DNA of 64,000 bases. Source: Selaginella moellendorffii. Its lineage: Eukaryota; Plantae; Lycopodiophyta. The position numbers and the translations under genes were made by a program. Position 1 is the stretch's first letter; each line of letters begins with the position of its first letter. This document shows positions 1 through 64,000 of the stretch, in pieces. The notes under the pieces were generated by a model. It had not been told where the DNA came from. It saw nothing but the letters and a program-made list of their open reading frames with translations, and did not search any database. The stretch covers positions 124,001 through 188,000 of the forward strand of contig NW_003314306.1 in the NCBI RefSeq assembly GCF_000143415.4, read 5' to 3'.

Positions 1-3000
1 CAGCAGCAGCAGCAGACTTTAGCTACGAATGTACAGGGACAGACCCCTTCTCCTCTGTCTCTGGGTGTCTACGACGATCCCAGCATTCTCCTCAAGTTCG
101 CTGCTGGTCCTGCTGCTCCGAGAAGAAAAAGCAAGAATAACTCTTTTGAGAGTGATCCGGAAGCATCGGCCGAGGATGAGGTAGAGGAGAAGCAACAGGT
201 CCAGAAAGTAAACGCAAGGTCCCGGTCACATTCTCCGTTGCTGTCGTCCAGAGATATTTCCAACAAAAGCAGGTCTCCAGTTGTCTCACGAGAAATTGCT
301 AACACGAGAGCCTTCAGCTTCCCAGATCCCGGTCAACAGCACTACCACTATACAGGAACCAACGAAGATGAGTTGGAGTGCTCGCAAGAACCAAAGCACG
401 GGTGTGGGATACCGTGGAACTGGTCCCGTCTGGGCCAGAAACCGAAGGGAAAAGGTTTCCTCGACAGCACGGGTAAAATGCTTCGTCCGGAAGTTTTAGC
501 AAGGAGGAAGGCTGGAGAGCATACGCTCTCAAGAAGCCAGTCCGAGTCAGGCCGGGAACTCGCTACGGCTATGTTCCAGCAGGACTGTCTATCGTATTCT
601 TCTGCCGGAAACTCGGACGCTGAGGCTCTTCCACTTTTGACAGAACCAGAGGCATCCGTAAGTGGTGACGTCGCTGCTTCGTCAGTAGAAGTTGACAGCG
701 ACAATGTCGTAGCGGCGAGAGGAGAATTAAACCCGAGGGGTATTTTAGCACCGAAAGGGAGGTCTCAAGTTACGACGGAAGCTCTCCAGGCAAGGTTGCG
801 AGAACGGCTGGGCTGGATATCCGAGCGAAGGGTGGTAGAAGGTGGTGGCAGTGATTTTAGGCAGAACAAAAGCTTAAGCTACAAATACCGGCCAAAGACG
901 TTTCGAGACATGGTTGGCCAGAACGTGGTGATGCAGTCGCTCGCAAATGCGGTTCTTAGAGGACGCATCGTTTCGCTCTATCTGTTTCAAGGTCCGCGGG
1001 GCACAGGCAAGAGCTCCGCAGCTCGGGTTTTCGCTGCTGCTTTGAACTGCCTTTCCTCCGAGGAGCTCAGACCGTGTGGCCTGTGCCGGGAGTGCGTTGC
1101 GCTGAACCTTGGCAAGAGCTTGGACGTTCGAGAATTCGACGCCTCGAGATTCAACGGCCTAGGCAGCGTGAAGGAGCTCTTGGAAGTTGCGATTCTACCT
1201 CCCTCCTCTGGTCGATACAGGCTTTCGGTCGTGGACGAAGTTCACACTCTGACTGCCGAGTCATGGAATTTCTTCCTGAAAGGCATGGAAGAGCTTCCGG
1301 GGAACTCGATCGTGATTTTGATAACGAGCAACCCAGAGCAGCTACCACGGACGCTGGGTTCAAGGTGCCAAAAGTATCCGTTTACCAAGCTCAAGGACCC
1401 GGACATTATCAGCAGGCTGCAGAAGCTGGCGACGAAAGAAAACATCGACATCGAGATAGAAGCTCTTGAACTCATTGCGTCGAGGTCGAATGGATCACTC
1501 AGGGACGCGGAAATGACCCTCGACCAGCTTGGCCTTTTGGGACAAGTAGTGACACTGTCTACATTGCAAGAACTTGTAAGTTAACGAGAGGTTAGTTGGC
1601 TGGTGGGCTGGAAAATTGATATAACGTTATACTTCTCCAGGTTGGGCTCCTTCCCGATGACAAGCTGATGGATTTGCTGGATTTTGCTCTTTCCGGAGAT
1701 ACCGTGAGCACCGTGAAAAGTGTGAGGAATCTGCTGGAATCTGGTGTCGAGCCTCTCGCTCTCATGTCGCAACTAGCTACTCTTATCACGGACATGCTTG
1801 CGGGGAGCTACAAACCGGTTTTAACTCAACGAAAGAGGCGTTTTTTTCACAAAATTGCGTGTGAGTCCTTTGTTTTCTTCTTGAGTTGATGCTGACGTGC
1901 GTCTTTTTTTATCAACAGTGAGCAAAGAAGACTTGGAGAGGCTACGACAGGCTTTAAAAATACTTTCTGAAGCGGAGAAGCAAGTCCGGGCTTCAAGCGA
2001 TCAAACTACCTGGCTAACAGCTGCTATTCTTCAGTTCGCACCAGATCGAGCATATATATTTCCAGCAAGTTCTAGCGGCTCGAGTGCGACTCAGAGTCTC
2101 GTTGGCAACGACACAAGCGAGAAAGAAACGATCGAATCAGATTCAGGAGCACTCAAGCAAGGGTGGGAACCGGAACACGAGCACTTTGAAAATCCGGTGG
2201 ATGACACAGCGGTATTTGCAAAACCGGAGGTACCTTGGGCCAACAAGAGCTTGTCCACTGTGCCGGAAGCAAGGATACACCCATACGTTCAAACGGCGTC
2301 CACCAACGACGGTATTGATGCAAGTTGATGATATCTATTTTCTAGTAACACCTATTCGCTGTCCTGCAGGACACGACACTTGTGCTTTTGATCAAAAAAG
2401 GCTGGACGACGTCTGGCAAAAAGCACTGAAGAACAGCCGGTCCAAATCCTTGAAGCATTTGCTTCGTCACGGAAAATTGATATCCTTATCGATGCAAGAA
2501 GGTACGCATCTGGCAATACGACATTTATCTTTCCTTGACAGCAGTGTCAATGCTGGATGGCAGTGCAAGCTACGGTTGAAATCGAGTTCCAGCATTCCAA
2601 ACAGAAGGCCAAGGCTGAAAAGTCAAGATCACGTATAAGCCATGCGTTTCAGTCGTCACTGGGTTGTCCCGTGGAGGTTCAAATCAAACTGGCGTCAAAG
2701 CTACTCGAGCACGATAAGAAACGCGTTTCACTGCATCCACTTCGCGGTGACCATCTCCACCGAAAGCCCGGTTTCGGTGTCAAGCGAGACGGAGAAACGT
2801 CACCAAGTCAACACTCTCAGCAGCGTCCTCAGGGAATCGAAGAAGAGCGCCTGGAAACTGCCTGGGCTCGACAGAGCACACCATCGATAACTCCCTCGGA
2901 TCCTTCGTACTACTCGGCAGGGAAAGAATGGAGCTCGGCTCCACCCGGTAGAGCTCCACTGGGCTTGGTGATCCAGCGACAGGGACCGACGCTAGCCAAT

Positions 3001-3499
3001 CTCTCGGAGCGAGAAAGCCACAGCCATAGCCAGGCCTCGCAGTACGATCTCAAGTTCCAGAAAGTGAGGCACCTTGGTCCGGAAGTTTTAACTCCAAGAG
3101 AAGCAGGCTTCGAGCACGCCAACCTGTGAGTTCCATTGTTTTAATTTTTTGGTTTCTCGTAACGCTTCCCTTGTTCCAGGAGGCTGGAATCCCGCACAAA
3201 GTCCAACCGGCGGCTACTGTGCTGCTGGCGATCGTCGCCAAGGTCAGACGAGGAAAAGCGACGCAGGAAAGAAGAGAAGAAGGTAACCAAGACCAATTCT
3301 AGTTTTGCTTTGCATTTCTCTAGAAGTTCTTCGCATGTTTTTTGTCATTCTCTCATTCTTTTCTTTTCCCACTTTCCAGGCAGCGAAACAAAGACGACGG
3401 CGGCGGCGGCGCGCGTGTTTCTTCATGAGAATCGTCCCGTGCGCTGGGAGCCACGGCTGCAAGTCACTCTGCGCCTTCACACGCCAGCACGCCGCGTGA
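1..3499 (+). CDS. STICHEL-like protein (DNA polymerase III gamma/tau-like AAA+ ATPase); 5' end outside window
   Basis: Frame is open from base 1. Motifs GCGIPWNWSR, KYRPKTFRDMVGQ, Walker A GPRGTGKS, Zn motif C..RPCGLCREC, DEVH, SRCQ, GSLRDAEMTLDQL. Approximate exons <1-1575, 1641-1860, 1919-2311, 2370-2501, 2564-3125, 3180-3282, 3380-3499 with GT-AG introns. Confidence 0.9.
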
Positions 3500-5216
3500 G
3501 CGCCACGTCACCGCACGTCCGCCACGTCACAGGGGAATCTGCCATGTCGGCCCGTCCGTACGGGAGGGGGAGCAGCCCGTACGATCCTCCAAGATACTAT
3601 AGCTAGCAAAGTAGTTGTTTTTAATTCTTTCCTTGTGCCAAGCCAAACAAAACATGGTCGCATTCGTGCTGCGCCATCACATCGCACTCAAAGTCGAAAT
3701 CCCTCTGCTGCTCGTGGATCAAGCTTCCTCCAGGCAAGTGGTGCTTGGGCCGTATGGCCAGAAATCAAATCTTGGTGGACAGTACCAATACGGCAGGGGT
3801 ACGGCCCGTACGCCCAGCCTTCCTCAAGTGGCGGAAGGTGAGCCATACCAAACCTAGGCCATTAGTGCATTTGACTGGCAGTGGTACTGGAAATATGCCG
3901 CCCTTTCGCTTGAAAATTCTTTTCCACAAGAAAGCATTAACAAAAGAAAAAGTTGGCGGCCGTCCGGACTCCGCCACCTTTTCTTGTTTTTTTTATGTAC
4001 ATGATTTGTTTGATATAGTTCTTTCCTTTGTATTATTCCTCTTCCAAGGCTTTGCGGATTGAATCAAGATGCGCCGCGTCTCGTTTTTAAAAAAAAAGGG
4101 AAAATAACGGGGAAAAGGATCTTCCCGGAAGCTTCTCCGTATAAACCCTAGCTAGTCCCTCCCCCGGAAAGTGGGAAATGGAAAGGGACCGACCGACGCT
4201 GGACCGGGCTGGTGGTCTATTTTGACGGGTTCCACGTTGCCGGGTAAAAAGAAGGGTAAATAAAGGGAAAGTTGGGGCTAGTCCACGTGTACTAGGGCGG
4301 TGGTGGTGGTCCTCGTCGCAACGTCACCGCCAAATAAACGGGACGGTCACCTGACCGCCGTTGGATCCACCGAATCAACGGATGGATGCGCTGGGTAGCC
4401 GGAGCGGAGATGTTGCCGGTGGGTAATTTTCAGTGTCAATGTCCTCCCCTCTCTTTTTGAAAAGCATGAAATTTAAATTGTTTTTCCTATACCATGTAAG
4501 CTACATTTTACCGCGCACATGCCGTGTTGACCTTGGGGTAAATATCGGACGCCCTTGCCACGTCACTTGCCGACATGCCGAGCCAAGAAGTTGCGTGTCG
4601 CGTTAATAGCCGTTGGATCTGGATCGGGCGGTCACCCTACTCCACCGGTGGAATCTTCGCGCGGCGAAACGATCGAAAAAGTGTGTATTTCTTTGGTTCC
4701 ATAGAAATGGGCTAAAATTTAACCAGTTTTGGTAGTAGGGTTGTGTCGCATTTTTCTTGCCGAAGAGTGGGGAGAGACCGCCATCGTTCTACAGCGTTGT
4801 TTTTTTCCTCTCTTTCTCTTGCGAGGGCTCCTCGCGCCGCGCCAGGAAGAACAGTGATTCTGGAATGCGGCGACCAGACGCCAGCGATTCCGGAGGAAGA
4901 GGAGGAGGTGTTTGTCGCGGCGCGCCTTGATTTCGAGCTAGTTTCTTTCCCTCCGATCCGCGCGCGCTGCCGATCGATCCAGCCGATTGGATCGATATTT
5001 CGTAGGTCTGGTGCTTCCATTCTCCTTACCGCTCCTCCCTTGCTTCCAGGGAGAGATTGGGATCGATATTTCGGTGCTTCCAATCTTCTTGCTCCTGCCG
5101 GGAGAGGTTTGGATCGATATTTCGGAGGACTTGTGCCAAATCTTCCTCTTGGCCGAGGGAAGATCGAGGTAGATAGATAGATTGTCGCTGGAATTGCGAG
5201 ACCATTTTTCCACGCG

Positions 5217-6401
5217 ATGAGCTGCAACGGATGCCGGGTTCTTCGCAAGGGATGCAGCGATAGCTGCGCCTTGAGGCCGTGCTTGCAGTGGATCGAGGGC
5301 GCCGAGGCGCAGGGCCACGCGACGGTGTTCGTCGCCAAGTTCTTCGGACGAGCGGGGCTCATGGGCTTCATCGCCGCCGTCCCAGAGAATCAGAGACCAG
5401 GTAAGCCTCCTTCCCTCCCTCCCAAGTCTTTGGACCCCGCGATGGAATCATGACTTGCATTGTCTGGATTGGTTTTGGCAGCTCTCTTCCGGTCGCTCCT
5501 CTACGAGGCCTGTGGAAGAACAGTGAATCCCGTCTATGGCGCAGTGGGCCTTCTCTGGTCGGGCAACTGGCACGTCTGCCAAGCCGCCGTGGACACTGTT
5601 CTTCGCGGCGGATCGCTCAAGCCCGCTGGAAGCTCTCCATCGAATCTCCCCTGCTATGGCCCGATGCCAAATCTCCCCCGGCTCCACATCAAATCCGCCA
5701 CGCCATCGCCATCGCCATCGCCATCACCACCGCAGCCCCCGGCCCCGGATCACCACAATGACGTGAAGCGTTTCAAAGCGCTCGACCACCACCACCACCA
5801 CCAGAGCCAGAGTCTCGTCAAGGCCGGCGGCTGCGATGTGGGACACGTCACCCTGGGCGGGCGATCGGGGCCGTCGGATCGCCCATTGCTGGTAGCTGTG
5901 AAGAGGGAGAGAGAGGAAGCGGCCGAGCTTGTTGCCCCTGTGGCGAGGAGGCCACGCGTCTCCCGCCCGGGGCTCTGCCAACTGGAGCCCATCTCCGCCG
6001 TCGATGAGGAGCTCATCGACCTAGATCTGACGCTCAGCTCGCACCCGCCAACACCGCAGCTGTTTTTGCCACCCCGCAAGAACAACGCTACGAACATCAG
6101 CTTGACGACCGCCACCGCCACCGCCGCCGCCGCCACCACCACCACCGCCACCCCCGCCGTCGCCATTCCTCGCGTGGCCAGCCCGGTTTCGTGTAGCAAC
6201 TCGTTTAGCTCCGAGGGGTCTGTGACCAGCTTGGACACGGCCGATTTCATCGCCTCCAATTGCCACACCGTGGCCGCCACCACCAGCGGCATCCCGGGGA
6301 TGGATTTACTCCAGAGAATGGAGCGAAGGCAGCACCACCATCACCACCACCACCACCACCACTATGGTCACCATCAGCGCAGGGAGCTCCAGCAGCAGTA
6401 G
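5217..6401 (+). CDS. Class II LOB-domain (LBD37-42-like) transcription factor
   Basis: [26 protein letters not shown]...[11 protein letters not shown], intron 5401-5481, then [40 protein letters not shown]-like DLDLTL and poly-His/poly-Thr tracts. Confidence 0.93.
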
Positions 6402-7682
6402 AGCAGTCATGGAGCATGAGTGTGTGAAGAGGACTTCTCTTCTCCCAAATTTTTTGGACTTTTTTTTTTTTTCTTCTTCTTTTTGGCAGTGATCCCCATC
6501 TGTCAGGTCCTTGAGCACTTAGCCTTCAGTCAGAGAACAGTCACACTTGCTTGTCATGCAAGAAAGGAAAAAGCTTTCGCCCAGAGGGACACAGAGGGAA
6601 GAGTCCACCACCTTTTTTGGAGAGGAAAGCGGCATTGCCCTCTATCTAGAAAGAACTTTTTAGTAGTCCCAACTGCCACGTCAACGCCTTGTTGTCCACG
6701 TCATTTCTATTTTTATTTAATTCTGTCACGCTTATTCTAGCTCGCAAGATTTCTGGCCACAAGCTTGGAGGATTCGTGGAAGAACTTGATCCCTCCCCGA
6801 CGTTTCTTCCCATTTTCATGGAGCTGGACGGAGAGATTCGAGGTGGCGGGGTTGATGGGATGGTGGACGTGACAACCGAGCAATCTATAAGTCAAGATTT
6901 TGCGGGATTTTCTTTGACATATGGGAGGCGTGTAGCAACGTGGGGGCGAGGTTTGATCGGTCACGGGGGCGATGATGCTGCTGCTACAAGTTTTTAGAGG
7001 TCACACGTTTGCAAAGTATCTGCATTTGTCACCCTGATAAGATTGTAATAGATCAATCTGTTCTTCTTCCTTTGTGATTTTTTCTTCCTTTTTTGCTTTT
7101 CTCTCCAAGAATCCGGGGAGCTTTTCACCTGTGGTGATGGAGCATTTGGACAACTCGACCATGAAGTCGAGGTTGCCTGTGGAATCCGCCACACTAAAAT
7201 TTATCTCCTTGCGTGGTTAGCTGAATCTTTGTGATTCCGATAATGAGGGATTACTGGTAGGAAAATGTGACGGCCTTGTTGTCAAAGCTTTTGGACTAGG
7301 CATTTCATCCAACGAGCTCAACAAAGTGACAAGCAACTCCATCGCCAGATTTGTCAGCATTTCATGATCAATCGGATGCTTGCGTACCGTTCCTCGCAAG
7401 TGAAGAGCTTAATCTTTCCAATGCTTCGGTTTTCCTTGTTTGTTCAAGACAAGAATACAATCCGTGAAAGCATTAACGGGCGAAATTCTACTTACAGAGA
7501 ACAAGAGTTGGAAAAAACACAAAGTAGTTTCCGTAGCGCGGCTTCGTTCTTTTGATTCATACGAAGGCTCTAATGTTTTCAGCTGCTGGTCCCAACGCTA
7601 CAAGGCCAGAGAACTCCTTTGGAAGTTCTTTCTTCGATGGTCAGAAACTTCGACTGCTTCAGTGTGATCAATCTTGGCAACT

Positions 7683-8847
7683 TTAAGATTTGAGCTTCTT
7701 ATTTGCAGGAGGTTCGAGGCTCTTGGCAGCTTCAATCCATCTCAAGGCACCACCCGAGAGTTTGAGATGGCACCAATGCTGCTCATGCTTCAAAATCCAC
7801 TGGAAAAAAGGACGCAAATCCGAATCTTTCCAAATGCCGTCCTCTGGTGCATGAAGATCCTCAAGCACATTCTGGAAATATGCCTCCACAAAGACACGCT
7901 CGTCGCAGCTGTTTGCCCCGTTTGCCAGATGGTCCGCAGCAGCTCCAGCATGCCAAGCGCAGAAGTGACCATACTCCTTGATGGGACAAACCGGCGCTCC
8001 ACAGCTTCCACACAGCGTACTGCAAGTCGTCCTCCACTCGGATCCAGAGGAGCGCAGCGCAGTATATTTCCAATTGATGCAGTCTGGACTCCCGTGGCGT
8101 GGTTGCCAAAGGCTTGATGCAACTTGGTGAAGAGCATTTTCTTGGCGAAGGCTTCGATATCGCCTTGCGACCCCTGTGGGAACACAGCTCGAGCTTCCAT
8201 CAACTCCGCCTCCATTGCATCCCTGTAGATGCCCCAGAGACCCTCTGCGCCACCTTCACTGTTCCTGCGCAAGAGCTCCGCAGCCGCTCGCACCAACAGC
8301 GAGCTCACACCAGGAAAGGAAGTAATGCAGCACGGCGCCTTGTCCACTGGGGAGCACGGTAGCAGGAAGTACTGGAACGATCTAAGCAGCTTTGCCTCTT
8401 CTGGAACTGCGCCAAAGATCTCAGTGCGTGAAGTCGTGACACGCATCAGCGCAAAGTCGCAGCCTTCGTCCCTGGATATGGTTTCCAGATTGTAGCGTGG
8501 CCTTTCGGCCATAGAGAAGTGCTGTGATCGCACAAAGTCACCGGTTAGGCACCGGGAAGACAACTTGGCCACACGAGCAGACGTAAGGAGGAAATGTGGG
8601 CTGAGCGCCACGCCACTGCCGAAGTGAGCCATCATCCCACCATCCACACTGTGGAGCCTGTGCGTTGCGCGAATGGCCTCCTTGAGTATGGCCCGGTTTC
8701 TATACACCGGCCAGCTCGGGCTCTCGGAAGTGGGGACATCACCCTCGGGGAAGATGCGCAATGAACACCCAACACTCGAGTGAATTTACCCTTCCGCGAT
8801 GGATCTGTGTCTTTGACTGCTAAACCTCCTGAAACCTCTTCCGCCAT
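7683..8847 (-). pseudogene. Trypsin-fold peptidase-like gene, frameshifted
   Basis: GSGVALSPHFLLTSARV and DFALMRV in ORF 7790-8761; CSTLCGSCGAPV...WHAG continues in a different frame (about 8025-7683). 5' exon structure uncertain. Confidence 0.55.
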
Positions 8848-11800
8848 CGCTCGCGCCAGCCCTATTCAGGATTTAGGGTTGGTACTATCTGAAGATATAC
8901 TGGTTGCATTTTACCTCAGAAATTAATTTTTATAAAAAACAAGTCAAAATTAATTCTTTAATAGTATTCTAGATTCTAGCCATACCAGTGCAGGCGCGAT
9001 GGTATGTCCAGATTTGTTCTGGCCGTCGATGCAGATCCTAGTTGCACTGCTGCAATTCCTCAAGTAGTAGCATTCCTTCACACCAGCTAGAAATCGAAGA
9101 GGGACTTTAGTCCTCCACGCTACTCTTTATGTTTGCTTGGCTTGGCTGTGGAGGAGTGGCCATTGGAGGTCTTGGTGTTGAGACGATGTGGAAATTCTTG
9201 TGGCAGCTGATAATGCACTCTCTCTCTCTACTGTGAAGATCATGAGGCTGGTCTTCAAGTTCTCAGTGGAATAGCAGTGTGGCTGCTACAATGGTGGAGA
9301 ACGTGGCAGATAGTGCAGCTGTGATGGTGGAGAGTTGGACAATAGTGATCCACTATGCAAGGACCCTAGGATCTGTAATACTCCTTTCCTCCACTGTGCG
9401 ATAGGCATTTGGTTACAAACATTTTGGGTATTTAGATGTAAATGTTTTATATGAGAAACTTTGGAAGCATATCCACAAGATTCTTGCCAGTGGCAGCTCC
9501 AAGTTTGATCTTCAAGGCCCTGATCATGTTCAGTTGGGACCCCAACCTTTGCTGATCGTGTTCAGTTGGAAGGGTGGCTGTTTTTTTTTCAAAAGAACTT
9601 TAATTTCAACCCTAAAATGGAAGTAACATCTAATGATTGAATTTTAGCATCTAGCAAATGATTTTGGCACTTTCAGAGTGATGACACCTAATTTGGCATG
9701 GTCCCATGTTGTTAAGTTCTTCACTTATGCTTCTAGCAAAGGAGTTAAGGATTCAAGGTATGCAAAAATGTATAGTAGTCCACCAGAACAAATTAAAGTG
9801 CACTTGCTAGAGTTTTTGGGCATGATTTTAAAGTATATAATGCTTTAAACATTCATCCCTATGTTCAGGAATAAGCTCATTGAATGTTTGTGAAATAAAT
9901 TGCAAATGTCTTTTTAGCTTTACCTTTTACGTTAAATTATTGCCATTCAAAAAAGTCCAGATCAATCATGCATGCAGATGACATGTGGTGGCATTTAGTA
10001 CATGACTGTGAGGCAAGCCTCAATGTGGTGGTGTGACAGAAAAATTACAATTGCAATTGAACAAACTCTTATAACCTTAGATTCAAAGATTTTTTGAAAA
10101 ACAACTCAATACAAAAATGGATTTGTGAAAAAAGTGCAAGAGATTTTTAAAAAATAATAATGAATTGTTAATAAGGGTCTCAGCCATCCAAAGCTGTCAA
10201 TGAAAGTTTACCATCTGTAAACAGATGGTAAATATGTTGCATTGATGCTCTAAGCACAGCCTTTAACCTAGAAAGCTCCATCAAGCTTGGGAGAGGTTTG
10301 CATTGATTATTTTTATGGCTTGCTATTTGTGAGAGAATATACTTCTATATAAAAACCACTAGAAAACAAAAAATTAATTATAGTAAAGTAAATAGTAAAC
10401 TACATAAATTAATTAATGTTGATCTCACTAATTTGACTATAAGTGATCGAAATTGCCATTGAAAAAACTTCATTTAAGATCACTACCTCAGGCTAGAGTG
10501 ACTTGAAGTGATCAAAGTCTTGTCAAGCACTTTACTAGGGCATTATCTCAAAGATCTTCCTTAGAGAATAAAATCACCAGTTTGGACATATGTAGCTGTG
10601 AGAGGTGGAATATGGCATTTGCAAACAAGCACAAGATTGATTGAGCCAAGGATCTGTTTAATTGCATATAATTTCTCACATTCACAAACAAATCTATTGC
10701 TTGATTGATGAGGCACCTGTTTTGCACAAAGCTCTAGCCTGCCAAAGGCAAATGGAATGCCACTCCAACCTCTACTATCTTGTAACACTATTGTTTATAG
10801 GTTACTATGAAAACCAGAGAGAATTGCATAAAGAGTGATTTTGCTCTATCCAAGTGCCTCAATCTATACACCACAAAAATTGGTGTCCCCAAGGCCATGT
10901 ACTATTCTGACATTATAGGTTTCTTCTCTAATGCTTTACAATGCTTTAAACATGAACTCTAAACAGAATATGGTTTATATTAGATCTAAGTATATATAAT
11001 TAGCATTGAACCTGATTATAAATTTAAATATTCTTGGATATTCTAAAACTTTTTCTTCCTGTTACATGCAGTAATGCTTGGTTTGCTTAATAGTAGTGTT
11101 ATTCCTATTATTAATCCAATTGATTAAATGGAAGTTTATAATTAAAAAACAAGACTAATATTATTGCATATCAACCATTACATGGTAGAATAAAAAATAA
11201 TATACTAGAAAGTGTTCATGAAAGTTTATAAACTACAAACATGTTTATAATCTATAAGTGTAAGATTAATCTAAATGAATAACAACTGTTAGATGGTAGA
11301 ATATCCAAGAATATCAAAGCATATTTTAGGTATATTCACTACCATCCCCCTAAAGGTTTAACCAATAATAAAATTATGTGAAGGAAAGACCTTCCTAATA
11401 TAGGTATTTGATTAATCGCTAAAATGCTTTAATAAGATAAAAGCTCTCACATTGAAATACAATCATGTTCTTAATAGTTCCAGAATGTGGCATTTTGTGT
11501 TCTTTGTCAAGTACATGCTCATATCTCCTACATGAGTGTGGGTCTAGCTAAATAATACACTCAAATAAATTTGTTTAATTAATTATGAACAGCAAGCTTT
11601 GTGGCTCTCCATAGATGAAGTGTTAAATTGGATCTACAAGCCCATTGATCACTAGTTTGTATTGCCCAGGACTTTGAAGACCCAGGAGAGGCTACTGCCA
11701 CCAGATTTCACCCACCCTTAAAAGAATTCTAAACCTAGGAAAATCTCACTTCCACCAAATAGATGGCAATGCTAGTGCTAGACTTTGAAGTTTGGCTAAT

Positions 11801-12899
11801 TTCCAATTATTATAATAACCAACCAGCTTTCAGCCTCTTTAAATGTGACCATATCTGCCTGTGTGCCTCTGCTTGCATAATCAATCTCAAAGCCAAGGAT
11901 TTCTGCCCCAATCCTAGTTGCACCAACAAAGGCATTAGCATCTCTCAAGGCCACCATAGCTCATCATGAGATTTGTGCCTTCTAATATCCAGCTTTTGCT
12001 AATGGTAGCTGCTTGTTAATCCTAAGCAGCTGAATTACATAAATCTTCTCTAAAAGTAAGAACATAAAATTCAAATATGGTGTTCAATAATAGTTTGTAT
12101 TCTCAATGTGTTCAATATATTATCAAACATATAATATTAATAAAATCTATTTCAAAATAAAATTCTAAAAAATTAAAAGCCATTAGATTATAAATAAATA
12201 AAAATACAGAAGAAAAAGAAATTATTTAAAATAAAATTTACCAAGAGTAGAATAGAAACAATAATATTGAAACCATCCAAATTGTGAAGTGGCAAAATCC
12301 AAAATATGAAACAAAATATCCTAGATATTGGCACTAACCTGGCTTCAATAATTACACCATTGATAACCAAATCTATTATTTTAAATTTAAATTAGTTTAT
12401 GATTTAATTTTTCTTTCAACATAATTATTTTTAAAATTATCTCTTAAATATTTAGATTTATAATTATGTTTAATGTATAATGCTTATGACAATCAGAATG
12501 TTGGACCAAAAGGGGAGTGTACCTTAGGTGGGTTGCATGGAAGAGAATTAAATTATATGCAAGATAAATCAATTTAAAACATGTATCCAAAGGTTCTTTT
12601 ATAACTGTGTTAGGTGGGTGGCTTTTTATACATCAACACCAATGTATGAATTATTCAAGTGCCAGCTCATAAGAAAATTCATGTCAATGCCATTATAATA
12701 TATATAAATTTTTTATCATTCCATAAATTGGGAATCCAACATAGCTTATTAGCATGTGGGATACATTTTTGCAGCATGGGCTCTTATCCAAACCTTAACA
12801 TGACCAAGAAGAAAGAGCTCCTATGCTCAAGATCTCATGTACTCACATGCAGGATCAAGCACAATCCATAAAAAGTAAGAGAAACCCTGCTCACCCACA

Positions 12900-13045
12900 A
12901 AACAAACAAGAGACTGTAGAAAGGCATCCCATCAAACAATCACTGTGCCTCCTCCAGATCCCCAGCCATGGCAATTGCTGCAATAGCAACATTCCAGCTG
13001 ACAAGATTCTTCCTTGGGTTTTTCTCAAACACCTGCCTGGCCTTG
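12900..13045 (-). pseudogene. PPR gene relic
   Basis: LFKARQVFEKNPRKNLVSWNVAIAAIAMAGDLEEAQ*LFDGMP is a PLS-type PPR repeat with an internal stop. Confidence 0.65.
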
Positions 13046-14049
13046 AATAATTGCAAATAATGACACTGATGTTTAATACTATTATAATCAAAAGAGTGTT
13101 TGCTAACTGGGCTGCATATGTTGGGCAATAACTAGTTACATATATAAGATAAAGTTCTTCCAGCTAAAACACATGTTAACTCTCAAATATTTAATGGTCA
13201 TTTTATTAATTTTAGTTGAAGCACAAAAAAATTTCTATGTGTATTTTTTTAATATAATAACAGGTAATGAAAGAATTGCAATCCAATCACTGTCCAAGAC
13301 ACCGTACCATATACAACATCTGGGGGCATTGAGGCCTGATTGCCATCCATGATGCTATAGACAACAAAACCTGCCTAATTTCTAGATGGGCAAACCAAGT
13401 GATTTCACTCATTTCTAGCATTTGATAAAGCCTTATCACATAGCAGTAATAAACTTATTACTGGGTTGGATGAGGAGATTGAAGAGGAATTTATGGAGTA
13501 GCTGCTGTCCAACATCCAGGTGGTTTGATCAAGATCGCCCGAGCCCCCCAAACTCTCATCTTAGAGATACCGAAGTTATTGTCTAAAACCATCCAAGCTC
13601 AGTTGGTAGAGTGTCAGACTGGACTGACTGGATTATGCAAACACCCCACACCGACACTGCGGCATTTGCTGGAAGCCTGGATGAGGAGATTGAGGAGGAA
13701 CTTGAACTTGTAGTCGCTGTCCCTTAATGGTGCTCACCTTGCTGGATGGATCGTGGAAAAAACTAGATCCAGAGCAATCTTTGCCGCATATGTCACCAGG
13801 CTGCCTGCGGGCCCGTTATGGCCCAGGAACATAAAACCATGGTCTCTCTCATTGTTTTGAGTTGTGGACTTGCAGATGTGAGCTTGGTGGCTGCAAAGGA
13901 CGACCTCGGCTAGACAGAATATTTTCCCTCATTTTTATGTTTCTTCATTTCAAGCTCAAAATATCAGGAATCTCCTCCACACCAGCTAACAACGAATAAA
14001 AAATAATGTGGTGAGCGTGGATCCAACACGTGGCGTCCCCCTGTTTGCC

Positions 14050-14190
14050 CCCATTCCACGTGACTGGATTGTGAAATTTAATTCCATCGAAGAGATCACG
14101 CACTCGACCAAGATACCCCTTTTGGGCATGACGTTTCCATGAGATTAATCTTGGAGAAGACCCAGCATGCATTGCCAACAGGGTTTGCAA
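14050..14190 (-). pseudogene. PPR gene relic
   Basis: PRLISWKRHAQKGYLGRVRDLFDGIKFHNPVTWN resembles a PPR repeat. Confidence 0.5.
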
Positions 14191-16439
14191 AACCCCTGCC
14201 CCCAGTTTTATCCAATAAAGGGAGCTAGAATTTGCAAATTCCGGAAGCTGCTTGTTGCATTTATTCTGTGCTTGGGCTGCTGGAGTGGAGAAAGCTCAAG
14301 CAACACTTGGATTTTCACCATCAAGGCCATAAATTATATTGTATAATAGATATTACAAGCAGACTTATAATGTACCTTGCTCTAGTTTTGGAGTGTACAG
14401 AGCAAAATTTGGTAATTGTTTAAGAAGAAAACCCTTTTCCATTTATAAATGGAATATCTCTCATATTATTGAAAATTTTGATTTCAAAAGATTATTGAAT
14501 TGAATAAAACTTTAAATAATTTTACTGATAGCTACAATGTTGCTGGAGCATTTATTGGATATATTGGTCCCTGTAATTGATTCATAATAGCATGAAACTT
14601 TTTATAAATTTATCTGTACTGATAAAATTATTACTATGTTTATTTAGAAATATATTATTAATATATAAACTAAAACATAATAAGGTAACCTACTATTTAT
14701 TGATATTAAAAATAATAAAATAACAGGTAAATAATTTTAATATTAAGCATTTGGGATTTTGATTTAGATTTAGCTTTTGCATTGTTTAAATCTCACTTTC
14801 TTTATAACTTTTTCAATTTCTTCTATTTTGCTTTTTTTTGCTTTTTGTTTATTTTTATGGCAAAGTAACAACCTCCTCCTCTTTTGCCTTTAGATCAATA
14901 GTTGGTGTAGTTACTTGATGCAATGTGGTTATTGTTGAACAATCAAACTCAGTTGATAGTGGCATTCATAACACATAGTACAATTCCTCTTGCTCTTGCT
15001 GTCAACTTCAAAGTTCTTTTGTGAGAACCCTGGGGATAATATGTACTATTGGTTTGATCACTTTACAATTATTTATCATTCTTGGGATGATGTTTGGTAT
15101 TTGCATGAGTTTTCCATGTGTTTCCAAGGGACGGCATTGTAGTGGTATAATGTTTAAGTGCAGCCATTCATGTGGATTGGAGCATTCTTTTGGACGTTTT
15201 TAAGCACGTATTTGAACATGCTGGCAGTTGTGATGATGCTTTTCAATAATTATATCATTTTCATCAAAGGTTATCTAAATTAATGATATTTACTTCTGGA
15301 ACCTCTTGCTTTGTGTAAATCTAAATATATGGCAATGGATCAAGTTGAGAATGTTGTGGCTAGCACTTTGTCAAAATTTTGTAGGAGTTGTACATACACT
15401 TGTTTTAACCACCCTTAATAATGCTATTCAACTGGTGCAATATTATAAGACATCACCTTTTCCACTTCTCACTACACATTTTTTAACTTTATTTCCTATG
15501 AGAAATAGTCTTGTTCTAATAGAAGTTAGTGTTACTATTGCTCATGTTCAAAGATAAGGGTGAGTACATTGTTATGGCCATGATATCCACTATTAGGCAT
15601 GTAATGAAGTTGACCACATATATTAGTATTGTCAGTGTTTTCAAATTGGTATCCTCCATTTCTTGAGTGGAGGCCTTGGTATCAATAACACTCTTATTGG
15701 TGTTGTTATGATGGAAGGTTTGGACACTAAAATTCTTTTGAAAAATGAGGAGTTGTACTAATAGTGGAGGGTCCTTGTGCAAATAAATTAATGACCCTTC
15801 TATCCTTTTTTCGGGAGTATCATCAAAAGGTTCACTTGGCATTAATTTATCTAGTATTTACTTTTTAAGTTCATCTTTATAACAAGAAGTCTTCTATTAT
15901 TCTTTATGTGTTGATTGATACAGGCTTGAGTTTATCTTCTATTGCTTGGCCTATTGCTACATATTATCATCTATATTTGCATTATGTAACAGAGTCAATA
16001 TTCATTCTTTATAGCAACAACTATATATATGCATGTGTATAATATGAGATGGACCTAATTGTGCATATGGGTGATTTTGAGTTTGAGCTTCAGTTATTGC
16101 GGGTGGTGTCAAGTCAAATTTTTTACTTCATCCTTAATATAAATTGGTTGTAGCACAATCATGTCAAATATAATTTTGAAGTTTGTCCCTTTTGTCTTAT
16201 ATTTTCTTATATTTTTTTTATTCTTCTCACTTTTGTTATTTTTTGTCCTTTTACTTCTATTTTTACTCTTATCATTTTTGTCTCCTCATTACTTCCTTCT
16301 ATATTTCCATTTTGCTCTTCTATTCCCTTTTCAAATCCATTTAACAGTCTTTATGTTGTAGTAGTTGACTAGGTTATGAAAGAGTATATTAATATCTTTG
16401 AATTTAACCTATTATTTGGGGACAAAATTGTAACACATC

Positions 16440-18620
16440 ATCTTATTATAATTGAGGATGCTCGTCCAATCAGGGTTCATCGTTAATCACCATAGGAGAT
16501 CAAAATTTTATGTAAAAATGTTAAGAATATGTTTGAGAAGGTTGTTATTCGAAAGTTACAAAGTCCTTGGGTATATGAATTTCATCTTGTTACAAAGATT
16601 GATGGGAGTATTTACTTTTGCATTGACTATTGGTCATTAAACAAAGTGATTATCTTGGATATATATCTTCTTTTTCACACTATTGATTTTCTAGATTATC
16701 TAGGGAGAAGTTATTAATTCACTAAGTTAGATCTTGCTTCTAGGTATTAGCAAGTGCTAATGGCTGAGAATAATGTTCCCAAGATTATTTTTTATACACC
16801 ATTTAGTTTATATGAATTTTTGGTGATGTTATTCGGTTTGAATAATGCTTTAGCAACTTTTTAGTGAGTGATAAACAAAATTCTTTACAATATGCCAAAA
16901 GTGATTGTTAACTTCATTGATAATGCCTTAATGCATTTGGAAAGAACATGAAAGGAGTATATTTATAATGTTCAAAAGGTGTTAAATCAATTATGAGAAA
17001 TTAGTTCAAAACTGAAGTGGTTGAAGTGTGTGTTTGGGTACAAAGACACAACTTATCTTAGGGACCATATTTTTTGTAAGGGTTTATAAGTTGATCATGA
17101 CAAATTTATAATTATTCTAAAGTTCCTTATTTTGAAGTGTATTAATGATGTGTAACACTTTTTAGGCAAGGTGCAGTATCTCAGTTGTTTTGTTAATCAT
17201 CTTTTTTATCACATAACATTATTGCAAGCATTGTTGAAGTCATCAACATCATCTTTTATATGGTTTTATGACTATGAATAAGAATTTACAAATTTTAAAG
17301 AGGTATTGACAACTCCTCTAGCTTCAACTTATCTTGACTACACTCAATTTTTTATTTTGCATATGGATGTTTAAGATATCGGTCTTGAGGGGTGTTTTGA
17401 TATAAAAGAGTATGAGTGTACCTAGTCAACATCATCCCATTATGAATATCAATTGTATATTACAACCAAAGAAAGTGAACTAATTCACAACAGAGAAAGA
17501 GTGTTTAGTAACAATTTGGGATTTTGAGAAACTTCATTCATATTTACATGGTTCTTAGACATTACTAAATGATTATGTTGTAATTACTTCATTATTGAAG
17601 AGGAAGAACTTAGTTGGTCATACTACTTAGTAAGTTTGAAATTTCAGATATATAATTTCAATGTTGTTTATCATGCGGGGAGTTTTATAGTTGGTACTAA
17701 TGCCCTTTTTTGAGTTCCTCTTCCTTATTTGCTCTTTTTTCATGTTTTTAATGAGCCTATTGTTCCAACATTTATGGATTTTTTGAATGAGGATTTTATA
17801 CCATTGGCAAAATGTTGTACTTGATATTTAGTGTCCACAAGATGCAAAATAAGATTTACCTTCTCTTAACGAGGTTTGTGAGGCTTAAAAGATTGAATTA
17901 TGGATTCAAAGGCTTTATGATGGGTTTGAAAATTTTGCATCACTTGTTGATGAATTTCCATTTTAGCATTTACATTCTTAATATTGCTTTAAGGATAACC
18001 TTTTTTATTTTGTGGTTATGGATCCTAATAATTATTTATGACTAGTGGTGCTTTTGATGGTTATTCCATGCTTTTTCTACACTTATCATGATTCTCCTAT
18101 TTTAGGCGAGCATATAGGATATTATCAAATGACCGAGAAGATACATAAGTCTTTTGATTAGTCAAAGATATGATATAATGTGATTCGATATGTGTGTCAT
18201 TGTGTTTGGTGCTAAACTTGTAATACTCCCCCTTATGCTACAGAAGTTTCCAATTCATTTGAGTTTTTGGTATTTGATCTAATAGGGCTTTTTCCATGAT
18301 CAACTATTAGCAATAAGTCTGACTACTTGATTTTTTGGGTGGAAGTTAGTGCTCTTGCTAATGCGTTAGCAATTGCTATTAGGTACTTCCTCCTCAATCA
18401 AAAGTGTTCCAACATTTCTATTTGGAGAGAATTCTCTCAGATAATAATCTTACATTTATGGATATATTTTAATGTCTTGGTTAAGGATACATCACACTTT
18501 TGTAAGTGTTTATCATCCACAAATAGATAGTTTGGTGGAATGGCTTACTTAGTCCTTCAAAAGGATGATCACAAAGTATATAAATTTTTAACATTCAGAT
18601 TGAGATGGTTATTTGCCATT
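16440..18620 (+). mobile_element. Heavily decayed Ty3/Gypsy pol (RT-RNaseH-integrase)
   Basis: SPW..LVTKIDGSIYFCIDYWSLNKV, FTKLDLASRY*QV, YTPFSLYEFLVMLFGLNNALATF, then RNaseH-like and HHCC integrase relics in Gypsy order. Many stops; very AT-rich. Confidence 0.85.
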
Positions 18621-18644
18621 TAGTATCCATATATTACAGAGATA

Positions 18645-19440
18645 CAAAATTTTATAAGACTTTCTAAAAGGTTATCTAACTTAATACTACTCAAACCCAA
18701 GGATATTTAATCTCAATTATCCCAAACCCTTACCCAATTATAAAAGGGGGTGCACTTTTGTTCATGGGTCTTTTCCCTATATATTTGAACCTTTAGAGAT
18801 CATTTCTTGAGTCATTTTCTTTACTTGCTTACAATTTACCATGCTTCTTTACAAGTTCACACCTTCATAAATAAAAGCTAAAAGTTACAGCTCTCTCAAG
18901 AGCTTCATTTGCTTGACACTCTACCCCCAGATTGAGCCTAGTTGGAGCAAATTTGATATGCCAAATGTTAATCTCAACATATAGTGTGATTCCCTTAGCC
19001 AACTAATAGAGTCAGACTCGAGATTGTTTTGATACCAAATGTAAAATTTTGAATTTAGACTTTTTGGGAGATCACTCAACACAATACTACTCAAACCCTA
19101 TTCAATTAAGTACAAATACTAAACCAAGTTTTATAACATTTGGACAATAAAAGATTTTATTTGAAGAAACATTGTTCAAAGTAAGGACACTTAACCCAAG
19201 ACCCTTACCTAATTAGAAAAGTGGTGCATTTTTGTTCATAGACCCTTTCTTTTTATATTTGAACCTTTATAAATTGAGCTTGATTGGCAGTTCCTATGAC
19301 ACATGGCTAGGGCTAAGTCATTCTTTTTGGTTTGCTTACATTTTCCACTTGTTTGAGTAAAGTTTGTTGAACACTTGGGCCATATACAAGTGGTACAATA
19401 ATAGTGCTACAACTCCTATCATCGTCCATCTGTAGAGTAC
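18645..19440 (-). mobile_element. Degenerate pair of short LTR-like direct repeats with tRNA-Met PBS (TRIM-like)
   Basis: AATACTACTCAAACCC...ACCCTTACC..TTTTGTTCAT..TATTTGAACCTTTA occurs twice (from about 18645 and 19040). TTTGATACCA near 19028-19037 is the reverse complement of a TGGTATCA PBS, next to TG at 19040. Confidence 0.45.
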
Positions 19441-19641
19441 AAAGTGGATGACTTGATGTTAATTTATTTTCCTAATCTTACAATACATGGTTTATATAAG
19501 AGGCTCCTTGCTCAGTAGAAGGATCAAGTGTTGTGGCAAGTTGGACTGCAAGTTTATAAGGTTTAATATAATGTTTAATAGGCCAATCCTTAAAAAATTA
19601 TGTATGTGCAGCAGTTGAAATACTTCATACAAAGAGATTAA

Positions 19642-22600
19642 TATAAATGACTAAAATTTTCCATTCTACTTTAGTCACTTAACTATACCTTCAACCATTT
19701 GAAGGTGTCTCATTTACAACCTCCATAAGTCTTATTCCCAACTTAGAGACTTACTAGCCTCATAAATGGCTTTATGCCATTCTGCCATAGCATTTGGTCC
19801 AAGTGCTTTATGTGTTCAATCCTATGACAGACACCCAAAGGTACTATTAACATATTTGCTTGTTATACTAAAGTCATGTCCATTCCCCTTTAGGTCCACA
19901 CAGGTAGTCTAAGACCACCTAGACCACAATCCCATCTCCCAAAAACTAAACTATCCATCCTTGAGTGGTCATCCTATGACCACACCTTAGCTGCCCAAAG
20001 ACATGAAGAACACTTTTCCCCAATATCCTTTCTTTAGTCCCTATCAAGTCCCTCTTTGTCCCTATCAAGTCCTTTTTTGTCCCTGGCAATGTTTGCTAAC
20101 ACCACTATTGGGTTTGGGCCCGAATGCTTGACCACTAAGTCCCATTAACCTTTAGGACTTCTTTATCATACAACTGTATCCTTGGTCTCTACACAAGACA
20201 ACTCCTCTTCTTTCTTTCCACACTGGGACCTTGGGATGACATTTCGAAACACTGTGGCCTTACACGAGCCTCATATGTACTCTCCCCACCTTCCGTCTTT
20301 GGGTGCCTTGGCCATATGGCTAAAGCGAGGTTCCGATGAGGCACACCAGGTATCCAAGTAAGTAGTGCCACCCATACTTGGATTGGGAGTATCGATTATT
20401 CAATCTTCCGGAAAAGCTAGAATTGACTCTTGAACACTTCACCAAGCTATCCCCTTTGTTTATTTATATTCACTTTAGCCTTGGACTCTTCAGTGGTTAT
20501 TGTGAGACACAAAATCCTTAGGCCCCAAAGTAGAGCCAAAAAAGTGCCACATGGAAGTGGCCGAAGCGAAGGCCAAACGAGTGTAACTCATTTGGACCAA
20601 AAGCTCCAACTTGAAAAGTCGAGAGTGGGAGTGGAACTCTCAACAAAGTGCTCGAGGAACAAGCACGAAGCGAGCAATAAGCGAGTCTCTAAAAAGGGAC
20701 TCAAAAGGACCAACACATGACTTGAGATGGAGTCCGAGATGGACTCGAGATGGAGTCTGAGATGGAGTGCGAGATGGACCTGAGATGGAGTCCGAGATGG
20801 AGTCCAAGATGGAACCGAGACTCAGACCAAGACCGAGTCCGAGTCCAAAACCAAGACTGAGACTAAGTCCGAATCCGAGTCCGAATACTAATACAGGCTG
20901 TTGGGTGAAAGCCCAAAGCAATCGTCCCCCAAGGGGGGCTGCAAGGGGTTCCAAAAGTATAGTAGGGAGAGTGTGGGGGTTGAAACCTAATAGAGCCAAT
21001 TTGGCCAGGAAAGGTTAGTTTGGCCCAGAAAGGCCATATTTAGTGTTGGGTGATGAGCTGACCACTGGGAAATCCAAGACTAGAGTGAATACGGATCGAC
21101 AAGTGGGGTAGTTTGGTGAAGTGTTCAAGAGCCGGCTCTAGTTCCTCCGGGAGATCGAATAGTCGATGCTCCCAATCCAAGTGTGGGTGGCACTACCTAC
21201 TTGGATACCTAGTGTGGTGCAACGGAACCTCGCTCTAAGCCCATGGCTAAAGCACCCAAAGGTGGAAGGCATTGAGAGTACCCATGAGGCTCACATATAG
21301 CCACGGTGTTCCGAAATGTTGTCCTAAAAGCCCAGACTGTGGAAGGGAAGAGGAGTAGTCCTTTGGTGTAGTGACCAAAGATACAGTCGTGTGGTGAGGA
21401 AGTTTTAGAGGACCATGGGACTTAGTGGTCAGGCCTATGGGCCTCGATCCAATGGCAGTGTTGGCGAACACGACCATGGGCAGAAAGGGACTTGGTGAGG
21501 ACCAGAAAGGAGATATTAAGGAAGGCTATTCCCCACGTCTGCGGGCATCCTAAGGATGCTAAGGAGTGAATCGGGGATGACCACTCATGAATGAATGGCC
21601 TAGTCTTTGAGAGATGGGATTGCAATGCAAGTGGTGTTGGACCATTGATGTGACCAAGGTGAATGGGCATAGCTTATTGTAACGGGCTGATATGTTGATG
21701 GTACCTTGGGGTGTCGATCATGGGATTGGACATGTGAAGCACTTGGACCAAGTGCAAAAGTTGAGTGGCATGGATGCTATTTTTGGGGTTAGCAAGTCCC
21801 TAATTCCAAAATAGGACTTATGGAGGTTGTAAGTGAGACTCATCCAAATGGTCGGAGATGTGGTTAAATGACTAAAGTAGAATGGAAAATTTAGTCGCTT
21901 ACAGTTATATCATCACCTAACACGTAAATATAGCCTTTATTAATCACACTAGCCTTTCTTGGCCAAACTGACACCCCCTTTAGAGTTCACCAAACCCCAG
22001 AGGGTTTGAGAGATGAATGCTTTGGGCTTTTACCCTCGGACTCAGACTTGGTCTTGGTCTCGGTCTCAGTCTTGTTCTCGATCTTAGCTTTGGTTTTAGT
22101 TTTGGTCTTGGTCTCGGTCTTGGTCTCGGTCTCAGTTTTAGTCTTAGTCTCGATCTCAGTCTTGGCCTCGACCTTGAACTCTATTTTTGGTCCATCTCGG
22201 ACTCAAGCTTAGACTCCATTTTAGGTCCATCTCAGACTCGACTTTGAACTCCATCTCGAGTCCATTTTAGGTCCATCTTGGTTCCATCTCAAACTCCATC
22301 TTGGATCTATATCAGACTCCATTTCAAACTCCATCTCAGGTTCATATTTGACTCTATCTCGAACTCCATCTTGAGTCTGTATTGGACTCCATCTTGGATT
22401 CCATCTTGAGTCTATATCGGACTCCATCTTTAACTCCATCTCAAACTCCTTCTCAAACTTGTTTTTAACACTTTTATATGTCATGACATTTGCCATGTGT
22501 CAGTCCTTGTGCCCTTTTATAAAGACTCATTCACCAACTGCTTCATGTTCATCCCTCGAGCACTTCATTTTGACTTCTACTCCCACTCTTGATTTTCCAA

Positions 22601-22709
22601 TTCAAAGCCTTAGATCCAAATATATTGTACTTGTTAGACTTTTACTTTGACCACTATTATGTGGCACCCTTTCTACTCCACTTTGGGGTTTAGGGATTTG
22701 TGTCTCAAA
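19642..22709 (-). mobile_element. Older degenerate solo LTR, split by a nested insertion
   Basis: 19642-20500 and 21909-22709 join into a reverse-complement copy of 20501-21903 and show more C-to-T decay. Confidence 0.85.
20501..21903 (+). mobile_element. Solo LTR (1403 bp) with 5-bp target-site duplication
   Basis: TG...CA termini; GTTAT at 20496-20500 and 21904-21908; internal 12-bp (GAGATGGAGTCC) and 6-bp tandem repeats at about 20720-20885. Confidence 0.9.
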
Positions 22710-22840
22710 ATCATGAATAATTAACACCATCTACAAATCCATTAATGCTTCTTTTTGATGTTTTTTCAAATCCCAGTATATCCATTAAAGGACTTTAATT
22801 GTCTTCCATCCTTTCGAGAGGAGGGGATGATGCAAAGTCT

Positions 22841-22990
22841 AAATATACAATTATAATGCTATATACTAATATTAGCATAGTGAGATTTTAATAGCTGTCA
22901 GATTAGTTTTAATTTAGATTTGCTCCTATATATAAATTAGGATTTTTTGGCTAATTGATACTCATATTTTTATATTCCTTTTCCATATTC
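22841..22990. repeat. Dispersed ~150-bp repeat, copy 1 (copy 2 at 54779-54933)
   Basis: Shared ATGCT.TATACTAATATTAGC.TAGTG.GATTTT ... GCTCCTATATATAA ... GGCTAATTGATA ... TTTCCATATTC. Confidence 0.8.
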
Positions 22991-23636
22991 TATACACTTA
23001 TATATCTATATTTTGTTTTGCATCATCAAGTTTTAAATTTTTATATTTCAAATCTTTCTAAATTTTAAACATTATAAATAATATAGTTACTATTAAATAC
23101 TATATTTTTATATAATTTTTTCAATATAATTTTAAATATTATTTAGGTTTAGCCAGAGTCTTTTTGTTGGCCATCTATGTAAAGTTGATCTAATATGGTA
23201 TATTCTAATTTAACATTTATTTTAAAATTAAATGTTTTATTTTCAGAACTTATTTCATTTAAATTTTAGTTCAATCTTAATCATAACCTGCAATAAATTT
23301 TTATAAATAATATATTGTAAAAATTTGGTAATAAAAATGTAACTTTTTTATTTTAAATTATATATATAATTCTAAATTATAAAACAAAAATATATTATAA
23401 GAAATGTGAAACTTAAGGTCGTGGGATCGAAACCTGTCTCAGCCAATTTATATCTCGATGGTATATTCTTTGTAATATCTTATCGGGAAATCGCCTAAGA
23501 CATCATAGGCTGTGTGTGAGTACGTGCGTGTGTATGGCGAACGTATGAGTGTGGATTCTAGGGTTTCTCCAAATCGACTGGGATTTGAGGATTCCTTCCG
23601 CGGCCTTAGGGCTCCAGGAGCGCAGCGCTTTGGCGC

Positions 23637-26302
23637 ATGGCGGCCGTGGCGCAGGCTCCCTCCAGCTCCAGCAGGGGCATCGGCGTCGGGAGCACGGCGG
23701 GATTTGGCATCGGCGCACAGCATTTCCAGCGATCGTCGTCGGCAGCCGGCGCTCCCAAAGGTAGCAGCAGCACGGGTCTGGTTTGCTCCCACAAGGGGCA
23801 TTTGTCGCCCTTGTGCGAGTCGCCGCGGCAGCATGCTAGGGTATGGCCTCGGAGTGGGAGATTTCTGGGCGATGGGGTGAATTGCCGCTGCAAGAGCGAG
23901 GATTTCGATGAACAGCAGCCTTCTTCTACTGGGGATGGCGAGGCGGCAAATGCCGATGCATGGGACAGGAGGATTGAGTCTGCTCTAGCGGGGATCAGAG
24001 CCCCGCTGCTGAGCATGCTTAGCATCGCTGGGAAGAAGTTCCAGCAGTATTTATTGAAGCCGCGAAGCCTCACAGCTTTGGAGGTTGTGGAAGACGTCCA
24101 ACTTGTCAAGGAGGAGACCGAATGGGATCGTTGGCAGTCGTTCTTCCACGAGGTTGAGGAGCAGGAAAATCTTTTGTCTGTACTAAAGGTACGTTTTGTT
24201 CGTTTTGTTCTTTTCCTTTTTTTTCTTGTTTCTTATCGTAACAATTGTCGTTCATGCAGTTTGATTTGGAGGAAGCAGTCGAAGAGGAAGATTACAGTGA
24301 AGCTACTAGGATAAGAAACGAAATGCTAGATATTAGACGGAGGGACACTCTTGGCCAACTCATGGGTGATTTGAAGGTAGAAGCCGTTTCGTTTCTTCAA
24401 TTTACTTAAACGGGGTTTTTACGATCCAGACTGCGTTGGAAGAAGAACGCTACGAGGATGCGGCTAGAATTCGGGATGAAACTGATGCTGGACTGGTTTG
24501 TAGTTTCCCTCTTTTGTTTTTTGTTTTTCTTGTGTTACAAATGAGGAAATGCTTGTAGGTGGGATGGTGGGCTGGAGCGGCAGAAGAGGGTAACGATCCA
24601 TTTGGCCGCATTATCAATATCACTTCTTCGCAAGGGAGGCTTGTTGCTAGGGGTTACAGTGCTAGGTAAAGACTCATGCTCACTTTACTAGACTCATTTG
24701 TAGTTCAGGCAGCTTGTGACAGCAGCGCCGGGCGTGCCTCTCTTTGAAGTGTTCTTCAAGAAGGATGATGACAATGGTTACCAAAGCCAGGTACTACTTT
24801 TGTAGCGTTTATCTCAACTTCGCTGACGCATCGTTTTATCCCAGGCTGTATATCTGCAACGAGAAAGGACTGGGGCCGACACGACAGCAACTGGATCTGA
24901 AAACAGCGGTGAGAAGAATGAAGATGGCGAAGGGGATGACAAGGTGTCAGACGATCTCAAGTCAGATGAAAAAGACTCTCTCGACGAGGGCCTGAACAGG
25001 ATTCTTGCTTTTCTGAAAGGAAGAATGCCGGATGTGAAGCTTCGAGTCTTTCAAGCCACGGAGCCGGATAAAGTAGAGAAAGACTTGCCCAAGATTGGCG
25101 ATCAGCTCAAATCGTCAGAGGACAACAAAAAAGAAGAGGAACTGGGATCTTCAGACGATGGGAAAGCCCCTTTGGAAAACCAGCTACAGGAGAAGCAAGG
25201 CAAGAATGCAGTGACCGCAGAAGAGCTTGTTGAGATGAGCGTCAGATTGCTCATCGGGCGGCTCATGCAAAATGTTCCAGAAGACAAAGTACCGGTTCTT
25301 CCAGTGAGGATACCCGCGAAGATCGTGAACAAGGAGAGAGACAGTTTCGTCTTTCACATCGAAGACCTTTTGGAAGAGAAGATCTCTACGACTGACGCGA
25401 TGTCGTCTTGGAGACTTGCCGTAACAGCGCAGCCGTCCGAGTTGACATCCGAGCATGCCAGCAAGGTGTTGTCTCAAGCCTTGCCAGTGAAGGTGACTTT
25501 GCTCTCGTTTTCTAACAGCTTCCAGCATCCTAACGCAGGTTTTTTGCTCTCTAGGTGTCTAAGGAAGTGGCAGACATTATCCGGCTTGCTGTCAATTACG
25601 CACAACGCCGGCGTGGTCTAGCTAAAACCACAGCTTTCCAGCGCATCCGCCTAGCAAAGTCTACTGCCGACCCTTTCAACGCGTTGTATGTCGGCACTTT
25701 GGCACCTTACAGCTCCCAGGTGATTCAACTCAGACAGAAATACGGGAATTGGCAAGAGGATGACAAGAGCAACATCGACAGCGACAAATTCGAGTTCACC
25801 GAGTACGTGGAGGCGGTGAAACTGGTGGGAGATCTTCACGTTCCAGCCGGACAGGTACGTTGTTTTCTTCATCTCCTTTTTCTTAACTTTAATCACTTCA
25901 AAATCGTGTAGGTGATCTTCCGAGCTAAGACTGGTAGAGGTTCTCGGCTTCCACATCGTGGCGTGTACCCCGACGAGCTTGGAGTGGTCAGTTTTGCGTA
26001 GTTCCAATCTCATCGATGTTTCTAAGACCCGCTACTGCTACTCAGGTGGCCAGATTCAAAGGCCGGGGGAAAGTGGCCGAGCCAGGCTTCAAGAACCCGC
26101 ATTGGATCGATGGCGAGTTGCTACTCTTGGATGGAAAGGTAAAGCAAGCAGAGCTGTTGCAAGTAAATCATGTTTCATGTCGTTCTTGCAGCAGGGCGTT
26201 GGTTTCTTGAATGGAGCTCAGCTGTGCTTTGTCTACTCGGTTCCAGGCCAGCCTTTTCTCATCCTGTTCAGGAGAGCTATGATCGAAGAGAACAGCTTGT
26301 GA
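23637..26302 (+). CDS. EX1: EXECUTER-family chloroplast singlet-oxygen signalling protein
   Basis: Transit-peptide-like N-terminus, [18 protein letters not shown] repeats ([13 protein letters not shown]), VGWWAG..DPFGRII, DUF3506 motifs [19 protein letters not shown] and [13 protein letters not shown]. Multi-exon. EX1 versus EX2 not resolved. Confidence 0.92.
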
Positions 26303-26604
26303 AAGAGAGGAGAAAGCTGCAGTTTTGAAAATGATCCTTGTATTTAAAAGGCACTTTCATCACCTATTTGTTTTTGTCAATGCTGGATCATCCAATACAC
26401 ATCTTTGATGGTCTCTCTTACATTTGGACAACTAGTATAAGAAAACAAAAATCATACCAGGCTAGGAACAAAGCTTGAAACATTGGACCACCAGCATTTA
26501 GAGTTGAAATGATCCTTGTATTTAATGGAAGAGCTTTCTGCTGGTCCATTTGGATTAAAAAAACTAGCATAAGAACTTGTGTGTAAGATATAAAAAATCC
26601 ATAC

Positions 26605-28195
26605 CACGCTAGGAACAAAGCTTGAAACATTGGACCACATCTCTGCAAACTTCCACCAGCATCTGGTTGTCTTCGTGCTCCAAATCGCCTTCCAACTCGG
26701 CGATTTTACTCGATGCCCGCTCCACGAGACCATCGGCCAGCGCCGGATTTTCAGCTTCCATCACCAGCTCCAACAGATGCCTGGAACCGCTACAAACCAA
26801 ATCAGTCCGTGCGAAGAAAGCCGACAAGTTACTCACCGCCCGGGGCTCTTCGAAACGCTGGTCGAGAGATCAATGCCCGCATCAGGCCACTGCCAGCAGC
26901 AACTCCTCACCGAAAACTCCACGATGTAGCTCCAGCAAACGGCCAAACAGTGGCCGGGAGGTTGCGTCAAGTGTACCAGAACCAAGTCTCCAACCGCGGC
27001 TCTCAGCCGGTCCCGATCGCTTAAAGCCGCGGAAGGATTCGGTTTGCCATCACCCAGCACCAACCGATGGAGCAACAGCAGGCGAGGAGTGACCGCTTTG
27101 GTTTTGCGAACGATCATCTCGCGAATACCCCTGTCTCCTGCCGTGGCGATGGCGCTTACCTTGAACAAACTCTGGACTGCCTGCCCTTCCAGCTTAGAGT
27201 CCAGCTGAAGCAATGGTTCGACCAAAGGATCCACCACGAAGTCCTCCACGGCCCCCGGCTTGCGTCGAGCAATGGCACACACCATTGCAATGGACGTGTG
27301 ATACATGTTGCTGACTGCTCGAGCGGCCGACTCGCCAGCATCACTGGAACTCGTCGTTGGCAGGGAGATGATCTCGAGAACTTGCGAGCAAACGCTGCTG
27401 TAGTACTTGTCGGGATCGCCGACGAACTTTGGACACTTTGCAAGGTGAGTGGCTACTCTCTTCTGGACGGAGACGTCACCCTGGAAGCTTTTGATCAAGG
27501 CTTTGCATCGATCGGGACTTGAGAAGTAGTAATACCTGTGCTGCATTGCCGACCAGCCTTTCCAGCACCGCCGCTACGCCACCTTGACGCATAACAAGCC
27601 TGGAAAGAATTTTTCCTGCGTGAGCCTCCAGCCATGGCGGTGGAGAGTTCTCTTTGGCCAGCAAGATCATCAGAGCCTCGACTGCATGAGCCACTGGTAA
27701 AGCCTCGACGAGAGTATGGATCTTTCCAGACGTCGCAGCTTCGTCGTCACTGTTGTGACTTAACTGGAAAATCCCTGCCCACAAATCTGGAAGATGGTGC
27801 GAGAGAACGATCTCTCGCAGCTCACCGCCCTCTGAATCCACCACAAGCTCCCAAAGAAGCTCCACGGATTTGTCCAATGCATCGAAACCTTCTTCAAGTT
27901 CTTTGATCTCGTCTTCCCTGTGCGGATCGATCTCGGACGCTGCTGCCGCGGCGCCAGCGATCGCGGAAGGATTTCTAAACCTCTTCCGGAGAGGAATCCC
28001 AACGCCGGGACTCAAATGCGGGTACACGCACCGCCGGACTAGAATTTCCATCACGGCCATCACTGCTTGACGATCCCCACCCCCAAGACTGGAATGCCGC
28101 AGCCTACGAACAAAATCTAGAGCTTGCCTCGGATCGACACACTCGCCCGACGAAGAGATTGGAAGGCGCTGCCACTGGCGCCCATCGCCCGCCAT
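26605..28195 (-). pseudogene. TANGO6/Rtp1-like ARM-repeat gene, truncated and frameshifted
   Basis: PPWL..KILSRLVMRQGGVAAVLE and LAKCP..PDKYYSSVCSQVL resemble the TANGO6 N-terminus. Intron about 27481-27535. Frame break near 26833; ends at a donor-like site near 26604 with no C-terminal half. Confidence 0.6.
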
Positions 28196-28209
28196 GGAAG
28201 GAAATGGAA

Positions 28210-28235
28210 GAGCCCTAAAACCCTAAACCCTAGTT
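28210..28235. promoter_or_regulatory. Telo-box (AAACCCTA) cluster in the divergent TANGO6-like/GT43 promoter
   Basis: GCCCTAAAACCCTAAACCCTAG directly upstream of the minus-strand ATG at 28195. Confidence 0.55.
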
Positions 28236-28833
28236 GTTAGTCGGCACAAATCTGGCGGGACCCAACACGGTTGAGATGTCCCAAACGGACGGCTGCGATT
28301 AGCGGGATTTGTAATTTAAACGCCGACACCTTACCGCACAGAAAGTTCTACCCACCGGCCACATCGTGGCGGAAACCGCCAGGTGCCAGTACCTCCACGT
28401 TGCCCCGCCGTGGTGACCGGTGGCCCCGGGCACCCTCTCTCTGGTGAACGCGGCCAAGGAGAGAAAAGAGAGAATGCCTGGCATTGATCGCGGCCTTCCC
28501 GGTCCTAGGCGCCACCGATCGATTGATCCGCGCAGCAATCCACACATCCCTTTCCTCTGGCGAGCGCGCTCTCCTCCTACTCCTCCCAATTCTCCGCGGC
28601 TGATCGATTGATGCCGCCATTGTGCGCCAGGCATCTGCGAGCGCCGAGATCGATCGCGAAATATCGGGTAAGAGCACAGAATCCGCAAGAATCCAGTGGT
28701 CGTCGAGCACAGTGGCTACCTCGCGATATTTAGGGTTCTTGAATCCGCGAGGAGGACCAAGGATGGAATGCAGGAGGAGCTGGTAAATCATGTGCGCACG
28801 CGGCGATCTCAGCAGCACACGAGGAAGAAGATC

Positions 28834-31134
28834 ATGAAATCCGGCAGCGCCGCCGCCGGTGGTGTCCTCCATCCAGTCCTGCGGAGATCCCTCACCAACG
28901 CCGCCTCCACTCCGCGCAAGAGCAGCGGCAGCAGCAGCCCGGAGCGCGGCGGCGGCGGCGGCGTTCTCATCGGCCCGGGGCCGCTCATCCGCCTCTGCCT
29001 CCACGCCGTGGCCTGCATTGCCAGCCTCGTCATCGGCTTTCGATTCTCGCGCGAGACGCTGCTGGTGCTCGTCATCAAGCAGCCCGGGCTCGCGATTCTC
29101 AAGGCGCCACAGCAGCATCTCCAGCAGCAGCCCCGCGAGCTCATCGACGTGGGGATTAAATTCCCATATGTGGAGCCCGGCCTTGGAGTCCGAGATGGAG
29201 TCCAAGATGGCGGAGGTCGGCTACCCGAGGTGAGGACCAAGAGCGGCCGCGTTCACGTTGGTCGCCACGAGATTCTCATCCGGCCATGGCCACACCCCGA
29301 CTCCGCGGAGATTTACCGAGCCCACGCGCTGCTGGAGAGGGTCCAGGTGGAGCAGCAGAGCTTGTATGGGCCCAAGGAGAGGAAGACGGTGATAGCGATC
29401 ACACCAACTTTCGCCAGGACTTTCCAGGCGATCCATCTCTTGGGTGTCATGCACACGCTGCGAGCGGCTCCTGGGCCGGTGATCTGGATTGTTGTCGAGG
29501 CTGGCGGGCGATCGAACGAGACGGCTTCTATTCTCGCTTCCTCGAGGCTGGAGTTTGTGCACCTGGGGGTGAAGGACGCGATGCCTGTGGCTTGGGAGCA
29601 GCGGCGGAGAATGGAGACGAGGCTCCGGATCGAAGGATTGAGGTACTTTTTCTCTCCACCTTTTTTTTTCTTTCGTAAGCATTTTTTTCTTTGCCTCATT
29701 TTCATCTTCTTCTTCTTCATGTGCATTATTCGTCTTTGTGCTGAGGTTTACGTGACAATTTTTGTTGTTCTTGCTCTGCTCGAGACAAATTCCTTCTTCA
29801 TGTGCATTGATCTTTGAGTAAGTCGTTCGTGTTCGTGCTTGAATTTCTCGAGAGTTCTTCCATGTGCATTAAGTTTTTATTTTTATTGTCTTGTCCCACA
29901 ACTGCTGAGAATGAAATGCTTCCTGCTTGGCGTAAGTGACAAGCAACAGTGAGCCCGAGTGGGTATAATGCAGCCGTGAGTCGTTGCTGTTGCTTCAAGG
30001 TCGTAGGTCATTGATTGATCGACACAGAACGATTATTTGGTGCACTGGAGTGCTTTTCCACGTGAGTTTGTGTGTCATTTTCCCCGAACATCCATCCGAT
30101 CATTCTTAAGCACTGCTGACTAAACAGATCCTAACACTCTTTTCACTCGGCTTGCTTTTTGTTTCCTTTCCCGCAGTCACGTGAGACGCGAGAAGCTCGA
30201 CGGCCTGATCCTGTTCGCCGACGACAGTAACGTGCACAGCCTCCAGCTCTTTGACGAAATCCAAAAGGTGAAATGGATCGGAGCTTTGTCAGTTGGACTT
30301 TTAGAAACCGGGTCAGGAGCAACGGAGACGGCGAGCTCGATGGTAGCAGCAGCATCATCCGCAAAACCGAGATTGCCAGTCCAAGGCCCGGCTTGCAACG
30401 AAACATGTCACGTAGTTGGCTGGCACGTACTCCGGCCGTCTCCAGTCGATGGAGAGGACGACTCCTCCTCGTCCTCGTTCACGGACGTTGCCGGGGGCCT
30501 GACGGACGTGGCAACGCACCTCGAGTGGTCGGGCTTTGTCATCAACTCGAGAGCAGTGTGGGACGAGGCTGAGAGCGAGAACGAGGAGGAAGAAGCATCA
30601 TCATCAACGATGGAAGACGAGCAACAAGAAGAAGACGCAACAAGGAGGAAGCCCGAGTGGATCAACGAGTGGAAGGAATGGATAAGCGAGGACAGTGGAA
30701 GCCCGCTGAGGCTAGCGAAGGACCAGGGATTCATCGAGGCTCTCGGCAACTGCGGGCGAGAGGTGATGCTGTGGTGGATCCGGGTGGAAGCCCGAGCCGA
30801 TAGCCGATATCCTCCCAGGCAAGTTGCTCTATGCCCGACTCGGGGATACCATATATACCAGCTAACGCGTTTACCACACAGGTGGTCTTTAACTTCGCCA
30901 CTGGAGATCACTGTCCCGGCACAGCGCACGCCATGGCCCGAGTTTGTGGAGACTGAATCCACAGGAGGCGCGGGATCGGCGAGCCGGAAGATGGATCCGT
31001 CAGAGAAGCGTGCTCGATCCAAGGCTGCGCGTCGAGCCAAGAGACAAAGAGACTCCAAAGTAGGAGTCGATGGTGATGGTGGTGGTGGTGGCGGTGGCGG
31101 CAGTGGTGGCGGCGGTCATCAGAAACTTTCATAA
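28834..31134 (+). CDS. IRX14: Glycosyltransferase family 43, IRX14-like xylan backbone synthesis protein
   Basis: TM segment LHAVACIASLVIGFRFS, VGRHEILIRPWPHPD, ITPTFARTFQAIHL, FADDSN, PVQGPACN, LEWSGFVINSR, WWIRVEARADSRYP. Exons 28834-29642, 30177-30818, 30882-31134. Alternative in-frame ATG at 28768. Confidence 0.92.
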
Positions 31135-32171
31135 AGTAATAAAAAACGAGGTACCGTGTCTCTTTCTCTCTCACATTCTTTTGTACTATCGCGTAATAAG
31201 CGGAGACCGCCACCAAGGTTTTGCTTTTCTTCTCTTTTTTTGTCTTTTGTTTTGTTTTGTTCTTCCAGTCATCTTCCAGTCAGTGTATATAAAAGAAAAA
31301 TCTTAGAAATCTCTGTTCTTCCACCAGCTGGAGAAGCTAGCTATCTTCTTTTACAAAAACGCTTTGATTCTCTCTATAATCTTCCACCAGCTGGAGAGAG
31401 AACACAGGGACACACACATCTCCTCTCTTTGGAGTTTTCCTCCTTGTTTTGTTCTTCCGTCAGCAGCTAGAGATAGATAGAGCGATGATCGTCGGTAGAT
31501 CCTTCAAGATGGAAAAGAAAACCGGCAATCTCTGTTCTTCCATCGATCGATTAACTCGGAATGGTTGTCTTGTCTCATCTCGTTCTCGCTGGAGCTGCCA
31601 AGTGATTTCCCAGTCTCTCTCCTTCCTCCATACCAAACGACAAGACTAGTACCGCCGAGCCATCCCCACTTTCCTCTCAATTCCTCCATCTTTCTTTCCC
31701 TCGAGGGATCTAAAAACCATCTCACTCTTTGTCAATTCTCTCCTCTCATTCCTCCTCTCTCTTCCCCAAATCCAAACAATCACGCCTCCTCTTTCTTTCC
31801 TCCCAAGATCCAAAACCATCACTCTCCCTGTCTCCCTCTGGCCTGCTACTAAATGCCGGGAATCGCTACGCGCATTAAGTCTCTAAAAGTTGACCCACCT
31901 CCTCTTTCGTTTTGAGGCGCCACTGCTTTTGCCGCTTGCCAGTCCCCTTCTTCATCCACTTGCCACCTTTAGAAAACCCAATCCAAACACACGATTAATC
32001 ACCAAAACCGGGAAAAGGCTCGACAAAGCTCTTACCACCACAAAACAAGTCATCGCCGCCCTCTACATTTACACTCTCGCGGTGGAGAGAATATAAACGA
32101 TGGCCGCTTTTGCCGCCTCTCATCCTGTTAAAAACACGTACACAGCTCCCAGAGTATACTCATACCGGAAG

Positions 32172-34566
32172 CTACGAATCCTGCGTGTCGGCCAGGATCG
32201 TCAGCCTCCTCACCGACTTCACAAAATTCCTGCGTCGGACCAAAAGCCACGAGGCACAGATGAGCACAAGCTATGAAAAATGGAAAGCATCCAAAGCTTA
32301 CGCGTAAGGCTCGCCGCCAGTGTGAATCGTGGATCCCTCCGAGTCCTTGTAGACAACACGGCCGGAGATCTTCGCCACGTCGACGCAAAACACCGCGGCC
32401 AGCTGCTTGTAGAGCTCGTCGTAGGAGCCAAACGACGACAAGTCGAGCGTCCGCTTAACGTCCCCGCTCTCCATAAACACCCTGCACTGCGATGATTCCT
32501 CGTCGCTGCTGCTGCCTTCGAGCCTGTCCTTCTTCTCCGACGATAAAACGCTGGCTTGCTTCTTTAACCACTTCGAGCCGCCAACGTCACCCCCGTGCCC
32601 AGAGTCCCCGTTCTCGTGCAGAAGAACGTTTTGCTGGACAGCGTCGTTATGGCTATCCCCCGACGAGCTCGCGCTGGGCTGCTGAGAAGGCACGTTGTGC
32701 CTAGACGTTGCCTCGGAGGAGCTCCCAGCCGAGTTTTGCTGCTCTTGCACTCTCGCCGTCTCGATCTTCTTCCCAAATAGCAAAAATGTCCCCTGCTTGT
32801 TGCAGGAGCTCTCTGTGCAGCTGACACCCGAATCGTTCTGAGAGCCGTTGCATAGCACCGTTGTTACAAGAGTCCGCTGCTCTCCACCACCGCTACCTCC
32901 TTGCGGAAACACGTTGCCTAGTCTAAGATCTGTAGCACCATAACCCAGCGTGGCTGCAACAGGGATGTCCTGGGCTTGGTACCTGTTCTCCAACAAGCCA
33001 GAGTGAATTCGATTCGGCTGACACTCCGAGAATGTGAGCCCGTAAAGCCTCTCATGCCTGGCTCCCTGCATGCCTGCAGGAACATCATCTGAAAGACCAT
33101 GCCAAGGATTTGCCTGCCCCAAGACACCGTTGGCAAATGTTGTCGTCGGCAATCCCGAAAAGCTTTGACCCTCGGGTGCGGGGGTCTGCCGAAACCTCTT
33201 CCGCGGCAGTGAAAACGGTGGAAGCTGCATGGGCAGAGTTGACACCAGCTCCACTTGCCACGGGCTTACACGACTCACGCCTTGCAGAAGATCAGGCTCG
33301 TCCCAAGCCACCTGTATCATCCGGATGAAGTTAAAATCGATAACGAAACAAAAACAAAAAAAGACTGAACAGTACCTGAAGTACACGCCACGGCGAGCTC
33401 GGCCAGAGTATTGGATCCGCGGCTTGAACAGCAGATATAGTCCCCATGAACCAGCTGATTCGTGAAGAGTCTTCGGTCTCAAACGCCATCTTGAACCTCA
33501 TTCCAGCGTACCATCCGTGACTCAGAGCCGCCCTCACAGTTTGAGCCCGGACACAAAACTCCGCCGTGCTAGCTCTCGGATAGTAGACAACCTCGAACGC
33601 CTTGCCGGATGCCGCAAGCGTGGCCGCGTCCAGGACCGACTTAGCTGTGACTTTGGCCCGGTTCCGAGTAAAACTTCCACCACCATTACCAGCACCACCG
33701 CCAGCAGATCTCGAGGATCCATTCTCTCTCATCAGAGTCCCGTCCGAGAGACCAGTGTCCATCGGTGGCCGCAATTCCCAGCGAGAACTCGAGCGGCTGC
33801 TGGCCGAGTGCCACAGCAAAGCATCCGCATTTCCGCTGCCGCCACCCCTCATCGAGCGACGAACACCCACGCAGAGCTCCCCGGAATTGGATCGTAGAAA
33901 GACAATCGCGTCCCCGGCAACAAGCTTCTTGTGGTTGACGAAAGTACTCCACCCAGTGGTGAGGAGATGGCGTCGAGGAGTACCCCTGTAAATGTGCCGG
34001 AACTTCCACACCTCGCCATGGACGTCCTTGGCGAGCACGGTCTGGACAGGGGGATCCACCGAGTAGTCTAGTCGGGGAAAGATCGTCTCGGCACAGTAGC
34101 GGGGGACCGAGAAGCCGCCGCCGTTGTTGGCATCGCTCTGGGTGAGAGTCTTGGCGAAAGAAGCCGGCTTCTCTGGCGATGGCGATGGCGCTGCTGCTCG
34201 ATCGTTGTCCTCGTCGCTGCCGCTCTCGGGATGTAGTCTCAAGCTCGCGAACACCTCGTCCGTCTCCTTGTCCGCCAAGAACTTGACCGAGAGAACCCGG
34301 CATGGAACCGTGCCGGCGGGGCCGAGCGCGCGAGGAAAATCTGGCGACGACGCCGCTTGCTCGGCGTGGCCTTGCGGAAAATAGATGATCTTGGAGCCGA
34401 CGGTCGGGAGCTGGACCATGCTTCCGGCGCACGCCTGCCATAGCTGCTGATCCAGATGCTTCTCCTCTCCACCTTCTCGGATTTCTTCACGATCTCGTGT
34501 TCCTCGACCTTTCCCCAGATCGCTGGCATCCCGGCTGCTCATCGGCCCCGGGCTCTGTCCCGGCAT
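32172..34566 (-). CDS. Auxin response factor, class C (ARF10/16/17-like)
   Basis: LWQACAG, B3 domain FAKTLTQSDANNGGGFSVPRYCAETIFP, FRHIYRGTPRRHLLTTGWS, AGMQGARH, PB1 domain CRVFMESGDVKRTLDLS. Exons 34566-33376, 33311-32302, 32229-32172. Confidence 0.95.
33055..33075 (-). promoter_or_regulatory. miR160 target site in the ARF mRNA
   Basis: Plus strand reads TGCCTGGCTCCCTGCATGCCT, 19/21 identical to miR160 (UGCCUGGCUCCCUGUAUGCCA). Confidence 0.93.
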
Positions 34567-35653
34567 TCTACCGCCGGGAGACCGGAATGCTGCGGTAGGG
34601 CTCCAAATATTGCCGGAGATCGCCACAATCGCCAAATTCCCCTCGATCGCAGCCTGCACGCCGGAAATTCCTCAGTGAAATCTCGCGATTCCAATGCCGC
34701 TGGAAAGAAGCGCGCAAGAACAAGAAGGAGAATCCCCTTTACCGGTAATGCAGCTGCCGCCTTGGTCGCGGGGAGCTCCGCTTGGCGCCAACGCTCGCGC
34801 CTCGCTCAAACCCTAAAATCCCACCAAGAGCCAGCCCGCCGGCTCCATAGCCACGAACACTCTGACAAAGAAAGAAAGAAAGGGGGAAGGAGCTTGCAGT
34901 GTTAGAGGAAGGGGAGGTGTACCGGCGCCACCGGTTGCCGTGCGTGGCGACCGGCTGGTGGCGGTGGCTAAGCGGTCTGGTCCGAATGTCCAACAAAAGT
35001 AGGACGAGGACGAATATGCCGATCGCTGATGCTAATTATAATTGCACGACAAGTATCTCTGTGCATCGCATTAGTCTAAGTGCCTCTTAATTTAATCGCG
35101 ATTCGCGAGATAAGAAGAGAGAGGCGCATCACAAGTGCGCGCTTAGCTTTGCCCGCTTTGTTGGCTTGTTCTTTTTTTGCTTTGCGTTTGCATGGCTCCA
35201 CCACCTTTCTTTTACTCGCGAACATTGATACTTATGTCGTGTTGGACCTCACCTATGGCATGATTTGTTGCGGCTCCAGTCTGGGAATATAGAGCTTTTT
35301 TACAATTTTTATATGGTGTGTGTTGTGACAATGATCCTTGCCAAGAGATTTTTATATAATACTGTGGATAAACCTTGGATTACTCAAATCAAACACAGTT
35401 CCAGCCCAATCCCATCCAAGCTTTGCTTCTTTTGATAAAGTGGTCTGTGTTTGTGGGTGTGTGCCCGTCCATCCATCGTCCCGGGAAGTGTGCGACGATG
35501 TTGACACACTAAACAAACGCAAAGATTCGATGATTGACCGGTTAAAGTTACAAAGTCAAAACTCGAGGTAAGAAAAAAATGGCGGTGAAAGTAAAGAACA
35601 TATATTCTTCTTGATAACAATAGTTATCTCCTCGTATTCTAGGGACCTGGTTT

Positions 35654-35727
35654 CACGTGCGACACGTGGCACAATGTGGAGCGGCCAAGGCGTCACACGT
35701 GGACCCATGGGATCGCGCCGACACGTG
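35654..35727. promoter_or_regulatory. Cluster of four G-box/ABRE motifs
   Basis: CACGTG at 35654, 35663, 35696 and 35722; two in ACACGTGGC context. Confidence 0.55.
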
Positions 35728-35978
35728 GCGAAAATGCGACACTGTGTCCGCCGGTTTTTGGGACACACAAAGAAAGAAAATGCGCCATTGGAATTGATTG
35801 GCGCTTCTAAAAGCTTCCACTGTGAAAGTTCTTGGAGAGGACGAGGAGGACTAAATAGTAGGAGCCCTAATTTCTGGGCGCGAGCAAAAATATTTCGAGC
35901 GATTAGAAAGGGCGATCGATCGATCGGGGCGCGCGATTCGCGATCGTATGAGCGTGATCGATTGCGGCGTGGCGAGGG

Positions 35979-37353
35979 ATGATCACGGTGATGCATGATT
36001 TTGTGGCAATGCTCGTCAACGGGGCGGGTGATGTTTCCAGCAGCGCCAGGTCGTGGAGCGCGGCGGGGGCGCTGCTCGTCCTCCTCTGGATTGCGCTGGC
36101 GACGCTGCTGCCGCCGATCCTGAGGAGGATTGAGAGCGATTCGTCGGCGCGGCAGGATGGGAGGAGCGACCGGCTCCAGCGCAATCTGGATTGGGCGACG
36201 GAGCGTAGGAAGATTTTTGCCGACTATGAGAAAGTGAGGAGGAGCTTGAATATCGCTGTAAGTTTCCTTTCTTTATTCTTTCTCCTTGGTTCACGATTGG
36301 AGCTTTGGCCAGGGACCCTCCACGGGAGTAGTGGCAACAGAAGTAAGTGGAAATTTGTTCTAGATTCTCGTCCGTGGCCACGATTTCTCATAGTCAACGT
36401 TTGTGTTCTTCAGGAGTTTAAGGTGAATTCTCGAGGTGTTGAGCTTTTTACAAAGAGCTGGTTGCCGGAATCTGGCCAACCCAAGGGACTGATCTTCTAT
36501 TGCCATGGATACGGTGATACTATCTCTTTCTTCTTCGAAGGTATGTTTGATCGATTTAGTCGCGAAGACTCATGAGAAGCTCATTGGTCATTGTAGGAAT
36601 TGCGAGAAGGCTCGCTCGAGCTCAATACGCGGTGTTTGGAATGGACTACGAGGGATTCGGTCTCTCGTCTGGCCTACACGGCTACATCGAAAGCTTTGAT
36701 GTTCTCGTTGATGATGTAATCGAGCATTACTCGTCCATCCGAGGTAGGAGCTTCTTTTCTCGAAGCTTTTTGTGGTCTACTTGGTAGCCAAGGCTTTTCT
36801 AGATTTTGACTCTTGTTCACATGGCAGAACGAAAGGAGTTCACAGGACTTCCATGCTTTTTGTTTGGTGAATCCATGGGAGGAGCCATAGCCATCAAAGC
36901 ACATCTCAAGCAGCCGAAAGTCTGGGATGGAGCAGTCCTGGTCGCTCCAATGTGCAAGGCAAGTCAACATGTTTGTTCTTCTCGTTGTAGTAACAGCTTT
37001 CGACTTGACGTCCAAGTTTTCTCCTCGCAGATTGCGGACGACATGTATCCTCCGTGGATTCTGGTGCAGATTTTAAAGGCTCTCGTTCCGGTTTTCCCGA
37101 AGTCAAAGCTACTGCCCACGCGAGACCTTGCTGCCTATGCCTTCAAAGACCCGGAGAAACGCAAGAAGGTACTCCTATTTTCACGTCTTTGAATCTTACT
37201 TTGTGACCTTGGAAAAAAAAAACATCACAGGCATACTACAACGTCGTTGGCTACGTCGATAGGCCGCGCCTTAGAACAGCTTGGGAGTTGCTTGTGACGA
37301 CACAGGAGATCGAATCGAGCATGAGACAAGTAAGCTTACAATTGCGATATCGC

Positions 37354-37403
<50 letters not shown>

Positions 37404-37675
37404 GGCCAAGATCATTGATTAACAGGCTTCGTGTCGATTTCTTCCGTGAATGGCAGGTGTCTCTACCGCTGCTCATATTGCACGGTGGTGCCGACAAAGT
37501 CACGGATCCATCGGTGAGCAAAGCTTTGTATGACAACGCTAGCAGCACGGACAAGAGGCTCTATCTCTACGAGGGGGTCTATCACGGCATTTTGGAAGGC
37601 GAGCCCGACGATACCATCGACAGAGTTTTGGCGGATATTTGCTCGTGGCTTGATCTCCACTCCAAACAAAACTAA
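35979..37675 (+). CDS. Alpha/beta-hydrolase, monoacylglycerol lipase / caffeoyl shikimate esterase family
   Basis: N-terminal TM, NSRGVELFTKSWLP, CHGYG, GFGLSSGLHGYI, nucleophile GESMGG, HGGADKVTDP, YHGILEGE. Multi-exon; start ATG uncertain (35979/35991/36009). Confidence 0.9.
37353..37401. repeat. (CT)n microsatellite in a hydrolase intron
   Basis: About 48 bp CT run. Confidence 0.95.
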
Positions 37676-37844
37676 TGCAAAGAATTGATCTTGTCAATAC
37701 AAACATCTTTGATACATTTTGATCTTGTGGTACATTCTTTCTTCTTTTTTTCTTTTTTCTTTTTGCATGTTTTAAATCCTGTTGCGTGGTATGAGATTGC
37801 GCTAAAGTACTTGTATTTCGACTCCACCACCACCTCAAACACTA

Positions 37845-38240
37845 CTTGAGAGTGTTGAGGTATGGCAATGGTTCCAGATCGGGATTGCGAAGGAAGATCT
37901 CGAATCGCTCCATATCTATCTCTCCGTGATCGTTGATCAAGAAGACCCTCACTAAAAGTCTTGTTGTAAACCTCCAGCTAACGGATCCCTCCCTTTCAAA
38001 TGTCGAGGAAACTATTCCCAAGGAGGAAGCAAAGGAAAACAAAGTCCCTCATCGCGAAGATCAGTCCCTTGGACCATGCTTCTCTCATCTCCCTCTGGAA
38101 GTCCTCCACGTTAGCCATCTTTCCGTTTGCCTGAGAACGTTGATCTTCTTTGAGGCCACACTTTCCAACGCCAGCATGCCTAAATCTGCGTCGCGACCAA
38201 CGATCCACAGTGGTAGTCTCACTTGTCAAAGCCCATGGTC
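37845..38240 (-). pseudogene. XRN 5'-3' exoribonuclease fragment
   Basis: Across shifting frames: GFDK*DYHC / IVGRDADLGMLAL / RDFVFLCFLLGNSFL / FLINDHGEIDMERFEIFL, in the order of XRN motifs HCLYGLDADLIMLAL, DDFVFMCFFVGNDFL and GYLT..GEINL. Confidence 0.7.
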
Positions 38241-39743
38241 CTCCGTCCCAATCCTCGTTGGTTCGCGAGAGAATCCAGGTTTTATGAGTATACCAACTTA
38301 TATCTATATCTCACTGACACTTCATTGGTCTTTGAATGGTATTGGAGACCATCATAAGTAGTTAAAATGACTTATATTTTCTTACCATCAATAACTACTT
38401 TATTCAGATTAATTTTAGTTTCAAAATTTTCATTTAAAAAAGACAAATTTTCGAAAATAAAAATATATTTTAAGTTTAAATTATCATTTTAATAAAAATG
38501 AGTATTTTTTGTATTCATTTGAGTTATTAAAGAATGTGCTTGAAAGTTAAAATTATATAAAATATTTTTAATACTGATTTTGAAATATAAATCATTTCAC
38601 AATGATAAATAAAAATTATATAACATTTCATTTTTTGCACAAATACATCTAGAATAAATCTCTAAGAAAACTATAAAAACCTTTAAGTATATCTAGAAAG
38701 AACTTTTACATATCTATAACTTATGTTATAGATATGTAACTATATGTATAACTTAAATCACTTCATACAAATTCTTTATTATAATACTTTTTACAAATTA
38801 CTCTGCAATTTGTTGCAGTGCAACTTAAATAGATAAACCACTATTAATAGTTGAATATAAAGCTCTACTAATTCCCATTGAAGAAATATAGGTTTGAAAT
38901 TACAATATTTCTTGACAAAGAATGTCAAAATAATATTAATTATATTTTTATATACATTTTTTCCAATATGGTATAAAAAAATATTTTATTTAGCATATTT
39001 AATTTTTCAACATAACAATGCCAACACTTTTATTTTTATTTTTAAATTTAATACTTTAAAGTAATAAAATTTATCTTATTTTATAATTATGTTATGAATA
39101 TTAAAAATTAGGTATTAAAAATTAAAATTTATATTAAATGAAACTAAAATATTTGTTCTAACACCAATAAAAATATTAATAAAATTTATATTAAAATAAG
39201 TATACAAAATATATGGTTTATATGTTAAATGGTATATAAATGGTATATATGTTAAAAAACCTTCTTTCTTATGTAAAAAGAATAAAGACTTGTGGTTAAA
39301 AAAAATAGAGATTCAATCAAAATTGTTTTGGTTTGGCAATGTAAAATACAAATCACCTTTGTCTAAATATTATTATTTTACTTTTGTTAAAATCTAAGGC
39401 ATTTGAAAATCAAATCTAAACTATTTGACTAAAGTCTAAATTGGGAAACTAATAAAAATGAATTTTTGTTTTAAAATAAAAATTAAATAAAATGACTAAG
39501 AGCTTTAGGGAACTAAAGACAAAATGCATGTTTTTTTATGAGATTTTTTATTGTAATATATGTATTTATTTAATTATTAATTGCCTCTTCTCAAATTTTT
39601 TATATAAAATAATTTTAATAGAAACATTTATCAATCAAAGCTTCTATATATAATCAATATAAATTCATATGAAAAGTAAATAATGAATCTCAACATCCAA
39701 TCTTTAACAATATAAATACAGATTGAAATAAACTTAGTTTTTC

Positions 39744-42598
39744 TCAGCATATATTTTTGAGGTCCTCCTTGCTCCTTAGACGTGCTGGGAGGTCATCAAA
39801 GTTGAGGCTGGTGTTTGAAAAGTTAAGCTCAATCAACCCTGGGAACATTTCACGTTCGTCCATGGCACTTGACTCGATCAGCAACTTCTCCAATTTGTAA
39901 CACTCCCTCACCGACAAACTCTCCAGCTTTGGAGACCATGCCACCACCAGAGGCAGGCACTGGATGCGCGTCCCCTCAAGATTGAGCACCCGGAGCTCAC
40001 TGAACACGTCCTCTTGCCCCGGAAACTCTTCCAGCAGACCTTTCACCAAGCCTCCGTTCACTACATGAAGCTCCTTGAGCTTTGGGAGCCGAGTTACCGA
40101 TCGAGGAAGATAGAGCAGGCTCCGACACGAATGAAACTCGAGCTTTGCAAGCATAGGGAATGATCCTGGGTTGAAATCCTTGAGCTCCTCGAATGTGGAG
40201 TCCCAGAAAACCAGGGTAGTCAAGCATGGAAAGACTGAAGAGCTTGCAAAGGATGCTGGTGGCATGCTGCAGCCGTGTAGTGTGAGAGACGAGAGCGCCA
40301 CAAACTTGTCCACCTCTGGGATTTCATCGAAGCAAGTTCCTACCTCGAGCAGCCTCAGATAATTACACCCTTGGAACAGCTTCTTCCACGAGCCATGCAA
40401 GGTTTCCACTCGCACCACGCAGGACTCGAGATTGGCCGGCATGGCAAAGAAGTTCCGGAGGTTTGCCACCCTTGTATGGAGTGTCAAGTACCGGAGGTTG
40501 GCCAACTTTGCTGGGCTGCTCGAGAAGATCTCTATGCTGCCGTGGTTTTTCTCGTCGCTCGAGAGCTCCAGGCTCGTCAGCTTCTCAAGGGCATCTAGAT
40601 CCAGCTTCTCGTCCCGAGGGCTGCGAAAGTTCAGGTGTAATACCTCCAAGTTAGAGAGCTTGTGGAGCATTGCAAACTGGAAGTTTCTAATTCCTTTGAA
40701 GCTCGAGCTTGTGAGAAGATCCAAGTATTTGAGCGAGGACATGGTGTAGCAGCACTGGGGGACTTCTTCCAGCCTCGAGTCCCGCAGATCGAGCACTTGG
40801 AGTTGCCCGAGGCTGCAAATCTCGCTCGGTAGAACCTTGAAGCTCGTCCCTCTCATGCTCAAGACTTTCAAGTTGATGAAACTCTTGACGGCACTCAATC
40901 CACCATCTGCGAGGCTGTTCTTGTCGAGCAGCAAAACCCGAACGTCGTGTGCCACGCCCTCGCTCGGTGGAAGCGAAGAAATCCCGGAAGCTCGCAGCGA
41001 GATCCTTCTCACTCCTACCAACTTGGAGCTGAATAGATCTGTGAGCCTCTTCCCTGTCGCTCGTCCAGCCAGAAAAGCACACCCTTCCTCGTGCTCCCCT
41101 CGAGGATTGTCGAGGCGGCGCAGGATGAGCTCGCGAAGAACATCGTGAAGGCGGTAGCCACCACCATCAACCTCGACTTCAACCATGGATCTCTTCACCA
41201 GGACGTCGAGAATCATCCGAGCTTCGTCCCAGCCGCTGGTCTCGCCCTGCTCCACGGCCAGAGGCGGGATGAGATCGTCTCCTCTCCACAGCGCCACGAG
41301 CTCCTCGAGCGTGATCCTGGCGTCTCCCTCGTACGCAGCCATGCAGAGGTAGCACTCCTGGAAGAGCTTCCCATACTCGAGCGTCAAGAGGTCCTCGTAG
41401 CTATAGTCGAAGAGGTGAGACACCTCTCCCTCCTCCTCCAGTGCCGCCAGCCCTCGCGCTTTCACCTTCGCGGCGGACACCTTCCAGCTTGCCCGATCCG
41501 TCTTGCCCGCCATGGAAGATCCCACCACCTTGAGCGCGAGCGGGAGTCCCTTGCACGCCGCCGCCATCTCGCCCACGAGATCATCGATCCCCGGCTGCTC
41601 GCTCCCGGCGTCCTTGAAAGCGTGCATGCAAAAGAACTTCTTGTTATCCGCGCTCGAGAGAAGCCCCGCCGAGGTAATCACTTCCGCCTTCCTCCGCTCG
41701 AGCAGCCCGGAGTTTCGCGTGGTGACGAGCATCTTGCTCCCGTTTGCCCGATCCAGGACGTCGAGCCCATCCAACACCGCGCCTTCCCAGACATCGTCCA
41801 GTATGAGCAGCGTTCTCTGGCCGCCCAGAAGATCATGCAGCGTCGACTTGGGCTGATCGAGAGCTCTCCCGCGATCATCGTCCAGGAGGTTGAACAGCGC
41901 CCTCTGCAAGTTCTCCACGCTCGCGTTGCGATGGACGCCCAGGAAGTAGACGCGGCCTTCGAAGTGCTCGAGAACTCTGGCGTCGTTGTTCACCAGGCTT
42001 GCGAGGGTGGTCTTGCCGGATCCACCCATCCCGCAGATGCCAATCCACTTCCCCTTCTCCGGGTCCATGAGCAGCCGGATGATCTCCTCCAGCTTCTCGC
42101 TCACTGGCATGATGTTCTCCGGAACTGGCTGCCTCCGGTAGCCGTGAGTACTCCGCTGCTCCACGACCAAGCACGACAAGGTGGCCGCTGGAAGATCGTT
42201 GTGAATGACACAAAAGGAGAGTCTTTGCCTCTTGATCGCGAGCCAGATCCTTCGTCTAGAACAAAGATGATTGAAAGTTATGGATGTGATCACGATCGAC
42301 AAGCAAACCTTTCAAAGATCTGGTATTTCCTAGCTCCTCGCCTCGCTAGCTCGATCACCTCCATGGTATCCATGCACCATCGGTTGAATTCTTCCCTCCA
42401 GTTCTGGAACTGGCTGGATTGCGTTTGGTACTTGTTCTTCGTTGGATTGGACTCCATCTCCTTGAGCAGGGCGACGTATTTGCGGTGATCCTCGGCTAGA
42501 GGCCGGAGCTCCTCCTTGTATCTCGCCACCTTGATAAACTCCCCAGCAACAAACTTGAAAGCATTTCCTATGACCCAATCGACAATCACTTCAACCAT
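39744..42598 (-). CDS. NB-ARC-LRR immune receptor with helical CC/RPW8-like N-terminus (about 933 aa)
   Basis: Exons 42598-42309 and 42255-39744 (53-nt GT-AG intron). P-loop GMGGSGKTTLA, kinase-2 LLILDDVW, GSKMLVTTRN, CKGLPLALKVVG, LHD, C-terminal LRRs. Confidence 0.93.
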
Positions 42599-42715
42599 TT
42601 TCTTTTCTTTCTTTTAGATTGATCCTAAACATTCAAGTTCTTCCGGAATATATACGTGGTTGATGCTTTGCTTGTGTGAATCGCTTCAATTATTCTATAA
42701 GGAAAGTATTTCCAT

Positions 42716-42840
42716 CTTTGCTTAGCTCTACATAAAGTCGAGCTTCCTACTTTGCTTAGCTCTAAAGACGAGCTTCCATACTTTGCTTAGCGCGATATCT
42801 TCTTAAATCCATGGTTACTTTGCTTAGCGCGATATCTTCT
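42716..42840. repeat. Four short direct repeats with CTTTGCTTAGC core upstream of the NLR
   Basis: Copies at about 42716, 42750, 42781 and 42818 with shared downstream sequence. Confidence 0.8.
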
Positions 42841-42968
42841 GATATTAACAGAGAATCAAAGGTAATAAGACCAATAACAGATCACTCTCTGTAAAGTAAA
42901 AACCATTAGGAGGAGTAAATCCTCCACTACATTTTTCTTTTTATCAATCAGCAAAATAAGCACACCCG

Positions 42969-45423
42969 CTAGAGCTGCTTGCTCTCCGGGAACTTCTCTT
43001 CGTAGACTTGCACATTCTGCGAATTCAAGAGCGTTTAGAACTTGAACAAGAAAAAAGCATTGCCTTACCATGAATGTCGCCCGAATCGTTTTTCCAGCGA
43101 ACCATCGTTTGTTCAAGTTTAGCTGCGCGGCCAAAGCATCGATTGCTGTACCGAATCTTACGTAGACGTGCCCTTGACTGTACCTGCAAAAACAAACGCG
43201 TAACGCTCCACTGCGAATCACCAAAGGAAAAAAGCTTACTTGTCGACGCTTATATGTTTCACGGGACCAAACTTTGAGCATTCATCCTGCACGTCGTTTT
43301 TAATATCGATATCAAACTCTGGATCAGTCTGCACAAAAGCAAATCAAGTTTAGAAGGGCAATCAAAAAGAGAGATTCCAAACCTCTGTGGCTGGATCAAA
43401 CATGTTCTTCAAAAGTAAGCATTCGCTAGGTGGTCCTATTGGCTCCTCCGGAAGCACCGATCCATTTTGCATCGACAATGCAGAACCTATACCACCGTAT
43501 ACGGGTGGTACAGCCATGGGGGCCTGAGGCTGAAGAGAAGCGGGCGCCCTACAGAGGTTTGAAAATGTGAGAAACTGTAAAGGGAATGAAAACTTACCCA
43601 ACACCACCACTGCGGTCAAGCTTTTGCATAAGTAGAGCCCTGGACCGAGCATTCAAAGCCTGCTAATACCAAAGTATCATAATCGGCATTATGCGATCAA
43701 AAGCAGGACCTACCAATCCACCTCCCTCATCGTCATCAAGATCATTTTGCGTAGTGCCGATGTCTTGTCCAGTTTGTTGATCGGTAACAGCAGATACCTG
43801 GAAACAAACACAGAACAGGCTGAAACCACAGTCCAGATAAAAACAATGTACCTTGATGGCTCGTCCAGCAAGCTCCAAAATTCCATTCAGTCCTTGTTGA
43901 GCAGCTCGCGCATCCTCAAGTTTGCTATACTGCACAAAGCCGTACCCTTTACAAAGCCCTGTTTCTTGGTCCAGCGGGAGTTGAACAAGCTCGATGACGC
44001 CGAAAGGCTCGAAAACCTGACAAAAAAAGGAGCTGAAATGTCGAGAGATATTCGTTCTTACCTGCCGGAGCTGGTCCTCAGTGATATTCACATGTAGATT
44101 TCCAACGTACAAACGCCGAGCACCACCGGAATAAGGGCCATTGAAAGCTCCCGCGGCTGATCCACCACTAGCTGAGTGAACCAAATTCTTTTCAGCTTCG
44201 GACGGTTTTACCATCACATTTTGACCAAGCAGCGGCTGGTTGTTTAATTGGAGGGCCAGCGGAACAGACATGGCATCGTAGAACTCGATATACCTGCGAG
44301 AGCATACAAGAAAATTAGACGACACAAAATCAAGGAAAAACAGAACGAGAAAACGTACCCAACACCCTTAGATCTTCGAGAATTCCGATCCATGATGAGA
44401 CGCACATCCCGGACCTGTATAGACAGCACAAAGAGCACGTGGAATTTTTTGAGATACTTGTTACGAAAGTGAGAGCGAGAGAACAACCCAGACCACGGCA
44501 AGCTAGTGGCTTCAACAGAAGATACCGTTACAGTATTCGGAGCCACAAGATACTTACATGTTTTCCCACGTCGAAAGCAGACAGGTGCTTTTTTCATACT
44601 GCAAATAGGAGCACAAATGACTTATCTGATGCGAAGACAAAACGAAATGACCAACTCAGACATTAAACTCACGCACTTCCTATCAGAGCTAGATCACTAG
44701 AGTGTGCTCACCTTTCCGGCTTTGGAGAAAAAATCGTAGACGTGCTTCTCGTCCGCTTTGAGACAAATCTGCAAAATCAACACTTCTCTGTGAGAAGGAA
44801 AGAAAAATAAAAATGGAGAACTTTCAAGGACCTGCCAAGCAAAGACTGTTCGCTGATCTCTTTCCGGATCAGGCTCAGACTCCGCTGGTGCTGATTCTTC
44901 TTTCCTGTCTCGCCTCTCTCGAGACTTCCTGGACAAAGGAAAAAAAAAACCAAAAAAACCCATTAACTCAAAGAGAAGAGTTTGATAAGACTCACCGAAA
45001 GTCCTTATCTTTCTCCCTGTCCTTGGAGCTTGCCCTCTCCTCCTTCTCTTTATCTCGGCTGTGGCGTCGCGAGTCTTTATCCCTGTCATCCCTTCTACTC
45101 CGAGACCTTTCCTTGTCCCTATCCCGGTCCCTATCCCTCTCGGATTTCTCCTTGTCGTCGCCGCGCCCTCGATCTCTATCCTTCTCCCGCTCATACCTGG
45201 AGCTCCTGTGTTCCCGGCGCGAGCGCTTCTCTCGATCGCCCTTATCCCTATCGCGCTCCTCGTCCCCCCGCGAGCGCTTGCTACTGCGGTGTTCGCTCTT
45301 GTGCCCATCGTCCTCCGCCGCCGCCACCGCCTTGGCGCCCTCGCCATTCGCCCCGGCTGTAGCACCGGCGGCAGCGGCGCTCTCAACCGTCTTCTCCAGG
45401 TACTCGTACTCGTCGAAATCCAT
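42969..45423 (-). CDS. RBM39: RBM39/CAPER (CC1-like) splicing factor
   Basis: MDFDEYEYLEKTVE, RS/RD-rich region, PERDQRTVFA, RRM1 VRLIMDRNSRRSKGVGY, RRM2 RRLYVGNLH..KGYGFVQ, UHM CLLLKNMFDP...RWFAGK. Multi-exon. Confidence 0.93.
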
Positions 45424-45615
45424 CTCCGCGCTCTAGATTTCCTTCTGTACCGGTGCCGGATAGCTCATCCTACTTCAAGAACCCTAGAAATTTCGATGAG
45501 CCCTAACCCTAGATGTGCAGTATATTCGTTTACAATTTAGAGGTCTTTTTCATCTTTATCCATTAACTTTATAAAGGGCCGCCCTCGGCTAGATAGGTTT
45601 TGGAAGAGTGGATCC

Positions 45616-47011
45616 ATGGCGTCGTCTTACGCGCTCGCGGATTTCGTCGGCAATGGCACGCTCAAGGAGATCATCGATTCGCTTGTCGCGGATGGCTGGG
45701 ACGACGTTCCGACGATCAAGATGATGAGCAGCGAGGACATGGAGGCGCTCAATCTCACGCAGCAGCAGCGGGTATGAATTTCTTCCAGATTTCGCGTGCC
45801 TTGCGGCGATCTAACGAAATTTCTTGCGATCTAACGAATTTGTTGCAGGACGCGCTCGAAATCCGCAGCTACTTGCACGATCGAGCGCTCATGGAGTACG
45901 CAGACAAGCTGGAAGCGTCCGGCAAAACCCTGGCAGAGCTGATCGGCGAATCCCCCACCGCGCTCGCCAGCCAGTTTGGAATGAAGCGCGGCCACGTCGC
46001 GCGATTCGTTGATCGCTCCGTCGCGTGCGGCATCCGGATGCCGCCATCCTTGTCGCTGCCGGCCTCGCGAAGAACACGCTCCACAGTATCGACGGTATCT
46101 TCCAAAGATTCTCAGCCGGAGGAGCCCGACAGTGCTCGTCCCGCCAAGAACCCTAGTCCTCCTCGAGACGATCCGTCCAAGAAGGAGACCAAGGGGATCG
46201 TCGCGTCGGCGCCAGCGGTCCCGAAGCTCTGTGGCCTCATCCCTCCCCTGCGTGTCGACGAGAATGTGACGCCGATCGAAGTCCTCGAGAAGATCAGCGT
46301 GCAGCGCGTCACTCCAGAGCACAAGAGGGGCAGCTCCATCGATGGATGGAGCATCGATTCGGGCGTGGCATTGCCTCCGCCGATCAAAGCGGCGGATCTC
46401 TGGAGCCGTCGCCCGGCATTGCTGTTCATCATGAGAAGACCCGGGTAAGTTCAAGTTTGAGAGTGAGGCCGAGTTCCTTGAGAGATTCGTGTTCTTCTCG
46501 CTAACTTGTTTCATAGATGTGTCATGTGTCGAGCCGAGGCACACCAGCTCTACGCTCGCAAGCCGATCTTCGACGCCATGGGCGTTCATCTCGTGGCAGT
46601 CCTTGGCGAGTACATGGAAGCCGAGGTAACTTTGAGCGATTCTTTCCTGAAAACATCATCAAAAACTCTTTTTTCTAGGTGCGAGCGTTCTGGCCTCGCT
46701 ACTGGGGAGGAATGGTGGTGGTGGACAAGAACAGGGAGTTTTTCCAGGCGCTCGGAGGTGGCCGGTTGCTCAAAGACAACCTTGTGACGGGCTTTTGCTT
46801 CAACGCGGCAGCTCGGATGAATTACAAGCGCGCGCAGACGAGCGGAGCCGAGGGGAACTTTGTGGGAGAGGGCCTGATCAAAGGCGGACTCTACATCATA
46901 CGTGCTGGGAAAGCCGGGGTTGCTTACCAGTTCGTGGAGAGGAACTTTGGAGACTGGGCTCCCGTGGAAGAGCTTCTCAGCGTATGTTCTTCGTTTCAGC
47001 CGGTATGTTGA
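45616..47011 (+). CDS. SAM-like domain plus peroxiredoxin-like (AhpC/TSA-2, FAM213-like) protein
   Basis: Exons 45616-45771, 45849-46444, 46517-46625, 46679-47011. GWDDVPTIKMM, FGMKRGHVARF, RRPG|CVMCRAEA (CxxC), ERNFGDWAP. Confidence 0.85.
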
Positions 47012-47200
47012 AGGATAGAATGGTTTGATCCATCCGAGACGCTGATGAGTTTTCCTGCCTTGCAGAAGACTGTGGATAAGAGTCAAGACTGAGTGATCGA
47101 TCTGTAAGATTTCCTGTGATTTATACGAGCGTGTGTACATTACTATCGATGTGGATTTTCTCATAGCGTTTTTTCAGACATGTCTGGTTGAAGAAGGTTA

Positions 47201-48081
47201 TCAAAAACGCGACTTTAGCCGAGGCCTCACCAACGACTGACCGCCATCCACCGCAACGGTGGTACCAGTGATGAAAGACGAATCCTTGCTCACGAAGTAG
47301 AGCAGGCTCGAGGCCAAGTCGCGGGAACCATCGGCCCAGCGCTCCAGCGGAAGAAGCTTGCTCACGCTGCTCGTCGTCAAGGCCGTGTTCTTGCCACTCG
47401 AGTTTGCCGAGATCATGGCCGCTGCGTCCGACTCGCTCCAGCCACGAACAACGCAGTTGACGCGGATGTTGAATTTGCCGAGCTCCATCGCCAGCGCCTG
47501 GCCAGGAACATCGAGATCGATCAAAAACTTTCCAGAGGTATGGAACTTTTTCTCTCTCACCTTGCTCAACTGATGGACTCCCGCAATGCAGGTGCTGTAG
47601 ATCCCCGCTCCTGGAAACAATCCTCGCTCGCTCCCAGCGATGGACGTCACAAACACGATCGATCCACCAGCTCCGGAGAGTTTCATGCGTCTCGCCACGG
47701 ATCTACTCACCAGCCAAGCCGCCTTGAGGTTCTTTTCCACCGCTCCATCCCAATCTTCCTCGCTCGCTTCCAGCACCGGCTGAAAGCTCCCTTGATCGTG
47801 ATCGCACAAGAAGACGAGCGCATCGATCCGCCCAAAAGCCGCCCACGTGCTGGCGATCGATTGCTCCACGCTCGCTTCATCGCCACGGAGATCGAGCTCC
47901 ACGAATCTGCAAGACGCTGGGGCAATTGGAGCCGGTCTGCCGCCCGCGATCACGATCCTAGACAGGGAAAAGCGTGAAACTCGAATCGAGCGCCGCTCAC
48001 TTACTTGAAATCGCTGGATGCGAGAGTGAAGAGCAGAGTGTCACTGTCTGGCGTTGGAGTCACGAGGAGCAATACTGCCAT
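47201..48081 (-). CDS. Atypical short-chain dehydrogenase/reductase with PTS1-like C-terminus
   Basis: Exons 48081-48005, 47957-47561, 47497-47201. FGRIDALV, GGSIVFVTSI, ALAMELGKFNIRVN, ITGTTVAVDGGQSL, C-terminal RPRLKSRF. Confidence 0.85.
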
Positions 48082-48449
48082 AGCTTCCGGGTATAGGGTT
48101 CCTCCTTGCTAATGACAATTCATAAAAACTTTGGGATACCATATAAACATTTAGGGCTGACGTGGACAAATCACATAGAGATTTTAGCGCTGGCGTGGCC
48201 CCGTGACACAAACCGTCACTCCTATTTTGAAAACCAGAAGAGGGAGAGAGGAGCGATGGTGAGTGGAAAGGAAATGGCGGAGAGGAGAGGCGGCGGAGGG
48301 AGGAGCGGCGGCGATGGAGCGATTGGCGGCACGGGTGCGTAGAGGCGGCGGTGTTGATGAAGCTGAAACTCCCCAAGGTTAGGGTTGGAAGGAAGATATT
48401 TGGCAACGGGGGCATTCTTGCCAAGGCAAAAAAGGGGTGCGCGTCGGGG

Positions 48450-50210
48450 ATGGCGCCTCCCTGTGGGGGCGGCCCTGACAGCACCGCCGCATCGACTCCT
48501 CGGGTAAGCGATCCTCGTCATTCTTGGATATTTCGCTTGGATTCGTTGCATTGTCGAGTGTTTCGATCAATCTTCCTCAAGCTAGCTTGCATTCTTGGAT
48601 ATTTCGGCTGGATTTATGAGTGCCGCTTGCATTATCGAGTGTTTCGATCAATCCATTCGAAGCTAGTTTGCATTCTTGGATCTTTCGTTTAAATTCGTGA
48701 ATGCCTCGAGTATTTCGATCCATCCATTTGCTTACCTGTGACATTCAAGCTGCTTGTGTTGATCTATTTCACGCTCGATTTTTTTTGCGAATGCGATTCG
48801 TGCAGGAGCGGACAAAGCTGAATCAAAAAGCTGCCAAGCTCATGAGCCAGTCAACAAAAAGAAGACTTGCAGTGAGTGCCGAATCAGATATTGAGAAAGC
48901 AGCAGCTTATGTTCCAAGGGTAAGCTCGTCGCTCATTCCTCTATGTTTGGTTCTGTCAATGCTTGGAATTTTTCTCAACGAGCGATCGATGTTTTTGCTT
49001 TTCTCATTTCTCAGGCCATCGAAAAGAATGAAGCCGCGCGGGAACGCATTCAGCACGCATTGGAGAAGAACTATCTTTTCAAGTCTCTCGACAAGGAGCA
49101 AACAAAGACGGTAAAAGTTCTTCTCCGCAAAGAAGCTTTGCCGATTAGCTCACCATAATCCCTCAAAGGTGCACGGTAACAATTATAGTAGCTCAAAGCA
49201 TTTGGCTTTTGTGTTTGACGCGGGATTGTGCTTCAGGTGGTGGATTCTGTGGAGGAAGTTAAGTACAACCCCAATGACATTATAATCAAGCAGGGCGATG
49301 AGGGTGACAAATTTTTCCTCATCGAGGTGTGCTTCGTCATTCCATGTTTTTTCCCTTGTTTTGACTCTTTGTTTAGATAGGTGAATGTGAAGTGTGGTTG
49401 AAGGACCCAGAGAGGATACGCCCCGAGATGGTCAAGAGATATGGTCCTGGAGACACATTCGGAGAGCTTGCGCTTCTGTACAATGCTCCCCGTGCGGCAA
49501 CTGTCAAGGTTTTACAATTCATTAAAATATGTTTGCTGGTTTTGCAGGACTCATTTGGTATTCTTTCCAGGCAATTACAAGCTGTACACTCTGGGCGGTA
49601 GACAGGCCCACTTTTCGAGCGATTCTTATGCAAACTACCAACAACAAGCGGCAATTATACGAAAAGTTTTTGGCAGAGGTTCCTTTGCTGAAGGTAAATA
49701 GTTTGCAATCGTTTCTCCATCAATTCGCCTTTATTTTGGTTGGCGTGTAGACGCTAACAGCGTACGAAAGATCCGCAATTGCCGATGTTTTGGACGCGGA
49801 ATACTACGAACCAAACACAGACATTATAGTGGAGGGCCAAGAAGGAAACAAGTTTTATTTTCTGGAAGAAGTAAGGCTCGCTACCGCTTGTGGAAACTGA
49901 ATTTATTTCGCAGGGAGAAGCCGAGGCAAGGACAGGAGACAAGGTACTAATGAAATACAAGCGTGGAGATTACTTTGGGGAGTTGGCGCTACTAAGCAAC
50001 AATCCTAGAGCAGCGACTGTCAGAGCGACAACGAAATGCAAGTGCGTTTCAATTCATCGGGACAGTTTCAAGGTCAGCTCATTTTGTTGAAGTTGCTCGT
50101 ATTCCTACCGCATTTGCTCGTTTGTACTCTAGAGATTGCTTGGAAAAGTAGAAGACATCTTAGAGCGGAGGAAAGAAGAATACGAGAAAACTTCTGCAGG
50201 CACAAGCTAA
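48450..50210 (+). CDS. cAMP-dependent protein kinase (PKA) regulatory subunit, about 321 aa
   Basis: Exons 48450-48503, 48806-48919, 49015-49110, 49237-49326, 49377-49508, 49571-49693, 49751-49870, 49914-50072, 50133-50210. Inhibitory site KRRLAVSAES; two cNMP cassettes FGELALLYNAPRAATV and FGELALLSNNPRAATV; FKRLLG. Alternative ATG at 48357. Confidence 0.92.
48518..48725. repeat. Degenerate ~75-80 bp tandem repeat in PKA-R intron 1
   Basis: CATTCTTGGAT(A)T...TCGAGT(G/A)TTTCGATC...AAGCTAG repeated about three times. Confidence 0.75.
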
Positions 50211-50694
50211 TCGCGAGAAGACTTAGCCACAGTTCTGGTTAACTCCAGGTTTGCCGTAGATATTTGAAATTGGAGTGTCAGGATCAGGTTCATGCATATT
50301 TGACTGGGAAAAGAAAGCAGTGTCATTTTGCATTTGGAATCCTGTGTCACGTGAACCGCCGCCTCTCTGATTCTCGCAGAGCAAACTAATCTTGCGATCT
50401 GCAAACACTTCGGTACTATAAAGTGAGAGAGGAGCACCGCCGAAGCGTGGAGTTCGTAGTGAGTCCTAGTTCAGCTTTTCATGCTGTCTGTGTGAGCGCG
50501 CCTCCTCGCTGAAAAGGCATCCAGTACCTCAGGACGCTTAGCTCCTGTTTCAGGACTGTATATTGCGTGTTTGTCTTCGGAGAGGATTCTTCCTAGTGCT
50601 GCTTTCTGATGCATAAAGTCTATATCTAAGCAGTTAGTCTAGGATTGTGGTGTCCGAGTTGCTTGCTGTTCTTTTAACGACTTGATATCTTGCA

Positions 50695-51955
50695 ATGGCA
50701 GCAGCTCAGACACTCCAGCCAGCTTCAGTTCCTTCGGTCCACAATATTCCCATTTCAGGGGCAAGCACCAACGTTGGCTCCCTTGCGAAAGCTTTGCAAG
50801 GCACAGAGACCATTCCGGAGGTGTTCTTGCTTCCTGAGTCGGAGCGTGTCACAGTGCCTCACGATGGTTACTCCGAGCAGGTGTCCCTGCCAGTTGTGGA
50901 CCTCGGGGAACTGTTGCTGCCGGAGTGTTCCGAGGAGTCGAGGAAGAGAATTGCTCGGGAAGTTGCGGAGGCCAGCAGCGAGTGGGGATTCTTTCAGGTG
51001 GCTGGCCACGGCATCCCTCTGGAGCTGCTGGAAAGAGTGAGAACTCAAGGACGAGCGTTCTTTTCACTGCCTGCCGAAGACAAGGAGAAAGCATCGCTCG
51101 GTCTCTTCCAGGGATACGAAGGCAGGCACGGCTTCATTCCAACTCGCGTCCCGTGGTCCGAGACTTTCACTTTGCTAATTGCTCCAACTTCCAACGTGGT
51201 GCCGATAGTTGAGAAGTTATGGCCAGATGGAAACTCGGAGCTCAGGTACTTCAGTTATCTCTCTTCTATTTACAGTTTCCCGCTCGTTGATCACCTCATT
51301 CTCGCAGCTCCACCATCATGGACTACGGCAACGAACTCCACTGCCTCGGGGTCAAGATCCTGGAGCTTTTAGCCGAGAGCCTGGACTTGGACCAGGATTT
51401 CTTCAGCAAGAACTTCAAATCCAAGCACTCCGCCGGGATGAGAATGAACTTCTATCCACCGTGTCCGCAGCCGTCCATGGCACTCGGTCTGGGAGCCCAC
51501 GCCGACCCAAACTGCCTGACAATGCTCTACCAAGACGAAGTCGGTGGCCTCCAGATCCAAAAGGACGACAAATGGATAGCCGTCAAGCCCGATGTCGACT
51601 CACTGGTCCTAAACATTGGAGATAGCCTCCAGGTAAACCAAGTTATTCTCTTCTTTAACTTCTCGCTCGTTACTGCTTTCTCTTTCAGGCGTGGAGCAAT
51701 GGCAGGTTTCGCAGCGTCCAGCACCGCGCTGTTGTGAATGGCAATAACGCTCGTTTGTCCGTTGCCTTCTTCTACAGCCCGGACGACAGTGTATCCATGG
51801 AGGTTCCAGCGCAGCTCGTGGACGAAGCCCATCCACTGCTCTACAGGCCCTTCACTTGGGCAGAGTATTTGCAGCAGATTAGAACCAAGCGGATGCGCGG
51901 CAAAGGTGGCCTGGACACGTTCATGAAGATCTCAGACGAGAGCAAGACCGACTAA
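50695..51955 (+). CDS. 2-oxoglutarate/Fe(II) dioxygenase, GA20-oxidase-like
   Basis: LPVVDL, WGFFQVAGHGI, VPWSETF (cf. LPWKET), NFYPPCPQP, H-A-D, SVQHRAVVN, RLS. Exons 50695-51245, 51309-51632, 51689-51955. Confidence 0.9.
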
Positions 51956-52189
51956 AAGGAAACCTCAACGCAAATGTCTAGTTTTATCTTTTTATGAATG
52001 ACAGATCTAAGCATTATATGGACGAGTGCATCTGAAAATAAAGCGTGGTCCCCACGACAGCCAGGCCAGAGACTATTCACACGAATTTTCCGTGTGATTC
52101 AGGACCACAAAAGATTTATCACGTATGACAACAACATTCCATCCGTGTCCACTACATTTTTTTTATATATATATATTTGAGGTAATCCA

Positions 52190-52995
52190 AGATGCTACAA
52201 GAAGTGGCACCAAAACCATAATATCTTACAAGCTTTTACAATTTGTTCCTGGAATGCAAAAGGCACTATAGCAATTGCCATAAAGGGTCACAAGGAAGAT
52301 GATTTTACATTCAGCTTAGTTAATTATCAATGCAAGTTCATTCATTGTAAGCAATAAAGGATTATAACAATGGAATTAATAAGGAACGGAAGCCAGAAGT
52401 TCCATTCATTCATGGTGAAGATAACCAGTTAACCAGCGCATAAGGTTGAACATGCATCCATTACATAAAGCACAGTGCTGGTCAGCCATCTTCACCATGA
52501 ATGAAACAGGAACAGGCTCTAGGAGATTTCTCCAGGCCTCCTCCAGCAGGATGTTTCACTCCGCTTCCACCCTCGATCACTGCACAACATGGTGCTACCA
52601 TTGGATTGGACTCGGCTCCGCCCTGGATGATCTTGTCGTGGATGTCTCTCAGATCTTCCAGCCTCTAGCACGCGTTTAGAGCCGTGATCTTGTTTGGAGC
52701 CACGCCGTGTAGCTGCATGGTTTGGAAGATCTTGAGAGCTTCCTTGGCCACGCCACTGTGCTCGGCGATGGTTTCGGTCCACAAAGTCACATCCGGTTCC
52801 ACCAGTGCTTTGCTCGCATCCATCATGCTGCCGCACTTGAGGTACATCTTGACGATGTTCTTCCCGAGGAAGGCATCGAGCTCCAGTCTGTAATTTCACG
52901 TGGAGCTCTTGGGCTTCGCAGAGTGCCCGGTGCTCGCCACAAAAGTTTGCTACTGGAGCATACTCGCCAACCATCTAGAGAGCTTACCAAGTTCC
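52190..52995 (-). pseudogene. Internally deleted duplicate of the PPR gene (59417-61163) and its 3' flank
   Basis: 52200-52590 matches 58804-59200; 52591-52992 matches 60560-61003 with small deletions; about 1.36 kb is missing. Confidence 0.9.
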
Positions 52996-53017
52996 TTAAC
53001 TGCCTTCCGAACTTCCA

Positions 53018-53496
53018 GGCAGGCATGGCTTCATTCCAACTCGCGTCCCGTGGTCCGAGACTTTCACTTTGCAAATTGCTCCAACTTCCAACGTGGTGCC
53101 GATAGTTAAGAAGTTATGGCCAGATGGAAACTCGGAGCTCAGGTACCTCAGTTATCTCTCTTCTAGTTCAGTTTCCCACTCGTTAATCATCTCATTCTCG
53201 CAGCTCCACCATCATGGACTACGGCAACGAACTCCACTGCCTCGGGGTCAAGATCCTGGAGCTTTTAGCCGAGAGCCTGGACTTGGACCAGGATTTCTTC
53301 AGCAAGAACTTCAAATCCAAGCACTCCGCCGGGATGAGAATGAACTTCTATCCACCGTGTCCGCAGCCGTCCATGGCACTCGGTCTAGGAGCTCACGCGG
53401 ACCCAAACTGCCTGAAAATGCTCGACCAAGACGACGTCGGGGCCTCCAGACCCAAAAGGACGACAAATGGATAGCCGTCAAGCCCAACATCGACTC
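53018..53496 (+). pseudogene. Partial duplicate of the 2OG dioxygenase
   Basis: Near-identical to 51121-51601 including intron 1; frameshift near 53440; ends at the Copia LTR. Confidence 0.92.
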
Positions 53497-54778
53497 TGAT
53501 AAGGATGAACAGGCTCTCGTTCATCACGAGAGGCTACAAAACCGCCTGAGAGCTCTGGAGAATATGCTATGCCAGCATATTCATATCACTCCCACTTGAG
53601 CACTAAGGTGCTCGCTCAAGGAGCTCTCTCATGCCAAGTGCTTGTACGTGTCGCTGGAACAGTAACGCCTTGGTAAAAATATCTGCAACCTGCTTTGTTG
53701 GATGAGCTCCAAAACATGCTGGTTCACTTGATCTCAAATATAATGGAACTGCACCTGGATATGTTTGGTACGCCCATGGCACCTGGGATTCATGGTGAGT
53801 GCGATAGCACCCTGGTTATCGCAAAAGGTAACTGTTGGCGCTAGCTGATGCCGTCCAAAAGTTGTCGTAGCTAGCAACATTCCTTAGGATAACGCTATAA
53901 TTGACTGTCGCTTGCTGCACCATGTGAGAGTGCCACTGCCGAGACTAAAAATATAATCTGAGGTGTATTTGCGCTGCTCAACCTCGCCTGCAAAGGCAGC
54001 ATCTGTGAAGCCATACCTGCTGGGACTTTGGAGTACGTGAGTGCATAATGTGTGGTCCCCTTCAAGTAGCGAAAGATGCATTTGACTGCCAACCAATGAG
54101 GAATCCTTGAGTCTTGAGAAACTGGGACACTGCTCCCACTAAAAAAGCCAAATCTGGCTGTGTGCAGACCATCAGGTGAATTAAGGTGCCAACCATCTAT
54201 GGGTACAGTATCTGCTTCATCTTCTTGCATTCCTCAACTGTTTGTGAGACTTGATCTTTGCTGAGATGGAGGCCAGCTTCCATAGGAGTTTATGCTTCAT
54301 TCAGCTCAGCAAGATGAAACCTCCAAGATATTGTCAACATACTTTTGCTGAGATAATTGTATGATGCCAGCTTGCCTGTCGTGTATAATCTTGATCCCCA
54401 AAAAATATTTCACTGATCCAAGATCCATCATCTTAAATTATGCTTATAGCTCATGCTTAAGCTTCTGTTAAGCTACATGAGTTGGACTGACTGTTCACAT
54501 AGCTTGAATTTAAACTTTTCGAAAGGTTATTTAATATAGTATAATTCAAACCTAATTCCAGGATAGCTATGCTTGATCTATCATAGCTTCTAGACTTAAA
54601 TCTCCATTCTCTCTTGTCTAAGTTGTTCCCAGCCAATATATAAAATATCCAAGAATATTTTAGATATATCTATTACCATCAATTAATAAATTATAAAATA
54701 ATAAATGTATTCCTCTTATTTATATAGAATAATATTTAAGCATGTTTAATGAGGTGAGAATATTATTTATGTGAGGGC

Positions 54779-54933
54779 CAAGTGTACAACTACAATGCTG
54801 TATACTAATATTAGCGTAGTGGGATTTTGGTAACCGTTGGATTGGTTTCAATCTGGACCACTCGCTCCTATATATAAGCTAGGGTTTTTGGGCTAATTGA
54901 TATGCACATTTTCTGTATTCCCTTTCCATATTC
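54779..54933. repeat. Dispersed ~150-bp repeat, copy 2 (less decayed)
   Basis: Aligns with 22841-22990. Confidence 0.8.
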
Positions 54934-55212
54934 AAAGCACTCACATTAGTGGAGGTGAGGGGCATCTTTGATTATCCTTAGGGAAATATTTATTTATTTA
55001 TCTATATGTGTGTATATCTATAATAAGCCAACTGATGCTAAAGTGCAATAAAGTATTATTAGTACTTCATTTTCTCTAACTTTATTCTCTAGATATTATT
55101 ATATCCACCATAGTAAAACAAATATAACAACTGTTAAAGTTTTAATTTTAAATTTTTTATTTAAAAATAATTATAAATAATAATACCTAATCATAAATTA
55201 ATATCTATAATC

Positions 55213-55545
55213 ATGAATTATTATTTATTAGTTTTAGTTATATTAAATTTTACAATTGGTATATTATCTGATGAGCCATGTGGTGGATGGATTAATACTT
55301 GTAAAATTCTAACACTTGAGCCTTTATACTTAAGTGTTAGTGTAAGTTGTAAAAAAATTGATAAATCTTGGCATCCATCCATTTTTGTAATTGGTCTTTG
55401 TAGTTATGAAATTTTATATTGTAATTTGTATCCAGAAAGGAAAGAAAATAATTTAATTTGTCATGATTCTCAAGGACAGGAACTTGAACTTAATAAACTT
55501 GCAGGAAATAATGATGGGCATGTTATTTGTTGCTCACCTCCATAA
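55213..55545 (+). CDS. Small secreted Cys-rich protein, cyanovirin-N-homolog (CVNH)-like
   Basis: 110-aa ATG-to-TAA ORF in very AT-rich DNA; signal peptide; TCKILTL..SCKKIDKSWHPS and LELNKLAGNNDGHVIC resemble CVNH motifs. Confidence 0.55.
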   Translation: MNYYLLVLVILNFTIGILSDEPCGGWINTCKILTLEPLYLSVSVSCKKIDKSWHPSIFVIGLCSYEILYCNLYPERKENNLICHDSQGQELELNKLAGNNDGHVICCSPP

Positions 55546-55878
55546 CAAGAGCCAACATTATTTTCTCCATAATATTTAGTATTTGTATTTATTTATAATT
55601 ATTTTATAAGATTATTTTTACATTTACTAATTTTAAATAATTTTATATCTATATAAGGTTTTTAAATAATTATATATATTACAAATGTTTATTTTTTTTA
55701 ATAATAGTTTCTAGTATGGTAAGCAGTTTGTGATGATAGTTTTTAGGAAGAGGTACACCTCCCAAAAAGGGAAGTACTTGTAGTTTGGCAAAAAATTATA
55801 CAAACCTATAAAATTTATAAAATATAAACACATATGTGGTTGAATTGTTATAACACATATGTATGTATGTATGTATGT

Positions 55879-55956
55879 ATAAGGTTTAATGAACTTCTCA
55901 CAGCGTCGCCGGTGGCGAACCGTTAGCATCGCTGCAATCTGAACACTTCACCAGAT

Positions 55957-56016
<60 letters not shown>
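55879..56016 (-). pseudogene. 18S rRNA 3'-region fragment (138 bp)
   Basis: Reverse complement contains GACTACGTCCCTGCCCTTTGTACACACCGCCCGTCGCTCCTACCGATTGAATG; flanked by (TATG)n and (TA)n. Confidence 0.92.
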
Positions 56017-59000
56017 CTTTATATATATATATAAAATATTTGTATTAATTCCCCAAGCAATAGTGTATCAGAGGCTAGAATGTTTCTTTTTAAACAAATC
56101 TTTCAAACTTAATTTTGTGATGGGAAGGAGGTAAGAAATATTTTTTCTCTATAATTTTTCAATTTTTCACTTTTAAATGTTATTTATGATGTCCACAATC
56201 ATATCCTCTAAAATGATCTAGCTTGGGACATATACAAACTTTTATTTTACATCATACTTTCTAAATGCCATAGCAGCTTTGCTTATGAAAAATAGAAGAA
56301 AGTTTAAAATCTTCCTCTAAATAAACTTCTTTCAAATACAAATCTTTTTATTGTAACTCCATTAGAAATCATCTCATATTTATCTAGTTTTTTCTTCTGC
56401 ACTTAATGCAAAACTGCAAGATAAGATATTGCATGATGCTACCAATTGCAATTCCTCTCACTAGACTGATCTTGTGTACTCTCTTCCAATGGTATGCATT
56501 TGATAATCTTGCCACCCAAGCTGTATCATCACTTTCTCATTTTAATAAATGGTTTCCACTTTTTCCTTCCTTTGATCAATTTAGGCTTTATATACATTAC
56601 TTGTTTCATGTATGTTTCTTATGCTCTTGGAATGTTGAATATATTGATGGATAGAGTGATCAATCAAATTTGTTATTATCAAGATGATATGAATGAGGTT
56701 GTTGGAGAGATGGGGGAGAAGTTGAGTATGCTATGGTGTGGATTCATGAGCACATCAAACCTCTAATAGTATTATTTAGATACATGATTATTCTAATTTT
56801 ATATCAATTGTTACTAAAATATCCAAGCATATTTAAGCTCTATTTCGTTAAAGTGGGAATTGTCATTATCCCACTTGTAAAATAAGGTTTTCAAACCTTT
56901 ATATAGTATATAAATATAACAAAATTCAACTGCATTGAGGCACATGCCATTTTATTTTAAACAAGGAAATGTCTACTTAATCACTTCTCCTCCCCCTGCC
57001 ACTGCTTCACCTCTCTCTTCTCCTTGTTATTGTCGTCTAATTTCTTTCCATCCTTTTAATATTGGCTCAGTTGCTCCAAGTCTAGGTGGAGCCCAAGTCC
57101 CCATTTAATCTTTACTTTCCCCTTATTAATAAAACAACTTCGTAGACTTCCAATAACATGCTGTAACACTTCTAGTATAATGCAAATCCTCTCAAAGAAT
57201 TGTCTTTTAATATTAATACAATGGCATGGAACCCATGCCATAATAAGTTACATTTTTAAATAAATACATGCCATCTCAGACTGTTATTTTTTGCCTCCAA
57301 CACCTATACAATAATCTTGGAATTTCATCAATCTCCACACTATCAGGATTTAAACCCAATAGTAATTAAAGAGAATGACTCTTAAGAGATTTATAAGAAA
57401 ATGAAAAATAATGCATCTTTTTTTCCAGGGTAACCATCTTTTTTTCCAGGTCTACAAAAGTCACAAAATAGAGCTTCTTCTCTCGAGAAAGTATTGGCAT
57501 CATACACACCTCACAGTGGATGAGCTTTAAACTCTCGGTAGCTCTTGTAGCAGCACCAGCCTTGAAAGGAAATTGTGCTGCTTCGAGAGAACGCACGGCT
57601 CACAAAACCTCAGCTTCTGAGAAGTGATGTGAAGACCGTCAACCATGCCTGAACTCGCGAGTTGTTCAATATCCGGCAATGGCATGTCTGGAGGTCAACC
57701 GCATGCTGAGAACCTGCAAAAAAGAAGCTGCTCGCTAGTTCGCAATCACGATCTGTGATTCTTCCAACGGAGAAGAGTGTCTTCTTGACACCAGGAACGT
57801 AGTAGACTCCACTGACTGCTACAGCCTGTCCTGTGGCAAGTCGAACCTTGATCGTACCCACTCCACACACGCTGTGTGAATAGTCATCGCCGAGGTAAAT
57901 TCGCTTCCCGTCTGGAACTTCTTATAAATGCGAGAAAAGGCTTTGGAGATAAAGTACCCAACACTCCAAGAACAGCATATGGACAGAGCCATGAACAAGC
58001 TGCCATTACTGACAGCATCTTGCTCTGTTCGTGCGTAATTGGCGACTTGCTTCCTCTTCCTGATTTCCTTCCGGATCTTGGCCACTTCAGTCCCGGGCAA
58101 AGTGTCCTGGCTTTTTACAGATATTACAGAGACCGTTATATTTGCGCTTCTTGTTTCTCTTTCGCTCGTTTTGTCCTTGCGTTCTTTGGCAGCACCCTCC
58201 TGGCGCGGAGACCTTGGCCTGAGACCTCCTAACAAGGTTTCCAGCGCTAACATCTCGTTAACGATCTCGTGGCCACATGTCCAGACTCCAGTGGCAGCAA
58301 GTTGAAACGCTGTTGGAATGCCCTCCGTGACAAGGTCGCTGTCGTCCACTTTGGTGGAAGATTAAAGGGTGTCTATCTGCTTCGCATCCTTCAACGACTT
58401 GCATAAGCTTGGATTGACTCATCCTTCTTCTTGACCATGTTGCCAATCTTGGTTTTCATCTCAATTACGTTGGTCTTGTTGGTTCAGCTAAACTGTCAGG
58501 GATGTGTCAAGGTGACACCGATAGATCTTCCCCACTACACGTCCAAGGATTCCAAGAGCTAGAGTGTTTTGTCTATTCCACTCTTTCTCGGCTGCAACCT
58601 CTGTCGCTGCTGGTCCCAGAGACTATGCCCCAAAGAAAAACTGCATCTGAGTTTGCCATCCATGGACGTCTCTGGGCAGAGATTTCAATGGATGGCGAAC
58701 TCAGATGCAGTTTTAATACCATCAAAAGCTTCCAAAATGTCTTTAGCTGCAGGAGAGAGCTCTAGAGAATGATAAGCTAGCATATTCGTATCAGATTTCT
58801 TTTAGAAGTGGCAAACCATAACATCTTACAAGCTTTTACAATTTGCTCTTGGAATGCAGAAGGCATTATAGTAATTGGCATGAAAGGCTATATTTTACAT
58901 TTAGCTAATTAGTCATCAGTGCAAATTTATCCATTGTATGTAATAAACAACTGTAGCAATGGAGCTAAAAAGAGAAGATATGGAGGCAATTAAACCTCTC

Positions 59001-59416
59001 AAAAGTTTTATTCATTCATGGTGAACATAGTTGACTAGCACGTAAGATCAAGCATGTATCCATTACCTTCCTCATGGTAAAGCACAATGCTAGTCAGCCA
59101 TCTTCACCATGAATGAAACAGGAACAGGCTCTGGGAGATTTCTCCAGGTCTCCTCCAACAGGATGTTCACTCCGCTTCCACCCTCGATCACTGCACAACA
59201 TATATAAACTCAACATCTATACATGGAGAGCGTAAATCTGTGATGACTTGCCATGAATTTACAATCACTTCCCTGCTGTGGCCCTTCATGGCAATTGCCA
59301 TGGCCTTCCACATAGCTGAATCCACGCCTTATCAGATATTTTTGAATTTGGATCTGGCTCATCTTGAGCCGTTCACCATTGTTTTCATCAAAGAAAAATG
59401 GAAAGATTATAAACTT

Positions 59417-61163
59417 CTAAGGAGCATAAACACTGGACAAGACCACATACCCGGACTCCCACCCCGGATCCAGCTCAAGAACACGCTCTCCGGCATGCAA
59501 GCCCACACGAACGGCATCGTCTCGCTCTCGACAAGCCCGGAGCAAGGCCATCCACGCCTCCTGATCCGGCTCCACTGGCATCCTCTCCACGAGCTCCTCT
59601 GCATCGCCAACTTCACCCGATCGCCCAAACAAATCCACAACGCAGCCGTAGTGCTGGCCTAGCGGCGTCAATCCATAGTCCTGGATCATCGACGCGAAGT
59701 ACGTGATCGCCCTGTAGAGCAGCCCCCGGTGGCTACACGCCGATAGAACGGACAGGAAAGTTACCGGGCTTGGAGCAAATCCCGACTGTTGCATCTCCTC
59801 GAAGAGCTCCAGCGCCTGCGAGACGCGGTTGTGATGAGCGTAGGCCGCGATGATCGACGACCAGGTGATCACGCTCCTCTCCTCCATCGCCTCGAAGATC
59901 TCCCGAGCTCGCCCAAGCATCCCGGACTTTCCATACGAGTTTACCAGCGCCGTGGCCACGTCCACGTCGTGCTCGAAACCAGCGATAGCGGCTTGGAGCT
60001 GCTCGAGCTCCTTCTGTGAAGCTCGCCCGGATGATCCGTCCAGCACCGCTGTGAAGGTGATCCTGCCGGGCTTGACGCCACTCTGGTGCATTCTCGTGAT
60101 GATCTCCAGCGAGTCTTTGAGGCTTCCTCGCCGCGCATGAGCTTCAGCTATGGCGGTGTACAGAACCTCATCTATGGATGCCTCTGCCACCTTTTGAAAG
60201 ACAGCTTTCGCAGCTTCCAAATCGCCACACTTGCTATACATGCTGATCAAGCCCGTGGAGATGTCGATCATCGCAGAGCCCAGGCCAGTTTCTTCGATCA
60301 TCCTGTGAACCAGAAAGCCGGTTTTGAGCGCTCTCTCGTCCTGGCACGAATCGAGCATGGCGAGGAATGTGATCTTGTCCGGAGTGATCCCTTCCATTTG
60401 CATCCGCTGGAAGAGCCCGAGTGATTCCTCGTGGAGGCCATCTTTCGCATAGGCCGCCACCATCACGTTATAGACGAACACGTCTGGATCGCGGACCTTG
60501 TCGAAAACTTGCCGGGCTTTCCCAGAGCTCGAAAACTTGGAGTACCTGTGGATGATCGTGGTCGCCACCATTGGATTGGACTCGGCTCCGCCTTGGACGA
60601 TCTTGTCGTGGATGTCTCCCAGATCTTCCAGCCTCGAGCACGCGTTAAGAGCCGCGAGGAATGTGATTTTGTTTGGAGCCACGCCATTTAGCTGCATGGT
60701 TTGGAAGATCCTGAGAGCTTCCTTGGCCATGCCGCGCTTGGTGTGCTCGGCGATGGTTTCCGTCCACAAAATCACGTCCGGTTCCACCATTTCTTGCAGT
60801 GTTTTGCTCGCATCCATCACGCTGCCGCACTTGAGATACATCTTGACGATGTTCTTGCCGAGGAAAGCGTCGAGCTCCAGTCTGTGATGGATGGCTTTCG
60901 CGTGGAGCTCTTGGGCTTCGCGGAGTGCCCGGTGCTCGCCGCAAAAGTATGCCACTCGAGCATACTCGCCAGCGCTAGCGTCCCCATCGAGAGAGCTTAC
61001 CAAGCTCTTTAGTTCGTGTCGACTTGGATAGTGGCTTAGATCTTCGCTTGTGAAACGCGGCCTTGGAAGAGCTGCGAAGGAAGGAGTGTGTGAAAATTGC
61101 GAGAAAAGCTAATGAATTGTTCTACTCACCTGGAATAGTTGAGCTGAGAAGATGCTTCTCCAT
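59417..61163 (-). CDS. PLS-class pentatricopeptide repeat protein with E domain, no DYW
   Basis: Repeats such as PNKITFLAALNACS, TALVNSYGKSGMLGRAREIFEAM, HYGCVVDLFGRSG, AWMALLRAC, GYVVLSSVY. Probable first exon 61163-61130 and intron 61129-61072. Confidence 0.9.
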
Positions 61164-61510
61164 ATCCAGTAGATTGATCGAGCTTGAAGAATCATACTGC
61201 GAGGCCGGAGAGAAAATCCTTCGCAATTCATGGTCTCATTCTTTCTCCACAATGAAAGAACCATCACATAGTCTCATTCCTCTCCACAATGACATATGCA
61301 TTTGAGGTAAGAGGTAGATTTGACGAGAACGTAGACCATTTCTCCTGGAAAAAGGAAATCTTTCGTTCCTAGACGAATCAAACAGCAAATCGTACCTCTT
61401 TCGAGCACTCCTAGACGAATTAGAGCTCTTTCGAGCGCGCAAAGTTTTGGCGGTGCCCAAAATGTAGGCTCTAGAACCCTAAATATTTAGGGTTCTTCGG
61501 CGCCGTTAAG

Positions 61511-62280
61511 ATGCAAGTTCTCACATTCGTTGTCTCCTCTCGCGCGATTCGCATCTAAGAAAGAAAGACTGCAAGAGCTTACCGAAAGAGTTTTCTTCAC
61601 AGATATGAGCTTGGGAGGCAGCCCGCGATGACGTTCGCGGTGGCAACTCCAATGAGTGGGAATACCCAGACGCTGGTGACGAGCGCCATCGTCCAGGTTG
61701 ATGCTACGCCCTTTCGAGCTTGGTACAACCATCACTATGGCGTCGATCTCTCACGCAAGAAGAAAGCTGCGTTCTCCAAAAAGGAAGGGGAGGTATGGTT
61801 TGTGGTTTCTTTGCTCGACGTCTAGTTCCTTTTTCTGTCGGGCCTAGTTTGCTTTGGGCCGATCGCTTGTTCTTTTGGAAGTTCTCTTTTTTCCTGGCCT
61901 AAGTTCTTGCTTATTCTTGTCGTTGTCATTCCTTTTTTCTCTTTCGCGCCTGGTTGGATTTGGATGGATTCTCCAGTAGAGTTTGAAGTTCCATTTTCTT
62001 TTTTGGTATCTGAGCTTTTGGAGCTGTGCTCAGTGAAGCAACCGGCGAGGAAGAGAAGCCAAAGAGCAAGCACACGCTGCGAAAGCTTGCCGCATCCACA
62101 CCTCGAGGAGCAAATGCCGAGTGGAAGGCTACTCGCGTGCATCGCTTCCCGGCCTGGACAGTGTGGGTAAGCAAGCTCACAACAAGAGAGTTTAGTCCAT
62201 AAAAGTGACAATTTTCTGATTTCCTTGTGTTTTAACATGAGGAAGATCCAAAAGAAAAAAAGGAAAAGCGTGAAATCTAA
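61511..62280 (+). pseudogene. RPS8: 40S ribosomal protein S8 pseudogene (intron-retaining, internally deleted)
   Basis: [72 protein letters not shown]; the conserved segments between them are missing. Confidence 0.8.
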
Positions 62281-62388
62281 ATAATCAGTGTCATCTTAAA
62301 GGTACTAACAATCTTTAGTATAATTCTGCTTTAAGATTCTCATAAACTCGCATTTGTATATGAATACTTACATTTTATGTAAATGCCA

Positions 62389-62916
62389 TCAAACGCATTG
62401 TCTAAACAGCTTCACATCAGTGATACCATCAATACCTGAAAGCTCGTCCCTCACAGCACGATATTCTATCCCAAACGCATTCAGCACAACATCCACATAC
62501 CCATACCAGCGATCCCGAGAGTAAAGTTCCTCGAGGATGGAGTGGCACATATTTACGACACTGTCAACCATGTCTTCAAACGAGTGCACTACCTGCGTCG
62601 ACGGAATCGAGCATATTCCACCCCGATCTTCAGTCCATATCTGGTTCAGCACCCGGATCTCGACGCTCACCATGACGTTTCCGGCGAGCGTAGCAACCCA
62701 CGAAAACCTATTGCCGGCTCTCACCTCGCGGCGAGGACCCAGGCCCCGTACGTGTTGTATCACTTGGGCCACAAGGTCTCTCACCTCACGTACAGTGAGC
62801 CTGTTGTAGTTCAGCAAGAACCTGAAGAGCCCATGCTGGGGTGGAGGTGCGTCGCAAGTGTTAGCCATTGCCAAGAGGAAGATCATCCACAAGAGCAAAC
62901 TCAAGAGGTTTGTCAT
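62389..62916 (-). CDS. Unknown secreted protein (175 aa, intronless)
   Basis: Signal peptide MTNLLSLLLWMIFLLAMANTCDA, open frame, a related copy at the window end. Confidence 0.65.
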   Translation of the reverse strand: MTNLLSLLLWMIFLLAMANTCDAPPPQHGLFRFLLNYNRLTVREVRDLVAQVIQHVRGLGPRREVRAGNRFSWVATLAGNVMVSVEIRVLNQIWTEDRGGICSIPSTQVVHSFEDMVDSVVNMCHSILEELYSRDRWYGYVDVVLNAFGIEYRAVRDELSGIDGITDVKLFRQCV

Positions 62917-63514
62917 CACAATCTTGAAATGTCCAAATATGAAATGCCAGAATATATAAGAAATGGTCGTATCAATTATACATTTGAGGTTTTTGTTTTT
63001 TTTTCTCTTGTTTGTTGAAATTATTCAGATTCTCCTATGCTGTTTTGCTACCTGCCAGCTTCGATCTGTCCTAGGCAATTAAAATTATCCAGATGTTGGG
63101 CTGAGGTGAAACAATCTCGATCCACCTTATACATGTTTCCTGTATTTCAATGAAATTATTCTACGTATCAATGATACATAGCAATAAGCTAATATCAATA
63201 TTCCAGTCTAGAAACAGAATAAAAAGATGGCGATAAAAAGACAAATAAATTTAAAACCATAGAAATAAACATTCAAAAAGAATACCATTCTCTACAGTAT
63301 TCTCTATTTGGATTTCTGACGCCTCATGGAGCCGGCATTGTGATCCTCTAGAAACTTTTTATTTGCCAGGTGTCCATCTTTGTATATAGGGCCTCCATTT
63401 CATTTTCTCCAATCCCATGATCCTGGATAGAGAGTGCTATATGTTTGATTTCCAAACAAGATGAGGTTATTTATGATCCAGGATCTTCTTATAAAGAGAC
63501 ATTCAACAAAAAAA

Positions 63515-63599
63515 TGGGATGAGAGAGGCTCGAACTCTCGACCTCAGGATTGCTTAGCAGCTATGAGACCTACGCGCTGACCAACTGCGCCACCATCCC
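63515..63599 (-). tRNA. tRNA-Met(CAT) elongator with 11-nt intron
   Basis: GGGATGGTGGCGCAGTTGGTCAGCGCGTAGGTCTCATA-[63561-63551]-ATCCTGAGGTCGAGAGTTCGAGCCTCTCTCATCCCA followed by a poly-T terminator. Confidence 0.96.
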
Positions 63600-63892
63600 T
63601 TACATTATTTTAATCTATAAGATCATAATTCTTTCCAGTGTAGTTTTTCCACAAAGTCTCAAGAACTCTTTAGCAATTGCTGGAAAAGCAAGAATTGGCT
63701 ACGTTCGCTTTGAATTTAGAAATTTTCTTTCACTGCCCATAATGTACTTAACATAATTGTTTAAAAGCGTTTAAATTTAAAGTAATTGTTAGCACCCAAA
63801 AACATGATATATATATATATATAGACACACACACACACATCTAGCCCATCGTATTGCAGTATCTAAAAAGCTTCACATCTCCATTAATATTT

Positions 63893-64000
63893 AAAAGCTC
63901 ATCTCTTTGAACTTGATATTCTATCCCAAATGCATTCAGCACAACATCCACATACCCGTACCAGCGATCCTGATTGTAGAGCTCCTCCAGGATGGAGTGG
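63893..64000 (-). other. 3' portion of a paralog of the 62389-62916 secreted protein
   Basis: Aligns to 62438-62545 (HSILEELY..DRWYGYVDVVLNAFGIEY); continues beyond the window. Confidence 0.8.

Follow-up and report, generated by a model that had tools for sequence, protein, structure and literature searches.

The gene at positions 48450 to 50210 of the window, a 64,000-nucleotide stretch of the Selaginella moellendorffii genome (GCF_000143415.4, contig NW_003314306.1, positions 124,001 to 188,000), is intact, transcribed and correctly spliced. Its product is very probably a cAMP-binding regulatory subunit of protein kinase A (PKA-R), intact, kinase-less and free of a docking domain, that serves as a cAMP-released inhibitor of the PKA catalytic subunit (PKA-C). 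Judged by its sequence, the protein carries every feature of a cAMP-type R subunit, and the identity proposed by the initial annotation is supported by sequence, fold, inhibitor site and phylogenetic tree alike. The novelty which that annotation implied is not upheld: the gene is already listed as a PKA regulatory subunit in both RefSeq and UniProt, and a characterisation of the family appeared in 2024, hence the finding is correct but already known.

The exon model was rebuilt by hand from positions 47800 to 51000. It consists of nine exons on the forward strand, whose borders are all GT..AG and all in phase 0, spliced into a frame of 966 nt that runs from the ATG at 48450 to the TAA at 50208-50210 (321 codons plus stop). 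The constituent features, with the evidence for each in brackets, are as follows:

48170 to 48449, + strand: transcribed 5' leader (contigs, list of upstream ATGs)
48450 to 48503, + strand: exon 1, coding part from the ATG at 48450 (model, contigs, start context)
48806 to 48919, + strand: exon 2, inhibitor (pseudosubstrate) site RRLAV-SAE (RRLAV at 48860-48874; pairs with RRGAI-SAE of RI-alpha)
49015 to 49110, + strand: exon 3, linker and N-terminal helices of the first cyclic-nucleotide-binding domain (model)
49237 to 49326, + strand: exon 4, where the beta-barrel of CNB-A, the first binding domain, begins (model, Pfam, contigs)
49377 to 49508, + strand: exon 5, first phosphate-binding cassette, GELALLYNAPRAATV, at 49461-49505 (model, Pfam, alignment)
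49571 to 49693, + strand: exon 6, long B/C helix between both binding domains (model; predicted helix 205-229)
49751 to 49870, + strand: exon 7, where CNB-B, the second binding domain, begins, with Tyr239 at 49763-49765 (model, alignment)
49914 to 50072, + strand: exon 8, second phosphate-binding cassette, GELALLSNNPRAATV, at 49977-50021 (model, Pfam, structure-library search)
50133 to 50210, + strand: exon 9, C helix with Tyr344 and stop TAA at 50208-50210 (model, alignment)
50211 to 50458, + strand: 3' untranslated region (contig ends from about 50289 to 50458; without a splice out)

Parts of the stretch are present in 20 public sequencing runs from 9 studies, whose tissues are hidden. The share of sequence words found per run (0.2-0.56) fits mRNA and not genomic DNA. 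Four runs from four studies were aligned to positions 47600 to 52600, the resulting contigs carrying no expression levels. All eight introns are found as exact joints in spliced contigs, with 302, 95, 126, 50, 62, 57, 43 and 60 nt skipped, respectively, and five of the eight joints are present in all four runs. The runs are not labelled as RNA; since the contigs lack introns at GT..AG borders, however, they must derive from RNA. Contigs of the leader start at 48170 (run X1) and 48241 (run X7) and are continuous to 48502, while at the other end of the gene contigs stop between approximately 50289 and 50458 (runs X7 and X2). Run X3 additionally splices from a second donor, 49168/49169, which lies 58 nt inside intron 3 (49111-49168), with a joint from 49166 to 49235. 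The corresponding transcript reaches a stop after 134 amino acids, keeping the inhibitor site without a cAMP-binding domain, and is probably an unproductive isoform. We also note that intron 1 harbors an 81-nt unit repeated in tandem approximately 2.7 times, with diverged copies (48519-48730, 79-91% alike). This repeat occupies most of the intron and was missed by TRF, yet was picked up by another repeat search.

The exons, borders and frame of the clean nine-exon reading put forward in the initial annotation are thus confirmed, whereas its length of 321 amino acids reflects the shorter of two possible starts. A second in-frame ATG is located at 48357, 93 nt upstream of the ATG at 48450 and inside the transcribed leader, and gives a product of 352 amino acids. 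The context of the downstream ATG is stronger (G at -3 and +4) and that of the upstream ATG weak; the RefSeq model uses the latter. Three short upstream open reading frames (ATGs at 48256, 48274 and 48314) precede both in-frame ATGs in the leader and possibly contribute to translation control.

The 352-amino-acid product is identical, letter for letter, to XP_024541401.1, annotated as 'cAMP-dependent protein kinase regulatory subunit [Selaginella moellendorffii]', and the limits of the public gene on scaffold GL377610.1 of GCA_000143415.2 match the present model exactly. The identity was traced by comparing exon 8 with a representative protein library, by a local BLAST search of the model, and then by using the Riccia protein P0030 as query. 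The nearest library proteins in the local BLAST search are P0030, P0047 and P0031, with 54-57% identity. The search with P0030 yielded named orthologues in liverworts, mosses, ferns, Ginkgo, Cryptomeria, Chara and chlorophytes as well as the 352-amino-acid protein of Selaginella moellendorffii. A further protein encoded on another scaffold, XP_024537666.1, differs from XP_024541401.1 in one residue (L272V) and probably represents the other haplotype. Older models of 293 amino acids (EFJ18174.1 and EFJ21906.1, from 2010, one for each haplotype) begin inside intron 2, and therefore lack the first two exons together with the inhibitor site. The UniProt entries D8S0D3 and D8SB21 still hold such truncated forms, also named PKA regulatory subunit. 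No occurrence of the accession numbers of the gene was found in the searchable literature.

With respect to domain composition, Pfam assigns the cNMP_binding domain twice (E = 7e-44) and nothing else to the protein, and single exons alone already match the same family; the Ras-GEF (CDC25-homology) domain of Epac is accordingly absent from the Pfam result. Residues 68-72 of the 352-amino-acid form, N-terminal to the first binding domain, read RRLAV. As the initial annotation had proposed, this segment at 48860-48874 is a pseudosubstrate with Ala at the P-site, like RI subunits, and it aligns to RRGAI of RI-alpha. The same holds for the two cassettes (residues 178-192 and 296-310), described there as complete and of the cAMP type: Glu and Arg, the residues that grip the cyclic phosphate, are invariant and both cassettes read PRAAT, with Ala in place of the Thr of PKG. 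The alignment to RI-alpha spans the inhibitor site to the C-terminus, pairs RRLAV-SAE with RRGAI-SAE, and matches both cassettes residue for residue. Tyr239 and Tyr344 are aligned to the capping residues Trp260 and Tyr371 of RI-alpha, respectively.

In the AlphaFold model, built with 20 aligned relatives, both binding domains are modelled with confidence (pLDDT mostly above 85), and residues 1-78 ahead of them are predicted to be disordered. A Foldseek search returned PKA-R chains exclusively for the top 18 matches (E = 1e-27 to 1e-30), with the first PKG chain at rank 19, and the predicted fold is closest to the kinase-bound conformation (rmsd of about 5.4 A to 2qcs_B). An Atlas look-up gave animal PKA-RII-like proteins as the nearest clusters. 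When the whole protein is ranked against solved structures, the PKA-R of Plasmodium (3e-66) is followed by RI-alpha (7e-62), RII (1e-50 to 1e-52) and human PKG I (1e-42 to 1e-44). For exon 8 alone, the PKA-Rs of Plasmodium and Toxoplasma rank first, ahead of apicomplexan PKG and, after it, RI-alpha.

The latter ranking bears on a different reading, namely that the protein is a receptor for cGMP, or else the regulatory half of a PKG that is split or has gone unrecognised. Apicomplexan PKG chains score nearly as high as PKA-R, whether single exons or the complete protein are compared. Human PKG I, however, trails RI-alpha by approximately 18 orders of magnitude, and neither trait of PKG, a fused C-terminal kinase or a Thr after the cassette Arg, is present in the Selaginella protein, with Ala at the respective position of both cassettes. 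Likewise, the gene lacks an exon for a kinase, and none of the transcripts connects it to one. Together with the tree and the AU test described below, which set the protein apart from kinase-fused proteins, this makes the cGMP or PKG reading extremely improbable, and we retain the assignment as PKA regulatory subunit.

The genomic surroundings are consistent with this assignment. The initial annotation had stated that no kinase domain follows, and indeed the frame stops in exon 9, the 3' untranslated region is unspliced, and the next gene (forward strand, from 50695) encodes a 2OG-Fe(II) dioxygenase. No joints out of the last exon, and hence no splicing into a downstream kinase, were found among the contigs of the four runs between 47600 and 52600; a kinase domain is absent from the neighbouring gene and from anything joined to the PKA-R gene by these contigs. 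Run X1 contains one unspliced contig (50131-51242) that extends from exon 9 through the intergenic stretch into the dioxygenase gene, while in the other three runs both genes are on separate contigs. This contig reflects touching or overlapping untranslated regions, or read-through, and not a fusion of coding exons. On the upstream side, a gene for a short-chain dehydrogenase is located on the reverse strand, head to head with the PKA-R gene. The outermost contig ends of this pair are approximately 80 nt apart (48087-48170), with a TGACGTGG motif in the gap. Given this short distance, the two genes probably share a common bidirectional promoter.

For phylogenetic analysis, the tandem-domain region of the relatives was used, with a kinase motif flagging fused rows of the PKG type. 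The names of the sequence clusters gave a few anchors; fungal PKA-Rs and a Stentor protein named PKA-R by UniRef served this purpose, and the tree contains no animal sequences. A quick tree of 85 rows places Selaginella within a clade of Viridiplantae with a support of 98. In a careful tree of 67 rows the embryophytes are grouped with support values of 95/87, embryophytes together with Chara with 99/93, and Viridiplantae with 98/99. The green clade is nested in a kinase-less group (97/97) together with fungal PKA-Rs that bear an RIIa domain, and this group includes zero kinase-fused rows. A constrained tree that unites plant and kinase-fused proteins is 88 log-likelihood units worse and is rejected (AU p = 6e-6); the tested group was named after the quick tree, the question itself having been posed earlier, by the initial annotation. 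In the phylogeny which that annotation had suggested as a check, the protein thus falls among the PKA-Rs without a kinase and is separated from the kinase-fused proteins. Within streptophytes the clades correspond to groups of organisms (Chara, Selaginella, gymnosperms, ferns, liverworts and mosses), which fits vertical descent, and several deeper forks are unresolved.

Of the 26 relatives checked, from chlorophytes to gymnosperms, 25 retain the motif RRx[A/G/S]VSAE, and the docking Tyr, located at the tip of the first cassette, is nearly invariant over the same range; both argue for the continued presence of a basophilic kinase partner. The residue at the P-site itself differs between lineages: Gly is found in Chlorokybus, Chara, liverworts and mosses, Ala in Selaginella and ferns, and Ser in Ginkgo, Cryptomeria, chlorophytes and fungi, such that both gymnosperm proteins differ from the other land plants sampled. 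Conceivably, the protein binds cAMP yet has lost its kinase partner, acting alone as a buffer or via other partners. The missing docking domain would be in line with such a fate, but a nearly invariant RRxxV-SAE across green plants is hard to explain without the active site of a kinase, and a homologue of PKA-C exists in Marchantia (PMC11032487). We therefore regard a loss of the partner as improbable and continue to favour an inhibitor of PKA-C. A literature search found no mention of a PKA catalytic subunit of Selaginella.

The RIIa dimerisation/docking domain is absent by Pfam in Selaginella and in eight other proteins of the green lineage, while a fungal control has it. In animals and fungi, it is through this domain that R subunits attach to their anchors, among them proteins of the flagellar axoneme. 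It is not a universal feature of PKA regulatory subunits, as exemplified by Dictyostelium. For this reason its absence is not treated as excluding a PKA-R, but it does count against our preferred explanation with respect to anchoring to axonemal proteins. Among the fold matches is chain Xk of PDB 9fqr, which is RI-alpha in the 96-nm axonemal repeat of bovine sperm. Animal R subunits therefore do sit in the axoneme, the plant protein being devoid of the usual anchoring domain. We tentatively suggest that the PKA-Rs of the green lineage constitute a distinct, docking-domain-free variant that might be monomeric, might forgo axoneme anchoring in the style of animals or Chlamydomonas, might carry a lineage-specific P-site, and might have a role beyond flagellar motility. 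If true, the differences at the P-site would change whether the catalytic subunit can phosphorylate these proteins, and the occurrence of PKA-R in Cupressales as well as mRNA in many Selaginella runs would point beyond flagellar motility.

By analogy to the family, the following mechanism may be proposed. In the absence of cAMP, the pseudosubstrate and the first binding domain would dock in the active-site cleft of the catalytic subunit and block the kinase; binding of cAMP to both cassettes would then free the active kinase. As the docking domain is missing, the complex probably comprises one R and one C subunit, unlike the R2C2 tetramer of animals. The cAMP would be supplied by CAPE, as orthology and literature suggest. 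In Marchantia, CAPE as well as PKA-R1 and PKA-R2 are enriched in antheridia and their loss impairs sperm motility (PMC11032487, 2024); the same study describes the homologue MpPKAC and one group of plant PKA-Rs. CAPE has been reported in Selaginella moellendorffii (PMC5159850, PMC8115329). The published background given in the initial annotation, on PKA-R in Marchantia sperm motility and on CAPE, is correct (PMC11032487; PMC5159850 and PMC8115329). It is plausible, and matches this published work, that the Selaginella protein is the receptor of a CAPE-cAMP-PKA module as described for plants with swimming sperm.

Its main role is thus somewhat likely to be the control of flagellar beating in sperm, like that of MpPKAR1/2. 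Alternatively, a genuine PKA-R might act mainly outside sperm in Selaginella, for example in tissues of the sporophyte, or in both contexts. Several observations speak in favour of this possibility. Transcripts occur in 20 runs from 9 studies, with complete intron removal in each of the four runs examined; should those runs come from ordinary vegetative material, expression extends beyond sperm, in contrast to that of the antheridium-specific genes of Marchantia. Cryptomeria japonica, whose sperm are non-motile, retains an intact-looking orthologue (P0167), paralleling the reported retention of CAPE in Cupressales; Ginkgo too has a PKA-R (P0164). Furthermore, PKA-R is present in Chlorokybus and chlorophytes, where CAPE is absent (PMC8115329), and therefore the receptor predates CAPE. 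On the other hand, the tissues of the runs are hidden and strobili-bearing shoots include microsporangia, and the orthologues of Marchantia are antheridium-enriched, with a double knockout that affects sperm motility (PMC11032487). In addition, no orthologue of flowering plants, Pinaceae or Gnetales is found among the best 120 relatives (lowest score 255 bits). This is consistent with the accepted loss, yet does not amount to proof across whole genomes. A role mainly outside sperm is hence a possibility that we hold with some doubt, and flagellar control remains the preferred assignment.

Taken at this strength, the gene documents the persistence, in a vascular plant, of the receptor side of the classical cAMP-PKA switch, which is lost in flowering plants. 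It adds no new kind of system, as the gene is already named in RefSeq and UniProt and liverwort orthologues are functionally characterised. Its use is that of a verified, transcript-backed gene model for extending the work on Marchantia to lycophytes.

A comparison with known systems places the protein among several relatives. PKG shares tandem binding domains of the same fold, but its fused kinase and its cassette Thr have no counterpart in Selaginella. The best matches among solved structures, with respect to both sequence and fold, are the PKA-Rs of Plasmodium falciparum (5kbf) and Toxoplasma (5j3u). In these parasites the inhibitor site reads KKRLSV, with Ser instead of the Ala of Selaginella, and the lineage is different, such that the likeness reflects the conserved core. 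Dictyostelium likewise has a short PKA regulatory subunit without dimerisation domain that pairs one-to-one with the catalytic subunit, albeit in a different supergroup. Mammalian RI-alpha (PDB 2qcs, 6no7 and 4mx3) is approximately 40% identical from the inhibitor site onward and is alike in the inhibitor site (RRGAI versus RRLAV), in Glu, Arg and Ala of the cassettes, and in the capping Tyr; Selaginella differs in a Tyr at the position of the capping Trp260, and in the missing dimerisation/docking domain, which suggests no usual AKAP binding and probably no dimer. Function has been established genetically in Marchantia only. The Marchantia PKA-R-like protein P0152, which is either MpPKAR1 or MpPKAR2, is approximately 55% identical, falls into the common embryophyte clade and, as in Selaginella, has no docking domain. 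MpPKAR1 and MpPKAR2 consist, like the Selaginella protein, of a disordered N-terminus, an inhibitor site and two cAMP-type binding domains within about 350 amino acids, and the P-site is Gly (RRTGV) in Marchantia and other bryophytes versus Ala in Selaginella and ferns.
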